The position numbers and the translations under genes were made by a program. From NCBI GenBank assembly GCA_017538255.1, contig JAFYJD010000025.1, positions 25,306-89,305 of the forward strand: 64,000 bases of DNA, read 5' to 3'. Source of the stretch: Clostridia bacterium (GTDB taxonomy: Bacteria; Bacillota; Clostridia; Christensenellales; CAG-138). Positions 1-64,000 of this stretch are shown piece after piece (the stretch's first letter is position 1; every line of letters starts with the position of its first letter). The notes under the pieces were generated by a model, which did not search any database, was not told where the DNA came from, and was given only the letters and a program-made list of their open reading frames with translations.

Positions 1-129
1 CGCGATTATCCCGTTATTATGGCGACGACCGTCGTGCTTTCAACGCTTGTTATCGTAATGATGCTGGTTGTTGACATCATCTATAAGTTAGTTGACCCGC
101 GCATCACGCTTACTTCAAAGGAGGACTGA
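1..129 (+). CDS. oppB: Oligopeptide ABC permease, C-terminal part (truncated by window start)
   Basis: Frame 1 reads RDYPVIMATTVVLSTLVIVMMLVVDIIYKLVDPRITLTSKED*, a typical OppB/DppB C-terminus; lies directly upstream of oppC. Confidence 0.9.
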   Translation, partial: RDYPVIMATTVVLSTLVIVMMLVVDIIYKLVDPRITLTSKED

Positions 130-131
130 TT

Positions 132-1508
132 ATGAAAACAACTTTCGGTAAATTCAGTCCGTTCCAAGTCGACTCGTCAGCCGTTATGGAAACATTCGGC
201 ATCACAGACGGCGATTTTGCGCCCGCGACCGACAACGAAAAGGAAACTATGGTCGAGATGCGCAAGAGCATCTCCTACTGGCGCGACGCTTGGCGTAGAT
301 TCCGCGCAAACACCGTTTCGATGGTCGCTCTGTTCGTGTTCCTGCTTTGCCTGTTCTTCGCGTTCATCGGGCCCAAACTCATCCCATACAACTACTCCGA
401 CCAACTTCGCACCGCGCAGAAACTTGGGCCTTTTGAGTATTCCGAAGGCGAACAAGCCGCCAAAGCCATAGAAAAGAAAGTTGACGCGTTCTATGCGACC
501 ACGATGCGCCCCGGCAGCATCACGGCGCTCGAGCCCGGAGAATACTACTTCCAATCCGGCAAGACAACTTACGCATTTACACTTAGCGAACAGATCGACA
601 ATGCGCTTATCGTTCTGCAAAAGAACGACGCGCAGCCCGTTAAGATCGTCCGCGAGAGCGACATCAACAAGGAGGACGGCCGTTTTTCTACCTTTACTGC
701 TTTAGAAACGACATCGGCCCCCGCAGAGAACGCTACCAAACTCAACCTCTCAAAGCGCATCTTTCCTCATATGTTCGGAACCGATTCCGCCGGACGCGAC
801 CTTATGGCCCGCACTATGTACGGCGCGAGGGTATCCATCATCATCGGCGTCATCGCCGCGATTATTGTGCTCATTATCGGCTCCATCTACGGCGCGATCT
901 CGGGTCTTGCCGGCGGCGTTGTTGACTTTGTAATGATGCGCATAGTAGAACTCATCTACTCTGTGCCCGAAGTGCTTATAGTACTTCTTCTGCAGGTGGT
1001 TCTTAAAGAGCCTCTTCAGAACTGGTTCCAGGCGCATTCCGAAACGAGTTCGTTTGTTCGCGCAATGAGCGATCTCGGCGCCGGCATCGTCAGCATATTC
1101 ATCACATTTGCCGTGCTGTACTGGGTCACGATGGCGCGCATCATCCGCGGTCAGGTGCTCCAGCTCAAAAGGCAGGAATACGTTACGGCGGCAAACGCGC
1201 TCGGCGCATCCAATACACGCATAATAAGGAAGCATCTTTTGCCCAACTGTATCGGCCCGCTGGTAATCACGACCTGCCTGCAGATACCTAGCGCCATCTT
1301 CCTTGAATCGTTCCTTTCGTTCCTTGGTCTCGGTGTTTCCGCGCCGATGGCAAGTCTTGGCTCGCTTTGCTCAGACGCGTTGCAGACGATCCAACTCTAC
1401 CCCTACCGCCTCATCTTCCCCGCCGTCATCCTCACGATCATCGTGCTTACTCTCAACCTCGTCGGCGACGGTCTGAGGGACGCGCTCGATCCCCGTTTGA
1501 AGAAGTAA
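132..1508 (+). CDS. oppC: Oligopeptide ABC permease with an enlarged extracellular loop
   Basis: SYWRDAWRRF N-terminal motif, FGTDSAGRD, EYVTAANALGAS (EAA loop), GDGLRDALDP end. Confidence 0.93.
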   Translation: MKTTFGKFSPFQVDSSAVMETFGITDGDFAPATDNEKETMVEMRKSISYWRDAWRRFRANTVSMVALFVFLLCLFFAFIGPKLIPYNYSDQLRTAQKLGPFEYSEGEQAAKAIEKKVDAFYATTMRPGSITALEPGEYYFQSGKTTYAFTLSEQIDNALIVLQKNDAQPVKIVRESDINKEDGRFSTFTALETTSAPAENATKLNLSKRIFPHMFGTDSAGRDLMARTMYGARVSIIIGVIAAIIVLIIGSIYGAISGLAGGVVDFVMMRIVELIYSVPEVLIVLLLQVVLKEPLQNWFQAHSETSSFVRAMSDLGAGIVSIFITFAVLYWVTMARIIRGQVLQLKRQEYVTAANALGASNTRIIRKHLLPNCIGPLVITTCLQIPSAIFLESFLSFLGLGVSAPMASLGSLCSDALQTIQLYPYRLIFPAVILTIIVLTLNLVGDGLRDALDPRLKK

Positions 1509-1520
1509 AGGAGCAGCGAT

Positions 1521-2531
1521 ATGGAAGAAAACAAAACTCTTTTGAAGATCGAAGATCTAAAAGTATCTTTCTTTACTCCCGCCGGTGAGGTCAAGGCCGT
1601 TGACGGCATATCCTATACGCTCGGCTACAACGAGGTTATGGGCATCGTTGGCGAATCCGGCTCCGGCAAAAGCGTTGAAGCATACTCGATAATTGGACTG
1701 CTTCAAAGCCCCGGCAAGGTCGTAGGCGGCTCGATAGAGTTTGAAGGCGAGGATCTTCTGTCCTACACGCCTGAGCAGATGCGCCTTTTCCGCGGCAACA
1801 AGGTCAGCATGATATTCCAAAATCCGATGACCTGCCTCAACCCGGTTTATACGATCGGCAATCAGTTGACCGAGGTGCTCACCTGCCACGACAAGACCAT
1901 AACAAAAAAAGAAGCCTCCGATCGAGCGAAAAAAATGCTCGAACTCGTCGGTATCAACAACCCCGAAAAGCGAATGAAGCAGTATCCGCACGAACTCTCC
2001 GGCGGCATGCGTCAGCGCGCAATGATCGCTATGGCGCTGATCTGTTCTCCCAAACTGCTCATCGCGGATGAGCCTACAACGGCGCTCGACGTTACCATCC
2101 AGGCGCAGATACTTGAACTTATGAAGGAACTGCAAAAGAAGGAGAACACGTCGATCATATTCATTACGCACAACCTCGGCGTCGTTGCCGATATCTGCGA
2201 CCGCGTTTCCGTTATGTACGCAGGCAGGATTGTTGAACAGGGTCTTGTCAACGACATATTCTATAATCCCCAGCATCCCTACACAAGAAAACTGCTCGCG
2301 TCCATTCCCCGGCTCGACGTGGAATCCGCCGAGCGTTTGATCCCGATCGAGGGAACGCCTATCGACCTGTTGAATCCGCCTAAGGGCTGCAATTTCGGTC
2401 CGAGATGTACCGAGTGTATGAAGATATGCCTTCGTGAAAAACCGCCGTTCGCTCAGGTCGGCGACGGGCACATCTCCGCCTGCTGGCTCCATTTTATGAA
2501 CTCGAACAAGGGGGGAAGCGCAAATGAGTAA
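1521..2531 (+). CDS. oppD: Oligopeptide ABC ATP-binding protein
   Basis: GESGSGKS Walker [23 protein letters not shown]-terminal Cys motif. Confidence 0.95.
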
Positions 2532-3558
2532 CGAAAGAAAAAAACTCGTTGAGGTTTCCAATCTTCGCAAGTACTTCCCCGTTAAGGGCAATCTGTTCGA
2601 CAAGAAGTACGTTCAGGCCGTCGAATCCGTTTCCCTTTCGATCTACAAGGGCGAAACACTTGGTCTTGTAGGCGAATCGGGCTGCGGCAAAACGACGCTC
2701 GGCAGAACGATAATTAGGCTTTATGAGCCCACCGACGGTCGCATCGTTTACGACGGCACGCCGATTTACGACAAACAAGAGAAGATCTCCGTTCGTATGC
2801 TGCCCTATCGCCGCAAGATGCAGATCATATTCCAGGATCCGTCCGGTTCGCTCGACCCGCGTATGACCGTTGGCGAGATCATCGGTGAATCGCTCGACAT
2901 CCATAAACTTGCCGCTTCCAAGAAGGACAGGACTGACAGGATACGCCAACTGCTTGAAGAAGTCGGCCTTAATACCGAGCACGCCAATCGCTTCCCGCAC
3001 GAGTTCTCCGGCGGTCAGCAGCAGCGCGTCGGCATTGCTCGGGCGCTTGCCGTCGAGCCCGAGTTCATCGTGTGCGACGAGCCCATCTCCGCGCTCGACG
3101 TTTCCATCCAGTCCCAGGTCGTCAATATGCTCGAGGACCTTCAGGCGAGCAAGGGTCTCACCTACCTCTTCATCGCTCACGACGTGTCCGTTGTGCGTCA
3201 TATTTCAGACCGCATCGGCGTTATGTATCTTGGGTGCCTTGTTGAACTTGCTGAGAGTTATGAACTCTGCAGCCACCCGATACATCCCTACACGCAGACG
3301 CTTCTGTCCGCTGTTCCCCTCCCCGACCCGGAGAAGAACAAAACGAGAGAGCGTATGCTCTTAACCGGCGATATTCCGAGCCCGATCAATCCCCCCTCAG
3401 GCTGCCGCTTCCACACGCGCTGCCCGCACGCGATGAAGCGCTGCAAAGAGGAGATGCCCGCTCTCAAAGAATACTCACCGGGTCATTACGGCGCTTGCCA
3501 TCTGCTTGAGCAGAATGGATCGCATAGTTCAAACACACCCCAAAACAAGGAGGAATGA
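2524..3558 (+). CDS. oppF: Oligopeptide ABC ATP-binding protein
   Basis: [40 protein letters not shown]. Confidence 0.95.
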
Positions 3559-5249
3559 AAATGAAAAAACTATTGGCACTGTTTCTTGTTCTCTTGATGG
3601 TCGGCTCTATGGCCGTCGCATGCAAAGACAACAAAGACACCAGCGAAAGCGATCTCGTTATCAATGCGTGCATCGCCTCCGAGCCCGAGACTATCGACCC
3701 GTCCCTCATCAGTTCGGTCGACGCGTCCACCTACACCCAGCATCAGTTTGAAAACCTGATGAAGTACCAGCTGATCTCCAAGAACGTTGCCGACGACAAG
3801 AACATGCAGGCAACCGAAGTTGTGCCCGGCCAGGCCAAGAGTTACACCGTTTCCGCAGACCAGAAGGAATACACCTTTGTTCTTCGCGATGACATCAAAT
3901 GGTCCGACGGCAAGGATGTTACCGCAAACGATTGGGTATACTCCTGGAGGCGTCTTGTTGATCCCAAGACCGCCGCAGAATACGGCTATTTCCTTGACGG
4001 CGTCGTTCTGAACGCAGCCGCGATCCAGGCGGGCGAAAAAGAGCCTAGCGAACTCGGCATCGAAGCGGTCGACGAAAAGACCCTCAAGATCACCCTTGAG
4101 TCGCCCTGCACCTACTTCCTTGAGATGTGTGCGTTCGCGTCCCTCGTTCCTCTCCGCGAGGACATCGTTGCAAACAACGATAAGTGGACCGATCCCGCGA
4201 ACATCGTTGTCAACGGACCCTACAAGATCACCGAGTGGGTGCATGACAGCAAGATCGTTATGGAGAAGAACGACAAGTATTACGACCTCGAAAAACTCGG
4301 ACCCAAGCAGATCGTTTGGTGGCTGAGCGACAGCGAGACCGCTATCCTTTCGTCCTACCAGAGCGGCGAGTATCAGTTCATTGAGAGTTTCCCGACCGAT
4401 ATGATCGAATCGCTGCGTGCAAGCGGTGATTGCTTCATCAACCCCTATGTAGGCACCTACTATCTGTACATCAACTGCGAAAAGGTTTCCGATTGGCGTG
4501 TTCGTGCCGCGATGGTGCTTTCCGTTGACCGCGACAATATCGTCAAGAACGTAACCCAGGGAGGTCAAAGCCCCGCTACAGGCTTTGTTGCATCCGGTAT
4601 CCTTGATTCCACCGGCTCCAACTTTGCGTTCGGCAAGTCCGATCTCGGCGCCGTATACAACACCCTTAAGACGATGTATCCCGATGCGGATCTTGCAACC
4701 TATGCGGGTCGCTGCGCACTTGCAAAGCAACTGTATCAGGCTGCTGTTGACGAGGGCACTTGGGATCCTTCCACCACCGTTGAGTACAACTTCAACACCT
4801 CCGAGGCTCACAAGGCTATCGCAGAGGCCTGCGGCGCCGACTGGCAGAACGTTCTCGGTATGAAGATCAATCTCGCCAACCAGGAGTGGGCAACCTACAC
4901 CAACGGTCTCGGCGAGCATAAGTTCGGCGTTGCGCGTCTTGGCTGGATCGCCGACTACAACGATCCCATCACCTACCTCGAGCTGCTCGTTACCGGCAAC
5001 TCCTACAACTACGGTCTGTATAGTGATCCCAACTACGATGCCAAGATCACCCAGGCTAAGGCCATCGATGCCGGCGCAGAGCGCGACAACCTGCTCTACT
5101 CCGCTGAAGAAGCACTCTTCGGCGAGGGCGGCTTCCCCGTATGCCCCATCTACTACTACACCAACCTGTACTGCGCTAAAGGTATTACCAATGTTGGCTA
5201 CACCACGATGGGTTACTTCTTCTTTATGTATGCTAAGGCAGCCGAATAA
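3555..5249 (+). CDS. oppA: Oligopeptide ABC substrate-binding lipoprotein
   Basis: Lipobox [39 protein letters not shown]; RBS aaggagg. Confidence 0.94.
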
Positions 5250-5269
5250 TAGGCAGTCGATGACAAACG

Positions 5270-5297
5270 AACGGACCGCGAAATCGCGGTCCGTTTT
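5270..5297 (+). terminator. Rho-independent terminator after the opp operon
   Basis: aacggaccgcga-aa-tcgcggtccgtt followed by T run. Confidence 0.8.
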
Positions 5298-5390
5298 AGT
5301 TATATAAGCGCCGTATTCCGCAGCAACTGCGCGATGCATCAAAAAAATGCGTGTTTAAATCAAATATATAATGTAGTATTCAAAAACAAC

Positions 5391-5419
5391 TTGATTTTTT
5401 ACCCGATTTGTTGTATGAT
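5391..5419 (+). promoter_or_regulatory. Sigma-A promoter for tRNA-Ser
   Basis: TTGATT-17 nt-TATGAT. Confidence 0.65.
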
Positions 5420-5441
5420 TGCATACGGTTATTGACCGACT

Positions 5442-5533
5442 GGAGAGATGGCTGAGTTTGGTCTAAGGCGCACGACTGGAAATCGTGTATACGGGGAACC
5501 GTATCAAGGGTTCGAATCCCTTTCTCTCCGCCA
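5442..5533 (+). tRNA. tRNA-Ser (anticodon GGA)
   Basis: GGAGAGA acceptor stem, cacga-ctGGAaa-tcgtg anticodon arm, long variable arm, GGTTCGAATCC T-arm, GCCA end. Confidence 0.97.
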
Positions 5534-5541
5534 ACAACACG

Positions 5542-5570
5542 ACCCGTCTTTTAGACGGGTTTTGTTTTTT
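5542..5570 (+). terminator. Terminator after tRNA-Ser
   Basis: acccgtct-ttt-agacgggt followed by T tract. Confidence 0.8.
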
Positions 5571-5596
5571 ATAAACACTTGATTCCTTCTGCTCAT

Positions 5597-5716
5597 CTGA
5601 TCCGATTCTTCACCTATTACTATCGCCTTGATACAGCGATCAACGGTATCAATGCTCAGCTCCGACGCGATGATCGGGGCGATGACCCCGCTGTTCTCAC
5701 TTCGGTGCGGCAGTTT
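5597..5716 (-). pseudogene. 3' remnant of a paralog of the XRE-TPR gene at 7170-7796
   Basis: Reverse complement aligns ungapped to 7677-7796 with 100/120 identities (hand count); encodes KLPHRSENSGVIAPIIASELSIDTVDRCIKAIVIGEESDQ. Confidence 0.85.
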
Positions 5717-5784
5717 TTCAGATCACTTGAATCGAAACTGAGAATATGATAAAATCATAAAAAACATAGTTTTTGGAGGCACAA

Positions 5785-6318
5785 ATGATACTTTCCGATA
5801 AAACAATCAAGCGAATGCTAAATGAGCATTCATTGGTTATAGCACCGCTGACCGCTGAACAGATACAGCCTGCGAGCGTTGATATAAGGCTTGGAAACAC
5901 TTTCAGCGTGGTGGACGATACTTCGTCCGGCATAATCAAACTTGACGAGCAGATAAATTATAAAACCATCAGTTCGGACAGTTATCTGATACTGCCTGGA
6001 CAGTTTGTTTTGGCAACCACTATGGAGTATTTTGAACTGCCGAACAATATGACGGCGTTTGTTGAGGGCAGAAGTTCACTTGGACGTATGGGTCTGTTTA
6101 TTCAGAACGCAGGTTGGGTCGACCCAGGCTTCAAGGGCGAGATAACGCTGGAACTGTTCAACGCAAACCGCTGCGCGATCGAACTCAAGGCGGGGCGCAG
6201 GGTGGGCCAGCTTGTATTTGCTCAGATGGACGACGACGCCGAAACCCCGTACCGTGGAAAGTATCAAGGGCAGCGCGGCGCTACCGGCTCAAAGGTATTT
6301 ATGGATACCGACTGTTGA
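5785..6318 (+). CDS. dcd: dCTP deaminase
   Basis: ILSD start, IQPASVDIRLG, EGRSSLGRMGL, AGWVDPGFKGEITLE, YRGKYQGQ; RBS ggagg. Confidence 0.95.
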   Translation: MILSDKTIKRMLNEHSLVIAPLTAEQIQPASVDIRLGNTFSVVDDTSSGIIKLDEQINYKTISSDSYLILPGQFVLATTMEYFELPNNMTAFVEGRSSLGRMGLFIQNAGWVDPGFKGEITLELFNANRCAIELKAGRRVGQLVFAQMDDDAETPYRGKYQGQRGATGSKVFMDTDC

Positions 6319-6491
6319 GCGTTGTTGCGGTGAAGATCGTATCGCCCGGCAGTCGCCGCACAGATGATGCACTCCTGCTTTTCCTTGCTCATCACGCGGT
6401 TTTTGAAAAGTCTTCATCTTTACGCTTATCCATTTTGCCTTTGATCGATCATCTGTGTGATGATATGAACGAAAAAGCAAACGGAGAAACT

Positions 6492-6986
6492 ATGACTTTC
6501 AACGAATCGATCAAAAACCTGCCCGATGCGGCGCTAAGTATGGGCTCCGTCAGCATAAAACCCATCACGACCGAAGCGCAGATGGTCTGCGCGCTTTATG
6601 ACCTTGCGCTGACGGATGAACAAAAGGATTTCGTAAATCCGACGTGGTTTTCTGTCGGCAGAGCGTATCTCAACCCAAACGATAACTGTCCCTGCCTGAT
6701 CTATAACGAAGGATCAACGCCGATCGGCTTTATGAACCTTTTGAAATGGACGTGGCGGAACGCGGAGATGTCGTGGAGTTTCTTCATCGATAAAGCGTTT
6801 CAAGGGCGAGGCTACGGCAGGCAGGCGGCGATGCTCGCGATCCGCATTCTAAGATCCGTCGAGCCGGATACGCCGATAAAACTCTCGGCGGAGGCGGACA
6901 ATCAAAGCGCGCATCGTCTGTATTTGTCGCTTGGCTTTCGTTTGAGCGACGAAAAGGACGGCGACGATCTTGTTTTCGTACTGTAA
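6492..6986 (+). CDS. GNAT family acetyltransferase
   Basis: FIDKAFQGRGYG acetyl-CoA motif, N..AHRLYLSLGF; start placed after a ggag RBS. Confidence 0.88.
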   Translation: MTFNESIKNLPDAALSMGSVSIKPITTEAQMVCALYDLALTDEQKDFVNPTWFSVGRAYLNPNDNCPCLIYNEGSTPIGFMNLLKWTWRNAEMSWSFFIDKAFQGRGYGRQAAMLAIRILRSVEPDTPIKLSAEADNQSAHRLYLSLGFRLSDEKDGDDLVFVL

Positions 6987-7169
6987 ACAAGGATCTTGTA
7001 AAAGTCTTTTATGCCTGCATAGAACGAGCGCGATATGATACGACAAACTGTAAAGACCGAGTCGCCCTTCGGGCGTGCCGCGCTGACGGAGAGCGTTATT
7101 GAACTGAAGCGCATTTTTGGTATAATCATTGTGCGGATCCGAAACAGAAAAGATCGAAAGGAGCAAACA

Positions 7170-7796
7170 ATGGATTATTTTGCCGAAAACCTGAAAAAAT
7201 ATCGCCTCCAAAAGGGTTTGACCCAGGAGGACATCGCAAACTTCCTCGGAATAACGCCGCAGAGCGTGTCTAAATGGGAGCGGAGCGAGACCTATCCCGA
7301 CATAACTTTTTTGCCCGCGCTTGCGAACATTCTTTCAACCAGCATCGACTGCCTGATCGGTATGGACGAGATCCGCTCCGAAAATATGCGCAACAGCATC
7401 CACAGCCGAGCGTATGATCTGTCCAAATACGGCGATCTCATCGAGGCTGAACGCACCTACCGCGACGCGCTCGGCACTTTTCCGACCGATCCGGGGATGC
7501 TGCTCGGGCTCGCGAGCGTGCTCGCGCTGAAGGGCGAAGCCGAGGAGGCCTCCGAACTGATCGAAAAGGGGCTGCCGCTCTCGAGCGACGAAAAGCAGAA
7601 CGCCACGATGCGCGCCGTGCTCTGCTTCGTATATGCAAGGATGGGCGAGAGCCAAAAGGCAAAACTCGCCGCGTCCAAACTGCCGCATCGAAGGGAGAGC
7701 CGCGAGGTCATCGCCCCGATCATCGCATCGGAACCGAGCATTGAGACCGTTGACCGCTGTATCAAAGCTATCGTCATCGGCGAAGAACTGGATTAA
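7170..7796 (+). CDS. XRE helix-turn-helix regulator with a C-terminal TPR-like helical domain
   Basis: LKKYRLQKGLTQEDIANFLGITPQSVSKWER..YPD; RBS aaggag. Confidence 0.9.
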   Translation: MDYFAENLKKYRLQKGLTQEDIANFLGITPQSVSKWERSETYPDITFLPALANILSTSIDCLIGMDEIRSENMRNSIHSRAYDLSKYGDLIEAERTYRDALGTFPTDPGMLLGLASVLALKGEAEEASELIEKGLPLSSDEKQNATMRAVLCFVYARMGESQKAKLAASKLPHRRESREVIAPIIASEPSIETVDRCIKAIVIGEELD

Positions 7797-7806
7797 GGTA
7801 GTGCTA

Positions 7807-8223
7807 ATGGAGTATTCGCTTATCGGCGCGGCAAACACCGACGCATTATGGGAACTTCAAAAACTGTACAAACGGGAGATCGGAGAGGATACACCGTCCG
7901 ATGATGCAAAATCGCGCCTTAAAGCCGCGATAGAAGCCAAGTCCATACTCTTTTTCGGTGTATGGGACGGCGAGGTATTGGCAGGATGCTGTTCGATAAC
8001 GGTCGGGTTCTCTACTTTCGATTATGCCAAAAGCGGCGTTTTTGAAGACTTCTATATCAGACCCAAATACAGGCATATGGGCATTGCCCGCGCTTTGGTG
8101 CGTTTTGCCTGTGCTGCAAGCGGCGTAAGCACTTTGACGGTTGGCTGCGCGTCCTGCGATGTTGATATGTATAAAGCGCTCGGCTTCTCGATCGAAATAG
8201 GCAGCCTGCTGGCGTTTGAATGA
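7807..8223 (+). CDS. GNAT family acetyltransferase
   Basis: FEDFYIRPKYRHMGIARAL, MYKALGF. Confidence 0.85.
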   Translation: MEYSLIGAANTDALWELQKLYKREIGEDTPSDDAKSRLKAAIEAKSILFFGVWDGEVLAGCCSITVGFSTFDYAKSGVFEDFYIRPKYRHMGIARALVRFACAASGVSTLTVGCASCDVDMYKALGFSIEIGSLLAFE

Positions 8224-8365
8224 ACGGCGGTCAAGCGGCGCGTAAATGCAAACATAAAAACAAATGAAAAGGAAGCGCTCAAATGCACTTCCTTTTTGCT
8301 TGTATAATAACACAAAAATGACGTGAACAAGTGCAGTACGCCTATGCGGTCAACTCATTATCCTT

Positions 8366-9177
8366 CTATTTTTTGTTTTCAACAAAAGCTATAAGTTCTT
8401 CCATCATAATATCCATTCTTTCCCCGACCGGCATCCCCAGCCTTTTCAGCAGTTTCTTATTCTTTTGATAATCAAGCATCAACTCTTCACAAAGCTTATA
8501 GTACTCACCTTGCGCCAATGGCAAACGAATCTTTGACCAATAGGCATAATTGTTTGCCCAGAATAGTTCGTTCTCTAATTTGTTTCCGGTATGCTCATCC
8601 GGCGGAAGAAAGCGCTGCCAGTTTCCGTCCTTCGGAAACTCGATATTATGCTCTCCAAAGATTCGCTTTATCCCTCTAAGCAAATCGTTTTCCAGCAAAG
8701 CTTTCAATCCATCAAACTCTCTTCTGAACATAAGTATGTCGATATGTTCACGCATTGCGAGGGTTAACGGAAAACATTCTTTGTATTTTCTTTCATAAAA
8801 CGCAAGGCAGTCATCCAGCGATGTTATTCTTTCGAGCTGATCGAATGCCCATTTTGCACAAGCGGACGCGGCATTTACGATCGCATCAACTTCTTCCGGT
8901 CCGGGACTTATCAGAAAGAACTGTGGCGTTTTACATCCCAGTTCAAGACGCGCATCAAACGCAATGGCATTGTTAAGAAAGGTCCTTCTTGTATCAAAGT
9001 ACGAAAACACGGGTATGGCGGCATAGTTATACGTCAAAGAATATGTGGAAATTTGTTCTCAATCCGCAAACGAGTATAACGGAATCATCCACAAGTTTTA
9101 CACGCATCGCATTGCATTTTGCATAGTCATCCCCAAACACGCCAAGGACGGCATCCGATTCTTTGATAATGTTCATA
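8366..9177 (-). pseudogene. AT-rich hypothetical gene split into two overlapping frames (probable frameshift near 9040-9060)
   Basis: The ORF starting MNIIKES (RBS aaggtg) ends at 9027 and overlaps ORF 8366-9037, which lacks a clear RBS/ATG. Confidence 0.5.
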
Positions 9178-9288
9178 TTCTTCACCTTATCCTCTGAATT
9201 TTCATACTCGATGCATAATACCGGCAAAATGTACGGCGAACAAAAACGGCATAAACGTATAGTGATTTCCAATTAGACAGGAGCGTTA

Positions 9289-9972
9289 TCAGACTTCCCC
9301 GCCGCAAAGCGCGCTCACACGTCTGAAATAACCGAACTCATTGCCGCAGGTAGAAACTACGACATTATCGGGACCCGGGGCACAATGCGCGACGATAGGA
9401 TCACCGTTATCAAGAAATCCGACGACTATGCCGATATGATTGGATTTCGAGCCTGGATAGACATTCGCAAACGCGAGGTCGCCGAGTTTAAGTTCTCCTT
9501 TATCGATCTCTGTCGTATTGAACCATTGATTCCAAGTACCCTCGCCGATGTTCTCGTACATCCAGTCCACACTAGGGGCGATCTGAGTAAAGCACCAACT
9601 GACGTAGCCTGAGCAATCAAGTCCGAGCGGAAGGGTCTTCCCGCTTGTGGAGTGCCCCGTGGAAACGACTGTCGCGGGCTCGCCCCATTTGGGGTTTTCT
9701 CCCTTTGCGTTGTATTTGCCGCCCCAAAAATAATGCACTCTGCCGACAAGCGAAAGCGCGTATTCAACGAGCGCCCTTTGCTGATCCGATTCGTATTCGT
9801 TGTTTGCGACCGCTTTTTCTATCTGTTTTGCGGTGAGTTCCCGGTAACCCGAGGGGAAAATGCCAAGACTGCAAGATGTAAAACAGAGTATTATTAAAAT
9901 GCCGACGGACAATGTTATACATTTCCCGACGACGGAACGCGATCTGTGTTTGCTGTTAGAGCTAATAGTCAT
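9289..9972 (-). CDS. NlpC/P60 cell-wall peptidase, probable lipoprotein
   Basis: YFWGG, GLDCSGYVSW catalytic Cys, NHIGIV His; hydrophobic N-terminus ending FTSC. Confidence 0.9.
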   Translation of the reverse strand: MTISSNSKHRSRSVVGKCITLSVGILIILCFTSCSLGIFPSGYRELTAKQIEKAVANNEYESDQQRALVEYALSLVGRVHYFWGGKYNAKGENPKWGEPATVVSTGHSTSGKTLPLGLDCSGYVSWCFTQIAPSVDWMYENIGEGTWNQWFNTTEIDKGELKLGDLAFANVYPGSKSNHIGIVVGFLDNGDPIVAHCAPGPDNVVVSTCGNEFGYFRRVSALCGGEV

Positions 9973-9973
9973 A

Positions 9974-10441
9974 TCATTTAAATCTGGTCTCGACCTCGTC
10001 GATGCCGATATTCAGCACCGTTGCGATCTCGGTAAACAGTATGCTCTTTGCGTTTGAAAGCATCTTGCCCTCCCCGGAGGAAAGCGGGCGCATAGTATTG
10101 CGCTTGCCAAGGCACAGTATAACATCTACAATTCCCTTTGGGTCGCCCGTTTTGAGTTTATCCATATTCTCACGGTAGCGCTGGTTCCAGTTGGAATTGC
10201 CGATGCACGGCTCCGCCGTTTTGAAGTATTCAAACAATTTTTCGCATTCTTTGGGTGTTATCGTTTTACGAAGACCTAGCGATTCGGCGGTCTCGACGGG
10301 AAGCATTGCGGTCATCCTTGTATTATGAAGGTGGATCAAATAACAGGTCTCGATCCTGCCGAGCACCTCTGTCTTTTCTATGCTTTGGATTGTTCCGATA
10401 CCGTGGAGCGGATAGCACACGGTATCACCTACTTCAAACAT
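9974..10441 (-). CDS. carD: CarD family transcriptional regulator
   Basis: MFEVGDTVCYPLHGIGTI, NWNQRYRENMDKLKTGD. Confidence 0.92.
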   Translation of the reverse strand: MFEVGDTVCYPLHGIGTIQSIEKTEVLGRIETCYLIHLHNTRMTAMLPVETAESLGLRKTITPKECEKLFEYFKTAEPCIGNSNWNQRYRENMDKLKTGDPKGIVDVILCLGKRNTMRPLSSGEGKMLSNAKSILFTEIATVLNIGIDEVETRFK

Positions 10442-10457
10442 CGCTTTCTCCTATCAA

Positions 10458-11171
10458 TCACTGCGCTATCTCAAGCGCGATCTTCATCATATCGTTAAAA
10501 GATACCTGGCGTTCCTCAGGAGTGCACTGCACGCCCGGATCGTAAATAAGATCGGATATCGTACAGATGCAGAGCGCGTTCTTGCCCGCTCTTGCGGCGT
10601 TTAAATAGAGACCCGCACTTTCCATCTCGACGGCAAGCACGCCCATCCTTTTCCATTTATCAAGAGCATCCTTATCATCGTCATAGAATGTATCCGCCGA
10701 GAGGATATTGCCGACCTTGTGCCTTACTCCCATCTCACGCGCCTTTTGTACGGCGGCGCTGGCAAGATCAAAACTCGCGATCGGGGCAAATGTGCCTGGA
10801 AGCGAAAACTGCGAAGCAAACGCGGAGTTTGTGCAAGCGCCCATCCCGATCACTATATCGCGCAGTTGAAGCTGCTCGCTTATCGCGCCGGCCGAGCCTA
10901 TCCTGATGATGTTCTCTACGCCGAAGAAATTATAGAGTTCATATGAGTATATACCTATTGACGGGATGCCCATTCCGCTTGCCATTACGGAAACGCGCTT
11001 GCCGTTATACTCGCCCGTGTACCCCTGAACGCCGCGAACGTCGTTCACGAGCACGGGATCTTTAAGGTATGTTTCGGCAACGAAGCGCGAGCGTTTGGGA
11101 TCGCCTGGCATCAACACGGTTTTCGCAAAATCTTCGGGCCTTGCCGCTATATGAGGAGTTGGATAACTCAA
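10458..11171 (-). CDS. deoD: Purine nucleoside phosphorylase, DeoD type
   Basis: PTPHI, LMPGDP, SGMGIPSIGIYSYEL, AVEMES. Confidence 0.96.
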   Translation of the reverse strand: MSYPTPHIAARPEDFAKTVLMPGDPKRSRFVAETYLKDPVLVNDVRGVQGYTGEYNGKRVSVMASGMGIPSIGIYSYELYNFFGVENIIRIGSAGAISEQLQLRDIVIGMGACTNSAFASQFSLPGTFAPIASFDLASAAVQKAREMGVRHKVGNILSADTFYDDDKDALDKWKRMGVLAVEMESAGLYLNAARAGKNALCICTISDLIYDPGVQCTPEERQVSFNDMMKIALEIAQ

Positions 11172-11286
11172 TGATATCTACCTCGCTTGTTAATAGTCTA
11201 TTATATTATAGCACAGATTTTTGGCGTTTTCAAGCAATCTGATAAGCAGTATATTTTGAAAACGGGCTGTTTTTTTGATTTCGGTG

Positions 11287-11315
11287 TTGACTTTATGGAA
11301 AGTATTGAGTATAAT
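11287..11315 (+). promoter_or_regulatory. Sigma-A promoter of rpsU
   Basis: TTGACT-17 nt-TATAAT. Confidence 0.75.
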
Positions 11316-11390
11316 AACTATCTGCACGGCTTAAAATCTTTTGGCCGTCCTAAAATCAACCATTCCCGCACGAGAGGGGGGAAACTGTAA

Positions 11391-11561
11391 ATGGAAATTC
11401 GTGTTGGCGAAAACGAGTCTTTGGAAAGCGCAATCAAGCGTTGGAAGCGTAAATGCGCTCGTTCCGGTATCCTTGCCGATGCAAGAAAACGCGAACACTA
11501 TGAGAAGCCCAGCGTAAAGCGTAAGAAGAAGGCTGAGGCTGCAAGGAAGCGCAAGTATTGA
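11391..11561 (+). CDS. rpsU: 30S ribosomal protein S21 (not in the ORF track)
   Basis: [56 protein letters not shown]. Confidence 0.97.
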
Positions 11562-11577
11562 TCAATACTATACATTT

Positions 11578-11599
11578 GGGACGGATTTGCCGTCCCTTT
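11578..11599 (+). terminator. Terminator after rpsU
   Basis: gggacgg-atttg-ccgtccc-ttt. Confidence 0.65.
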
Positions 11600-11687
11600 C
11601 CTTATAGCAATCAACGGTTTGCTCTTTAAAAACTCGCAAAACTGTGTTATAATGATTACCGCTGAATAAATCTTCGGAGGCTTTTTG

Positions 11688-12566
11688 ATGATCCGCAGTA
11701 TGACAGGATTCGGTCACGCCGCGCTTAACGCCGACGGCAGAGAACTGACGCTTGAGTTAAAATCCGTAAACCACAGGTTCCTTGACATATCTTTTCGTAT
11801 GCCCCGCTCCTTTGCGTTTTTGGAGGATGCGCTGCGCGGCGAGATTGCCGCGCTTATCTCAAGGGGGCATATCGACGTCTATGCATACTACTCCAATAAA
11901 CGCAGCGATTCCAAATCCATAGTGGTCGACAAGGCGCTTCTTAACGCGTATCTCGATGCTTCAAAGGCCCTGAACGATGAGTTCGGGTTCAGCGAGGATT
12001 GGACCGTTTCAAAAGTATTCCGTCTTTCCGATGTGATATCGGTTGAGGAAGCGGATGAAGATCGCGATGCGCTCAAAGAACTCGCGCTTTCGGCAGTACG
12101 CGCCGCCGCGGCCGAACTTATAAATATGCGCGCAAGCGAAGGCGAACGCATCGGCGAAGACCTGAAGGCTCGGATCGCCGTGCTTGAAACGATACGAGAA
12201 AATATCTCCGAACGGGCGCTTATGGTCGTTGACGAATACCGCGCAAAACTCAACGCGAGGATCGAAAACCTGCTTTCGGAAGTCGAGATCGATCGCGCCC
12301 GCCTTGCGACTGAGATCGCTTTGTTTGCTGACAAAGCCAATATAGACGAAGAACTTGTGCGCTTGAAGAGCCACTTCACCGCCGTTCTCGATCTTCTGTC
12401 GTACAGCGAGCCCGTCGGACGAAAACTCGATTTTCTTGTTCAGGAAATGAACCGTGAGTTCAACACAATAGGCTCCAAAGCAAACGATAAGGCAATCAGC
12501 GCGCTTGTTATCGACGGCAAGGCCGAAATAGAAAAACTGCGTGAGCAGGTGCAGAATCTTGAATGA
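11688..12566 (+). CDS. yicC: YicC/YloC family endoribonuclease
   Basis: MIRSMTGFG, KSVNHRFLD, GRKLDFLVQEMNREFNTIGSK, EKLREQVQNLE. Confidence 0.95.
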   Translation: MIRSMTGFGHAALNADGRELTLELKSVNHRFLDISFRMPRSFAFLEDALRGEIAALISRGHIDVYAYYSNKRSDSKSIVVDKALLNAYLDASKALNDEFGFSEDWTVSKVFRLSDVISVEEADEDRDALKELALSAVRAAAAELINMRASEGERIGEDLKARIAVLETIRENISERALMVVDEYRAKLNARIENLLSEVEIDRARLATEIALFADKANIDEELVRLKSHFTAVLDLLSYSEPVGRKLDFLVQEMNREFNTIGSKANDKAISALVIDGKAEIEKLREQVQNLE

Positions 12567-12590
12567 TTAAACTCTGTCAGGAGGTAAAAT

Positions 12591-13226
12591 ATGAGCATGG
12601 ATATCCCCTGCCGCAAAGGCCGCCTTATAGTGCTTTCGGGTCCTTCCGGCGTTGGGAAAGGCACTATCGGTTCAAGACTTATAGCGGAAAGTAACGACCT
12701 TTGCTTCTCAGTTTCCGCGACCACGCGCCCTATGCGCGAAGGCGAGGTTGATGGCGTAAACTACTACTTCAAGACCATTGACGAGTTTCAGAGAATGATC
12801 GACAATGGTGAGTTTCTTGAGTATATGAACGTTTTTGGCCGCAACTACTACGGAACTCCGCGCGCGTTTGTTGAAGAAAAACTCAACAGCGGTATAAGCG
12901 TGCTTCTTGATATCGATGTAAACGGCGCGATGGTCGTCAAAGATAACTATCCCGAAGCCGTGATGATTTTCATCGCTCCCCCGTCCCTTGCGGAACTCCA
13001 CCGCCGCCTTGTCGGCCGCGGGACCGATACGCCCGAAGCGATCGAGCGTCGATTCGGCGAAGCAAAGAGCGAACTTGCTCTGCTTCATAAATACGACTAT
13101 GTTGTCGTAAACGACGATCTCGAACTTGCAGTGCAGGATGTGTTCGGCATTCTGAGGACGACGGCGCTTTCCGATCCCGTCAGGATGCAGGAGCTGTTTG
13201 AACTGCTTAATTCCGAACCCGTATAA
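12591..13226 (+). CDS. gmk: Guanylate kinase
   Basis: LSGPSGVGKGT, SVSATTRPMREGEVDGVNYYF, YYGTP. Confidence 0.97.
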   Translation: MSMDIPCRKGRLIVLSGPSGVGKGTIGSRLIAESNDLCFSVSATTRPMREGEVDGVNYYFKTIDEFQRMIDNGEFLEYMNVFGRNYYGTPRAFVEEKLNSGISVLLDIDVNGAMVVKDNYPEAVMIFIAPPSLAELHRRLVGRGTDTPEAIERRFGEAKSELALLHKYDYVVVNDDLELAVQDVFGILRTTALSDPVRMQELFELLNSEPV

Positions 13227-13247
13227 TCACCCTTGGAGGATATGAAT

Positions 13248-13466
13248 ATGAACCGTCAAATGAACCACCCCCCCGTATTTGAACTTGAAAAGAAGGCCGG
13301 CTGCCGCTATATGCTCGTAACTTCCGTTGCTAAGCGTGCAAGGCAGATCATCGCAAAGGATGCGGAGTCCGATATCAAGCCCGTTACACGCGCGATCGAA
13401 GAAATGTATAACGACGAACTCGAGCTCAAATACCCTTCCGAGTACTTCCAGACTTCCGAAAAATAA
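13248..13466 (+). CDS. rpoZ: RNA polymerase omega subunit
   Basis: RYMLVTSVAKRARQI, KPVTRAIEE; position after gmk. Confidence 0.9.
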   Translation: MNRQMNHPPVFELEKKAGCRYMLVTSVAKRARQIIAKDAESDIKPVTRAIEEMYNDELELKYPSEYFQTSEK

Positions 13467-13514
13467 GCCCTGCGGCTTATCATACGCCAAATCAATACAG
13501 AACGGAGCCTTGTT

Positions 13515-15770
13515 ATGATCGCCAAAGTGATTATCGATATCGCAAACACGAATGTAGACAGGCTCTATTCTTATTGTATTCCGGACGGTATGCCGATATC
13601 CCCCGGTCAGCGCGTGCTCGTCCCATTTGGGCGCGGCAACAAACCTACCGAGGGATTTGTCATTCTGTTGACCGAGGATGCTGATGTGGGTATCGAACTT
13701 AAAAGCGTAATCAGGCCGCTTGAAAACTATACCGTTCTTTTGGATGAGCAGCTCGCGCTTGCCTCGTGGATAAGCCGCGCCTACCGATGCACAAAAGCGG
13801 ACGCGCTTCGCATTATGATACCGGCAAAACTCCGCGGCGCTCGCGTCAAGGAAAAGACTGTGCGCACGATCCGTCTTGATCCAAATGCGGACGTCGACGC
13901 GTTTATGACAACTCTCTGCAAAAAAGACGGTACTCCGAAGGCTCCAAAGCAGGTCGAAGTACTCGACCTTGTTAAAAACTGTGGCTTGGAGTTGACGCGC
14001 GCCGATATAAACTCTATCATACCGGGCGCCGCATCAGCGTTGAACGCGCTTGTAAAAAAGAGCATACTGATAGAAACTGACCGCGAAACATACCGCGATC
14101 CGTTCCTCGGCAGAAAGATAAAACGCACCGCGCCCTTTGAACTTCTCGACGATCAAAGAGCCGCGCTTGATAAGATCAACTCCGCACCTTCGGGAAGTGT
14201 GCTGCTTCTTCACGGCGTAACGGGCAGTGGAAAGACCGAGGTCTATATGCAGGCGATCTCGAGCGCGCTTTCTATAGGCGGCGGAGCGATAGTGCTTGTT
14301 CCCGAAATATCGCTTACACCGCAGACGACTGACCGATTCCGCGGCAGATTCGGTGATACCGTGGCGGTGCTTCACAGCCATTTGAGCGACGGCGAACGCT
14401 TTGACGAATGGCGGCGCATCCGCTTTTCCCGCGCACGAGTAGTTGTCGGCGCACGCTCGGCAGTGTTCGCGCCGATCGAGGGTCTTAAACTCATAATAAT
14501 CGACGAGGAGCACGAGCCAAGTTATCAGTCTGAGATAACGCCTAAATACTCCGCCGTGGAGGTCGCCAAACGGCGCGCTGCAATAACGGGAGCAAGGCTC
14601 TTACTCGGCAGCGCTACACCGTCATTGACCAGTTATTACCGCGCAAAACGCAAGCAATATACGCTTTTGGAGATGCCGAACAGAATAAACGGCGTTCCAA
14701 TGCCTCGGGTGGACGTTGTGGATATGCGCACCGAGTTTCTTGCAGGCAACAACAGCATATTTTCAAAAGCGCTTTCAGACGCCGTTACCTCCTGCGTTGA
14801 ACGCGGCGAACAGGCGATACTCTTTTTAAACAGACGCGGTTATTCATCGCACGCCGAATGCCGTGCCTGCGGATTCGTGTTCACCTGCCGAAACTGCGAC
14901 GTTGCGCTGACATACCACAAATATGACAACACGCTGCGTTGCCACTACTGCGGAGAGGTACTTCCTATGCCCCGCCTCTGCCCTGAATGCGGGAGCGAGT
15001 TTATAAAATACATGGGCATCGGCACCCAACAGGTCGAAGAGCAGTTAAAAGGCATACTTCCGAATGTCAAAACTCTCCGTATGGACACCGACACTACAAG
15101 CGGCAAGAATGCGCATAGAGATCTGCTTGACGCGTTCACGCGAGGCGAAGCGGATGTACTAATAGGCACGCAGATGGTCGCAAAAGGCCTTGATATCCCA
15201 AACGTAACGCTCGTTGGAGTCGTATTCGCGGATTCAACGCTGTTTCATTCCGATTACCGAAGCAGCGAGCGCACCTTTCAGCTGCTTACACAGGTCGCGG
15301 GCAGAGCGGGGCGTGCCGAAAAAGAAGGCCGCGTTATCATCCAGACCAACGCGCCCGAGCACCGCGCGATCGCGCTTTGCACCAAGCACGATTATATAGG
15401 GTTTTACAATATCGAGATCGGCGACCGTATGCATACCCTATTCCCGCCGTTTTCGTTCTTTGTTCGCTCGATGTTCGTTTCGCGCTCCGAAAGCGCCGCC
15501 TCAAAATCGGCCGAACGCTTTGCCGAGACCGTCAGCGAGAGACTTTTAGCCGCGCTCTCCCCCATCGGTGCGGAGAAAGAACTCTTGCTGATAATGAACG
15601 GCGCCGCTCCGATAAAGCGTCGGGATGGTGAATATCGATACGCGGTTATAATCAAACTTTTACGAAGCGTACACTCCTCAATGGCGCTTGATATCATATT
15701 CAGCGCCGCCGACGAAATCGACAGCGAATGCTATCGGGGTACCGAGGTCAACCCGCAGGATATGCTTTGA
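13515..15770 (+). CDS. priA: Primosomal protein N' (replication restart helicase)
   Basis: LHGVTGSGKTEVY, LVPEISLTPQ, IIDEEHE, CxxC clusters, GTQMVAKGLD, QVAGRAGR. Confidence 0.97.
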   Translation: MIAKVIIDIANTNVDRLYSYCIPDGMPISPGQRVLVPFGRGNKPTEGFVILLTEDADVGIELKSVIRPLENYTVLLDEQLALASWISRAYRCTKADALRIMIPAKLRGARVKEKTVRTIRLDPNADVDAFMTTLCKKDGTPKAPKQVEVLDLVKNCGLELTRADINSIIPGAASALNALVKKSILIETDRETYRDPFLGRKIKRTAPFELLDDQRAALDKINSAPSGSVLLLHGVTGSGKTEVYMQAISSALSIGGGAIVLVPEISLTPQTTDRFRGRFGDTVAVLHSHLSDGERFDEWRRIRFSRARVVVGARSAVFAPIEGLKLIIIDEEHEPSYQSEITPKYSAVEVAKRRAAITGARLLLGSATPSLTSYYRAKRKQYTLLEMPNRINGVPMPRVDVVDMRTEFLAGNNSIFSKALSDAVTSCVERGEQAILFLNRRGYSSHAECRACGFVFTCRNCDVALTYHKYDNTLRCHYCGEVLPMPRLCPECGSEFIKYMGIGTQQVEEQLKGILPNVKTLRMDTDTTSGKNAHRDLLDAFTRGEADVLIGTQMVAKGLDIPNVTLVGVVFADSTLFHSDYRSSERTFQLLTQVAGRAGRAEKEGRVIIQTNAPEHRAIALCTKHDYIGFYNIEIGDRMHTLFPPFSFFVRSMFVSRSESAASKSAERFAETVSERLLAALSPIGAEKELLLIMNGAAPIKRRDGEYRYAVIIKLLRSVHSSMALDIIFSAADEIDSECYRGTEVNPQDML

Positions 15771-15856
15771 TAATATATTGCTTATTTGATGCAAATAATG
15801 TTGACTTTCACCCTTGTTATGTTATAAAATTATCTTGTATAAATCCCAATGTGCAA

Positions 15857-15872
15857 CCACAATATGTTGTGG
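15857..15872. promoter_or_regulatory. Palindromic operator resembling an NrdR box, upstream of rubrerythrin
   Basis: CCACAATATGTTGTGG, downstream of a TTGACT/TATAAA promoter (15801-15828). Confidence 0.5.
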
Positions 15873-15906
15873 CAGGCGCAAATCTAAATTATTGGAGGAA
15901 AAAACA

Positions 15907-16449
15907 ATGAAAAAATTCGTATGTTCCGTATGCGGCTATGTCTATGAAGGCAACAATCCCCCCGCAGAATGCCCCCAGTGCCATGCTCCCGCGTCCAAGT
16001 TCACCGAGCAGAGCGGCGAACTCTCCTGGGCTGCAGAACATGTAGTCGGCGTAGCCGAGGGCGCACCCGAGGATATCATCAACGATCTTCGCATGAACTT
16101 CCAGGGCGAATGCACCGAAGTCGGTATGTACCTTGCTATGGCTCGCGTTGCTCACCGCGAGGGCTATCCCGAGATCGGTCTGTACTGGGAGAAGGCTGCC
16201 TATGAAGAAGCCGGGCATGCTGCCAAGTTTGCGGAACTCCTCGGCGAAGTCGTTACCCCCTGCACCAAGAAGAACCTTGAGATGCGTGTTGAGGCCGAGA
16301 ACGGTGCAACCGCAGGCAAAGTTGACCTTGCAAAGCGCGCAAAGGCGCTGAACCTCGACGCTATCCATGACACCGTTCACGAGATGGCTCGCGACGAAGC
16401 CCGCCACGGCAAGGCATTTAAGGGTCTTCTTGACAGGTACTTCAACTAA
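15907..16449 (+). CDS. rbr: Reverse rubrerythrin (NADH peroxidase; N-terminal rubredoxin plus ferritin-like domain)
   Basis: [16 protein letters not shown], then EEAGH and DEARH di-iron motifs; RBS ggagg. Confidence 0.95.
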
Positions 16450-16675
16450 TAGTTCTCACAAGAGTCAACGATTGATTCTTACGGCATTGGTGCTGGCTGC
16501 CTCATTTGGTTCAGCGCCAATGCCGCTTCTATGATGGACACATCGTCCTTATTCTCTTGACCGCAAAGAATCGCTCTGAAGCGTTTTAAAGCAAGGTGTT
16601 TGAGTATCTGCTCAGAAGTTTTTGCAAATATATGGCAATGCATTGGATTTGATGTGTGGTTTTATGAGGTGTATT

Positions 16676-17365
16676 ATGAATGATCCGAATCTTGAAGCGC
16701 TTTGGTTCTATACTGCGGCGGATTATCTTCTTATTAACGCTTTTTTGTGGCGCAACACAGAAGCACTTGCTCCCTGCCTTGAGTTAGTTTACAATAATAA
16801 TCTTTCTGTGATACAGGAGGTTGAGAAACTAACTCCAGAAAAACGCTTCGCTTTTACCGGCTTTGATTGCAATGCGCTCTATGAAGTTTATAAGCGGCGC
16901 ACACCATTTAGTTTAACCGCATTTTCAAAGCGCAAAATGCTTGAACAGGCCATCGATGATATCCGCACGATCTGCTCTGCCGCAATGCCCGTTTCGGAAG
17001 ATTTGCTCCTATTCAGAAATGTCAATGCTCGTTTTATGTTGAATGCAGAGCAAAATGATACCGTTGCGCTTTTGGGGCTTACCAGCACCAGCAATACAGG
17101 ACAACTTATAGATTACGGTAATAATGATTATCTTTCTCCTGCGCAGATACTCAAAATATGTGTTCCGCGTCATTTCCCGGCAGTTTCCTTTGTTAATAGC
17201 GAAAACGAAGTTATACTTCCGCCGATGGAATATCGCGTACTGTCGTCAACTATGCGCGATAACGTGTCCATCATCGAACTTCAAGCCATCGGTTCGCTTG
17301 ATATAGAAAGTCTTATCTCTACATCAAAGGATGTCTTTTCTGAGTACTTCTATAACGAACAATAG
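16676..17365 (+). CDS. ADP-ribosyltransferase, R-S-E clade (VIP2/C3/Alt-like domain)
   Basis: ALWFYTAADYLLINAFLW (YT..Y..IN), LLFRNV (R), LTSTS (STS), SENEVILPP (ExE); RBS gaggt. Confidence 0.8.
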   Translation: MNDPNLEALWFYTAADYLLINAFLWRNTEALAPCLELVYNNNLSVIQEVEKLTPEKRFAFTGFDCNALYEVYKRRTPFSLTAFSKRKMLEQAIDDIRTICSAAMPVSEDLLLFRNVNARFMLNAEQNDTVALLGLTSTSNTGQLIDYGNNDYLSPAQILKICVPRHFPAVSFVNSENEVILPPMEYRVLSSTMRDNVSIIELQAIGSLDIESLISTSKDVFSEYFYNEQ

Positions 17366-17498
17366 CATATTGGTGTCGTTGTGCTTATATTTGTGATTTA
17401 ATCACATGACGGTATTGAACATTCAACAATTCAAGTGTATAATTAAATCAAGCAAGCGAACGTGTTTGTGAAATTATATTGCGGAAAGGAGAATTATT

Positions 17499-17633
17499 AT
17501 GAAATACGTTTGCAAGGTTTGCGGCTGGATCTATGACGAAGAGGAGCAAGGCACGAAGTGGGAGGATCTTCCCGATGATTTCGTGTGCGAACTGTGCGGC
17601 GTTGGCAAAGACGAGTTTGTTCCCGCCGAATAA
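17499..17633 (+). CDS. rub: Rubredoxin (not in the ORF track)
   Basis: [44 protein letters not shown]; RBS aaagga. Confidence 0.95.
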
Positions 17634-17645
17634 TTTGTTTTGACC

Positions 17646-17679
17646 ATCAAAAAACCCTGCTTTTGCAGGGTTTTTTGAT
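17646..17679. terminator. Bidirectional terminator
   Basis: atcaaaaaaccctgc-tttt-gcagggttttttgat between convergent genes. Confidence 0.85.
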
Positions 17680-17691
17680 TTCTTATTTCCG

Positions 17692-20600
17692 TTATTCCGC
17701 TCTCAGCGCGAGCACCGGGTCCTTCTTCGCGGCAATGCCGGCCGGGATTAGTCCGGAAATCAAGGTTAGTATCATACTTACAAGCACGAGCACTATTGCC
17801 CCTTTCAGCGGCAGCACCGCCTTTAGATTGGCAATACCTGTAAGTTTTTGCAGTATGATATTCATAAGTATCGTAAGAAGCAGCGTGACGCCGATCCCGA
17901 TAAGACCCGCGAAGAATCCGACTGTCAGCGTTTCGGCATTGAAAACCGAACGTATATCGCGCTTTGATGCGCCGATAGAGCGCAGGATGCCGATCTCCTT
18001 CGTGCGTTCAAGTACGGAGATATAGGTGATTATGCCGATCATAATCGAAGAAACAACAAGCGAAATCGCAACGAATGCGATAAGCCCATAGGATATCGCG
18101 TCGATGATCGTCGTTATGCCCGACATAAGTTTTGCTACATAGTCGGTGTATTCTATCTTGTCGCCTTCTTCGGCACTTTCGTTATAATCCTCGATAGCCT
18201 TCGCCACGGATTCCTTATCCTCAAACGATGAAACATAGATATTGATAGTGTCCGGATCGTCAAAGTCCACAGCGCCAAACTCCTTTAGGCGATCCTTGAG
18301 TGTTGAGGTTGATACCTTTGACGGCATAAACTTATCGTAATAGACTGCAAGTGTATCTTCGCTCTCCCCCGCTATGCGCTCATCGAATATAGCGGCGACC
18401 GCGATATAGCCGCTTGAGCCGAAGATATCTCCGGGTTCCGAATATTGCCGCACCAAACCCGCGACCTCAAACTCGGCGTTCTCCTTGCACTTTTCGACTA
18501 TGATCGCTGTGATCTGTTCTACCATCAATGCGTCCAGTTCATCGTCCGTATAGTCCGCCAGATAATTTTCCATTTCTTCCCTGCTGACTCCAAAAGTGGA
18601 AGCGGCGAGTTCTATACGCGATTCGCGCGTCGGAAACCGCTGTAAATATGAGGCTACGGTCATATCGAGCCCGGCCTTGTCCGGCAGGGCCAGAACGGCG
18701 GTATACATATCCGCCTTTTCAGTATCGTTGAGCGATGCGAAATAGGCTTTTATCTCGCTTGCCTTTGCGCTGTCTGACAGTTCCTGCTGCTGTTCGATTA
18801 TGAACGGCAGCCCCGATACTATATCGATGTTCTTGTTTGCTTCGGATTTCTGTTCGGCTATGAGTTCCGCCGCTTCAGCCTTTTCTATCACATACTCCGT
18901 CAACAGATGCGTATAGCCGAATGCACCGGAAATCTGCATGGCGCCGTTTGATTTGGCCCTGATTATTCCGACGACCGTAAGATCGAAACCGTTTTTGATT
19001 ACAAGATCCATCAGTTTATCGTCGTCGCCGATATACTCCCATTGGTTTTGAGAGGATTCGCTTCGCCTGTACATTTCGTGATTTAGAACGAGTTTAAAAC
19101 TCTTGCCAAGTATCTCGTCATATGCGGCGATCCGAGCGGTCTCCTCTATCTTTTCGCCCTTGAATATGGAAGTCATAATACTTTTGATCTCTTCTGCGTC
19201 GATACATCCAAGAGCATAGAAAGCGGTGTCGCTTATGGAATTGTTTTCATCGACGATCAAAACTATCTCGTTCGCCTTTTCCGCCCAGCGTCCTGCGGCA
19301 AGTTCGTATTTGTCGCGCAGCAGTTCACTAACAAGTTCCCCATCCTTACCCGGCAAAAGTTCAGACCAAAGGTTGGCGCTGCTCATACGCGACGAAACAA
19401 GGTTGAACATACTCATACCCGTTGCGTCATCATCGCTTGACGATGTAAATATCGCCTTTGAGATATCGGCATTGCGATATTCGCCGTCATTGTCCACTAA
19501 GAATACGTTCAATGACGGCTCGTAACCATACTGGACGGCGGAGATCAGTGAGTTGAGTTCCGAACCCTTATCGGCAAGTTTTGCGTCCAGATACTCCTTG
19601 AATGCCGCAATATTGTTCTCTTCGTCGTTTCCCGAGAACGCAGCGTTCAGCATACGGTATATACGCGGATCGGATCGAACAGCATCATCGCGGCTCTCCT
19701 CGCTGCCTGATGTATCGTCGCCCACGTCGAGGAATGTCTTTATAATATTGTTCGGATTCTTTTCAAGCGTTATCGGATACGAAGCGAGCGTGCTTCGCTG
19801 AATATCCGAAACGTAGTTATGTATGCCCGTTGAAAGCGAAAGTATCAGCGCTATACCCGTTATGCCGATAGAACCCGCAAAAGCAGTTAGAAGCGTTCTG
19901 CCTTTTTTTGTCCTGAGATTATTGATGCTCAGCGACAGCGCGGTAAAGAACGACATCGAAGTCTTTTTTCTTTTGATATCGGCATCGGTCTTAAGTTCTG
20001 TTTTCTCGGCATTAGGATCAAAAGCGCGCGTGTCTGAGATTATCTTGCCGTCCTTTAAGCGCACGGTGCGCGTTGCGTACTGATCGGCGAGTTCGCCGTT
20101 GTGCGTTACCATAATAACCAGCCTGTCCTTGGCGACCTGTTGGAGCAGTTCCATAACTTGCACGCTGGTTTCCGAATCAAGCGCACCCGTTGGCTCATCC
20201 GCAAGTAAAACATCCGGGTCGTTGACAAGCGCACGCGCTATCGCAACGCGCTGCATCTGTCCGCCGGACATCTGGTTTGGGCGCTTATGCAGTTGATCGC
20301 CGAGCCCGACCGAGCGCAGCGCTTCCTTTGCGCGGCGTCTGCGCTCCGCTTTGGATACGCCCGATATCGTTAGCGCAAGTTCGACATTTGCCAGCACGCT
20401 TTGATGCGGGATGAGATTATAACTTTGGAATACAAATCCGATCGTATGATTTCTGTAAATATCCCAGTCACGGTCTGAATAGGCTTTTGTTGAAACGGCG
20501 TTAATTATAAGATCGCCGGAATCATACCTGTCAAGCCCCCCGATGATATTAAGCAGCGTTGTCTTGCCCGAGCCGCTCGGGCCGAGCACAGCAACGAACT

Positions 20601-20694
20601 CGCTTTCACGAAAAGCGAGGCTCACATCATCGAGCGCCTTTTGAACAAGGTCTGATGTTTTGTATTGTTTTGAGATATTGCGAAGTTCCAGCAT
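17692..20694 (-). CDS. MacB/FtsX-type fused ABC ATPase-permease
   Basis: [25 protein letters not shown], large extracellular domain, C-terminal [17 protein letters not shown]. Confidence 0.92.
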
Positions 20695-20855
20695 TTCTGC
20701 CTCCAAGACTTTGTTTGTATCATTATAACACCAAAAGTACGCCTCTATCAACGGATACTCGGAATTGTTGAAAAAATATCACATTTTTCTTCCAAGTTCC
20801 GCACTCATTGATATTTCTATGGACGAATCGGCGGATAACTGCTATAATACTCAAT

Positions 20856-21776
20856 ATGAGAAAGCAATTCACATCAACGATTTTGCCGCTTATCGCGGCC
20901 GTCATCTGGGGTACTGCCTTTGTTGCGCAGGATGTTTGCGCTGGAAACGTCCCCCCTCTTGCCTTCAACGCGATCCGTTTTGCCGTCGCGGTCGTGTTTC
21001 TTGCGCTTGTTAAGATCATCATCTCGACGATTCGCAAAAAATCCAAAATGACTTTGTCTGCTGTCAAACAAAAATCCTGTAACCGATCTCTTTTGACCGC
21101 AGGGTTGCTATGCGGCCTCGCGCTTGCAGTTGCATCATTCTTTCAACAAGCCGGTATGGAGGCGGGCACCGACGCGGGCAAATCGGGCTTCATAACCGCG
21201 CTCTATGTTGTGCTCGTGCCGGTTATAGGTCTGTTTTTCAAGAAACGCACCCCGTGGGTGCTTTGGATCGCGCTCGCAGTTGCCGTTATCGGATTGTATC
21301 TGCTCTGCGTAAACGGCGGTTTCAAACTTGAAAGCGGCGATATGCTGACACTCGTTTGTGCGCTTGCGTTTGCGATACAGATACTGCTTATAGACAAATT
21401 TGCCGGCGAACTCGATCCTATACTCTTTTGTATCGTTGAGTTTGCGACGGCGGCTGCGCTGTCATTTATCGGGATGCTTATTATGGAAAGACCCGATGCA
21501 TCGCAGATCATAAAATACGCGCTTCCGATACTGTATGTGGCGGTATTCTCCTGCGGCATCGCATATCTTATGCAGATAATCGCCCAGCGCGACGGCGACC
21601 CCACGCTTGTTTCACTTCTGTTCAGTATGGAATCGGTCTTTTCCGTCATAAGCGGAGCGATAATACTGAAACAGAAAATGAGCGCGCGTGAACTCACCGG
21701 CTGTGCGCTGATTCTTGCGGCAGTCGTTATCGCACAGTTATCCGTCGTGTCAAAGCAAAAAGAAACGGGGATTTAA
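20856..21776 (+). CDS. DMT/EamA family transporter
   Basis: IWGTAFVAQ, GKSGFITALYVVLVP, about 10 hydrophobic segments. Confidence 0.92.
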   Translation: MRKQFTSTILPLIAAVIWGTAFVAQDVCAGNVPPLAFNAIRFAVAVVFLALVKIIISTIRKKSKMTLSAVKQKSCNRSLLTAGLLCGLALAVASFFQQAGMEAGTDAGKSGFITALYVVLVPVIGLFFKKRTPWVLWIALAVAVIGLYLLCVNGGFKLESGDMLTLVCALAFAIQILLIDKFAGELDPILFCIVEFATAAALSFIGMLIMERPDASQIIKYALPILYVAVFSCGIAYLMQIIAQRDGDPTLVSLLFSMESVFSVISGAIILKQKMSARELTGCALILAAVVIAQLSVVSKQKETGI

Positions 21777-21779
21777 TAC

Positions 21780-22190
21780 TTATATTCGGCTTTCCTTTTG
21801 ATCGCCTATCAGCATTTCTACAAGTTTGACGCATTCAAACACCAATCCGTCGCAAAACGGTTTTTTCTGTTGGCCGAGTCTCTCATTCCTATCAAGCAGG
21901 TCCTTGCAATCAAGCATATTTGAATGATTTAAATTGAGTTTTGCATAGTACTTCTCAATGGTGCCCGGATCATCTTTGCCCATTAGTCCAAGAGCCATCA
22001 ATCCTCCTGTAACGGCACCGCAGACAGAGCCGCGTTTCATCCCTCCGCCGAAGTTGGCGGCGATATTTCGCAGCATTTCCTCGTCAACCTCTGCCGATTT
22101 TGCAAAGGGCATCAAAACAGATTGGGCACAATTATAATGCGGTGATTGAGATTCGCGCAGTTCGCGCGCTCTGTTAATACAGTAATCCAT
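21780..22190 (-). CDS. C-GCAxxG-C-C family putative redox protein
   Basis: NCAQSV, GGGM..GSVCGAVTGG, LDC, FC. Confidence 0.9.
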   Translation of the reverse strand: MDYCINRARELRESQSPHYNCAQSVLMPFAKSAEVDEEMLRNIAANFGGGMKRGSVCGAVTGGLMALGLMGKDDPGTIEKYYAKLNLNHSNMLDCKDLLDRNERLGQQKKPFCDGLVFECVKLVEMLIGDQKESRI

Positions 22191-22212
22191 TTTTCTTCCT
22201 CCATAAATAACC

Positions 22213-22243
22213 AAAACTGCCGGGCAATGCGTTTTGCCCGGCA
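22213..22243 (-). terminator. Terminator after the small peptide gene
   Basis: tgccgggcaa/ttgcccggca stem with a T tail on the minus strand. Confidence 0.65.
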
Positions 22244-22267
22244 ATATTCAAGCGATAATACTCCTTC

Positions 22268-22531
22268 TCAGGAGTTAAATGTAACGCCGTCCGTGGTGGA
22301 AGCGTACAGGCAAGCCTTGTCGTCGCCGCCGTATTTGGCCATAAACTCGTGGTCGGTCATCGTGCAATCGACTTCCGGAATGAATATAATGACAGGTTCG
22401 CCGGTGTCAATATCATCAAACCCCATATCGACGGGGATCCAGTAATCCTCAGCGTCGACGCAGGTGCGTACTTCGTTGTTGCCCTTAAGATTCTGAGCGT
22501 AAAGGACGGGTTTCTGGTATGATTTCTTCAT
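22268..22531 (-). CDS. Small acidic 87-aa protein with a YxxPxL N-terminal motif
   Basis: RBS gagagg; MKKSYQKPVLYAQNL...; three Cys; ends DGVTFNS. Confidence 0.75.
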   Translation of the reverse strand: MKKSYQKPVLYAQNLKGNNEVRTCVDAEDYWIPVDMGFDDIDTGEPVIIFIPEVDCTMTDHEFMAKYGGDDKACLYASTTDGVTFNS

Positions 22532-22550
22532 AACTAATTCCTCTCTATAA

Positions 22551-22971
22551 TCAGTTCAATGCCGCTCGCATAACGATTATCGCATCATCTACGGTGAGAC
22601 AGCCGTCTGAGTTCATATCGGCGCAGTAGCGGCCGTATGCATCGAGATCACAAATACCCATCGCCACGCGAAGCGCAATGATAACGTCCACGATATCGAT
22701 GTCGGCATCCGCGTTGACGTCGCCCTTTGTACCGGCTATTACAGCAGTTGCGAGTTCAAGCGTATTGCCAATAAATGCAGCCGTCGATAGTACCGCTTTT
22801 GGGGCCGGAGCCTTTGGTCTCAACGGCTTTAACTGCGGCATAGAAGTTTTTGGCTGTTTCTGCCGTTGCGCCGATGAACGCCGGAAGAGAGCCGAAAACA
22901 AAAGCCGCGACCAGCAGTATCGTAGCTATAGTGCAAAACGACCGTTTTTGTGTTGAAAATGACTTCTTCAT
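22551..22971 (-). pseudogene. Collapsed secreted dockerin-domain protein (signal peptide joined out of frame to a dockerin repeat pair)
   Basis: Signal peptide ORF MKKSFSTQKR..ATAE stops at 22756; another frame carries KGDVNADADIDIVDVIIALR..ADMNSDGCLTVDDAIIVMR. Confidence 0.75.
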
Positions 22972-23392
22972 AGTTCTAACCCCCTGTAAGTATTCTGTGA
23001 TCGACCGATTTCGCCTAACCAGTATATCGCTTAGCGTTTTGCGAAGCCTATCACGGAATAGGACTTGCATAAAACAACAGCGCCTATTCGCACACATTAA
23101 TATAATAACACATATCGCAAAAATAGTCAACTCAGTTTTAGTTTCGTGCTATGGAGTGCTCTTGTCCAAAATCCTATGGATTACTTTTGGAATTAATCAT
23201 TACGCTTGTTAATTTAATTATGTCAAACCAACCATTCTGCGGATCTGATAATGCGATATTAAAGAACAGGCTGTTCAAATATAATCGATATAATCGTTAT
23301 TTTGACGATTTTGTATGCTTTTGGGGGCTTTTCAACGCCTTTCGCGCCAATAAAGTACTGTACCAAACGCGTCCATTGCGCGCGCACAGCAA

Positions 23393-23620
23393 TCACTCTA
23401 TCTCGGCCTCGGCTGTCTTGCGCTCCTTGATCGTGGCTTCCATATTCTCAACAAACTCTTGATACTCCTCGGTATAGCGAGTCTTGGGAGGATCGATATC
23501 GGAAGGATCGACGGTGAAGGTATTTACAGTATTTCCGTAGTTGGCCAAGTCGAATGCGCGGGTCGCTTCTTCCTTCTTTTTCTGTTTCTTTTTTGCTTTA
23601 AAAAGTTTGATGAACTTCAT
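23393..23620 (-). CDS. Small hypothetical protein
   Basis: RBS caggag, own TATAAT promoter, Lys-rich N-terminus and acidic C-terminus. Confidence 0.6.
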   Translation of the reverse strand: MKFIKLFKAKKKQKKKEEATRAFDLANYGNTVNTFTVDPSDIDPPKTRYTEEYQEFVENMEATIKERKTAEAEIE

Positions 23621-23700
23621 AGCGGTATCTCCTGTTGTTTGGTGATGAGCCTATTATATCTCAAAAGTTTGGAAATGGCAAGAACGCAGTCGAAAACCGT

Positions 23701-24339
23701 TCAATCGGCGATTATGTCGCCGAAATTGCCTTTTATAAAGTGGCGGTATTCCGGATGATCGACGGCGTTTTCGTACTCCTTGATGATCGTTGCGCGATTC
23801 CACTCCCTTGTCTTTTCATCCAATTGATCGTATCGCTCGATCCTGATAAGGCCATGCCTCTCGGCTTCGAGTATCGCTTCGTATGCGTCGGGCACATACT
23901 CAACGCCAGCCACATCGACCGGCGCGCCGCTCGTCGCGGCAAACGGTATTTTAACGGAGATACCCGGCGTTTCGATCGCCTCAACGCTGTAGATATAGGC
24001 GGATACGCCCCTATAGGTGGATTCGAGCGCGTTTTTATAATACTCCGTTATACATTGCACGCCGTTCTTATCGAATCCGTAAGGACCCCACTTCTGCCAT
24101 TTGCCGTTATACTCAAAGCCGGTTTCTTTGCAGTATTTTTCTATCGCGTTTGACAAATACACGAGCACGTTTTCCCTTTTTTCGGAAAAATAGATAAGAG
24201 GAACGCCGTGATTTGAAACGCGCGGCTCAAGCCTTGTTATGTTAGGTATGTTTGACGCGTGATAGAACAATATGGTATCTCCGTTATTGAAACTTTGTTT
24301 TTTCTGTATGCTCCCAGTATCATCTGCCGAGTACCGCAT
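23701..24339 (-). CDS. Hypothetical protein, possible H-Y clade (Arr/DUF952-like) ADP-ribosyltransferase fold
   Basis: LFYHAS..LEP..SNH..LIYFS, AYIYSVE; start codon overlaps the VOC stop; true start uncertain. Confidence 0.55.
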   Translation of the reverse strand: MRYSADDTGSIQKKQSFNNGDTILFYHASNIPNITRLEPRVSNHGVPLIYFSEKRENVLVYLSNAIEKYCKETGFEYNGKWQKWGPYGFDKNGVQCITEYYKNALESTYRGVSAYIYSVEAIETPGISVKIPFAATSGAPVDVAGVEYVPDAYEAILEAERHGLIRIERYDQLDEKTREWNRATIIKEYENAVDHPEYRHFIKGNFGDIIAD

Positions 24340-24701
24340 TACACGGGAGTTCCTACTTCGATCAGATTCCCGTCCAGGTCATAGAATCTGACAACTCGCT
24401 GCCCCCAGCTGTGCGTCATAAGACGGTTTACATACTCGATGTTTGGATAGAGCCTTTCAAGTTTTTCAATAAAAGCCTCGATCTCCGACTCTTCAAAATA
24501 CAGTTCTGTGCTGTTGTTTCTTGATAATATGTTTTTTCCTAAGAATGCTTCCCAGTATTCGGCTTCCTGTAAATACAAGCCGCCTGTCAACTCCATATTG
24601 CCGTCGTTGTCCCGTATCAGTTCAAACCCAAACAGATCATGGTAAAACTTTAAAGCGGCATTACAGTCCTTCACAACCAGAAGCGCTCCTCTGTATTTCA
24701 T
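24339..24701 (-). CDS. VOC (glyoxalase/bleomycin resistance) family protein
   Basis: FYHDLFG, ELYFE, HSWGQRVVRFYDLDGNLIEVG. Confidence 0.92.
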   Translation of the reverse strand: MKYRGALLVVKDCNAALKFYHDLFGFELIRDNDGNMELTGGLYLQEAEYWEAFLGKNILSRNNSTELYFEESEIEAFIEKLERLYPNIEYVNRLMTHSWGQRVVRFYDLDGNLIEVGTPV

Positions 24702-24758
24702 CTAGACATCTCCTTTCGGCGAAGAAAACTCACAAAAATATTATGGCTTTATTGTTTT

Positions 24759-25853
24759 TTATTTGCTTGATAAATCAATGAAGGAATAATCAGTATTTTC
24801 TATCCTTGATCTCATAATCTCAATAGACATTTCCGACTTATCTATACCAACAAATCTTCGATTATGTTTTTGAGCAGCTAATAACATTGATCCACTTCCA
24901 GCAAAGCAGTCCATTACATAGCTGCCTTTTTCAGATGATTGAAGTATTATTTGCTCAAGCATATCGCTATTCTTTTCTGTAGGATAGACAGGATATTGGG
25001 GGTCTTTGAATGACCAAATATCTTGTATCTTTTTCCCTTGATGTTCGTCCGCATATTTTTTAATCCTAGGATTCCCGGTGGAAGACCATTCTATCATGTT
25101 CAGCGAATCAAGTCTATCAAACTCTGTTGGGTCTGTACGCCAGTGCCGTCCTTGAGGAGGATTCATTCCCCTCCACGGTTGCCCAGTTGGGCTACTGACA
25201 CTAGATTCTCCAGGAGCATGAAGAGGAATAGTGGTATAACGCCTTCCATCACTATCCACCTTACTAAATCGTTTCGCTATCTCTTCATTCGTACATTTTA
25301 AACGTATATCGTTCCATATTCCAGAATTCGTTTTTGTGTAAAAGAGTATCATATCCTTTTGGTTACCGTATGCTTTACGGTCAAAGTTCTTGGGGTTGGA
25401 TTTAATCCTTGTTATATCGTTTTTGAAACAATCATCTCCGAATATTTCGTCAAGCATTACCTTAAAATAGTGTCCCATTTTTGTGTCTATATGGACATAC
25501 AAACTCCCCTTATTGGACAAGAGCTCACGAATTAAAACAAACCTTTCATACATGAACTTCAAGTATTCATCCTTAGTCATTACATCGGAATATGCAACTT
25601 TGCCATTTCGTGATCTACTTATAGTGCTTACTCTGTCGTCAGATACTAAGAAAATTTGATCGGTGTTAAAAGGAGGATCTATGTAAACAAGATCAATCTT
25701 ATCTTTATAGTCCGGCATCATAGAAGACATGGCTAAAAAATTATCACCTTTGATAATTAAAGACTTTTCTTCGCATACAATTCTCGAGGTTGCTTTATTT
25801 GAGCGTTCAATAATTGCCTCGTGTGATTCTTTTCCATCGAAGATAATGTTCAT
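24759..25853 (-). CDS. Type II amino-DNA methyltransferase (beta class), similar to GTSAC-specific M.Tsp45I/M.Hpy99II-type enzymes
   Basis: IKGDN, DLVYIDPPF before DCFAGSGS; RIKSNPKNF, YTTIPLHAPGE, PPQGRHWR, FKDPQYPVYPTEKN. Confidence 0.88.
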   Translation of the reverse strand: MNIIFDGKESHEAIIERSNKATSRIVCEEKSLIIKGDNFLAMSSMMPDYKDKIDLVYIDPPFNTDQIFLVSDDRVSTISRSRNGKVAYSDVMTKDEYLKFMYERFVLIRELLSNKGSLYVHIDTKMGHYFKVMLDEIFGDDCFKNDITRIKSNPKNFDRKAYGNQKDMILFYTKTNSGIWNDIRLKCTNEEIAKRFSKVDSDGRRYTTIPLHAPGESSVSSPTGQPWRGMNPPQGRHWRTDPTEFDRLDSLNMIEWSSTGNPRIKKYADEHQGKKIQDIWSFKDPQYPVYPTEKNSDMLEQIILQSSEKGSYVMDCFAGSGSMLLAAQKHNRRFVGIDKSEMSIEIMRSRIENTDYSFIDLSSK

Positions 25854-25864
25854 TGGATTTCCCT

Positions 25865-26665
25865 CTATATTGAGTATAAGTATTCTCTTAACAATAGGCT
25901 TGAAAGAATGGTTTGATCGTCGTGTTCTCTAAGATGCCTATGCATTTTGTTATTACCAGTTATATACAAAACCCCATCACAGATTGCTATTTTATTAACC
26001 GTTACATTAAAACGATTCGGCAAAAGCGAAGATGTAATTGTGGATACTGCATCAGCAAATTGTGCATCTTGATGCCCTCCAAAGTCCGTAAGAAACTTTG
26101 CCTCTCCAATGACATATTGCGAGTTAAAGCGAGCAACAAAATCTAGTCCTTTATTATGACTATATCCCAAATAATCACTTGCAAAGCGTTGCATCTCGGT
26201 GTCTGAAGCGTTCAAAACTGCATTTCCGTTAGCTGCGAGAAATTCATTAACAGTATTGTATACTGGCGCTCCAAGCATCCCACGCGCAATCCATCTTTTA
26301 AAAAGCGGACCTATTTGCCTATTCGTTTCTTTCGGTTCGGTACATTTTTCATAGATAACATCTAATCCCATTTCATAAAGATTACCAGCAAGCCTGTTTA
26401 CAGTCTCAGGATTTCGTGATATCGATTCTGGGTCTCTTTTTAAATACGCGACATACGAATCCTTTATTGGGAATAACTCCAATGTTAATAACTCTCTTAC
26501 CAAAGTCTCGTTGTCTTGGCGTTCAAATGAAGTTTGAACTCGTTTCCATTGATTATTGTCAATTTCTCTGCGAATATTGGGTGACATTGGATACACTTTA
26601 AAAAGTTCATCTAAATAATTACTTTGATTTGCAAATTGCACACTCAATTCAGTCCAGTAATTCAT
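25865..26665 (-). CDS. Type II restriction endonuclease, Tsp45I-like
   Basis: MNYWTELS..ANQ.NYLDELFKVYP, EPKETNRQIGPLF, KGLDF..IGEAKFLTDFGGHQ PD-(D/E)xK core; adjacent to the MTase; low GC. Confidence 0.8.
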   Translation of the reverse strand: MNYWTELSVQFANQSNYLDELFKVYPMSPNIRREIDNNQWKRVQTSFERQDNETLVRELLTLELFPIKDSYVAYLKRDPESISRNPETVNRLAGNLYEMGLDVIYEKCTEPKETNRQIGPLFKRWIARGMLGAPVYNTVNEFLAANGNAVLNASDTEMQRFASDYLGYSHNKGLDFVARFNSQYVIGEAKFLTDFGGHQDAQFADAVSTITSSLLPNRFNVTVNKIAICDGVLYITGNNKMHRHLREHDDQTILSSLLLREYLYSI

Positions 26666-26689
26666 ATAATTCCTCCTGTAATCCATGTT

Positions 26690-26838
26690 ATATAAGTTGG
26701 AAGTGTCTGAACGCTTCCATAATGGCAGTTTCCTTTTCTTCAGTACATCCTGCCTATCTGGAATCTTCCGATTTTACCAACTTAAAAGCACAACAGTCTC
26801 AACATGCCCCGCCAGCAGAACATATCCACCGGCTGGCA
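26690..26838 (-). pseudogene. Remnant of a foreign rlmD 3' end with its C-terminal extension (att-site scar)
   Basis: CQPVDMFCW(frameshift)GHVETVVLLSW*, then KSEDSR*AGCTEEKETAIMEAFRHFQLI*. Confidence 0.75.
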
Positions 26839-26925
26839 TTAATCGGGCTGGTAGCTGCCGACGTATAAGTCGCTACTTTTTCTTGAACAGAAACTTCGCG
26901 CGGCTCTTTCCGGAACGGTATGCCG

Positions 26926-27900
26926 TCAGGATAATGCCCAGCAAGCCGGGGCAAAAACGAACCATGAAGAAAAATGCTTTCGTGCTATTCTTTTGTGGCT
27001 TTGTTTCCGCCTCTGCCGAGATGATTTCCTCCCGAAGTTTTTTTCTGCTTCCTTCCGCTCGTCTTTAGAGAAGTGGGACAGCATCAGATAAAACCGCACC
27101 AATTTGTCGCGCCGCTTTTGCTGGTAGGTTTCCAACTGTTCCACTGAAAAGACTTCCGGCGTGTGATCCCGAATGAAAGTCTCTGATCGAGACTGCGACA
27201 GCATCCGATCCTCTATTTTTTTGACCGATAAGCTACCGGTGGTAATACTGCCGGGCCGCTTTCTGTACATATATAATACCTTATCCAGAACAAATATGCG
27301 TTGGTTTCGAGCATATATCCTGTAGGTGATATCAACATCCTCAAACACATGGCCTTCCAGGAATCTTTCAGTCTCCCAAATTTCCCGGGCGTACAGCTTA
27401 TTCCATACACCAAAGTTCAGCGTTCCGTCAAATAAAGCGCGAATGACGGCATCGCGATCATATTTGCCGGGCCGGATCGCTGGTCCTGTTTGCATACAGT
27501 TTTCCAGGCCCATGACAGACGTCGTTTTATGCAAAGAATGCCGACAAACCACGATATTCACGTCTTCCTGAATCATGGCAGTTACCATGCTCTCTACAAA
27601 CGAAGCGTCATAGGCGTCATCGGAATCCAAAAAGGCGATCAATTTGCCCCGTGCACTGTTCAGGCCGGCGTTCCGCGCGCCTCCAGGGCCTTTATTCTCC
27701 TGATGAAGCACAACAAAGCGATTGTCCCTTTGGGCGTATTGATCGCAAAGCGCTGCCGAACCGTCGGTCGAACCATCATCAATGACGATGATTTCCAAAT
27801 TGGTATAGGTCTGGTGGATTACGCTGTCAAGCGCCTCTGCCAGGAAAGGCCGGATATTATAGACCGGTATGATGATGCTGACGAGAGGATTGTTCTCCAC
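26926..27900 (-). CDS. Glycosyltransferase family 2 (C-terminus probably frameshifted at an A7 tract)
   Basis: LVSIIIPVYN, IDDGSTDGS, ARNAGL, FLDSDD, VWNKLY, FED; GTG start with gaggtg RBS. Confidence 0.9.
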   Translation of the reverse strand: MENNPLVSIIIPVYNIRPFLAEALDSVIHQTYTNLEIIVIDDGSTDGSAALCDQYAQRDNRFVVLHQENKGPGGARNAGLNSARGKLIAFLDSDDAYDASFVESMVTAMIQEDVNIVVCRHSLHKTTSVMGLENCMQTGPAIRPGKYDRDAVIRALFDGTLNFGVWNKLYAREIWETERFLEGHVFEDVDITYRIYARNQRIFVLDKVLYMYRKRPGSITTGSLSVKKIEDRMLSQSRSETFIRDHTPEVFSVEQLETYQQKRRDKLVRFYLMLSHFSKDERKEAEKNFGRKSSRQRRKQSHKRIARKHFSSWFVFAPACWALS

Positions 27901-28240
27901 ATTTCTGCACCTCTTTTCATATTCAAATGGCCCCGTACGCCGCCTTATACCGGTTCACCGCAGAAACAGGTACTGACCGCCGGCAATGCTTATTGCAGCT
28001 GCTTTGTGATCATCCGGCGCACAAAGCCGGGAAGGTGAAAGCACTGGAACCGGTTCAGCATCCGCGGGGCAGCCGTTTTCAGGCTTTTTTCAATACCCAA
28101 TGCCGCAGCGGCTGTGCAAACACAATACTTAGCCGGTTTTCAGCATTTCATCGCAATTTTGAACGGCGGGACAGAGCATCTTTCATCCAATATGCGATTC
28201 CGCATATAGACCTTTCGAGGCTTGTTTACGTATTCATTCT

Positions 28241-28369
28241 CGATATCTCGCCCTTGGAAAGCTTCACCACCGTCTCCACATGCCTCGGAGCTCTCGTATC
28301 CGTGTCCGATATGCGCTGACCGTTCGAGGAAACAAGTCAGACAACCGTGGGCGTTCAAGGAAACATGTC
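28241..28369 (-). repeat. Cluster of rlmD 3'-end half-site copies
   Basis: gacatgtttccttgaacg (28352-28369), gacttgtttcctcgaacg (28321-28338), catgtggagacggtggtgaagctttccaagggcgagata (about 28244-28282). Confidence 0.8.
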
Positions 28370-28434
28370 TGCGAACCGCTCCCCGCCGCAACTGATGACA
28401 GTGTGGGGACCTTGGTGTCTTCAAAATAATTTTT

Positions 28435-28977
28435 TTACTGCCTTATCCGGTCGAGATATTCATCATCAGTAATACCGGCTGGAAACTCACAGTTGTATTC
28501 CTTCAGCAGAAGATTATTCTCATTATATTTATCCTTAAGTACCGCCTTTAGATAGTCAGTAAAAAAGCTTTTGAACCATTGTACACTCTCGTTTAAGTCA
28601 GAGAAACCGTATTCACCCAATTGAATACCGAGACTGTTGTCGGGTGTGGGGCACCATTTCTCTTGATACAGCATAAAAACCTGTGTGTGCGTTTGATGGA
28701 GTTCTTCTGATCTGTACTCCATAAACCATGAGTGGTATGGAATGCTGTTCCTGATACAATACTGTTTTGTGAGCTCGGCTATTTCCCAGCACCAAGCACA
28801 ATTGTTCTCAACAACTTCTTTGACAGAAGAAAAAGTGTAATCATGGACTGCAAAGTTTTCATCATCCTGAAAATGAAGCTTCCCTTGTATATCTTTATAG
28901 CCGTAACGAATAGACGCCACATAAGCAAAAAACGCGTCGGGGCTCAATCTCATAATCTCTGTATACTTTATAGGCAT
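28435..28977 (-). CDS. Hypothetical protein with a transglutaminase-like Cys/His arrangement
   Basis: IRYGY, AWCWEIAEL, QTHTQVFMLYQEKW; RBS ggaggt. Confidence 0.6.
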   Translation of the reverse strand: MPIKYTEIMRLSPDAFFAYVASIRYGYKDIQGKLHFQDDENFAVHDYTFSSVKEVVENNCAWCWEIAELTKQYCIRNSIPYHSWFMEYRSEELHQTHTQVFMLYQEKWCPTPDNSLGIQLGEYGFSDLNESVQWFKSFFTDYLKAVLKDKYNENNLLLKEYNCEFPAGITDDEYLDRIRQ

Positions 28978-28997
28978 TCTATACCTCCATTTTCTCC

Positions 28998-29181
28998 GGA
29001 CATCGAAACTACAGTTACAGTCCCATTTGACAACAGAACGAGAGTCTCAACCTCTTGAAAACCCTCAAATGACAACAGTCCGATAGTCTCAATCTCACAT
29101 TTTTGCCGCTGATAGCGAACCGAGAGTTACAGCACCAGATTTCCCTGATTTTGCTCTCTCGCTCTGTGGAAACTTATCCAC
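28998..29181 (-). repeat. Cluster of degenerate rlmD 3'-end half-site copies
   Basis: VDKFPQS-like (29161-29181), AVTLGSLS (29110-29133), EIETIGLLS (29070-29096), EVETLVLLS (29027-29054), TVTVVSMS (28998-29021). Confidence 0.75.
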
Positions 29182-29244
29182 GCTTCTGCTGACGGTCAGA
29201 CCCTGAAAAACCCCTTATTTCCAGCCATTTTCCCGCTATCGTCC

Positions 29245-30606
29245 TCAATTCCTTGACAGCAGAACGACCGTCTCCACGTGCCCTGTCTGCGGAAACATAT
29301 CGAACGGTTTAACGCATTCTATCATATAGCCCCCTTCGTTTGCAAGTATCTTACAATCCCTTGCGAGTGTTGCGGGGTTACAAGAAACATACACTATGCG
29401 CGAAACACCGCTATGGATTATCGCATCGAGCGCAGAACGCTGCACGCCCTGCCGAGGCGGGTCGATGAGCAGTTTTGATATTCGTCTGCCGCTTGAAACG
29501 AGTTTTGGCAAAACCTCCTCCGCTCCGCCGCATAGGAACTCGGCGTTGTTTACGCCGTTTGAGACTGCGTTATTGATCGCATCGTCTACCGCACTTTGAA
29601 CATACTCGATGCCGATGACGCTTTTTGCGTGCTTAGCGATAAGCAGCGACAGCGTGCCTATGCCGCAATACAAATCCGCGACGTCATCGGCGGCGTTTAA
29701 GTCAAGCAGGTCAACTGCGGTTTTATAGAGTTTTTCGGTCTGACTGTGATTAACCTGCAAAAAACTTTGCGCGCTCACCTCAAAATCCGATCCCAACAGC
29801 CGCTCCCTAACCGTCTTTTTGCCATACAGCACTATATCCCTCCTGCCGAGTATGCCGCTGTGCCGCGATCTTGAAACGTTATTGACAACGCTTCTAAGCG
29901 TATTTATATTTTTCCCAAGCCGCTCGATAAGCGCATCAGTTCCTTTGAGCGGAACTGACGAAACGATCACGATCATTGTTTCATCAGGCGATGTAGTGCG
30001 AACGATCAGGTTTTTGAGCACTCCTCTGCCGCTTGATTCGTCATAGGCTGAAAGGCGCGCATCCCGCGCCCAGTCAAGCACAATTTTAAGCGCGCAAAAT
30101 GCGCGTTCATCCTGAAGCAAGCAGTCTTCCGCCGCGACAATACTGTGGGAGTTTCGCTCATAGCAGCCGCAGACAAGTACGCCCTTATGCATACCGAAAC
30201 CGAATACCGCTTTGTTGCGGTAGCGAAACTCACTTTCGGCGGGCGCGCAGGGCTCCGTCGTTACGCCCCTAAAACCGCCGATGCGTTCGAGCGCGTCCTG
30301 AACGCGGGAGCGTTTGAGTTCGAGTTGGCTTTTGTAATCGATATGTTGGATATCGCATCCGCCGCATTTGGAAAAAACGGGACAGACCGGGTCTCGCCGC
30401 ACGGGTGAAGATTTGATAACGCGATCAAGCCTTGCTACGGCATAGTTGGGGGCCGTTTTTTCGACCTTGGCGAGCACGGTCTCGCCCGCAATCGCGCCGT
30501 GAATAAAGACAGCGATCCCGTCCGCGCGACCAACGCCCTGCCCCTCCGAGCCGTATGAATCGATCGTAAGTTCGATCTGTTTGTTTACATAAAGCGAATG
30601 CTGCAT
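29245..30606 (-). CDS. rlmD: 23S rRNA (uracil-1939-C5)-methyltransferase
   Basis: TRAM domain, CPVFSKCGGC, SFLQVN, DLYCGIGT, DPPRQG, YVSCNPATLARD, DMFPQTGHVETV. Confidence 0.96.
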   Translation of the reverse strand: MQHSLYVNKQIELTIDSYGSEGQGVGRADGIAVFIHGAIAGETVLAKVEKTAPNYAVARLDRVIKSSPVRRDPVCPVFSKCGGCDIQHIDYKSQLELKRSRVQDALERIGGFRGVTTEPCAPAESEFRYRNKAVFGFGMHKGVLVCGCYERNSHSIVAAEDCLLQDERAFCALKIVLDWARDARLSAYDESSGRGVLKNLIVRTTSPDETMIVIVSSVPLKGTDALIERLGKNINTLRSVVNNVSRSRHSGILGRRDIVLYGKKTVRERLLGSDFEVSAQSFLQVNHSQTEKLYKTAVDLLDLNAADDVADLYCGIGTLSLLIAKHAKSVIGIEYVQSAVDDAINNAVSNGVNNAEFLCGGAEEVLPKLVSSGRRISKLLIDPPRQGVQRSALDAIIHSGVSRIVYVSCNPATLARDCKILANEGGYMIECVKPFDMFPQTGHVETVVLLSRN

Positions 30607-30607
30607 A

Positions 30608-33600
30608 TCATTTTTTCGGCGGGATCACCTTAACGTTTGCTTCGCCGAGCAGGCCGACAAGCGTTGCCAGCATCTCGTCATTGAGATTTACGCAGAGCGT
30701 CTTGGGCGCGAGCTGCTTTCTGCCCGTTACGGCATTTGCAAAGATAACATCGCTGTTTCCCGGATAGCGGCGAAGGAGCTCTATGACCTTGTTTTGCAGG
30801 CCGTCGGTTTCCGCTGTAAAGTTGAGCGCAAGTCGCATCACACCGCCCTTTTGCAGCGGCTCAACCTCCTCAACAATAACAGTGTTCTTCCTGTCCTCAC
30901 GGAGCGAAAGCCTGCCGGAGATTATCACGCGCATATCCTTGACGAGCAGCGAGGCAAACTTTTGATAGACCTTCGGGAATGCGAGGAACTCAACTTCACC
31001 GAGAAGATCCTCTATCATACCCGACGCCATAATTCCCGAACCCGACTGCACCGCGCGTTTGTTGACCGATGAGATCAGGCCGCCTACACGCACGCTTGCG
31101 CCGTCCCAGATGTGGCTTTGCTCGTCCGCCTCGCTAAGGTCAAGACAGTTAAAGCCGAGTTTTGAAAGCTGCTCCTCGTAGCCCATAAGCGGATGACCGC
31201 TGACATAGACGCCAAGTTTGTCCTTTTCTGTCGCAAGGAGTTCCTCCGGCGGGAACTCAACAAGCGCCTCCGGGTCAAGTTTTTTTACTTCCGTATCCTC
31301 CGGTTTTGAGAACGCCGCATCAAACAGCGAAAGCTGACCCGATTCGATGCGTTTTCTGTCCGCACCGGCGGCGGCAAGTTCCTGCTCGTAATGCCCCATA
31401 AGATATTTGCGCGACGCACCGAAACTGTCGAAGCATCCGCCGAGGATCATACCTTCCACAAGACGTTTATTGAGGCCGGGACAACGCTTTACAAAGTCCG
31501 AGAAGTCCTTAAAATTGCCGTTCTCCTGCCGCTCAAGAAGCATTTCCTTCACAACGCCTTCACCGACGTTCTTTATAGCGGCGATACCGAATCGGATAGC
31601 GCCGTTTTCGACGGTGAACCGTGGCTCGCTCTTGTTGATATCCGGCGGCAAAAGTTGTATGCCGCGCCGTTTACAATAGTAGATATAACCCGCGATCTTG
31701 TCTGTTTCGTTGATAAAACTGTTGATGAGCGCTGTCATAAACTCAACTGGATACAGGCATTTCAACAGCGCGGTACGATACGCCACGACAGCATAGCAGG
31801 CCGCGTGCGCCTTGTTGAATGCATATGATGCAAAATCCATCATCTCGTCGAATATCTTTTCCGCAACAGGCTCAGGCACTCCTCTGCGCAGAGCGCCGTC
31901 AACGACTATCTTTCCGTCTTCCTCTATGCCGTAGATGAAGTTCTTGCGCTCCTCGGCCATAACATCGTGCTTTTTCTTACTCATTGCGCGGCGCACAAGG
32001 TCGCTTCTTCCGAGCGAATAACCCGCGACGCTTCGCACGATCTGCATAACCTGTTCCTGATAGACCATACAGCCGTAGGTCGTCGATAGGATCGGGCGCA
32101 GCAGTTCGGTCTCGTAATGTACGCTTGAAGCGTTCTGTTTGCCCTCTATATAGCGCGGGATCTGATCCATCGGGCCGGGGCGGAACAAAGAGATGCCCGC
32201 GATGATATCCTCGAAGCAGGAGGGCTTCATCTGCATCATAAAGTTTGTCATACCCGGCGATTCAAGTTGAAAAACGCCGACAGTTTCGCCGCTTGAGATC
32301 AAGTCATAAACACGCTTATCATCGTAATCGCAGTTTGAAAAATCCGGCGGAGTTTCGCCCTTATTTCGAACATAATCAAGGCAGTCGCGGATGACTGTGA
32401 GCGTTCTCAGGCCCAAAAAGTCCATTTTGAGCATCCCGAGTTCCTCGAGTTCCGTCATCGTGAACTGGGTGGTTATTGCTTCATCGTTGCGCTGAAGAGG
32501 AACAAGTTCCATAGTCGGAAGTGATGAGATCACAACGCCTGCCGCATGGGTGGAAGTGTTGCGCGGCAGCCCCTCTACCTTCTCGGACAGGTCGATGAGT
32601 TTACGCACCTTATCGTCGCTGCTGTACAGATCGGCAAGTTCGGGTATCGTTTCTACCGCTTTTTCGATCGTCATCTTGGCCTGCGGGTTATTGGGGATGA
32701 GTTTTGCGATCCTGTCAACATCCTGATACGGAACACGCAGCACCCTTCCTACATCCCGCACGGCGGCACGCGCCGCCATAGTGCCGAATGTTACTATCTG
32801 CGCGACGTGATCGCTGCCGTATTTTTCTTTAACATAGTCTATGACCTCCTGCCTGCGCTCATAGCAGAAGTCAACATCAAAGTCCGGCATGCTGACCCTT
32901 TCGGGGTTCAGAAAACGCTCGAACAGAAGATTGTATTTTATCGGATCGACATCGGTTATCCCGATCGCATAGGCAACTATCGACGCGGCGCCGCTGCCTC
33001 GGCCCGGTCCGACCTCTATGCCGTGGCTTTTTGCGAAGTGGATGAAATCCCATACTATGAGATAATAATCCACAAAGCCCATATTTGTGATGACGCCGAG
33101 TTCAAACTCAAGCCTTTCCGTCTGTTCTTTATTGGGCGCGCCGTAACGCTTTTGCATACCTTCCGCGCAGAGTTTTCTGAGGTAGGTCTCGTTATCCAGC
33201 CCGTCCGGTGCTATGAACTCCGGCAGATGACGCTTGCCAAATTCGATCTTAAGATCGCATTTGGCTGCGACTTCGGAGGTATTATGGACCGCGTCCTCAT
33301 ACCCGTGCATACGGGCGAGCATCTCCTCTTCTGATTTTAGATAGAACTCGTCCGCTTCCATTCGCATTCGGTTGGTATCATCTATGAACTTGCCCGTCTG
33401 AACACACAAAAGCGCGTCCTGCGCCTCGGCGTCCGACTTCAGCACATAGTGCACATCGTTGGTTGCAACGGTCTTTATGCCGAGTTCCTTTGCGAGTTCA
33501 TTTAGTCTCGGAAGCACCACGAGTTGTTCGGGGATGCCGTGGTTTTGCAGTTCGATATAAAAATCATCGCCGAAGATGCTTTTAAGACGCAGAGCGAGGC

Positions 33601-34060
33601 TTCGCGCTTCCTCCGTTCTGTTCATAAGAAGTGCGCTCGGTATGCCCCCTGCAAGGCAGGCCGAAAGGCAGATCAGCCCTTCGTGATACCTTTCAATAAG
33701 GCTGTAATCAACGCGAGGCTTATAATAGAAGCCGTCAACATACGCGATGCTTGATAGTTTTATCAGGTTTTTATATCCTGTTTCGTTTTTACAGATGAGT
33801 ATGAGATGCGCACTGTCCCTCCCTGTCGACTTGTCGTCGATCGTTTTCGGCGCGACATATGCTTCCATACCGATAAGTGGTTTAACGCCTTCTTTTGTGC
33901 ATTTTTTGTAGAACTCGATAACGCCGAACATACAACCGTGATCCGTTATTGCGAGCGAATCCATACCGAGGTTCTTTGCTCTTTCGACGAGTTCCCCTAT
34001 ACGTGCCGCTCCGTCCAATAAACTGTACTCTGTGTGAACGTGTAAATGTGTAAACGTCAT
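30608..34060 (-). CDS. dnaE: DNA polymerase III alpha subunit
   Basis: FTHLHVHTEYSLLDGA PHP domain, GPGRGS, RVSMPDFDVDF, KMDFLGLRTL, YAFNKAHA. Confidence 0.98.
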   Translation of the reverse strand: MTFTHLHVHTEYSLLDGAARIGELVERAKNLGMDSLAITDHGCMFGVIEFYKKCTKEGVKPLIGMEAYVAPKTIDDKSTGRDSAHLILICKNETGYKNLIKLSSIAYVDGFYYKPRVDYSLIERYHEGLICLSACLAGGIPSALLMNRTEEARSLALRLKSIFGDDFYIELQNHGIPEQLVVLPRLNELAKELGIKTVATNDVHYVLKSDAEAQDALLCVQTGKFIDDTNRMRMEADEFYLKSEEEMLARMHGYEDAVHNTSEVAAKCDLKIEFGKRHLPEFIAPDGLDNETYLRKLCAEGMQKRYGAPNKEQTERLEFELGVITNMGFVDYYLIVWDFIHFAKSHGIEVGPGRGSGAASIVAYAIGITDVDPIKYNLLFERFLNPERVSMPDFDVDFCYERRQEVIDYVKEKYGSDHVAQIVTFGTMAARAAVRDVGRVLRVPYQDVDRIAKLIPNNPQAKMTIEKAVETIPELADLYSSDDKVRKLIDLSEKVEGLPRNTSTHAAGVVISSLPTMELVPLQRNDEAITTQFTMTELEELGMLKMDFLGLRTLTVIRDCLDYVRNKGETPPDFSNCDYDDKRVYDLISSGETVGVFQLESPGMTNFMMQMKPSCFEDIIAGISLFRPGPMDQIPRYIEGKQNASSVHYETELLRPILSTTYGCMVYQEQVMQIVRSVAGYSLGRSDLVRRAMSKKKHDVMAEERKNFIYGIEEDGKIVVDGALRRGVPEPVAEKIFDEMMDFASYAFNKAHAACYAVVAYRTALLKCLYPVEFMTALINSFINETDKIAGYIYYCKRRGIQLLPPDINKSEPRFTVENGAIRFGIAAIKNVGEGVVKEMLLERQENGNFKDFSDFVKRCPGLNKRLVEGMILGGCFDSFGASRKYLMGHYEQELAAAGADRKRIESGQLSLFDAAFSKPEDTEVKKLDPEALVEFPPEELLATEKDKLGVYVSGHPLMGYEEQLSKLGFNCLDLSEADEQSHIWDGASVRVGGLISSVNKRAVQSGSGIMASGMIEDLLGEVEFLAFPKVYQKFASLLVKDMRVIISGRLSLREDRKNTVIVEEVEPLQKGGVMRLALNFTAETDGLQNKVIELLRRYPGNSDVIFANAVTGRKQLAPKTLCVNLNDEMLATLVGLLGEANVKVIPPKK

Positions 34061-34135
34061 AGTCTGTCTCCCAATAATACGATCGATAAATACATATTTA
34101 AATTTAACTTTCTAAAACAGGTCGGATATCAGTAT

Positions 34136-35125
34136 TCAGTTGATCTCTTCTCCGTTTCTGATTCGTTTCGCTAAATTTGATAGTTTTTTCAGTCGGTAAT
34201 TGACTGCCGACCTTCCTATCCCAAGCTCGTCCGCAAGATCCGAAAGCGTCATTTCGAGATTTTGCGCGCGTTTTTCGGCAACCGCGCGCAGTTCATTCGA
34301 GAGTTCGTTTTTGGCAAACGTTTTAAGAACGAGCTCTATATCCTCGATCTGTTTCTGCGCAGCATCCATCGAGCGGACGATGTTGGCGTTTATGCAGTTT
34401 ACGTCCCTGTTCGCCTTGTTTATCGCTTGCTTTACGATGCGTTCGTTGCTGACGCGCATCATAGCCTCCGATGCGCCGATATAGGCGAGCAGATCCTCGA
34501 GTTTTTCGCCCTCTTTGATGTATATAACTGTGCTGCTTTTGCGTTTTGAGCGTTTAGGCTCGATGCCATGTGCGGATAATATTTCATTAAGGGTTTTTGC
34601 GATATCTTCATTTGATAGCACGAACTCGAGATGATACGCTTTTTCCGGTTGTGTCGCCATACCGCAGGCAAGAAACAATCCCCTAACAAACATTTTTGAT
34701 TGTGTTTCGGTCTTCAAGACATCCTGTGGAACGGCAGAAAGAAAGGAGCGCTCGCCGTTTGAGTCATGCGTCATAAGTCCTGTTTTGAGCATAAACTCAT
34801 TCGTTCCTTCGCCAAACGCCAAAAGTTCGTAATACTGTGCATTGAGCCTTTCGTGCTTGACTTCCGAAATACGGCACTCAAGACCGAAATGGTTTGATAT
34901 GAGTTTGGAAGCAAGGTCTATCGCCTCTTTGCTTTTCAACGAATAATGCACGCCCCAACTCGCGCTTTGCTTTACAAAACGCAGCGATCCGATCGCAAGC
35001 GTGAACGCACTCAAAAGCGACAGCGCGTCCGAATAACGCCTGACCTTTAGCCCTGCGAGTTCTGATTTTATCGACGATGAAAACGAGCCTTCCGCCGTAT
35101 GCTTTTTTACTGAACTTTGGCCCAA
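34136..35125 (-). CDS. whiA: DNA-binding protein WhiA
   Basis: SFSSSIKSEL, FVRGLFLACG..PEKAYHLEF, NRDVNCINAN, RSAVNYRLKKL. Confidence 0.92.
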   Translation of the reverse strand: MGQSSVKKHTAEGSFSSSIKSELAGLKVRRYSDALSLLSAFTLAIGSLRFVKQSASWGVHYSLKSKEAIDLASKLISNHFGLECRISEVKHERLNAQYYELLAFGEGTNEFMLKTGLMTHDSNGERSFLSAVPQDVLKTETQSKMFVRGLFLACGMATQPEKAYHLEFVLSNEDIAKTLNEILSAHGIEPKRSKRKSSTVIYIKEGEKLEDLLAYIGASEAMMRVSNERIVKQAINKANRDVNCINANIVRSMDAAQKQIEDIELVLKTFAKNELSNELRAVAEKRAQNLEMTLSDLADELGIGRSAVNYRLKKLSNLAKRIRNGEEIN

Positions 35126-36037
35126 TCAAAACTCCTTTCTTTCAAGTTTGGGGGCTTTGTATATCTTTACAAATCTGTCCCTGATATCCGCCGCTTCGGA
35201 AACAAGATCGCGATGCTCCACCTTTACGCTGAAATCGTTCGCAAGCCTTGCATAAAGCGCCTCTGCCATTGCGACGGAGCGGTGGCGTCCGCCCGTGCAG
35301 CCAAACGCGACCATAATCCTGCGCTTGCCCTGCTGTCTGAATGACGGCAAAACGCCGCGCAGCATATCTTCGATGCCGTCGAGCTGCTTAACAACAGCGG
35401 GGTCAGAGAACACGAAAGATTTTACTTCTTTGTCCCTTCCCGATTTGTAGCGGAGTTCGGGCACATAGAACGGGTTTTCCGTGTAGCGCATATCAAACAC
35501 GAAATCGGCATTCCCCGGGATGCCTCGCTTGAAGCCAAAACTCGCGATTATGACGCTCAAAGGTATCAACTCGCCGTTTGTCAAAGTAGACTCTACGGTC
35601 TTTGCGAGTTCGTCGTTTCGCATATGGGTCGTGTCGATGATATAGGTTGACTTTTCCTTCATCGGTTCGAGCATTTCGCGCTCCATACTTATGCCGATGC
35701 CTACGTCGTCGTGCATTGGATGCAGTCTGCGCGTTTCGCTGTAGCGACGTTGAAGCACCGAATCGTCGCATTCAAGGAAGAGTATATCGAACTCATACGG
35801 GAGGTTTTGAAGTTCCATATATGCCTTCTTCGGATCGTAGCCGAATCTTGATTCGCGGCTGTCTATAACTATAGCAACACGATCGATCTTATTCTCACTC
35901 TTTTGGCAAAGTTCTATATACTCGCTCACAAGTTGGCAGGGCATATTGTCCGCACAAACAAAGCCCATATCCTCAAGTACATTGAGTGCCTGCGATTTAC
36001 CCGCGCCCGATAGACCGGTTACGATCAGTATGTACAT
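35126..36037 (-). CDS. rapZ: RNase adapter RapZ/YvcJ
   Basis: TGLSGAGKS, RRYSETRRLHP, SFGFKRGIP, GCTGGRHRSV. Confidence 0.95.
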   Translation of the reverse strand: MYILIVTGLSGAGKSQALNVLEDMGFVCADNMPCQLVSEYIELCQKSENKIDRVAIVIDSRESRFGYDPKKAYMELQNLPYEFDILFLECDDSVLQRRYSETRRLHPMHDDVGIGISMEREMLEPMKEKSTYIIDTTHMRNDELAKTVESTLTNGELIPLSVIIASFGFKRGIPGNADFVFDMRYTENPFYVPELRYKSGRDKEVKSFVFSDPAVVKQLDGIEDMLRGVLPSFRQQGKRRIMVAFGCTGGRHRSVAMAEALYARLANDFSVKVEHRDLVSEAADIRDRFVKIYKAPKLERKEF

Positions 36038-36053
36038 AACATTCTCCTCTGAC

Positions 36054-36992
36054 TTATCGGTAGATTATCTTGACCTCGGGCTCAAGAAGCACGCCCGTTT
36101 CGGTCTTTACGGTATCCGTTACATATTGTATAAGAGCCGTTACATCGGCAAATGTCGCACCACCGCAGTTGACGATAAAGCCTGCGTGTTTTGGGCTTAC
36201 CATCGCACCGCCTATGCGCGTGCCTTTAAGATCGCATTGTTCGATGAGCGCCCCTGCGTAGAGGCCCTCGACCACCGGACGTTTGAACGTGCTGCCCGCC
36301 GACGGCATTTCTATAGGCTGCTTCTGCCTGCGAAGCAATGTGTACTTTTCAACAAGCTCCACGGCTGTTCCGTCGTCGGGACGTAGTTCAAACTCTGCCG
36401 AGACCACGATGTTCTTCGGCCAAGCAAATGCCGAACGCCTATATCCGAGATCGTCATCGGCAACTTCCCTTTCGGAATAGATGCCGTCTTCGATGATGCC
36501 GACACGCCTTATCACCTGTTTGATCTCGCCCTGATACGCTCCGGCGTTCATAGCGACGCCGCCGCCGACGGTGCCCGGTATGCCGCTCGCCCATTCGAGC
36601 CCCGACAGGCCTGCGGCAACGCTTGCTTTGGCAACGGTGCATAATAGCGCGCCCCCATCCGCTCTTACGGTTGTTCCTTCAACGGAATAGTTTGACATCT
36701 TAGGGCCTATCTTGATAAACAGCGCCTTTGCCCCCTCGTCCGACACAAGCAGATTGCTGCCGTTTCCGATAACATAAACGGGATACTCGGCTTCTTTTGC
36801 CGCGTTGAGCAGGGCGATAAGTTCGTCAATGTTCGCCGGCTCGGCGAAATAGGCCATAGGTCCCCCTATGCGAAAACTCGTATAATTGCGCGCAGGCACG
36901 TTTTTCCTCGCGCCAAGTGAAAGTAATCTCTTTGAAAGGCAGTTGCAGGACTTCATCTCCGCAGATCTCCGTAGCATATAATTATTCAACAT
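36054..36992 (-). CDS. murB: UDP-N-acetylmuramate dehydrogenase (start uncertain)
   Basis: TSFRIGG, GNGSNLLV, GIPGTVGG..MNAGAY, PSAGSTFKRP, LEPEV. Confidence 0.95.
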   Translation of the reverse strand: MLNNYMLRRSAEMKSCNCLSKRLLSLGARKNVPARNYTSFRIGGPMAYFAEPANIDELIALLNAAKEAEYPVYVIGNGSNLLVSDEGAKALFIKIGPKMSNYSVEGTTVRADGGALLCTVAKASVAAGLSGLEWASGIPGTVGGGVAMNAGAYQGEIKQVIRRVGIIEDGIYSEREVADDDLGYRRSAFAWPKNIVVSAEFELRPDDGTAVELVEKYTLLRRQKQPIEMPSAGSTFKRPVVEGLYAGALIEQCDLKGTRIGGAMVSPKHAGFIVNCGGATFADVTALIQYVTDTVKTETGVLLEPEVKIIYR

Positions 36993-37058
36993 AATTCTAC
37001 CACGGTTTGGCTTCCGTGTAAACATTCTTTTGGGATAAAATCGAAGTTTGTCGTCAAC

Positions 37059-37955
37059 TCAGTTTTCGCCATTTTTCAGTTTCTCGTAGGCTTCTTTCAA
37101 AAAAGATTGCTCGTACTCGAGCGGGATATCGTTTCGCGCAGGCATAAGTCCGAGTTCTGTCAGTGCTTTCTGCGCTTTTATGTCAAGACAGAGTTCAATG
37201 AACTCTATCGCGTAGTCTATCTTTTCACTGTCGATATGTGCCGAAATGCCGATGTGCTGATTGAGCGGCGTTTCATAATATGGCGATAAAACATCAAAAT
37301 CATCAGCCTTGTTTGACAGCACGAGTCTGTACATATCCCCCGCTCCCCGCGCGTCGGTGATACAGCACGGGGCTTTGCCAGATTTGAACTCGTCAAGGCT
37401 CGGTGCGCTGTGCTCTTGCGCTGCGTGTTCAAGTTCCAAGTCCGAGATATCCGCCCGTCTGTAAAGCAGCAGTTCGCAACTCGAAGCAAGGTGTATACTT
37501 TGAACAGTACTTTCTCCGCCATTCACCGGAAGCGTTTCCCTCGGGATGAAGGCAAGCAGTTTTTCGTTTGCAACAGTACCTTCGGAGAAAGCGATGATAT
37601 CCGGAAACTCGCCGTTTGAGATGCGGCTATTCGCTTCTTCTTCCGATATTGATTCGATATCGAAATAAACACCATAGTGGTATTTCTCCGCCCTTGCACC
37701 AACGGTTTTCAGCCAAGCGCCAAGACTGCCGACATATGGCCTGAATCCTGCGATGTTCCAAACAGTTATGACGCCCTTGTACTTTTCCTGTTTTGGCTTC
37801 ATAAAATCAAGAGGCGAAGAATGTACGATTAGACCGCCGATATACTTCGGAAGCAGCACCATAACAAGCAATATGAGGGCCATCATAACAGCCGCAAATA
37901 GTTTTTTTACGAGCGCCATACTCAAATATATTTGTAATATGGCGCGGTTATTCAT
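37059..37955 (-). CDS. Membrane-anchored, degenerate extracellular solute-binding-like protein
   Basis: N-terminal TM segment, GVITVWNI, PDIIAFS, EFIELCLD..AQKAL. Confidence 0.6.
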   Translation of the reverse strand: MNNRAILQIYLSMALVKKLFAAVMMALILLVMVLLPKYIGGLIVHSSPLDFMKPKQEKYKGVITVWNIAGFRPYVGSLGAWLKTVGARAEKYHYGVYFDIESISEEEANSRISNGEFPDIIAFSEGTVANEKLLAFIPRETLPVNGGESTVQSIHLASSCELLLYRRADISDLELEHAAQEHSAPSLDEFKSGKAPCCITDARGAGDMYRLVLSNKADDFDVLSPYYETPLNQHIGISAHIDSEKIDYAIEFIELCLDIKAQKALTELGLMPARNDIPLEYEQSFLKEAYEKLKNGEN

Positions 37956-38021
37956 AAAAACGGCCGCGATAGATGCTCGCGGCTCGTCATTTATTCGATA
38001 TTCTGTTTATATTTCATTGTT

Positions 38022-39638
38022 TCATCGCTCAAAAACGCATTCGCCGCCGAGATATGTTTTTATAACCTTTATCAAGTGGATGTTCGACGCGGGAACATCG
38101 AACGGCGAAGCATCAAGAACAACGAAATCGGCCAGTTGTCCGTTTTTGATCCGACCCTTGATATTCTCATCAAAACTCGCGCGGGCGCCGCTGACAGTAA
38201 AACTGTCAAGCGCTTCGGCGACGGAAAACGCCTGCTCCGGCAGATACGGCCCCGTTCCGTCCAGCGAAGTGCGGGTGATCGCGCATTCGACGCCCTTTAA
38301 AACATCGGGCGGCTCGACCGGACAGTCCGATCCGTTGGAAATATAAAGACCGCCGTCGAGCAAAGTTTTCCAATTATAACTCGTATCGGCAAGTTCCTTT
38401 TCAACAAGTTTATTTACGATATGGTTGTCGTAGTCAAGGAAAACGGATTGAGCGTAGATATGAAGGCGCATATCAGTCATCCTTTGAAGTTGGTCGCGGC
38501 GCGTTATCTGGCAATGCACTATGCCGTGCCTGTGATCGATTCGCGGATTCCTGTTCAATGCCTCCTCAAATGCGTCCAGCACCGTGTCAAGGCAAGCGTC
38601 GCCTATCGCGTGAACTGCGATCTGCATACCCGCGCTGTGCGCTATATCGACCAGTTCAAAAAGCTTCGCCCTTTCCATAAGCGAAAAGCCCGTTCCCCCG
38701 CCGCCTATATACTGCACGGTCAAATGCGCAGTGCGGCTTCCGAGCGATCCGTCGCCTAGCAGTTTAAGCGGGCCGATCTTGAACATATCGCCTCCTCTGC
38801 CCGTGATGTTTCCTTCTGAGATAAAGGCTTCGAGTTCTTTCGGATCGGTGAAATTGCACTGTTCCGATACGCGAACCGTCAGTTCGCGTTCCATCTCGAG
38901 TTCACGATATGCGGCGTTTATCTCATCAAAAGGCACGGTTCTGAACACACAGTAATCATCCGTTTGCGCACTTGTTATACCGTAGGAATTGAGCGCGCGG
39001 CACGCTGTCTTTATCATACGCTTTAAGCCCTCTCTATCGGGCGGCGTTATGCTGTCGAGCACGAGATCCATAGCATTATCGTACAGTCTGCCGTCGGGCT
39101 CGCCGTTCGTTTTGCCGACAAAGCCGCCTTCCGGCGAAACTGTAGCCTTTGTTATTCCGGCTATTTCAAGCGCCTTTGAGTTGACCACGCAGCAATGCCC
39201 GCAAGCCCTTGTTATGATTATCGGCACCTCTTCAGAAACTTCGTCAAGATCCCGTCTGTTCGGCATTCTGTCCGTATCTGTAAAATAGTCCTGATTCCAG
39301 CCGCGCCCTTTGAGCCAGCCGCCGTTTGTTGGCGGATAGAGTTCGAGTTGGCGCTTCATACACACCAAGACTTCGTTCAGGCTTGAAGTATGCGCCATCA
39401 GCGGTGCTGACATCAACGCTTGAGCGTAGTTAACAAGATGCATATGCGAATCATTGAAGCCGGCGCAAACAAAGCGTCCGCAAAGATCGACTTTTTCGGT
39501 ATTTGGAAAATGTTCCAGCACTGCCGCGTTCGTTCCGACCGAGCAGAAACTTCCGTCCTCAACGGCGAACGCTTCCGCAAAACCGCCGTTTCCTGTATAG
39601 ACTTTTCCGTTATAATAGACCTTGGCATTTGAGTTCAT
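38022..39638 (-). CDS. Amidohydrolase 3 (YtcJ-like)
   Basis: GFNDSHMH, DGSLGSRTA, AVHAIGD, HGIVHCQ, GSDCPVE, G.IKNGQLADFVVL. Confidence 0.92.
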   Translation of the reverse strand: MNSNAKVYYNGKVYTGNGGFAEAFAVEDGSFCSVGTNAAVLEHFPNTEKVDLCGRFVCAGFNDSHMHLVNYAQALMSAPLMAHTSSLNEVLVCMKRQLELYPPTNGGWLKGRGWNQDYFTDTDRMPNRRDLDEVSEEVPIIITRACGHCCVVNSKALEIAGITKATVSPEGGFVGKTNGEPDGRLYDNAMDLVLDSITPPDREGLKRMIKTACRALNSYGITSAQTDDYCVFRTVPFDEINAAYRELEMERELTVRVSEQCNFTDPKELEAFISEGNITGRGGDMFKIGPLKLLGDGSLGSRTAHLTVQYIGGGGTGFSLMERAKLFELVDIAHSAGMQIAVHAIGDACLDTVLDAFEEALNRNPRIDHRHGIVHCQITRRDQLQRMTDMRLHIYAQSVFLDYDNHIVNKLVEKELADTSYNWKTLLDGGLYISNGSDCPVEPPDVLKGVECAITRTSLDGTGPYLPEQAFSVAEALDSFTVSGARASFDENIKGRIKNGQLADFVVLDASPFDVPASNIHLIKVIKTYLGGECVFER

Positions 39639-39639
39639 A

Positions 39640-40890
39640 TTACATTCTCTTTTCGTACTTTCTCTTTTCGTACTTTGCTTTGATATGCCTCTGTTCGTTC
39701 GGCTCCCTGTCAAGACGGAATTGGACGGAGTTTTTAAGATAATGCAGATAACTTTCGTCGTCGCACATAGCCTTGCCCGGCGTATCCGACAGTTTTGCAA
39801 CGGGGCGGTCGTTCACATACTGCAGTTTTATAACGATATTGAGGGGATCCACACAGGTGTCGTTGGAGCAAAATGTACCGATGCCGAATGAGACCTTTGT
39901 CTTGTCCTTAAAGTACTCGTAGAGCGCCTGCGCATTGTCGAAGTTCAGGCTGTCGCTGAACAGCAGCAGTTTTGTTTTCGGATCAACACCGTATTTTTTA
40001 TAGTGATCGATTATCTTGTCGCCCCATACGAATGGATCGCCGCTGTCGTGCCTAACGCCCGAATAGTTATTTACCATGGAGCGGTTGAAGTCCAGTAAGA
40101 ACAGATCGGTTGTTATCGTATCCGTGAGTGCAGTTCCGTTATCGCCGTCATATTCATCGTACCAATCGCGAAGCGCGTAGTGGTTGGTAAACGCGAGCGG
40201 GATCGAATCGATGCCCTGGTACATCTGCACGAACTCGTGCGCGTATGTGCCTATCGGCGTCAGATCGTATTTCATTGCGAGATAGACATTTGAGGTGCCC
40301 ACACAGTTCTTTGTTTCCGTCGCCAAGCGCCGCACAACCTCGTCCTGCCACTCCCTTGAAAGCCTGCGTCTGCATCCAAACTCCGCAAATGAGAATGTGT
40401 ATTTGCCGGAGTTAAAATCGGCAATCTTTTGGTCAAGGCGTTCCATCGCGGAAGCCTGTAACTCTTCATAATTATAACTTAGTCTGAAATAAACCTCGTT
40501 GATGATCTCCAAAAGATATATCTCAAACTGCATCGCAGAAAACAACGGACCGTCGACGATGACACTCAATTCGCCGTCTTCGCTGAGGCTTGTAAAAACA
40601 TATTCCCTTATCGGATGCCAAAGGCGCAAGAACTCAACATAGTCGTTTTTAATAAAACGAATGGAACGCAGATAATCAAGTTCCCGCTTCGTAAAACTTA
40701 AACTGCAAAGATGGTCGATCTGCGCATTGATCTCCTCAAGCATTTCTTTTGTAAACCTTATATCCTCATTGCGGCATTTGAAATGGTATTCGCCGCAGAG
40801 GTCGGTATGCTTATGAAAGATGACCTGATCCATATTGAACTTATACAGATCCGTGTCAAGCAGCGAGACAACAATTGGTTCGAGTTTCAT
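39640..40890 (-). CDS. pncB: Nicotinate phosphoribosyltransferase
   Basis: SLLDTDLYKF, EFGCRRR, GTSNV, GTYAHE, GVRHDSGDP, FSDSL, FGIGT. Confidence 0.95.
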   Translation of the reverse strand: MKLEPIVVSLLDTDLYKFNMDQVIFHKHTDLCGEYHFKCRNEDIRFTKEMLEEINAQIDHLCSLSFTKRELDYLRSIRFIKNDYVEFLRLWHPIREYVFTSLSEDGELSVIVDGPLFSAMQFEIYLLEIINEVYFRLSYNYEELQASAMERLDQKIADFNSGKYTFSFAEFGCRRRLSREWQDEVVRRLATETKNCVGTSNVYLAMKYDLTPIGTYAHEFVQMYQGIDSIPLAFTNHYALRDWYDEYDGDNGTALTDTITTDLFLLDFNRSMVNNYSGVRHDSGDPFVWGDKIIDHYKKYGVDPKTKLLLFSDSLNFDNAQALYEYFKDKTKVSFGIGTFCSNDTCVDPLNIVIKLQYVNDRPVAKLSDTPGKAMCDDESYLHYLKNSVQFRLDREPNEQRHIKAKYEKRKYEKRM

Positions 40891-41174
40891 ATTCGGTTCC
40901 TTTCGCATTTAAAGTTCTGTTTTCGCAACTATACAAAAATGATAACATATTCAATATGAAAAATCAACTGTGCCCGGACGCCGTCTCATTTTCTCAAAAG
41001 GCACAGCAACAGCGATATTATTCAGCCAAATCAAAGCGGCACGAACAATTGCTCGCGTCGCCTTCTTGCAACTCTGCGCGTATTGGAATATAATACGGAT
41101 ATGTCCTTGTTGTTTGCTTTAATATGTCGCTGAATGACGGGGTAATTTACATTGACCTAAAACGAGGTGAAAAT

Positions 41175-41843
41175 ATGCACTCGGTGCTCGTAATTGAGGA
41201 TGACAAAGATATCAACGGCCTTCTTTGCAGCATTATGGTTCAAAGCGGCTTCGCTGTTGATTCCGCCCGCGACGGGCTTGAAGGACTGCAAAAAGCATTA
41301 TCCGGCAACTATCAAATAATCCTTATGGATCTGATGCTACCATTAAAAACAGTCGAAGAACTGCTGAAGGAACTGCGCGCCGTAAAAGATACTCCGGTGG
41401 TGATTATCTCTGCCAAGTCCGAGGTCTACAGCAGAATAGAACTTTTCAGGATAGGTGCGGACGACTATATCACAAAGCCCTTTGATATTGACGAGGTCAC
41501 GCTCCGCATACAGGCGGTACTGCGGCGAACAGCAGCGCAAAACACTTCCTTTCTGATGTTCAGGGATATTAAACTTGATACCGACTCCAAGCGCGTATAC
41601 GTCAAGGACAGCGAGATCTCCTGTACCGCCACCGAATATGCGATACTTGAACTTTTGCTGAAAAACCCTAAAACGATATTCTCAAAGAGGAGGCTTTATG
41701 AAGGCGTTTCCGGCAACGAATACCTAAGCGACGACAACACTATGAACGTGCACATCAGCAATCTTCGCAAGAAGATGGCTAAATATACCTCCGATGAATA
41801 TATCGAAACGGTTTATGGATTGGGCTACCGGTTGATAAATTAA
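41175..41843 (+). CDS. OmpR-family response regulator
   Basis: VIEDD, MDLMLP, ISAK, ADDYITKPF, VHISNLRKK, ETVYGLGYR. Confidence 0.95.
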   Translation: MHSVLVIEDDKDINGLLCSIMVQSGFAVDSARDGLEGLQKALSGNYQIILMDLMLPLKTVEELLKELRAVKDTPVVIISAKSEVYSRIELFRIGADDYITKPFDIDEVTLRIQAVLRRTAAQNTSFLMFRDIKLDTDSKRVYVKDSEISCTATEYAILELLLKNPKTIFSKRRLYEGVSGNEYLSDDNTMNVHISNLRKKMAKYTSDEYIETVYGLGYRLIN

Positions 41844-41876
41844 GGTTTTCTTTAGATTTAATGAAGAATATTTAGA
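41840..41876 (+). promoter_or_regulatory. Putative OmpR-type direct-repeat operator before the ABC transporter
   Basis: TTAAGG, TTTAGA, TGAAGA, TTTAGA at roughly 10-11 bp period. Confidence 0.5.
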
Positions 41877-41908
41877 GTATCGTATGTCATTATAAGAGTT
41901 GAAAGGAG

Positions 41909-42844
41909 ATGTTTGTGCATATGGAAAATATCATTTTGCAAACACGCGGAATTACCGTAAAATACGGCGGTTTTTCAGTTCTCGACAACGTAAGCATAAG
42001 TCTTAAAGAAAGACATATCTATGGCTTTATCGGCGAAAACGGCGCAGGCAAAACCACGCTTATGAAGGTCATTACAGGTCTGCTTTATCCTGACAGCGGC
42101 GATCTGACGCTGTTTGGAAAGAGCAAGCCTTCCGATCTTTTGCAGATGCGCCGTAAAATCGGAAGCACCATCGAAGCGCCCGCACTTTACCCCGAATACT
42201 CCGCAATACGCAATCTTGAATTGCAACGCATAATTATCGGCAATCCCGACAAGGAAATATGCAATAAACTGCTGGAAACGGTAGGTTTAACATCTGTTGG
42301 CGACAAAAAGGTAAAAAAGTTCTCAATGGGCATGAAGCAACGGTTAAGCATCGCAATGGCGCTTATCGGCAAGCCAAAACTGCTGATACTCGACGAGCCC
42401 ACAAACGGTCTTGATCCCAAAAACATAGCCGAACTTCGCGCTTTATTGAAAAGGTTGAATGATGAAAACGATGTGACGCTGTTCATATCAAGCCATATAC
42501 TCAGCGAACTGTACCTGCTTGCCACCGATTATTATATCATCCACAAGGGGCGAATCATAGAGTCGCTGACCCATGATGAGTTATGCCAAAAATGCAGGCA
42601 GTACATAAATATCAAAACAACAGAACTGCCAAGATGCATAACCACAATAGAGGCAGCGTTCGGCAATGTTGAATACACCGTAATCGATAGCGAAACAATG
42701 CGCCTTTTCTCCTGTGTAGACAGAGCCGAGGACGTCGCAAAAACACTTATGAACGATCATATCGTCACAAAGGAGTTTTCGGTCATCGAGCAGAGTTTGG
42801 AAGAGTATTTTCTTTCCATTACGGGAGGTGTGAGTCATGCTTAA
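41909..42844 (+). CDS. BcrA/LanF-type ABC ATP-binding protein
   Basis: GENGAGKTT, IEAPALYP, FSMGMKQRL, DEPTNGLDP, SSHILSE. Confidence 0.92.
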   Translation: MFVHMENIILQTRGITVKYGGFSVLDNVSISLKERHIYGFIGENGAGKTTLMKVITGLLYPDSGDLTLFGKSKPSDLLQMRRKIGSTIEAPALYPEYSAIRNLELQRIIIGNPDKEICNKLLETVGLTSVGDKKVKKFSMGMKQRLSIAMALIGKPKLLILDEPTNGLDPKNIAELRALLKRLNDENDVTLFISSHILSELYLLATDYYIIHKGRIIESLTHDELCQKCRQYINIKTTELPRCITTIEAAFGNVEYTVIDSETMRLFSCVDRAEDVAKTLMNDHIVTKEFSVIEQSLEEYFLSITGGVSHA

Positions 42845-43532
42845 TCAAATGTCTGTCCAGAAGTATAAAGCTGTACGCTTTCCGATCCTGTATATCGCGG
42901 CGCTTGTCACGATTACGATGGGTTTTTTGTACGGTTATTTAAAACTGCCGCCAACATTCGATACGAATGCGGTATTCTCGGATACGGTATGCGACACCTC
43001 CGGTTTCTTTATTTTTGCCCTTGTAGCCGCTTGGTTTGCCGGGAACGATTTTCTGACAAGAACGATACACAATGAGATCAAAGCAGGCTACAGACGTTTT
43101 TCGCTGATCCTTACCAGAACCGTCACAACTACAACAATGGTGATACTGCTGCATCTTGGCTATATTCTGTCTACCGTTATCGGATTTTCCGTAAAAAACG
43201 GATTTGACACAAGTCTGTTTACCGTTGTCAATCTTTTTTGGCTGCTTACGGTTCTTATTCAGGTATGCGCTGATATCTGCATTGTTATGTTCATCGTTTT
43301 CTCGCTGAAGAAAGCGACGTCCGCAATCGCAGTAGCGGTTGTTTTCGCATTTATAGCGTTCAATGTTCTCAGAAACTTTATAAGCGAAAGCGTGTTCAGG
43401 TTGACCCCGTTCAGCCTTGCGCAGACAAGCGATGCCGGAACGCTCGCATTATCGGCAGTAATTGCGGCAGCGGTGATTGCCTGGACCCTTACCGCTACCC
43501 ACTTTGTGTTCAGAAAGGCAGAGATTAAATGA
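42837..43532 (+). CDS. ABC-2 type permease (antimicrobial peptide resistance type)
   Basis: About 6 hydrophobic segments, DFLTRTIHNEIKAG, ends FRKAEIK. Confidence 0.85.
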   Translation: MLNQMSVQKYKAVRFPILYIAALVTITMGFLYGYLKLPPTFDTNAVFSDTVCDTSGFFIFALVAAWFAGNDFLTRTIHNEIKAGYRRFSLILTRTVTTTTMVILLHLGYILSTVIGFSVKNGFDTSLFTVVNLFWLLTVLIQVCADICIVMFIVFSLKKATSAIAVAVVFAFIAFNVLRNFISESVFRLTPFSLAQTSDAGTLALSAVIAAAVIAWTLTATHFVFRKAEIK

Positions 43533-43541
43533 GGAGATGAT

Positions 43542-44435
43542 TTGGCTTTGGAAATAACCATTATATCAGCACTATGCGTGGCTGCTTTCCTGTTGTCGGC
43601 AAAGTTGATCGCCCTGAAACGACGAATACGCGCATTGTCAATTCAACTGGATGATTGCGACGCTACGCTGATTGCAGCACAACTCAATGGAGATGAACTC
43701 GAAACTGTTGTAAAAAAGATCAACTCCAAGATAGCGGAAGAGCAGAAGGCTAAAGCGCAAATACGCAAAGAGCAGGACGCGATAAAACAGGCGATCGCCA
43801 ATATATCACACGATATGCGCACACCGCTTACATCGGTGATCGGGTATCTTCAACTGGCAGAGCGCTCTGCCGAAAACGACGAACAACGGGCTAATATACG
43901 TATCGCACTTGAACGCGCAAAGCATTGCTGTTCCCTGGTGGACGACTTTTTTGAACTGTCGGTCATCGATGCAAACGGATGCGATCCTGTGATGGAAAAG
44001 ATCGATGTAAACGAATTGCTCTGCGAAATGATACTTGCCAATCACCCGGTTTTCGAAGCCAAAAGTATCACTCCCCGCTTTGATTACAGCAAAGAGCCTG
44101 TCTATGCGCTGGCGGATCGAAAACTTCTAACAAGAGTCATACAAAATCTGCTGTCAAACGCTGTCAAGTACGGTTATGACAGCATCGACTTTTCTGTCGT
44201 ATCGAGTGAAACCGTATGCATTTCCATGGCAAATCCCATAGCCGACAACGACCTTGATACAGAACGATTATTCGATAGATTCTACCGTGCAAGCAAGTCA
44301 AGAACGGATTCAGGCACCGGAATAGGGCTGTATTTGTGCAAGCAGCTGTTGGAATCTATGGGCGGAAGGATTTCGGCTAGTGTCGACAGCGGCAGTTTGA
44401 CTATCTCCGTTACGCTTAAGCTTTTTCATAATTGA
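43542..44435 (+). CDS. Sensor histidine kinase
   Basis: NISHDMRTPLT, NLLSNAVKY, FDRFYR, GTGIGL. Confidence 0.94.
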   Translation: MALEITIISALCVAAFLLSAKLIALKRRIRALSIQLDDCDATLIAAQLNGDELETVVKKINSKIAEEQKAKAQIRKEQDAIKQAIANISHDMRTPLTSVIGYLQLAERSAENDEQRANIRIALERAKHCCSLVDDFFELSVIDANGCDPVMEKIDVNELLCEMILANHPVFEAKSITPRFDYSKEPVYALADRKLLTRVIQNLLSNAVKYGYDSIDFSVVSSETVCISMANPIADNDLDTERLFDRFYRASKSRTDSGTGIGLYLCKQLLESMGGRISASVDSGSLTISVTLKLFHN

Positions 44436-44526
44436 AAGCAGTTATACAATGATGCATTCGAGTCAAGTTAGTCATTCCAAAGCCTTGGAGCACTTGGCAA
44501 ATGCATAAGTCGATAGAAGTGCACAA

Positions 44527-45147
44527 TTAAAACATATGAGGGAGCTCGTAAAGAGAATGCACCGTGTATTCCGGTATCTCGTCAACGCATAGCGGCGATT
44601 GATATGCACCGAACCCGCGAAGCAGCCTCACGCTGTGCATTCCCAGGCGATTCGCCGGCGCAATATCGTTATCCAACCTATCACCTACCATCACGGCGCT
44701 TTGTGCGCTGCATTTTGCCTGTTCCAATGCCCATTGAAAGATAACCGTATCCGGCTTTGTCATACCCAATTCCGCCGAAGCGGCGATCACATCAAAGTAT
44801 TGAAGCAGATCCCAATCGGCAAGCCGCTGCTCCGTTCCGTAATTCTGATTTGCGATCACACCGAGTTTATATCCCTTCTGCTTAAGTTGTTCAAGCGTTG
44901 GCGCGGCATCAGGATAGGGTGCTTCTTCCTCGCTGTGCCAAGGCGCTTTTGTCAATCCAAAATAAGAAATGACATAGCGATCAGCATAAAAACCTTTGCG
45001 GATCATTTCTATGCGCTTTATGCGGTATTCATCCTCTGTGATGTCCGTGCCGGCTATCATCTCGCGTATCCTTCGCAGGTCGGCTTTCTCTTCATCTATC
45101 AATGTTGAGCCAATATCAAAAAATATCCATTCGATTTTATGAGTCAT
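44527..45147 (-). CDS. HAD family hydrolase
   Basis: FFDIGSTL, IANQ, KPD, MVGDRLDNDI. Confidence 0.9.
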   Translation of the reverse strand: MTHKIEWIFFDIGSTLIDEEKADLRRIREMIAGTDITEDEYRIKRIEMIRKGFYADRYVISYFGLTKAPWHSEEEAPYPDAAPTLEQLKQKGYKLGVIANQNYGTEQRLADWDLLQYFDVIAASAELGMTKPDTVIFQWALEQAKCSAQSAVMVGDRLDNDIAPANRLGMHSVRLLRGFGAYQSPLCVDEIPEYTVHSLYELPHMF

Positions 45148-45198
45148 AATTTGATCCTCAAATTTACACGCACAGTTCGGCAAACCGAAAACTGCCGA

Positions 45199-45864
45199 TC
45201 AAAACCTATCAAATCTTAAAAAGGCTTTTCGACACCATGCAAATAATAAATTGAACGCATTATCGAAATCATAATCATCCGGCAGTTCCGACAATGCCAG
45301 CACCCTGCGATCTTCTTCAGACGACATTTCCATCAATTTGCTTTTTGTCGTGACGAATTCGCCGCTTTCAAGATAGTGAAGGTTTTGAATGAGAAAAAAC
45401 AGTCCTTTACACGTTAAGCGAAACCTATCATAATTGAACTCACGATCGCTATGGATATATCGGTGGCATAATTCGTGATAGATATTTCCGAGGCTGAACT
45501 TAGCATAGTTGATCTCATCATCTTTTGATGCGTCCGGCAGGTACGCATTTAATGTACCGTATATGTCTTTTGTCGTATTCTTAAGTTGGCACACTTCCAA
45601 CGGATTCCATCGCGTCATTTCATCTATTCCGCAAATAAAGCCGCACGACTTTTCAAAGTGCCCTATCCTCTCAAGTATGGACCGATACACGTTCATATCC
45701 GCAACGGAAAAATCTTCAATGATGACCATAACGTCTATATCGCTGTTTTCGGTTGCTTCGCCGCGCATATAGCTGCCCTGAAGTCCGACATACAGCAATC
45801 TGTCGCCAAATGCTGATCTGCACGCCGTAATCAGTTCCCGTAGGTACGCATCCAATTCAAACAT
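45199..45864 (-). CDS. Nucleotidyltransferase-domain protein (Pol-beta superfamily) with a helical C-terminal domain
   Basis: GLQGSYMRGEATENSDIDVMVI. Confidence 0.85.
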   Translation of the reverse strand: MFELDAYLRELITACRSAFGDRLLYVGLQGSYMRGEATENSDIDVMVIIEDFSVADMNVYRSILERIGHFEKSCGFICGIDEMTRWNPLEVCQLKNTTKDIYGTLNAYLPDASKDDEINYAKFSLGNIYHELCHRYIHSDREFNYDRFRLTCKGLFFLIQNLHYLESGEFVTTKSKLMEMSSEEDRRVLALSELPDDYDFDNAFNLLFAWCRKAFLRFDRF

Positions 45865-46077
45865 AACGCCTCCATAAACCTAAATTCGTTAACGCGGAAC
45901 ACTTAGTTGAAAAAAGTACTTGCCTTCGCAAGTTCTATTTTCTGTGAAAGATGCGGCAAAAGTACACTTTTTGATGGTATTCAAGTTAAAAGTACACCTG
46001 CCGTCTGCCTCGACAAACGGGAAGTTGTCAATCTGGTATTATTATGCTCTCAATCCGTGACAGATGCATTTATACGA

Positions 46078-47112
46078 TCAATGAGTCTTTGCCAATTGCT
46101 TCTCCAGTTCGGCTTTGGAATGATGATGACCGTGCTTTTCATCGGAGAGGTAGTGATCGTGCTCATGCTCGTGCGTCACGGTGTGAATGTGTGTTGAGCC
46201 GTCGTGCGTGTGGGTGAAGGTGTGCGCGTGCAGATGCGTGTGGTTCCGCTTCAGCGTGTCGACAACGACGAGTGCCGCGCCAAGCACCATAACCGCGAGC
46301 GCGATAAGATACGTCCACGAGAGCTTTTCGCGGAGTATCACGAAGGAGAGAAACGCCCCGATGAACGGCGCGACCGCGTAGTACGCGCTGGTCTTTGCCG
46401 CGCCGAGGGCGCTCTGCGCGCGGACGTATAGAAATATGCTGAGCCCGTAAGCGACGAACCCGAGCGCGAGGGCGGCGGCGATATAGCCGAAGCCGGGGAA
46501 GGCCTCCCTCTTGATAAGCGCGATTGCAAGCGCACCAAGGCCGGAGAATACGCCCTTCAATATGACGATATCATACGTGCTCTTTGAGGAGATCTTCCTC
46601 GTGCAGTTGTTTTCAAGGCCCCAGCAGATCGTCGCCCCGAGCACAAAAAGCGAAGCATAGGAAAACCGGAAGCTGTCCGTGCCTTCAAACGAAAGAATGA
46701 TGCTGGAAAGGGTTATCAGCGCGATGGCGATCCACAGCCTTCTTGATACGGCTTCCCTGAATATGGCAAGCGCGATGACGGTTGTTGCGACGATCTCGAA
46801 ATTGCCGAGCAGAGAGGCGTTGGCCGAGGAACCTCGGCTGATGCCGAGCATGAGCAGTATCGGCGCGACGATATCGAGAATGATCATACCTATGACGTAT
46901 GGCAGGTCGCTTTTTCCGAGCTTCTCGGACTCTGCTCGATCCTTTTTATTGAACAGCGAGAGTATGCCTATCCCGACGCCAGCGCCGAGGTATAAAAGCG
47001 CGGCCATGGTCGTCTCCCCGACGTGCGCGAGCAGCAGCTTTGAAAGCGGCACGTTGACCGCGTAGAACGCCGCCGCGAGTATCGCGAATAGTATCGCTTT
47101 GATTTTGCTCAT
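46078..47112 (-). CDS. DMT/EamA transporter with a His-rich C-terminal tail
   Basis: EamA duplication; ends HTHLHAHTFTHTHDGSTHIHTVTHEHEHDHY..HGHHHS. Confidence 0.9.
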   Translation of the reverse strand: MSKIKAILFAILAAAFYAVNVPLSKLLLAHVGETTMAALLYLGAGVGIGILSLFNKKDRAESEKLGKSDLPYVIGMIILDIVAPILLMLGISRGSSANASLLGNFEIVATTVIALAIFREAVSRRLWIAIALITLSSIILSFEGTDSFRFSYASLFVLGATICWGLENNCTRKISSKSTYDIVILKGVFSGLGALAIALIKREAFPGFGYIAAALALGFVAYGLSIFLYVRAQSALGAAKTSAYYAVAPFIGAFLSFVILREKLSWTYLIALAVMVLGAALVVVDTLKRNHTHLHAHTFTHTHDGSTHIHTVTHEHEHDHYLSDEKHGHHHSKAELEKQLAKTH

Positions 47113-47225
47113 GTTCTCTCCGCAAATTCCGATTTATCGAGCTGATTATACCATACCTTCCATGACAATTCAATCAAAAACGGGCTGCGGCAGCAGGTCA
47201 TCCCCCGCCGTCGCAGCCCGTTTCA

Positions 47226-47441
47226 TTATCTCACATATTCCTGCCCGATGCTCACACCACACTTGAGACACACCTCGATGCCGTCGTCCATTACGATGAT
47301 CCGGTCGACGATCATTCGCATTATCTCGCAGTCCGTCGTCGTGAGCAGTTTTCCGGAGTTGATGCCTTCGTCGAAGGCCTTAAGCCATGCCCTGACTTCC
47401 GCATATTTAAGCGTGCTGCTCTCAAGGGCCGCACACTTATC
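47226..47441 (-). pseudogene. C-terminal remnant of a large serine recombinase
   Basis: DKCAALESSTLKYAEVRAWLKAFDEG..IMRMIVDRIIVMDDGIEVCLKCGVSIGQEYVR*, followed by a GC hairpin at 47178-47224; no start codon. Confidence 0.65.
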
Positions 47442-47584
47442 TTTTTTCTTTGCATCGCAAAGAAACGCAAAAAGTACACCATCGCTTTGGGCCGTTTACG
47501 GGCTCTGAGAGCAAAAATAGGGCTGCGGTGCCCGTTTTACTCTTGTTTTGCCTGATTATGCCTGTTTTTCGTCCAAAAAGCAAG

Positions 47585-47629
47585 GAAAAACCCCTTTTGC
47601 CATAGGAGACAAAAGAGGTTTCTTTGTTG
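47585..47629. repeat. Diverged second copy of the hairpin that follows tRNA-Asn (48304-48344)
   Basis: aaaaccccttttgccataggagacaaaagaggtttctttgttg vs aaaacctcttttgccttggcagacaaagaggtttctttggtg. Confidence 0.75.
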
Positions 47630-47712
47630 TGAAAGAACGCGGAAAAGTGCACCAAAGCATAGAAAGAACGCCTAAAAGGTACATGGTGTGCAGCGCTGCA
47701 GACGGGGGCGCG

Positions 47713-48234
47713 TCATTGCCCCATCATCTCAAAGGCTTCTTCAAGGGGAACGGAGTCAACAAGTTCTTCCCAGACGTCTTCATTGTAATACCGGACGGTG
47801 GTTTCACCTGTCATGTAATCATTATCAAAAGTGGAGTTGGTACCCTCGGGAATGATCACATCGAAGCCTCTTTCAAATGCGGATTTCACGGTTGCGTCAA
47901 TGCAGTAGTTCGTCTGCAGGCCGATGATCATCAGGCGCTTATCCTCCTGCTGCTCCATGTATGCTTTGAATTCTTTGTTCCCGAAGCAGCTGTTGATGTT
48001 CTTGACGAAGACTTTTTCTCCCGGCTTGGGCTGCAGCAGATCAATGATCTCAAATCCTTCGTCGCCTGCGGACAGACCGCTGCCGGGGCCGGCGTCATGC
48101 TGGACGAAGATGACTTCAACTCCTTTTTTTCTGGCAGCGTCGACGAGCCGAACGGTGCTGTCCAAAAAGGTGTCAAAGGCATACAAGTCCTCATCCACAA
48201 GGGCTTTCTGCATATCGATCACTAATAGAATCAT
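47713..48234 (-). CDS. Cysteine hydrolase (isochorismatase family)
   Basis: LLVIDMQ, FVQHD, K..NSCF, GLQTNYCIDAT; RBS ggaggg. Confidence 0.92.
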   Translation of the reverse strand: MILLVIDMQKALVDEDLYAFDTFLDSTVRLVDAARKKGVEVIFVQHDAGPGSGLSAGDEGFEIIDLLQPKPGEKVFVKNINSCFGNKEFKAYMEQQEDKRLMIIGLQTNYCIDATVKSAFERGFDVIIPEGTNSTFDNDYMTGETTVRYYNEDVWEELVDSVPLEEAFEMMGQ

Positions 48235-48344
48235 TAGATGTCCCTCCTGTTGTTTTCCTGTGACAGGATCATTATACCATAACCCATCGGGGAAGTAAAC
48301 AAAGAAAACCTCTTTTGCCTTGGCAGACAAAGAGGTTTCTTTGG

Positions 48345-48420
48345 TGGCTCCCCCTGTTGGACTCGAACCAACGACACTGCGGTTAACAGCCGCATGCTCT
48401 ACCGACTGAGCTAAGGAGGA
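48345..48420 (-). tRNA. tRNA-Asn (anticodon GTT)
   Basis: TCCTCCTTAGCTCAGTCGGTAGAGCATGCGGCTGTTAACCGCAGTGTCGTTGGTTCGAGTCCAACAGGGGGAGCCA; sigma-A-like promoter upstream. Confidence 0.97.
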
Positions 48421-48613
48421 ATAATGTTTATGTTCTTCGGAACAGCGCTTATTATACATCACAGTTTATGCGAATGCAAGCCCTTTTCACGACTTTTCAT
48501 AAAGTATATTCTTTTTGGCGTCTGCACTCGCATTATTTGCCACAAATTGTATTGTATTACCGCTTCGGCTATGCTATAATCGAAATATACGAATGATACG
48601 GAGGTGCAGTTTT

Positions 48614-49021
48614 TTGATTAAGGTTATTTACGGTAAAAAAGGCACCGGCAAATCACGCCGACTCATCGCCATCGCCAACGAAAGACATACTTCAAGCGGC
48701 GAAAACGCCGTTTTCATCGACCATGACTGCGACAGGATGTATCTTATCGACCGCGGCATCCGCTTTATAAACGCGAGCGAGTTCCCGATCGACGGACCCA
48801 AGATGTTTTCCGGGTTTGTATCGGGCATCGCGGCGCAGGATTACGATCTGCAGGCTGTTTACATAAACAGTTTTATGAAGATAGTCAAGCATCCGATCAC
48901 AAGTCTTGAAAAGATGTTCGGCTTTCTTGAAGTGTTTTCGGACAGGATGAATGTAGAACTCATAATCAGCATCAGTTCCGATGAGCCGATGCCCGCGTTT
49001 CTCGAAAAATACATCCTTTAG
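48614..49021 (+). CDS. Conserved small clostridial P-loop protein
   Basis: TTG start after ggaggtg; IKVIYGKKGTGKS, IRFINASEF, GFVSGIAAQDYD. Confidence 0.8.
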   Translation: MIKVIYGKKGTGKSRRLIAIANERHTSSGENAVFIDHDCDRMYLIDRGIRFINASEFPIDGPKMFSGFVSGIAAQDYDLQAVYINSFMKIVKHPITSLEKMFGFLEVFSDRMNVELIISISSDEPMPAFLEKYIL

Positions 49022-49044
49022 TCATTAAACTTACCTTTCTGCCT

Positions 49045-49073
49045 GCCCCTCGTTCAAACGAAGGGGCTTTTTT
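49045..49073 (+). terminator. Rho-independent terminator
   Basis: gcccct..aggggc stem followed by T run. Confidence 0.7.
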
Positions 49074-49298
49074 CTTAATTTCTGTTTGAATCGATCCGGC
49101 AATTCATCGTTTACCGCTTCATATTTAGGTGCATATCCGTTCTTTTTTTTAAAAAAACACTTGTGTATTCACACCATAATGTGGTACAATATCAAGTGGT
49201 GTATAATGTGCATAAGGTGTGTTTCGTTTTTTCGCGATTTTCATTATGCACAGATAGCACGCTATTTTCGGCTTATGCCGTAGGAAAGGATGCAACAA

Positions 49299-50366
49299 AT
49301 GAAACATAGATGCGAAAAACTTCTTAAAATACTCGCAGAAAACAATATCGACGCCGCAATCATTACCTCCGGCGTCAACCGCAGGTATTTTTCCGGCTTC
49401 ACAGGAAGCAACGGCGTTGTTGTGGTATCCGCGACAGGCCGTGTGCTTTTGACCGATTTTCGATACACGATCCAAGCTAACCAGCAATGCGCAGGCATCT
49501 GCGAGGTACGCCAGGTCGACCGAGGCATAACCCCAGCCGATGTTGAAGCCGTACTCAATGAGTTCGGCGCAAAGCGAGTCGCGTTTGAGGACAGGCTGAT
49601 GACCGTTGTTGAGTTCAACGGCTACAGCGCTCTGCCGTTTGAGTTTGTTCCCGCTTCCGATAAGATTACCGGCTGCAGACTCGTTAAGGACGAGCATGAG
49701 ATCGCGCTTATGCAAAAGGCCCAGAACTACGCAGACGCCGCTTTTGAAGAACTGCTCAAGCGCGCAAAGGTCGGTATGAGCGAAATCGAACTCCGCAACG
49801 AACTCGACTATCTGCTCCGTAAATGCGGCGCGGACGAAAACTCGTTCGATACGATCGTCGGATCCGGCCCGAACGGTGCGCTCTGCCACGCATATCCCGG
49901 TCCGCGCAAGATCGAAAACGGCGATATGGTCGTCATCGATTTCGGTGCTCGCGTCGGCGGCTACTGCTCCGATATGACAAGAACCGTTGCTTTCGGCAAA
50001 CCCGCTGACGAAATGCTGAAGATTTACAAGATCGTGCTTGAGGCGCAGCTCAAATGCCTCAACATCCTACGCCCGAATATGACCGGCTCCGAACTCGACC
50101 TCTGTGCCCGCGATCATATCGCGTCATACGGCTACGGCGAGAACTTCGGCCACAGCCTCGGCCACGGTTTCGGTCTTGAGGTGCATGAGAGCCCCTCGGC
50201 GAACTCCCGTTCTATGGATCTTCTCGTTCCCGGATCCACTATCACCGTCGAGCCCGGCATCTATATCGAAGGACTTGGCGGCGTACGCATCGAGGATTGC
50301 TGTGTGCTCACCGAAACAGGATTCATAAATCTTTGTTCAACCACAAAGGAACTGATAATTCTTTAA
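49299..50366 (+). CDS. pepQ: Xaa-Pro aminopeptidase (M24)
   Basis: YFSGFTGS, TDFRY, DFG..GYCSDMTRT, HSLGHG.GLEVHE, TVEPGIY, GVRIED. Confidence 0.92.
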   Translation: MKHRCEKLLKILAENNIDAAIITSGVNRRYFSGFTGSNGVVVVSATGRVLLTDFRYTIQANQQCAGICEVRQVDRGITPADVEAVLNEFGAKRVAFEDRLMTVVEFNGYSALPFEFVPASDKITGCRLVKDEHEIALMQKAQNYADAAFEELLKRAKVGMSEIELRNELDYLLRKCGADENSFDTIVGSGPNGALCHAYPGPRKIENGDMVVIDFGARVGGYCSDMTRTVAFGKPADEMLKIYKIVLEAQLKCLNILRPNMTGSELDLCARDHIASYGYGENFGHSLGHGFGLEVHESPSANSRSMDLLVPGSTITVEPGIYIEGLGGVRIEDCCVLTETGFINLCSTTKELIIL

Positions 50367-50412
50367 TATCGGTACCGTTGTAAAATAAATAATCACGCCA
50401 GGAGGTTTTATT

Positions 50413-50970
50413 ATGATTTTAGCAGGTGATTTCAGAAAAGGCATTACCGTCGAGATCGACGGGCAGGTATGGAGCATTGCGGATTTCCAGCACGTTAAGC
50501 CCGGCAAGGGCGCGGCTTTTGTTCGCACCAGGCTCAAAAACGTTATGACCGGCGCCGTTCTTGAAAAAACTTTCTCCCCCACCGACAAGTATCCCACCGC
50601 GCATATCGAGACCCGTGAGATGCAGTATCTGTACAACGACGGCGATCTCTACTACTTTATGGATAACGAATCCTATGAGCAGCTTGCGCTCAATCACGAC
50701 CAGGTCGAAGACGCCATCGATTTCATCGTTGAGAACTCCAACGTTACCATTCGTTTTTTCAAAGGCAATGCGTTCTCCGTTGCGGCTCCCAACTTTGTTG
50801 AACTCACTGTTACGGAGACCGAGCCCGGCTTCGCCGGCGACACCGCAACCGGCGCGACCAAGCCCGCAACGGTCGAAACAGGCTACCAGATCAACGTTCC
50901 TTTGTTTGTAAACGAGGGCGACCGCGTCCGTATCGACACCCGTACCGGCGAGTATATGTCCCGCTGCTGA
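50413..50970 (+). CDS. efp: Elongation factor P
   Basis: [28 protein letters not shown]. Confidence 0.98.
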
Positions 50971-50983
50971 TCGAGGTACCGCT

Positions 50984-51391
50984 ATGATCAAGGAAAAGGT
51001 TGAATATTTGCGCGGTCTTGCGGACGGTTTGAACATCTCCGCAAACGATGACAGCACTTCCAAACTGCTTCGCGCGATCATCGACTGTCTCTCCGATATC
51101 GCGGATTCCGTCGACGAGAATACCGATATGATCGACTCGATCAACGATGATCTTGACGAGGTTTACGAAACGCTCGATGTGTACGACGAACTCATCTTCG
51201 ATGACGAAGAAGACTGTGATTACGATGACTGCGACGATTGCTGCTGTGAGGATTGTGAAGAAGAGGATTGCGAGCATTGCGATTGCGAAAAGCCGAACGT
51301 GATCTGTGCAAGCTGCGGCGAGGAGATCGATCTTGACGAACTCCTGAACTGCCCCGTTTGCCATAAGCCCGTATTCGGTGATAAGGAATAA
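50984..51391 (+). CDS. CD1247-like acidic protein with a Cys-rich C-terminus
   Basis: KEKVEYLRGLADGL N-terminus, as seen after efp in clostridia; CxxC pairs. Confidence 0.8.
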   Translation: MIKEKVEYLRGLADGLNISANDDSTSKLLRAIIDCLSDIADSVDENTDMIDSINDDLDEVYETLDVYDELIFDDEEDCDYDDCDDCCCEDCEEEDCEHCDCEKPNVICASCGEEIDLDELLNCPVCHKPVFGDKE

Positions 51392-51485
51392 GCCTTATAC
51401 AGTTTTCGTTTGATCCTTTTCGGCAGGGCCTCATATCGCGAGGTCCTGCTGTTTTAGGAAAATAATTATTATCGGGGGCTTGTTG

Positions 51486-52229
51486 ATGTCCGCAATCGAA
51501 ACTACAGCGCATACAAAATTGACGCCCCGCCTTGCCGCAGCGCTTGAGATGCTCGGAAACGGCGAAGGCAAAACGCTTGCGGATATCGGCTGCGATCACG
51601 GCAAGTTCGCCTTGGCCGCGATCAAAAGTTTCGGCTATGACGGCGTTATTATGAGCGATATAAGCGCGCCTTCGCTCGACAAGGCACGCGCGCTGTTTGA
51701 ATCGTTCGATCTGAACGATAAATGCTCGTTCAAATGCTGTTCGGGGCTCGATGACTATTCCGAGGGCGAAGCGGATAAGGCCGCGCTTCTCGGTATGGGC
51801 GGTGAACTCATCGCGGCTATACTTGAGAACGGAAAGTCTGTTGCCGAACGATTTGAACTGATCGTTATGCAGCCTATGCGCGGCGAAGCGGAACTGAGGC
51901 GTTATCTTTATAAAAACGGCTATTCCGTCATTGATGAGCGTATCGTGCTTGACGCGGGAAGATATTATCAGCTGATCTGCGCGAAGCATAGTTCAAGCGA
52001 AAACATTGCATTGCCCGAATGGTTTCCCAAGGACTGTTATCAGTTCGGTGCTGTCGCGCTCCAAAAGCGCGAAAAGGAGTTGCTTCCGATGATGCAAAGG
52101 TATCTTGGCATCATCGAGAATAAACTTGCCGATTCAAAACGTGTCGGCCGTTCCCCCGCTTTTTTGCTCCGCGAAATCAATAACACCAAAGCATTGATCT
52201 CACTCTATTTGGGTGAGCGTGCCGAATAG
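51486..52229 (+). CDS. trmK: tRNA (adenine-22-N1)-methyltransferase
   Basis: LTPRL, ADIGCDHG, GMGGELI, VMQPM. Confidence 0.9.
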   Translation: MSAIETTAHTKLTPRLAAALEMLGNGEGKTLADIGCDHGKFALAAIKSFGYDGVIMSDISAPSLDKARALFESFDLNDKCSFKCCSGLDDYSEGEADKAALLGMGGELIAAILENGKSVAERFELIVMQPMRGEAELRRYLYKNGYSVIDERIVLDAGRYYQLICAKHSSSENIALPEWFPKDCYQFGAVALQKREKELLPMMQRYLGIIENKLADSKRVGRSPAFLLREINNTKALISLYLGERAE

Positions 52230-52236
52230 AGGTCTT

Positions 52237-53001
52237 ATGCATATTGACGATTTTATCAAAACTATGGAATCGCTTGCCCCCGCCGAAACGGCGATGGCAT
52301 ACGATAACTGCGGACTTTTGATCGGCACCGAAAAGAGCGAGATAAGGCGCGTTCTTGTTGCGCTTGACTGCACGCTTGCCGCCGTCGATGAAGCGATTGA
52401 AAAGGATTGCGATATCGTTTTAACGCACCATCCCCTGCTTTTCAAAGCCGTGAATCGGATACTCCCCGATTCGCCCGATACCGCCGCCGTGTATAAACTC
52501 ATCCGTTCCGGAATAGGTCTGTTTGCGGCGCACACGAACCTTGACGCGGCTGAAGGCGGCGTGAACACAGTGCTTTGCACGCTTCTCGGCATCAAGAACG
52601 CATCGGCTGTTCCGCCCGATAACATTATGCGTGTCGGAGAACTTGACGGAATGCTCCCCATCGATGACTTTTCACAACTCGTCTGCAAAAGGCTTGGCGC
52701 ATCCGTGCTTGTCAGTGGGCCGCGCAAGTCCGTCAAGCGCATCGCGGTCGTCGGAGGCTCAGGTGGCGGCGAGTACCGCTCTGCCTATGAATACGGCGCT
52801 GACTGCCTTGTTACAGGCGAATGCAAGCATTCTGATGCGATCGCCGCTTCATCACTCGGTATAAGCATTATAGTTGCGGGGCATTATGAGACCGAGAATC
52901 CGGTGCTCGTGCCGCTTATTGAATATTTAAGAAAAAACACGACCGGAGTTGAATACTTCTTCTCCGAAAAGAATCTGCCTGTTTTCAGGCATATTCGCTG
53001 A
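52237..53001 (+). CDS. Nif3-like dinuclear metal protein
   Basis: DNCGLLIG, THHPLLF, HTNLD, GGSG, VTGE, AGHYETE. Confidence 0.93.
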   Translation: MHIDDFIKTMESLAPAETAMAYDNCGLLIGTEKSEIRRVLVALDCTLAAVDEAIEKDCDIVLTHHPLLFKAVNRILPDSPDTAAVYKLIRSGIGLFAAHTNLDAAEGGVNTVLCTLLGIKNASAVPPDNIMRVGELDGMLPIDDFSQLVCKRLGASVLVSGPRKSVKRIAVVGGSGGGEYRSAYEYGADCLVTGECKHSDAIAASSLGISIIVAGHYETENPVLVPLIEYLRKNTTGVEYFFSEKNLPVFRHIR

Positions 53002-53022
53002 ATACAAATACTATTTGGAGGT

Positions 53023-53751
53023 ATGAATATGAGTCAGTTGAGTCTTCTTTGGAAATACCAGCAGTCCGAACTCGAACTTGCAAAACTCAACAAAGAGATG
53101 AAATCCTCGCAGGCTTACAAAAAAAGGAGCCAGCTGCAGAAGATAATGCGCGAACAGCAGGATATCATCAAAGGTTACGAAACAAAGCTCGAGGAACAAT
53201 CATCGCAGATAGTTTCGCTCAATTCTCAACTTGAAGCGCTTCTGCACGACTATGATCTTGAACACTCCGAACTCGAATCGATGGAATCTGATGACGAAGT
53301 AACCGTTGAAGAACTCACCGAGTCGAGAAAGTCCATCGAAAAACTCGTTGCAAGGATCAACTCTCTTAACAAGGATCTCGGCGCGCTCATAGAATGGTGC
53401 GATAAGATCCAGGCCTCGATCACCGACGCATATGCAAAGGGCGTCCGCGCGAAGAAGGATTACGATACGATCCGCACCGTTTGCGACGCTGAAAAGGAGA
53501 GTTTTGCGCCCAAGATCGAAACGCTTGAAAAGCAACTCGAAGAGATCAAGTCGGATATCCCCGATGAACTCATGAATAAGTATCAAACGCTTAAGATGAA
53601 TCATCCAGCGCCTATATCCATACTTCGCAACGGACAATGCGGCGGATGCTTCGTGTCGCTGCCCTCTGTCGTCCAAAGAAATGTTGCGGATGAGACTAAG
53701 ATAGTCCGATGTGAGAATTGCGGAAGGATACTTTATATTCCAAAAGAATAA
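53023..53751 (+). CDS. Coiled-coil protein with a C4 zinc ribbon
   Basis: Heptad-rich body, CGGCFV..CENCGRILY; typical nif3 neighbour. Confidence 0.9.
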   Translation: MNMSQLSLLWKYQQSELELAKLNKEMKSSQAYKKRSQLQKIMREQQDIIKGYETKLEEQSSQIVSLNSQLEALLHDYDLEHSELESMESDDEVTVEELTESRKSIEKLVARINSLNKDLGALIEWCDKIQASITDAYAKGVRAKKDYDTIRTVCDAEKESFAPKIETLEKQLEEIKSDIPDELMNKYQTLKMNHPAPISILRNGQCGGCFVSLPSVVQRNVADETKIVRCENCGRILYIPKE

Positions 53752-53762
53752 TACGCAAAAAC

Positions 53763-54086
53763 CCGAGTAAGACAAGTGACCGCGCTTCGTGCGAGGAAAG
53801 TCCGAGCTCCACAGGACAGGGTGCCGGGTAACGCCCGGTGAAGGCGACTTCAAGGAAAGTGCAACAGAAATAAACCGCCGCTTTGCGGTAAGGATGGAAA
53901 GGCGAGGTAAGAGCTCACCGACGCTTCGGCGACGAAGCGTGCCCTGTAAACCCCACCCGGAGCAAGATTGATATGAGAGCATTCAATGGTCGTCCGCCAC
54001 GCTCCCCGTAATCGCTGGAATATGCAGGCAACTGCATATCAAGATAGATGGTCACATAAACAGAACTCGGCTTACGGCTTACTCGG
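53763..54086 (+). ncRNA. rnpB: RNase P RNA
   Basis: GAGGAAAGTCCGAGCTC, GGAAAGTGCAACAGAAA, GGTAAGAG, AACAGAACTCGGCTTA; closing helix ccgagtaag/cttactcgg. Confidence 0.97.
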
Positions 54087-54090
54087 TTTT

Positions 54091-54122
54091 ACGGCTGCGA
54101 ATATCGCAGCCGTTATTTTTTT
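54091..54122 (+). terminator. Terminator after rnpB
   Basis: acggctgcga-ata-tcgcagccgt followed by T tract. Confidence 0.8.
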
Positions 54123-54189
54123 GCGGCATACGAAGCGCGACTTATGCATATAAACAATTGAGGCAAAAAGATATTCTACGGAGGTCCTT

Positions 54190-55134
54190 ATGGAATTAAG
54201 ACGCAGAAGAGGCGGCGCAAGACACGCGCGAAACTACTATACTTCAAGAACATATTCTCGCAGAAAACAGGATGGCGAAGGAGGCCTTTTCGGCACCCTG
54301 CTTTTACTTATACTGACGGCCGCGCTCGTGTACATACTTGTTGCAACGCCCGTCGGCAGTTGGCTTGCCGGAAGTGTATTAGGCATCGGCAAGAATGGAA
54401 AGCCGGAAAGCGGCATAACTTCGCCCCTCCCAAGCCTGAGTCCGACAGGCCCTACAACTGATACCAACTCCCCTCAAAGCGTCGATACCGACACGAAGCA
54501 GTTTGAATTGAAGGCGCTCGAAACTTACGCGCTTCAAATCGGGGTCTTCGATACCGCCGACAGTGCGCGTTCGCTCATATCGACGCTGAAATCGCTCGGC
54601 GCTGCTGGCTACGCACTTTCAACGGACGAAGGCATACGCGTCATCGCTTCCAGTTATCCCACGGAAGCCGCGGCGTCAAGCGTCAGCAAAAGGCTCAACG
54701 AACAGGGTTATCAGTCCGTCGTCTACCCCATCGCCTTAGAAAGCGCTGTTTTGACCTGCACCTCTGATGCGGAAAAACTGAAAGCGGTTGAAACAGCCTG
54801 CTCAACGGCAGGCGAAATGATCGACCTTGTATATGAGGAAACTATCCGATTTGACGGCGAAGAACGCGGCGTGGATTACGGCAACGCCGTTGTTCGTGAA
54901 CTGCTTGAAAAGGTTCGCGCGATCCGCACGTCGCTTGACGGCATAAATGATGATGGCGGCGTCATAGCATGCCTTGATGAATACTATCTGCAGTTGACCG
55001 GCGCCCTGATGCGGTTTTTATCATCGGAGACCGATAACCGAGTTGAATTGAGCGGCAGACTGAAGTATCTTGAGATCGAGATAATCGATCATTACAAGAC
55101 TTTGCTCTCTGATGTGCTTGCTCACAAAACATAA
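54190..55134 (+). CDS. Membrane-anchored SPOR-like domain protein
   Basis: Basic N-terminus, TM segment, Pro/Thr linker, YALQIGVF..A SPOR motif. Confidence 0.7.
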   Translation: MELRRRRGGARHARNYYTSRTYSRRKQDGEGGLFGTLLLLILTAALVYILVATPVGSWLAGSVLGIGKNGKPESGITSPLPSLSPTGPTTDTNSPQSVDTDTKQFELKALETYALQIGVFDTADSARSLISTLKSLGAAGYALSTDEGIRVIASSYPTEAAASSVSKRLNEQGYQSVVYPIALESAVLTCTSDAEKLKAVETACSTAGEMIDLVYEETIRFDGEERGVDYGNAVVRELLEKVRAIRTSLDGINDDGGVIACLDEYYLQLTGALMRFLSSETDNRVELSGRLKYLEIEIIDHYKTLLSDVLAHKT

Positions 55135-55135
55135 C

Positions 55136-55495
55136 CTAAGCAGATCTGTCGCTTCCGACGTCCGTTTCGCCGCTTATCTCTATCGCGGCGCGGCAGATGA
55201 ACTCGCTCAGCGACGGCGGATAGTTCTTTGAATAGGACGGAAAGATGCTGTGCAGGCGCGAATTGTACGATGTTTGCCAAGCCGTTTGCAGCGAATAATA
55301 CATACAACGCTTTGCGCAGCTTTCTGACACACCGTACTCGCTTTTAAGCGCCGCGTATACGTCGATCTTACCACTGTAGTATCCAAGCGGATCGGCTGAT
55401 ATCATCCTGATCGCATACACAAGATACCCAAATCCGCTGTGTTGCGGAAAGAACCCGAGTTCAAGCAAATACTTTGCGGGGACATTTGAAAACAT
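55136..55495 (-). CDS. Stand-alone Spo0A C-terminal domain protein
   Basis: LLELG.FP..SGFGYL..AI, Y....EYGVS...KR....TAW, PSLSEFI. Confidence 0.8.
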   Translation of the reverse strand: MFSNVPAKYLLELGFFPQHSGFGYLVYAIRMISADPLGYYSGKIDVYAALKSEYGVSESCAKRCMYYSLQTAWQTSYNSRLHSIFPSYSKNYPPSLSEFICRAAIEISGETDVGSDRSA

Positions 55496-55654
55496 ATCAC
55501 TCACTCCTTTGTCGAAAACTGATGTTTTCTGTGGAAACGATTATAGTGCTGTTTGTTTCAAAAATCCTAAAATCGCGCATAATATATTTTGCCCGTTTGC
55601 TTGACAAATGAAACGGGCAGTAATTAGTGCTTTTGAAATATGGATAGCGTATTT

Positions 55655-56233
55655 TCAGTTTTCGAGTTGTTTGCCGATAAATATCGCCGCTGTCTCCGCG
55701 ACCTTGATATCCGCCGGATCGAAAACAGCGTTTTTATCCTTCGAAATGAGCATAACAGCCCCTATCGCGTCGCCCGCCGAGATTATCGGATGGATGAACT
55801 GAAGCGTATACGCGCCGATGCTTTCATCGCCCCTTGTTATCTCGGTCATCCTGTCGCCATGTGAACCGTTATTGAGTACGTTCCTTCTTGCATCGATAAG
55901 TCCCAGCATCTCCTCGCTGATCTGCCTTCCCGCGGCAAGCGACGATCCCTGCGCGTAATCGCGCCTTGACGAGCCGCTTGAAGCAACTATCGCGTCCTTA
56001 TCGCAGATCGCCACGATATGCCCCACGGATTGGTGGATCGTTTCGGCGTATTCCTTGACAAAACCGCCGAGTTCGCCAACAAGAGAGTATTTTTTGAGTA
56101 TGACTCCCCCGTCCCTGTCAGTATATATCTCAAGAGCGTCGCCTTCACGTATCTTCAGCGTTCTTCTTATCTCTTTTGGTATAACTACTCTTCCGAGTTC
56201 ATCTATCCTTCTGACAATTCCGGTTGCTTTCAT
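55655..56233 (-). CDS. spoVT: Stage V sporulation protein T
   Basis: MKATGIVRRIDELGRVVIPKEIRRTLKIREGD AbrB domain plus GAF-like C-terminus (PIISAGDAIGAV). Confidence 0.95.
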   Translation of the reverse strand: MKATGIVRRIDELGRVVIPKEIRRTLKIREGDALEIYTDRDGGVILKKYSLVGELGGFVKEYAETIHQSVGHIVAICDKDAIVASSGSSRRDYAQGSSLAAGRQISEEMLGLIDARRNVLNNGSHGDRMTEITRGDESIGAYTLQFIHPIISAGDAIGAVMLISKDKNAVFDPADIKVAETAAIFIGKQLEN

Positions 56234-56262
56234 TTCTGTCTCCTTCCGGTTGTTTTAATCAG

Positions 56263-56291
56263 TATTATTGACAACTTGGCTCTGTTTATGC
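56263..56291 (-). promoter_or_regulatory. Sigma-G-like forespore promoter of spoVT
   Basis: GCATA-17 nt-AATAATA on the minus strand. Confidence 0.55.
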
Positions 56292-56525
56292 AAAAGTTTT
56301 CATTTCGGCGTATCCTCATCACTTTGCGATGATGCGCTATTTTGTTCTTTTGCACGGTATTTAAATGAAAAGTTGTAAACGGTACTTGATTGAAGCTCGG
56401 TATTGGTGTATAATAGAGTATAGGTTTATGTGCCCGAACGTATGCTTCCGGCGCTCTTCCGAAAAAGATCACTATCTCTCAACGCCCGCGTTTTGCGGCG
56501 GCGTACAAAGGAGTTTACATTGAAT

Positions 56526-58370
56526 ATGAAGAAGTTATTTGCTTTTGTTCTTATATCTATATTTGCTCTTATGCAGGCAATCACCGTGTTTGCGGTCGGA
56601 AGCGACGAAGGTGAATCATCGCCCGTTATGCTTAACGATGATATGTATTACGTTGATGCGTACACCGTCGCTCCTCAGAGCGGCAGTTCAACCGGGATCG
56701 CAACGATCGAGGCGAATCCTTCGAGGCTTGCTTCACCCGGTACGGTTGAAGTAACGATCAAACTTCGCAATACCGGCAATCAATACGGCGGCAATTCTTC
56801 CGATGTCAAGGATGACGCCTTTGGCGGATCTTCTCTTAACGATCAATCGGCGCTCGATCCCTCTATCACCATCAATCCATCGACCGAACCGGTCAAACCC
56901 AGTCCCAGTCCCACTCCCACAACAACTCCCCCGTCTGAACCTACCCCAACGCCTGACATCACAATAACGCCCACTTCCGGGCCGGATCCCACGCCCGTGC
57001 CTACGCCCGGACTTTTTACCAACGTCAACATCACAAACGCATATAACGCTGTTTTTACAACAAGCGACGTCAGCCCCGGGCAGGTCGGCGTATACCGCAC
57101 CTCGATGATGGTTACCGAAGCGATGATTGGTCAAACGCTCTCATTTACCATCTCCTGGTTCGACACTTCGGTCAACCGCACCTATTATCAGCAGCTCGCG
57201 CTTGTTATCCAACGTTCTGATACCGCATATCTGCGCCTTACACGAACGTCAAGCACCGCCAACGCCGCAATCGGTGATGAGGTAAAGTTTGTTTACACCG
57301 TTGTCAACACTGGAACACGGCGCCTCAATACGATCAAGATCGTTGATGACAAGATCGGCGGCTCCTCTCCCATCGCCGCGCCTTTTTCGCTCGCGTCCGG
57401 TGAGAAGCGCGAGATCGTTTATACCTACAAGATGAAAAGTGCAAGCGTTGTGTCCAAGCCAACGGCGACATTCGTACCCGACGGCAGCAGTACGGTGCTC
57501 TCCGTTACTGTATCCAAATTAACCATTGGACTTGTAACGGCGCAGCTCACAAAGAGCGCCACCATCGGCACCCCCACTCCCGAGGGTGTTCCATTCACGC
57601 TGTTTTTGACCAATAACGGCAGCCAGAATCTTACAAACCTTACCGTAAAGGATGATCTCGGCACCGTGCTTGCTTCGTCATTCACGCTTGCGATCGGCGA
57701 AAGCAAGATAATTGAGCATTTTGTTCCGAACCCCTCAACCGTTCGCAACGTGGTATTCTATATAACGGGCAAATACGATGCGGACAAGGAGTTTAGCGAC
57801 AATACTGCAAGTTATACCGTGCGCCCATATATCAACCCCGATCTGCTGGGCATCAGATTCAGCGGCGAAGTCAGGCGGACGCTCGACGGCGATAACAGTA
57901 TAGGGCTTACCTTTACCGTTAAAAACACCGGCCAAGTTACATATACAAATGTTATCCTGACTGAGAAGGAACTCGGATACAACATCCACGAAATACCTAC
58001 GCTTGCGCCCAACTCCGGTGATATATCGTTCAATGTGGATCTCAAGATCGATGAGCCTCGCGAACTTGTGTTCTATCTCACCGCGCTTGATTCATCCGGC
58101 AATACGCATTTATTTGAAGCGTACATCAACGCGAGTTCGATCGACATCGATTCTTCCGTGCCCAATGCTACGCCCGTGCCGGGAGACGACAGCGGTGCAT
58201 CGATCGTGGATATCGATGTTGACAGGCAGATCAGCGACAAAGGTCAGAAATTGCTGAAACTTTGGAACACGCTTAAGATAATCTTCATCTTTGCGCTTGT
58301 GGTCGTGCTTCTGCTCGGCGCTTTCGAAATATATCTGTTCATCCGCAGCAGGCGCGCCGCAAAACGCTGA
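56526..58370 (+). CDS. Secreted, C-terminally anchored protein with a Pro/Thr linker and DUF11-like Ig repeats
   Basis: Signal peptide; repeated YTVVNTG/LTNNG/FTVKNTG motifs; C-terminal TM segment and basic tail. Confidence 0.75.
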   Translation: MKKLFAFVLISIFALMQAITVFAVGSDEGESSPVMLNDDMYYVDAYTVAPQSGSSTGIATIEANPSRLASPGTVEVTIKLRNTGNQYGGNSSDVKDDAFGGSSLNDQSALDPSITINPSTEPVKPSPSPTPTTTPPSEPTPTPDITITPTSGPDPTPVPTPGLFTNVNITNAYNAVFTTSDVSPGQVGVYRTSMMVTEAMIGQTLSFTISWFDTSVNRTYYQQLALVIQRSDTAYLRLTRTSSTANAAIGDEVKFVYTVVNTGTRRLNTIKIVDDKIGGSSPIAAPFSLASGEKREIVYTYKMKSASVVSKPTATFVPDGSSTVLSVTVSKLTIGLVTAQLTKSATIGTPTPEGVPFTLFLTNNGSQNLTNLTVKDDLGTVLASSFTLAIGESKIIEHFVPNPSTVRNVVFYITGKYDADKEFSDNTASYTVRPYINPDLLGIRFSGEVRRTLDGDNSIGLTFTVKNTGQVTYTNVILTEKELGYNIHEIPTLAPNSGDISFNVDLKIDEPRELVFYLTALDSSGNTHLFEAYINASSIDIDSSVPNATPVPGDDSGASIVDIDVDRQISDKGQKLLKLWNTLKIIFIFALVVVLLLGAFEIYLFIRSRRAAKR

Positions 58371-58386
58371 GTTTCAAATAAAGATA

Positions 58387-58890
58387 ATGCTTAATTCGTC
58401 TTCCGATCAAAAACTGCTCCGCCTTGTGACTGCGGGCGTGTTTATTGCGCTTGTCGCCGTTGTAACGATGCTCGCCATCCCCCTTCCCGGCGGACACGGC
58501 TATATCAACCTCGGCGACACGCTTATACACATAGTCGTTTTTGCGTTTGGCGATATCTATGCCGTCGCTATAGCGGCGCTCGGCAGTGCGATAGCCGATC
58601 TCATACTTGGCTATACCGTGTACGCACCCTGTACGCTAATAGTCAAGGGGCTGATGGTCCTTATTGGCATAATTCTGATAAAACGCTTTAAGCATAGACC
58701 CATCGCGTTCTTTATCAGCGGACTCATTGTTCCGTTTGGCTATTTTATCTTTGAGATACTGCTTTATTCCGCTGAAGTCGCTGCGCTGAATCTAATTTGG
58801 AACACGCTTCAATACGCCGTCAGCGCTATCCTCGCTTCCGTTATCCTCAAACTGCTTGAAAAGCCGATAGAGCGGTTTCGCGGCAGATAA
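58387..58890 (+). CDS. ECF transporter S component
   Basis: GYINLGD, GSAIADL..GY..YAP.TLIVKG. Confidence 0.9.
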   Translation: MLNSSSDQKLLRLVTAGVFIALVAVVTMLAIPLPGGHGYINLGDTLIHIVVFAFGDIYAVAIAALGSAIADLILGYTVYAPCTLIVKGLMVLIGIILIKRFKHRPIAFFISGLIVPFGYFIFEILLYSAEVAALNLIWNTLQYAVSAILASVILKLLEKPIERFRGR

Positions 58891-58915
58891 ACCATCCTCA
58901 AACACAAAGAAAACT

Positions 58916-60355
58916 ATGGATAATACGCTTTCGATAATCATACTCATATTCAGTCTTGTTTCATTGGCAACGACTGTTTCGCTGCTTTTGTTTACGATAC
59001 TTCAAAACAAGCGTATCTCTTCAAAGACTTTAGAGGCGTATTCCGGTCTTTTGAGCGAACACGAGCGCAGAATGCATGCTAAACTCAACGATATCCGTGC
59101 TGAGACCGCGCGCGATTTTGAGCAGCTGCGCACTTCGCTTGGCGACAGTCTTTCCGCGCGACTTGAGTTTATGGGGCGTTCGCTCGGTGAAAAGAGCGAT
59201 AGTATGAATCAAACCATCACAGCGAATCACGAAACGCTTGAAAGGCATCTCCTTGACAGGCAGGAAACGCTCCGTGCAAGCGTCGGCGAAAATCTTGCAA
59301 ATGTTCAGTCTACACTCAACGCGAACAATCTGCACAGCGAAGAAAGATTTAAAAGTTTTGAAAGTGCGCTGGGCGAACAACTTCGATCCCTTGAAACATC
59401 ACTTAGGTTGTTAAGGGAAACGACCTCGACTCAGCTTGACGCCATTCGCGGCGTTGTTAACGAGAAACTCCAGCAAACACTCAACGAGCGTCTTAGCGAA
59501 AGTTTCAAGATCGTGGACGATCGGCTTGCCGAAGTCTATAAGGGACTCGGTGAGATGCAGACGCTTGCGACGGGCGTTGGCGACCTAAAAAAAGTGCTGT
59601 CCAATGTTAAAACACGCGGCATACTTGGCGAGATCCAGTTAAAGGCGATACTCGACGAGATACTTGCGCCCGAGCAGTTCGTCAGCAACTTCGCGCCCGA
59701 AAAGGGCAAACGTGAGGTCGTCGAATTTGCGGTCAAACTGCCCAACACCGGCGGCAGCGCGCCCGTATATCTTCCTATCGACAGTAAATTCCCCGGAGAC
59801 AGGTACATCGCGCTTATGGATGCGTACGATATCGGCGACCAAGTTGTTATCGCCGAAGCCAAGAACTCGCTCAAGGACACGCTGATCTCCTGCGCCAAAG
59901 ATATCAACAAAAAATACATCAAACCGCCTATAACCACCAATTTTGCGATAATGTTTTTACCAACGGAGGGGCTTTATGCCGAAGCCGTCAGGATGGGAAT
60001 GATCGAGGAGCTGCAAACCAGGCATTCAGTCAACCTTGCGGGTCCATCCACAATGGCTGCGCTTTTGAACAGTCTTCAAATGGGCTTCAGGACGCTCGCT
60101 ATACAGAAGCAAAGCAGCGATGTTTGGGATCTGCTTGCCGATGTAAAGAAAGAGTTCGGAGCATTCAACACCGTGCTCACTAGGGCAAGAAGCGCTATAG
60201 AAAATGCGAACACCGAACTTGATGCGCTGATCGGAACGCGCACGCGCAAGATACTTAACACTATCAGCAAGATCGAATCCCTGCCAAGCCCCAACGATGC
60301 CGCCAAACTGACGGACGGCGCGGTCTTGGACAGCACCAAAATAATCGAAGAATAA
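58916..60355 (+). CDS. rmuC: DNA recombination protein RmuC
   Basis: N-terminal TM segment, coiled coil, KTRGILGEIQL, PIDSKFP, FAIMFLPTEGLYAE. Confidence 0.94.
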   Translation: MDNTLSIIILIFSLVSLATTVSLLLFTILQNKRISSKTLEAYSGLLSEHERRMHAKLNDIRAETARDFEQLRTSLGDSLSARLEFMGRSLGEKSDSMNQTITANHETLERHLLDRQETLRASVGENLANVQSTLNANNLHSEERFKSFESALGEQLRSLETSLRLLRETTSTQLDAIRGVVNEKLQQTLNERLSESFKIVDDRLAEVYKGLGEMQTLATGVGDLKKVLSNVKTRGILGEIQLKAILDEILAPEQFVSNFAPEKGKREVVEFAVKLPNTGGSAPVYLPIDSKFPGDRYIALMDAYDIGDQVVIAEAKNSLKDTLISCAKDINKKYIKPPITTNFAIMFLPTEGLYAEAVRMGMIEELQTRHSVNLAGPSTMAALLNSLQMGFRTLAIQKQSSDVWDLLADVKKEFGAFNTVLTRARSAIENANTELDALIGTRTRKILNTISKIESLPSPNDAAKLTDGAVLDSTKIIEE

Positions 60356-60384
60356 TCTACAACAACCGTTTGGGAGGAATCAAA

Positions 60385-61299
60385 ATGCATCCGTTTATAC
60401 ATATCTTTGGGCTCAACATCCCAAGTTACGGGCTTATGATGTCGCTGGCATTCATTACAGCGATACTGATCTCGTATTTCAGGGTCAAGAAAGCAGGACT
60501 CGATCAGGACACCTTTTTGAATCTCGCGATTATCTCGCTCGTTGCCGGGCTCATTTCCGCGTATCTTCTCTATATCTTTGTAACTTATCCAATCAAGGAG
60601 ATATTCAAAAGCATCACCTCCGGCAGTTTCTATGTGTTCAAAAACGGCGGTCTTGTTTTCTACGGCGGTGTTATCGGCGGCGTGCTTGCAGCTTTGCTCT
60701 ACATACACATCAAAAAGCAGCGCTTCCTTGACTATGCCGCTGTGATCGTGCCTACGATACCGCTTGCGCACGCGTTCGGCAGGATCGGATGTTTTCTTGC
60801 GGGTTGCTGCTATGGCAAAGTCTGCGAAACTCCTATCTCCGTTTTCTATAAAAATCCGATAGGCGGAGCGCCAATTGGCGTGCCTGTTTTTCCAATCCAA
60901 CTTATAGAAGCCGCATGCAATATTGTCGTGTTTGTGATACTTATGGTCTATGTAGGCAAAAAACTCAAAAAAGGAAGCGTCATATTCCTTTATATGATCC
61001 TGTACGGCATCGAAAGGTTCATCCTCGAATACTTCCGATTCGACGAGATCCGCGGCATCTTCCTCGGGCTCTCGACCTCGCAATGGATCAGCATATTTAT
61101 GGTAGTAACAGGCATAGCCGGTATGATAATTATGCTCAAAAAGGAGCGCGGATCGATGTTGGACGCGTCCATGCCCGATGCAGGTTCGCAAGACGGTCGG
61201 CAAGCGCTTGACGAAGCGTCAACAATCGCTGTCGAAAGCACCGCTGATGATGCTGTAAGCGATGCTGCGGAGCCTGTTTCCGGCGACGATAACCAATGA
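60385..61299 (+). CDS. lgt: Prolipoprotein diacylglyceryl transferase
   Basis: SYGLM, GGLVFYGG, GRIGCFLAGCCYG, PIQLIE, RFILEYFR, SQWIS. Confidence 0.9.
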   Translation: MHPFIHIFGLNIPSYGLMMSLAFITAILISYFRVKKAGLDQDTFLNLAIISLVAGLISAYLLYIFVTYPIKEIFKSITSGSFYVFKNGGLVFYGGVIGGVLAALLYIHIKKQRFLDYAAVIVPTIPLAHAFGRIGCFLAGCCYGKVCETPISVFYKNPIGGAPIGVPVFPIQLIEAACNIVVFVILMVYVGKKLKKGSVIFLYMILYGIERFILEYFRFDEIRGIFLGLSTSQWISIFMVVTGIAGMIIMLKKERGSMLDASMPDAGSQDGRQALDEASTIAVESTADDAVSDAAEPVSGDDNQ

Positions 61300-61302
61300 T
61301 TC

Positions 61303-61340
61303 GATTTGCCCGTTTGCGTGCCAAACGGGCAAATCTTTTT
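61303..61340 (+). terminator. Terminator after lgt
   Basis: gatttgcccgtttg-cgtgc-caaacgggcaaatc-ttttt. Confidence 0.85.
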
Positions 61341-61487
61341 ATTATATGCAAAACTGAAAACGAACCCATCCGTTTTAACACAAAATAAGATATATCTTCA
61401 TCCAAAGCCTTTGTCTATTGCTCAATTAGTGATATAATACTGTTGGATTTATGCGGCATACGCCGCGAAGAATAAGGAGGACTGTTT

Positions 61488-61697
61488 ATGGTCAAACTCA
61501 CCATCGATGAAAGTCGCTGCAAGGGCTGCGGTCTTTGCGTGCGTGCATGTCCGAAGAAGATCCTCGAACTTGCGAAGCACAAACTCAACGAGAAGGGTTA
61601 CCATCCCGCTCAATTGATCGATCAGTCGGCCTGTGTTGCATGTGCAAGCTGCGCAAGGACATGCCCCGACGCCGTCATCACCATTGAGAAAGAATAG
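61488..61697 (+). CDS. 2x[4Fe-4S] ferredoxin (delta) subunit of 2-oxoacid:ferredoxin oxidoreductase
   Basis: CKGCGLCVRACP and CVACASCARTCP. Confidence 0.93.
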   Translation: MVKLTIDESRCKGCGLCVRACPKKILELAKHKLNEKGYHPAQLIDQSACVACASCARTCPDAVITIEKE

Positions 61698-61712
61698 TAG
61701 GAGGAAACTATT

Positions 61713-62783
61713 ATGGCAAAGAAATTGATGAAGGGCTGTGAAGCGGTTGCGGAAGCAGCCATCCAGGCTGGCTGCCATTACTTCTTCGGCTACCCCATCA
61801 CCCCTCAGAACGACATCCCCGAGTATATGTCCGCTCGTCTGCCCCAGATCGGCGGCTGCTTCCTGCAGGCCGAGAGTGAAGTTGCGGCAATCAACATGGT
61901 TTACGGCGCCGCCGCTTCCGGTGCGCGCGTTATGACCAGTTCTTCCAGCCCGGGCATCAGCCTCAAGCAGGAAGGTATGAGTTATCTTGCCGGCGCCGAA
62001 CTGCCCTGCGTAGTTGTCAATATGGTGCGCGGCGGTCCCGGCCTCGGCTCCATCCAACCCTCTCAGGGCGACTATTTCCAGGCGACCCGCGGCGGCGGCC
62101 ACGGCGACTATCATCCCATAGTGCTCGCGCCGTCTTCCGTTCAGGAAGCGGTTGATCTTATGCAGGACGCATTCGATCTTGCCGACGTCTATCGCACGCC
62201 CGTTATGATCCTCGCAGACGGCATCATCGGTCAGATGATGGAACCCGTCGAGTTCCACGAGAGCAAGAATACCCGCGCACTGCCCAAAAAGGACTGGGCG
62301 GCAACCGGTTGGGATCCCAAATCCGGGCGCGCCCGCGCTGTCGTCAACTCACTCTACATCGAGGTCGATGAACTTCAGGAACTCAACGACAGGCTTCAGT
62401 CAAGATATCAGGTCATCCGCGACAATGAGACCAAAGCCGAACTTTATAACACCGACGGCGCGGAGATAATCGTATGCGCATACGGCACCGTTGCCCGTAT
62501 CGTAAAATCCGCCATCAATATCTGTGAAAAGCAGGGCGTAAAGGTCGGACTTTTCCGCCCCATCACCATATGGCCTTTCCCCGAGAAGGAACTTTCCGGT
62601 GCTATGGATCAAGCAAGCGTTAAAAAGGCGATCACTGTTGAGATCAGCGCAGGTCAGATGGTAGAAGATGTACGCCTTGTTGTAAACGGCAAAAAGCCCG
62701 TCGAGTTCTTTGGCAAACCCGGCAGTTATACACCTACCGCCGAGGAGATCGCGGAATACATTATGAAGTCAAGGGAGGCTTGA
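61713..62783 (+). CDS. vorB: 2-oxoacid (2-oxoisovalerate-type):ferredoxin oxidoreductase alpha subunit
   Basis: FFGYPITPQ, QAESEVAA, TSSSSPG, RGGPGLG, GGGHGDY. Confidence 0.9.
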   Translation: MAKKLMKGCEAVAEAAIQAGCHYFFGYPITPQNDIPEYMSARLPQIGGCFLQAESEVAAINMVYGAAASGARVMTSSSSPGISLKQEGMSYLAGAELPCVVVNMVRGGPGLGSIQPSQGDYFQATRGGGHGDYHPIVLAPSSVQEAVDLMQDAFDLADVYRTPVMILADGIIGQMMEPVEFHESKNTRALPKKDWAATGWDPKSGRARAVVNSLYIEVDELQELNDRLQSRYQVIRDNETKAELYNTDGAEIIVCAYGTVARIVKSAINICEKQGVKVGLFRPITIWPFPEKELSGAMDQASVKKAITVEISAGQMVEDVRLVVNGKKPVEFFGKPGSYTPTAEEIAEYIMKSREA

Positions 62784-62785
62784 TT

Positions 62786-63532
62786 ATGCAGACTGTATTT
62801 AAGAAAACCCCTATTCTGACCGATGCTGTTTTGCATTATTGCCCCGGCTGCGGTCATGGTATCGTTCATAGGCTCGTTGCCGAAGTTATCGAAGAACTCG
62901 GCATCCAGGATCGCGCAGTCGCGTATGTTCCTGTAGGATGCGCTGTGTTCGGTTATAAATATTTCAACATTGACTGCGTTGAAGCGGCGCATGGCCGCGC
63001 CCCCGCTGCCGCTACCGGCACCAAGCGCACCGATCCCAACAGGGTCGTATTCACCTATCAGGGCGACGGCGACCTTGCTTCCATCGGCGCTGCGGAGATT
63101 GTTCATGCTGCACACCGCGGTGAAAAGATCACCACGATCTTCATCAACAACGCGATCTACGGTATGACCGGCGGTCAGATGGCGCCGACGACCCTCGTCG
63201 GTCAGAAGACCACCACCAGCCCCTACGGCCGTGATAAGGATCATTGCGGCAGCCCTATCCGCGTTGCCGAGATGCTCGCGACGATTGAGGGCAGCGCTTA
63301 CATCGAGCGTGTTGCCGTAAATACCCCCGCCAACATCATCAAGGCAAAGAAGGCCATCAAAAATGCCTTTGAATGCCAGATTGCCGGCAAGGGATTCAGC
63401 CTTGTTGAAGTGCTCTCCAACTGCCCCACCAACTGGGGTATGAGCCCTGTTGAATCAATGGAATGGCTCGAGGAGAATATGATCCCCTACTATCCTCTTG
63501 GCGTCAAGAAGGATATCACTAAGGAGGTATGA
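62786..63532 (+). CDS. 2-oxoacid:ferredoxin oxidoreductase beta (TPP-binding) subunit
   Basis: HYCPGCGHG, HGRAPA, QGDGDL, NNAIYGMTGGQ, CPTNW. Confidence 0.93.
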   Translation: MQTVFKKTPILTDAVLHYCPGCGHGIVHRLVAEVIEELGIQDRAVAYVPVGCAVFGYKYFNIDCVEAAHGRAPAAATGTKRTDPNRVVFTYQGDGDLASIGAAEIVHAAHRGEKITTIFINNAIYGMTGGQMAPTTLVGQKTTTSPYGRDKDHCGSPIRVAEMLATIEGSAYIERVAVNTPANIIKAKKAIKNAFECQIAGKGFSLVEVLSNCPTNWGMSPVESMEWLEENMIPYYPLGVKKDITKEV

Positions 63533-63535
63533 GTT

Positions 63536-64000
63536 ATGCTTTGGACTAATATCTTTGCCGGTTTCGGCGGACAGGGCGTTCTTTTGATCGGTCAACTTCT
63601 TGCTTACGCAGGTATGTACGAAGGCAAGAATGTAAGTTGGCTTCCCTCCTACGGCCCCGAAATGCGCGGAGGTACGGCAAACTGCTCCGTCGTCGTTTCC
63701 GACGAGCCCATTGCTTCCCCCGTTCTCAGTATGGCGGACTGCGTTATCGCAATGAACACTCCATCTCTTGATAAGTTCGAGAGTTGTGTCAACCCCGGCG
63801 GCAAACTGTTTATCAACAGTTCCATCATCGACAAGAAAGCCACGCGCACCGATATCGAGGTCTACTATGTTCCCTGCAACGAGATAGCGGAGAAACTCGA
63901 GAACCCCAAGGTAGCGAATATGGCTATGCTCGGCGCTTATCTTGAAGCTACAAAGGCTGCAAAGACCGAAAGCGTTCTTGATGCGCTTCTTTACAAACTC
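63536..64000 (+). CDS. 2-oxoacid:ferredoxin oxidoreductase gamma subunit (truncated by window end)
   Basis: FAGFGGQG, PSYGPEMRGGTANCSV, ANMAMLGA. Confidence 0.92.
   Translation, partial: MLWTNIFAGFGGQGVLLIGQLLAYAGMYEGKNVSWLPSYGPEMRGGTANCSVVVSDEPIASPVLSMADCVIAMNTPSLDKFESCVNPGGKLFINSSIIDKKATRTDIEVYYVPCNEIAEKLENPKVANMAMLGAYLEATKAAKTESVLDALLYKL

Follow-up and report, generated by a model that had tools for sequence, protein, structure and literature searches.

The 3′ end of rlmD, the gene of a 23S rRNA uracil-5 methyltransferase, probably serves as an attachment site (attB) for site-specific recombination, and the window (the whole 64,000-nucleotide stretch of Clostridia bacterium DNA that was analysed) would hold two small recombinase-less cassettes, inserted there successively and moved in trans. 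The rlmD reading frame was intact and free of stops, and its Pfam domains (TRAM, E 1e-10; tRNA_U5-meth_tr, E 4e-26) identified the target as rlmD/rumA and not rlmH (orfX). Homologues were present in 41/41 relatives searched. On the minus strand the 3′ end of the gene reads ...GATATGTTTCCGCAGACA GGG CACGTGGAGACGGTCGTTCTGCTGTCA, and the core of this tail, CAYGTNGAGACNGTNGT, was found at three junctions (29254-29280, 28256-28282 and 26780-26806; Table 1). The neighbours of the array are dnaE, rlmD and cargo. As the earlier note had observed, copies and cargo share the orientation of rlmD, with the half-sites on its strand and all ORFs from rlmD down to 23701 on the minus strand.

Table 1. Features of the rlmD array and of the genes downstream, in rlmD orientation
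Feature	Positions	Strand	Evidence or remark
rlmD, 23S rRNA uracil-5 methyltransferase, 453 aa	29245-30606	minus	Pfam TRAM + tRNA_U5-meth_tr
Junction 1, current rlmD end: left half 29284-29301 (DMFPQT), 3-nt spacer, core/right half R0 29254-29280 (HVETVVLLS)	29254-29301	minus	rank 1 in both matrices
Cassette 1 left arm, module D1: core + ~260 nt non-coding	28997-29283	minus	12 aligned copies
Cargo 1, 180-aa ORF	28435-28977	minus	no Pfam or NCBIfam family matched
Cassette 1 right arm, U3	28283-28405	minus	left-half-like boxes 28352-28369 and 28321-28338, 31 nt apart
Junction 2 (T2): core, then first ~17 codons of long "extension" rlmD tail (HVETVVKLSKGEISRMNT*), truncated	28226-28282	minus	matrix rank 2
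Cargo 2, family 2 glycosyltransferase (GT2)	26926-27900	minus	Pfam Glycos_transf_2, E 6e-39
Junction 3 (T3): left half with 1-nt deletion 26807-26836; core 26780-26806 (HVETVVLLS); last 28 codons of extension 26691-26774	26691-26836	minus	matrix rank 3
Tsp45I-type restriction enzyme	25865-26686	minus	Pfam
N6/N4 DNA methylase	24759-25853	minus	Pfam
Glyoxalase/bleomycin-resistance-like protein	24339-24701	minus	Pfam
212-aa ORF	23701-24339	minus	not bounded by a further site

The earlier note had counted about ten rlmD-derived half-sites, and their coordinates and sequences were borne out on re-reading. Position weight matrices were built from the rlmD tails of 19 of 20 fetched relatives (one had no recognisable tail), with the window itself excluded, and were scored on both strands across ~3.53 million genome positions (right half, 27 nt; left half, 18 nt). 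The right-half matrix ranked the cores of junctions 1, 2 and 3 first to third genome-wide, 29028-29054 fifth and 29070-29096 26th; the left-half matrix ranked rlmD first, 28352-28369 11th, 28321-28338 21st and 29161-29178 37th. All these ranked half-sites lie within 2.6 kb, on the strand of rlmD. The left part of the joined copy (T3) failed the ungapped matrix owing to its deletion, but agreed at every position, over 18-19 nt, with the left half of rlmD in two other organisms. Thus, eight of the ten sites were supported, whereas two weak right halves (29110-29130 and 28998-29018) matched the rlmD 21-mer at 13/21 positions, a level attained by 1702 of the 3.53 million genome positions and also met at 28821, 28036, 27708 and 27444 in the same 2.6 kb, three of these inside ORFs. 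Individually, the two are at chance level, and they gain support only from their conservation and phasing within a module present in 12 copies.

This module, D1, is the left arm of cassette 1 (29283-28283), which consists of a core, 270-290 nt of non-coding left arm, the 180-aa ORF, a 120-nt right arm and the next core. D1 contains a hairpin-like left-half look-alike (29161-29181) followed by phased right-half-like repeats (29110-29130, 29070-29096, 29028-29054 and 28998-29018), and its 12 copies aligned with an identical internal repeat layout. The presence of at least 12 left-arm copies with the same internal repeats indicates one inherited unit and not a record of scars. Hence, the proposal that the ten or so sites are a fossil record of many integrations did not hold: the 28997-29283 cluster, with one left and four right halves, is a single module, and the window therefore holds three junctions and two cassettes. 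The extra "half-sites" are fixed internal repeats of the arms, probably bound by protein, and not separate integration scars.

D1 was found in 5/240 family genomes, in six stretches of a 185,579-species collection and in six metagenome stretches. It was 76-86% identical in the relatives G129 (two array copies, 86% and 84%), G015 (80%) and G157, with a partial copy in G010. The right arm, U3, was 79% identical over 124 nt to the pre-core arm of L041 and 88% over 91 nt to L050. Copies of both arms, ~80-88% identical to those of the window, enclose unrelated cargo in rumen MAGs and in contigs from metagenomes; the D1/U3 pair encloses the 180-aa ORF in the window, a 345-aa APH-like protein in L041 and a 598-aa GmrSD_N protein in L050. 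L041 is a record titled a Bacilli MAG. Cassette 1 belongs to a horizontally spreading cassette family. Of 400 other genomes in the order, two encode homologues of its cargo (45-52% identity), neither with sites close by. A protein atlas gave a lead only for this ORF, toward transglutaminase-like/DUF553 clusters.

Related genomes had arrays of up to six sites. These arrays comprised 3-6 cores with mostly single ORFs between them: G129 had six cores and five intervals of 0.6-1.7 kb (four with one ORF, one with two), L048 five cores, L041 four and G010 three. In 9/201 family genomes the core was matched exactly two or more times on the same strand of a single contig; a reversed control pattern never gave more than one match. 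The relatives' cargo included GNATs, an APH-like protein, an NTase, NUDIX, DUF4279, an HTH-DUF3791 + DUF3990 pair and GmrSD.

We have also compared the sequences on either side of the core. The ten clustered D1 copies were preceded by the rlmD body (four), arm U2 (three), arm U4 (one) or unique arms (two), and the 13 U2 arms were followed by D1 (three), D3 (one) or other sequence (nine). D1-specific sequence began at about +15 of the core regardless of what lay upstream. The left and right arms thus assort independently around the core. In this comparison of relatives, the switch from arm to arm fell within ~17 nt that start at the left/right junction.

The boundaries of cassette 2 are degraded remnants of a longer rlmD tail type; this unit is older, and its arms can no longer be recognised. 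T2 matched residues 5-21 of the RlmD extension of G060 and G005 (tblastn). T3 matched the C-terminus of the extension (54-57% over 28 aa, E 1e-4 to 3e-3, tblastn), with an internal deletion between core and extension end; its left half is of the PVDMF type, versus the resident PFDMF, and the extension stops 5 nt before the ATG of the restriction enzyme. The DNA of cargo 2 had no close relative in 240 family genomes, and the ~325 nt of non-coding DNA that precede it (27901-28225) were likewise without relatives. The restriction-modification (R-M) pair, which the earlier note had included in the array, could not be kept as cargo: matrix scan and arm comparison found no core or arm below 26691, so that the pair has no distal site. 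GC drops to 34-40% across it. Pfam matches of the cargo comprised the glycosyltransferase, the R-M pair and the glyoxalase, with no relaxase and no integrase. A consensus scan of the interval found no promoter- or terminator-like excess, and the cassette genes are probably expressed by read-through from rlmD.

No recombinase gene was found in or near the array, in agreement with the earlier note, and the rlmD-targeting serine recombinase that it had proposed to seek was not found in this genome either. The two full large serine recombinases of the genome (contigs 6 and 26) were only ~22-23% identical to rlmD-associated ones, and no homologue of the rlmD-associated paired recombinases was detected. 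Its three tyrosine recombinases are encoded on contigs 12, 14 and 18, away from contig 27, to which the window belongs, and no IntI-type enzyme accompanies the array. Candidates came from relatives. Two full large serine recombinases with a small ORF between them are common to contig 53 of G008 and the IMG/VR record G620 (91% identity); this trio is followed by differing cargo and then by U2, a common right-arm type, and a core. In G019 the same trio stands immediately after rlmD. Thus, the core is common to recombinase-bearing elements, and U2 ends them. The window arm types D1 and U3 were never directly beside a recombinase gene and were seen only next to U2-type junctions. Co-occurrence was mixed: relatives of the paired recombinases at 36% identity or more were present in 5/10 array- or arm-bearing genomes checked (G008, G019, G071, G013 and G010), matches in G011 and G015 reached only 28-31%, and no match at E 1e-10 was obtained in G157, in G191 or in G129 with its six cores. 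Studied serine integrases use sites of ~40-50 bp, unlike the long repeat-rich arms described here, which likewise weighs against our preferred reading.

These observations are compatible with a mechanism in which crossover would take place inside the shared ~17-nt core (GG CAYGTNGAGACNGT), which starts at the left/right junction. By bringing a new tail, each arriving unit would preserve the rlmD reading frame and displace the earlier tail downstream; the newest tail would thus be nearest to rlmD, and T3, the most decayed, would be the oldest and lie farthest away. The large serine recombinase may be supplied in trans by elements like G008 contig 53 and the IMG/VR record. Since this genome lacks a cognate enzyme, its cassettes are probably stranded at present.

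The earlier note had left open whether the locus reflects decay or sites reusable in trans. Unrelated cargo within shared arms, the arrays and the independent assortment of arms favour trans-reusable units over plain decay, but the genome has no cognate recombinase and no circle or reordering was seen. Among the contig joints listed, none fitted precise excision or a cassette circle, and contigs cannot reveal rare forms. Ordinary decay would mean that a number of large ICEs, IMEs or prophages had entered at rlmD over time and were worn down by deletions to tail copies and a few cargo genes, with no small mobile unit ever existing. Cassette 2 has no conserved arms, and the truncated or internally deleted tails T2 and T3 are what ordinary erosion would give; both weigh against our preferred reading. 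The lack of a recombinase at the locus, and of a cognate one in the genome, fits erosion as well, as do the recombinase remnants between rlmD and a core on G071 contig 64. In addition, the parts of the literature available to us document rumA/rlmD as a hotspot with tandem accretion (PMC4701971, PMC7168690, PMC13651849). However, independent deletions would not repeatedly spare exactly one ORF and the same arms, yet in the window and L041 alike, arm similarity begins ~25-30 nt past the stop codon of unrelated cargoes. Moreover, one arm pair encloses three unrelated cargoes, arrays of 5-6 mostly single-ORF units exist, and copies of the left arm in different genera are 76-86% identical, against ~65% for the body of rlmD between the window and G129. 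We therefore regard decay as unlikely.

Still less likely is homologous recombination, in which the rlmD tail and the arms would be homology anchors for RecA-dependent replacement or addition of cargo, with no dedicated recombinase. Long duplications exist (in G073, >110 nt of the rlmD 3′ end are repeated on either side of a 139-aa ORF), rlmD-like sequence extends for at least 50 nt upstream of the T3 core, and arrays persist in genomes in which no related recombinase was found. Against this, the shared core is just ~17-27 nt, arms are common to different classes (the L041 record being titled Bacilli), where flanking homology is poor, and tandem direct repeats under RecA would be unstable and not accumulate; U2 is, furthermore, associated with paired serine recombinases in two records. 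A role of the 270-nt module as a cis-regulatory RNA, or as protein-binding DNA for the gene after rlmD, with regulatory and not recombinational repeats, is very improbable: the module always occupies the 5′ untranslated position of the cargo gene, ending just before the ribosome-binding site, and pairing of the hairpin 29161-29176 is kept through two compensatory changes in the G010 copy, but D1 had no Rfam match at E up to 1, the covariation term spoke against both consensus folds (double changes in only 4 of 48-53 predicted pairs), the downstream genes are functionally unrelated, and the module starts directly 3′ of, and always inside, a core in the 10/10 copies with upstream DNA available.

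Returning to trans-mobilised cassettes, their mode of working would be analogous to that of staphylococcal cassette chromosome (SCC) elements, whose composite islands include tandem cassettes without ccr, and their scale to that of an integron. SCC elements target the 3′ end of the rRNA methyltransferase gene rlmH, which remains intact, are stacked in tandem with each element bounded by a direct repeat of the target end, have paired large serine recombinases and measure kilobases to tens of kilobases. Similarly, rlmD is an rRNA methyltransferase gene targeted at its 3′ end and left intact, the stacked units are bounded by target-end direct repeats (the three cores), and large serine recombinases are paired on the related elements of G008, G620 and G019. 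Unlike in SCC, the target is rlmD, the host is a rumen Clostridia-type MAG, the array of the window has no large serine recombinase gene, and the units are 0.5-1.7 kb with mostly one ORF; we know of no SCC counterpart to the conserved 120-290 nt arms with internal repeats. Excerpts of a preprint describe ccr-less SCC cassettes as movable in trans and their cargo as rich in defence genes (bioRxiv 10.1101/2023.03.17.533233).

With integrons and CALINs (attC clusters lacking a recombinase) the arrays share short, mostly single-ORF units in one orientation behind a fixed site, the absence of a promoter-like excess (by consensus scan only), a conserved, putative recombination site of ~100 nt ending each unit, similar kinds of cargo and the possible lack of a recombinase in cis. 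They differ from integrons in that no IntI tyrosine recombinase is present, the enzymes associated in relatives being large serine recombinases, and a housekeeping gene end takes the place of attI as the fixed site. Nor are the sites attC-like folded palindromes: no fold in the arms had covariation support, and a candidate stem of U2 had one variable and one invariant side. CIMEs, in the accretion-mobilisation model, are att-bounded, integrase-less elements stacked at one conserved gene end, and excerpts on the Dehalococcoides ssrA genomic islands describe a like arrangement (PMC3146451). The rlmD units are likewise integrase-less and stacked at one conserved gene end, with boundaries that may be att sites of an integrative element family; the targets there are fda and ssrA and the elements are much larger. 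Streptococcal ICEs, IMEs and prophages target rumA (= rlmD) through serine integrases, with tandem accretion, according to the portions of the reports at hand (PMC4701971, PMC5357655, PMC7168690, PMC13651849), and are described in one of these as large and autonomous, with a single integrase gene overlapping attR and with integration altering the RumA C-terminus (PMC4701971). Target gene, recombinase family and tandem accretion are thus alike, whereas the units here are gene-sized, integrase-less and restore the HVETVV tail. In the literature searched, we found no published description of such rlmD cassette arrays, nor of a gene-sized cassette family with fixed arms and swapped cargo.

Even on a cautious reading, the "ten scars" become three junctions and two conserved, horizontally shared cassette arms. 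More tentatively, and with rather less than even confidence, we propose that rumen Firmicutes possess an integron-like gene-capture platform based on serine recombination. The rlmD end would play the role of attI and visiting elements would provide large serine recombinases in trans. Promoterless gene-sized cassettes, all with a fixed ~110-140 nt right arm as their attC analogue and some with a fixed left arm of 270 nt as well, would be captured, stacked, shuffled, spread between bacterial classes and read through from rlmD. If the units do move, a scan for core and arms would offer a route to the accessory, defence and drug-modifying genes of uncultured anaerobes, the frequent breaks of MAG contigs just after rlmD would be accounted for, and natural sets of attB sites, arms and serine recombinases would be on offer. 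There would then also be single-gene modular capture behind a housekeeping gene, and rlmD in gut and rumen Firmicutes would be a second, mechanistically different counterpart to the integrons of Proteobacteria.

The genes that follow dnaE and rlmD in the window are listed in the table together with the flanking arms of the first cassette and the last displaced rlmD tail. In what follows, "core" designates the right half of the rlmD tail (HVETVVLLS, 27 nt), G numbers refer to genomes or records of relatives, and L numbers to fetched loci or contigs.

Features in and around the array behind rlmD (window positions)
Feature	Position	Strand	Remarks
rlmD, preceded by dnaE	29245-30606	minus	TRAM and uracil-5 methyltransferase domains
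Left arm D1 (module) of cassette 1	29283-28997		Starts at the rlmD core, stops shortly ahead of the 180-aa ORF
180-aa ORF (cargo of cassette 1)	28435-28977	minus	No family
Right arm U3 of cassette 1	28405-28283		120 nt before the second core; includes both left-half-like boxes
Family 2 glycosyltransferase (GT2; cassette 2)	26926-27900	minus
Extension remnant in T3 (tail at the third junction)	26774-26691		Last 28 extension codons
Tsp45I-type restriction enzyme and N6/N4 methylase	24759-26686	minus	GC 34-40%
Glyoxalase-like gene and 212-aa ORF		minus	Beyond the restriction-modification (R-M) pair; same strand as rlmD
C_GCAxxG gene	21780-22244		First gene also found downstream of rlmD in two relatives

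An earlier note had counted about ten rlmD-derived half-sites in the gaps between these genes, taken either for traces of many past integrations or for reusable sites. Two matrices, one for the left half (DMFPQT, 18 nt) and one for the core, were derived from the tails of rlmD in 19 of 20 relatives, the window being excluded, and were scanned over all positions and both strands of the 1.76-Mb genome (3.53 million positions). For the core, rlmD itself ranked first, followed by the copies at 28256-28282 (rank 2), 26780-26806 (rank 3), 29028-29054 (rank 5) and 29070-29096 (rank 26); for the left half, rlmD was again first, with 28352-28369, 28321-28338 and 29161-29178 ranking 11, 21 and 37. HVETVV was encountered at three places only in the six-frame translation of the window's contig. 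The observation was largely correct, the matrix-ranked copies being real, but the copies at 29110-29130 and 28998-29018, taken singly, failed the test set in the earlier note: just 13 of 21 positions match the rlmD 21-mer, a score equalled at four other positions of the same interval (three within ORFs) and at 1702 positions genome-wide. The count of sites was inflated, because internal repeats sit within two conserved arms.

The first of these arms is the module D1, close copies of which were found in other genomes. Two stretches inside the rlmD-proximal array of G129, which belongs to another genus, were 86% and 84% identical to the module, the rlmD bodies of the two organisms sharing ~65% identity only. 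The identity to the stretch after rlmD in G015 was 80% and that to G157 was 76%, with a partial copy present in G010. The occurrence of the module is rare and patchy, with 5 of 240 family genomes containing it, six stretches in a collection of 185,579 species genomes (the record titles all naming rumen, omasum or "RUG" MAGs, and one naming Bacilli), six metagenome stretches and no match to its pattern in the viral collection. The 12 copies that could be aligned, starting at the core and ending shortly ahead of the ribosome-binding site, have an identical internal layout, namely a hairpin-like left-half look-alike and four phased right-half-like repeats, one 42-nt repeat unit having been lost from the L045 copy. 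The module begins at a core in all 10 copies for which upstream DNA was available. The repeats therefore arose once, in the ancestor of the module, and are not a record of integrations in this genome, the supposed five scars of the first gap being one conserved unit. A structured RNA was tried as the main reading of the module and dropped: no Rfam match was obtained over 22000-29400 (E up to 1), the covariation terms were unfavourable in consensus folds of 5 and 12 copies, and the compensatory changes amounted to two, in a small hairpin only and in one copy.

The right arm U3, located in the second gap, resembles the DNA before a core in L041 (79% over 124 nt) and L050 (88% over 91 nt), and in both loci the left module is present across the cargo from it. 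The order is core, module, 345-aa APH-like ORF, arm and core in L041, and module, 598-aa GmrSD_N ORF, arm and core in L050. The similarity between arms starts ~25-30 nt past the cargo stop codon, and the 180-aa ORF of the window shows no relationship to the cargo of L041 (BLASTP E 9). Judged by these alignments, the pattern is the signature of a cassette family in which the ends are fixed and the cargo is exchangeable. Relatives of cassette 2 were absent from the 240 family genomes, where only the conserved N-terminal part of GT2 and fragments of the tail gave matches. The GT2 ORF ends in ~45 codons (26926-27060) that are very basic, unlike typical GT2 ends, and overlap rlmD-like sequence upstream of T3; this 3' end may be a fusion or frameshift product. 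The mobility of the 180-aa cargo was also approached through its homologues, neither of the two found in 400 other genomes of the order having cores or arms within 1.5 kb.

We have then investigated how arms and cores are combined in relatives. In 9 of 201 family genomes, two or more exact matches to the core pattern lay on a single contig and strand, which was never the case for the reversed control. The largest array, that of G129, has six cores, between which lie genes for DUF4279, a trypsin-like peptidase, a nucleotidyltransferase, an unknown ORF and a DUF218 and FMN-reductase pair, with a NUDIX gene after the sixth core. The metagenome contig L048 has five cores separated by GNAT, SF0329 protein and unknown ORF genes, whereas four cores were present in L041 and three in G010. 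Across the fetched loci, 68 of 69 core matches (18-nt matrix, score of at least 15) were on the strand of rlmD. Clustering of the 160 nt before and 280 nt after each core yielded, upstream, the rlmD body (30 sites) and the right-arm types U2 (13), U3 (3, window included) and U4 (2), and, downstream, D1 (10), the extension tail (4) and the left-arm type D3 (3). D1 was preceded by the rlmD body four times, by U2 three times, by U4 once and by unique arms twice, and U2 was followed by D1 three times, by D3 once and by nine other sequences. The D1-specific bases begin ~15 nt inside the core independently of the upstream DNA, and arm-specific bases stop 1-3 nt before it. As read from the aligned copies, exchange must be confined to ~17 nt starting at the left/right junction, which is near the breakpoint proposed in the earlier note.

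The contig broke off close behind rlmD in at least 10 of the 40 relatives searched (L006, L008, L009, L014, L015 and L021; G014, G018, G020 and G022), either at the very end of the gene or no more than ~2.5 kb past it, an effect expected of a strain-variable or repeated region on MAG assemblies.

The RlmD of several relatives (G003, G004 and G005; also G012 and G024; L027 2832-3158) has an extra C-terminal extension of ~100 aa, with the conserved sequence …VEFSLEDMDMS…IAQ.K.K.GI…KPKS…CP.EKE.AI…F.MI*, for which the Pfam scan of the G005 and G004 proteins gave no match. Some lineages have this extension, and in others a cassette insertion has cut it off. Parts of it were found displaced in the window. 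At T2, the second core is followed by the first ~17 extension codons and then a break. T3 comprises the third core, a left half joined to it and, beyond an internal deletion, the extension remnant (54-57% identity, E 1e-4 to 3e-3), which ends 5 nt before the start codon of the restriction enzyme. The T3 left half is of the PVDMF type seen in other organisms, the resident rlmD having PFDMF, and it was probably brought in on a cassette arm or by the end of a foreign rlmD. No core or arm was found below 26691 in the window, so that the R-M pair cannot be shown to belong to the array. Where the extension tail is present (window 26686-26693; L012, L016, L021), unrelated genes begin within ~5-25 nt of its stop codon in every one of these genomes, which hints at the extension end being a second variable point. 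A second attachment site at this stop was rejected, the flanks differing in every genome and having nothing in common with those of the contig 6 recombinase.

As the earlier note had stated, no recombinase is encoded in the array, nor is there one elsewhere in the window. Outside it, the genome encodes two full large serine recombinases (on contigs 6 and 26), an additional ORF, 70 kb past the window's edge, that has the Recombinase domain only, and, on different contigs, three tyrosine recombinases. The search for an rlmD-aimed recombinase in this genome came out negative: none of the three Recombinase-domain ORFs had a tail copy beside it in six-frame motif and matrix scans, the few left-half-like matches 0.6-3 kb from two of them were within chance, and the genome's own enzymes were 22-23% identical to the rlmD-associated ones. 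The contig 6 gene (~28806-30380, locus L001) has 68% DNA identity over 1.4 kb to a recombinase gene located shortly behind the rlmD extension tail in the IMG/VR record G620.

Recombinases were found next to cores elsewhere. Contig 53 of G008 has two full large serine recombinases around a small ORF, followed by a GmrSD operon, arm U2 and a core; in G620, a recombinase block 91% identical to that of G008 precedes different cargo, U2, a core and the native extension tail; and in G019 the recombinase/small ORF trio is directly behind rlmD. From these layouts, U2 is the right end of recombinase-bearing elements residing in rlmD. In three arrays, D1 and U2 adjoin at a core shared by both, which means that the core used by the small cassettes is that of these elements. 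The distribution of the paired recombinases speaks against a simple account: relatives of at least 36% identity were found in only 5 of the 10 array- or arm-bearing genomes checked, and neither the six-core G129 nor the window's genome (best match 22%) had one. The DNA following the cores of G008 contig 53 and G071 contig 64 showed no distal core over 17-20 kb, and the former, having no terminal overlap, is not demonstrably circular. Just past its recombinase-bearing element (L051 4097-7129), an HsdS specificity gene adjoins a tyrosine recombinase, an arrangement resembling that of phase-variable type I R-M systems.

Most of the stretch was present in six sequencing runs, four of which are a possible source, and Logan contigs from four runs were analysed. 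The X1 contigs reproduced the window arrangement exactly over 24384-31000. None of the seven joints listed was an excision or circle joint linking two cores, contigs dropping rare forms and hence being silent on activity. The joints 29020>29249 and 29107>29212 had short sides or came from other organisms. The back-joint 29278>26812 had a depth of 41-51, compared with 7-17 for this organism, and most plausibly represents the rlmD tail of a different organism, given that the adjacent loose end translates like RlmD. In a 317-nt contig from another organism (~86% identical), the core end is joined straight to the glyoxalase gene (joint 24702>29254). The 3' part of this glyoxalase/bleomycin-resistance-like gene (24339-24701; bin 24234-24467) had a depth of 161 vs ~17 for its neighbours and many variant contigs; elsewhere, this gene may be a frequently used cassette. 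Run X9, a bovine gut sample of another study, gave no cover over rlmD or GT2, which is not evidence of absence; two of its short contigs match the 180-aa gene (28486-28845) with one mismatch each, the module pieces there being ~89% identical, which suggests that this cargo gene has spread recently. Such contigs of other organisms hint at modularity.

In streptococci, ICEs, IMEs and prophages are described as being inserted into rumA by single serine integrases, with tandem accretion (PMC4701971, PMC5357655, PMC7168690), and rlmD is listed among phage-ICE tandem sites in PMC13651849. Arrays of gene-sized cassettes at rlmD were not described in the full-text literature searched, although supplementary lists of rumA elements might include such small elements. 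On comparative evidence only, the integron-like idea is better supported than plain decay. The most likely mechanism is that recombinase-less cassettes stack at the rlmD attB through serine recombinases acting in trans, in the manner of SCC elements. A study on SCCmec reports that its recombinases also mobilise tandem defence cassettes (bioRxiv 10.1101/2023.03.17.533233). In this genome, the cassettes are probably stranded.
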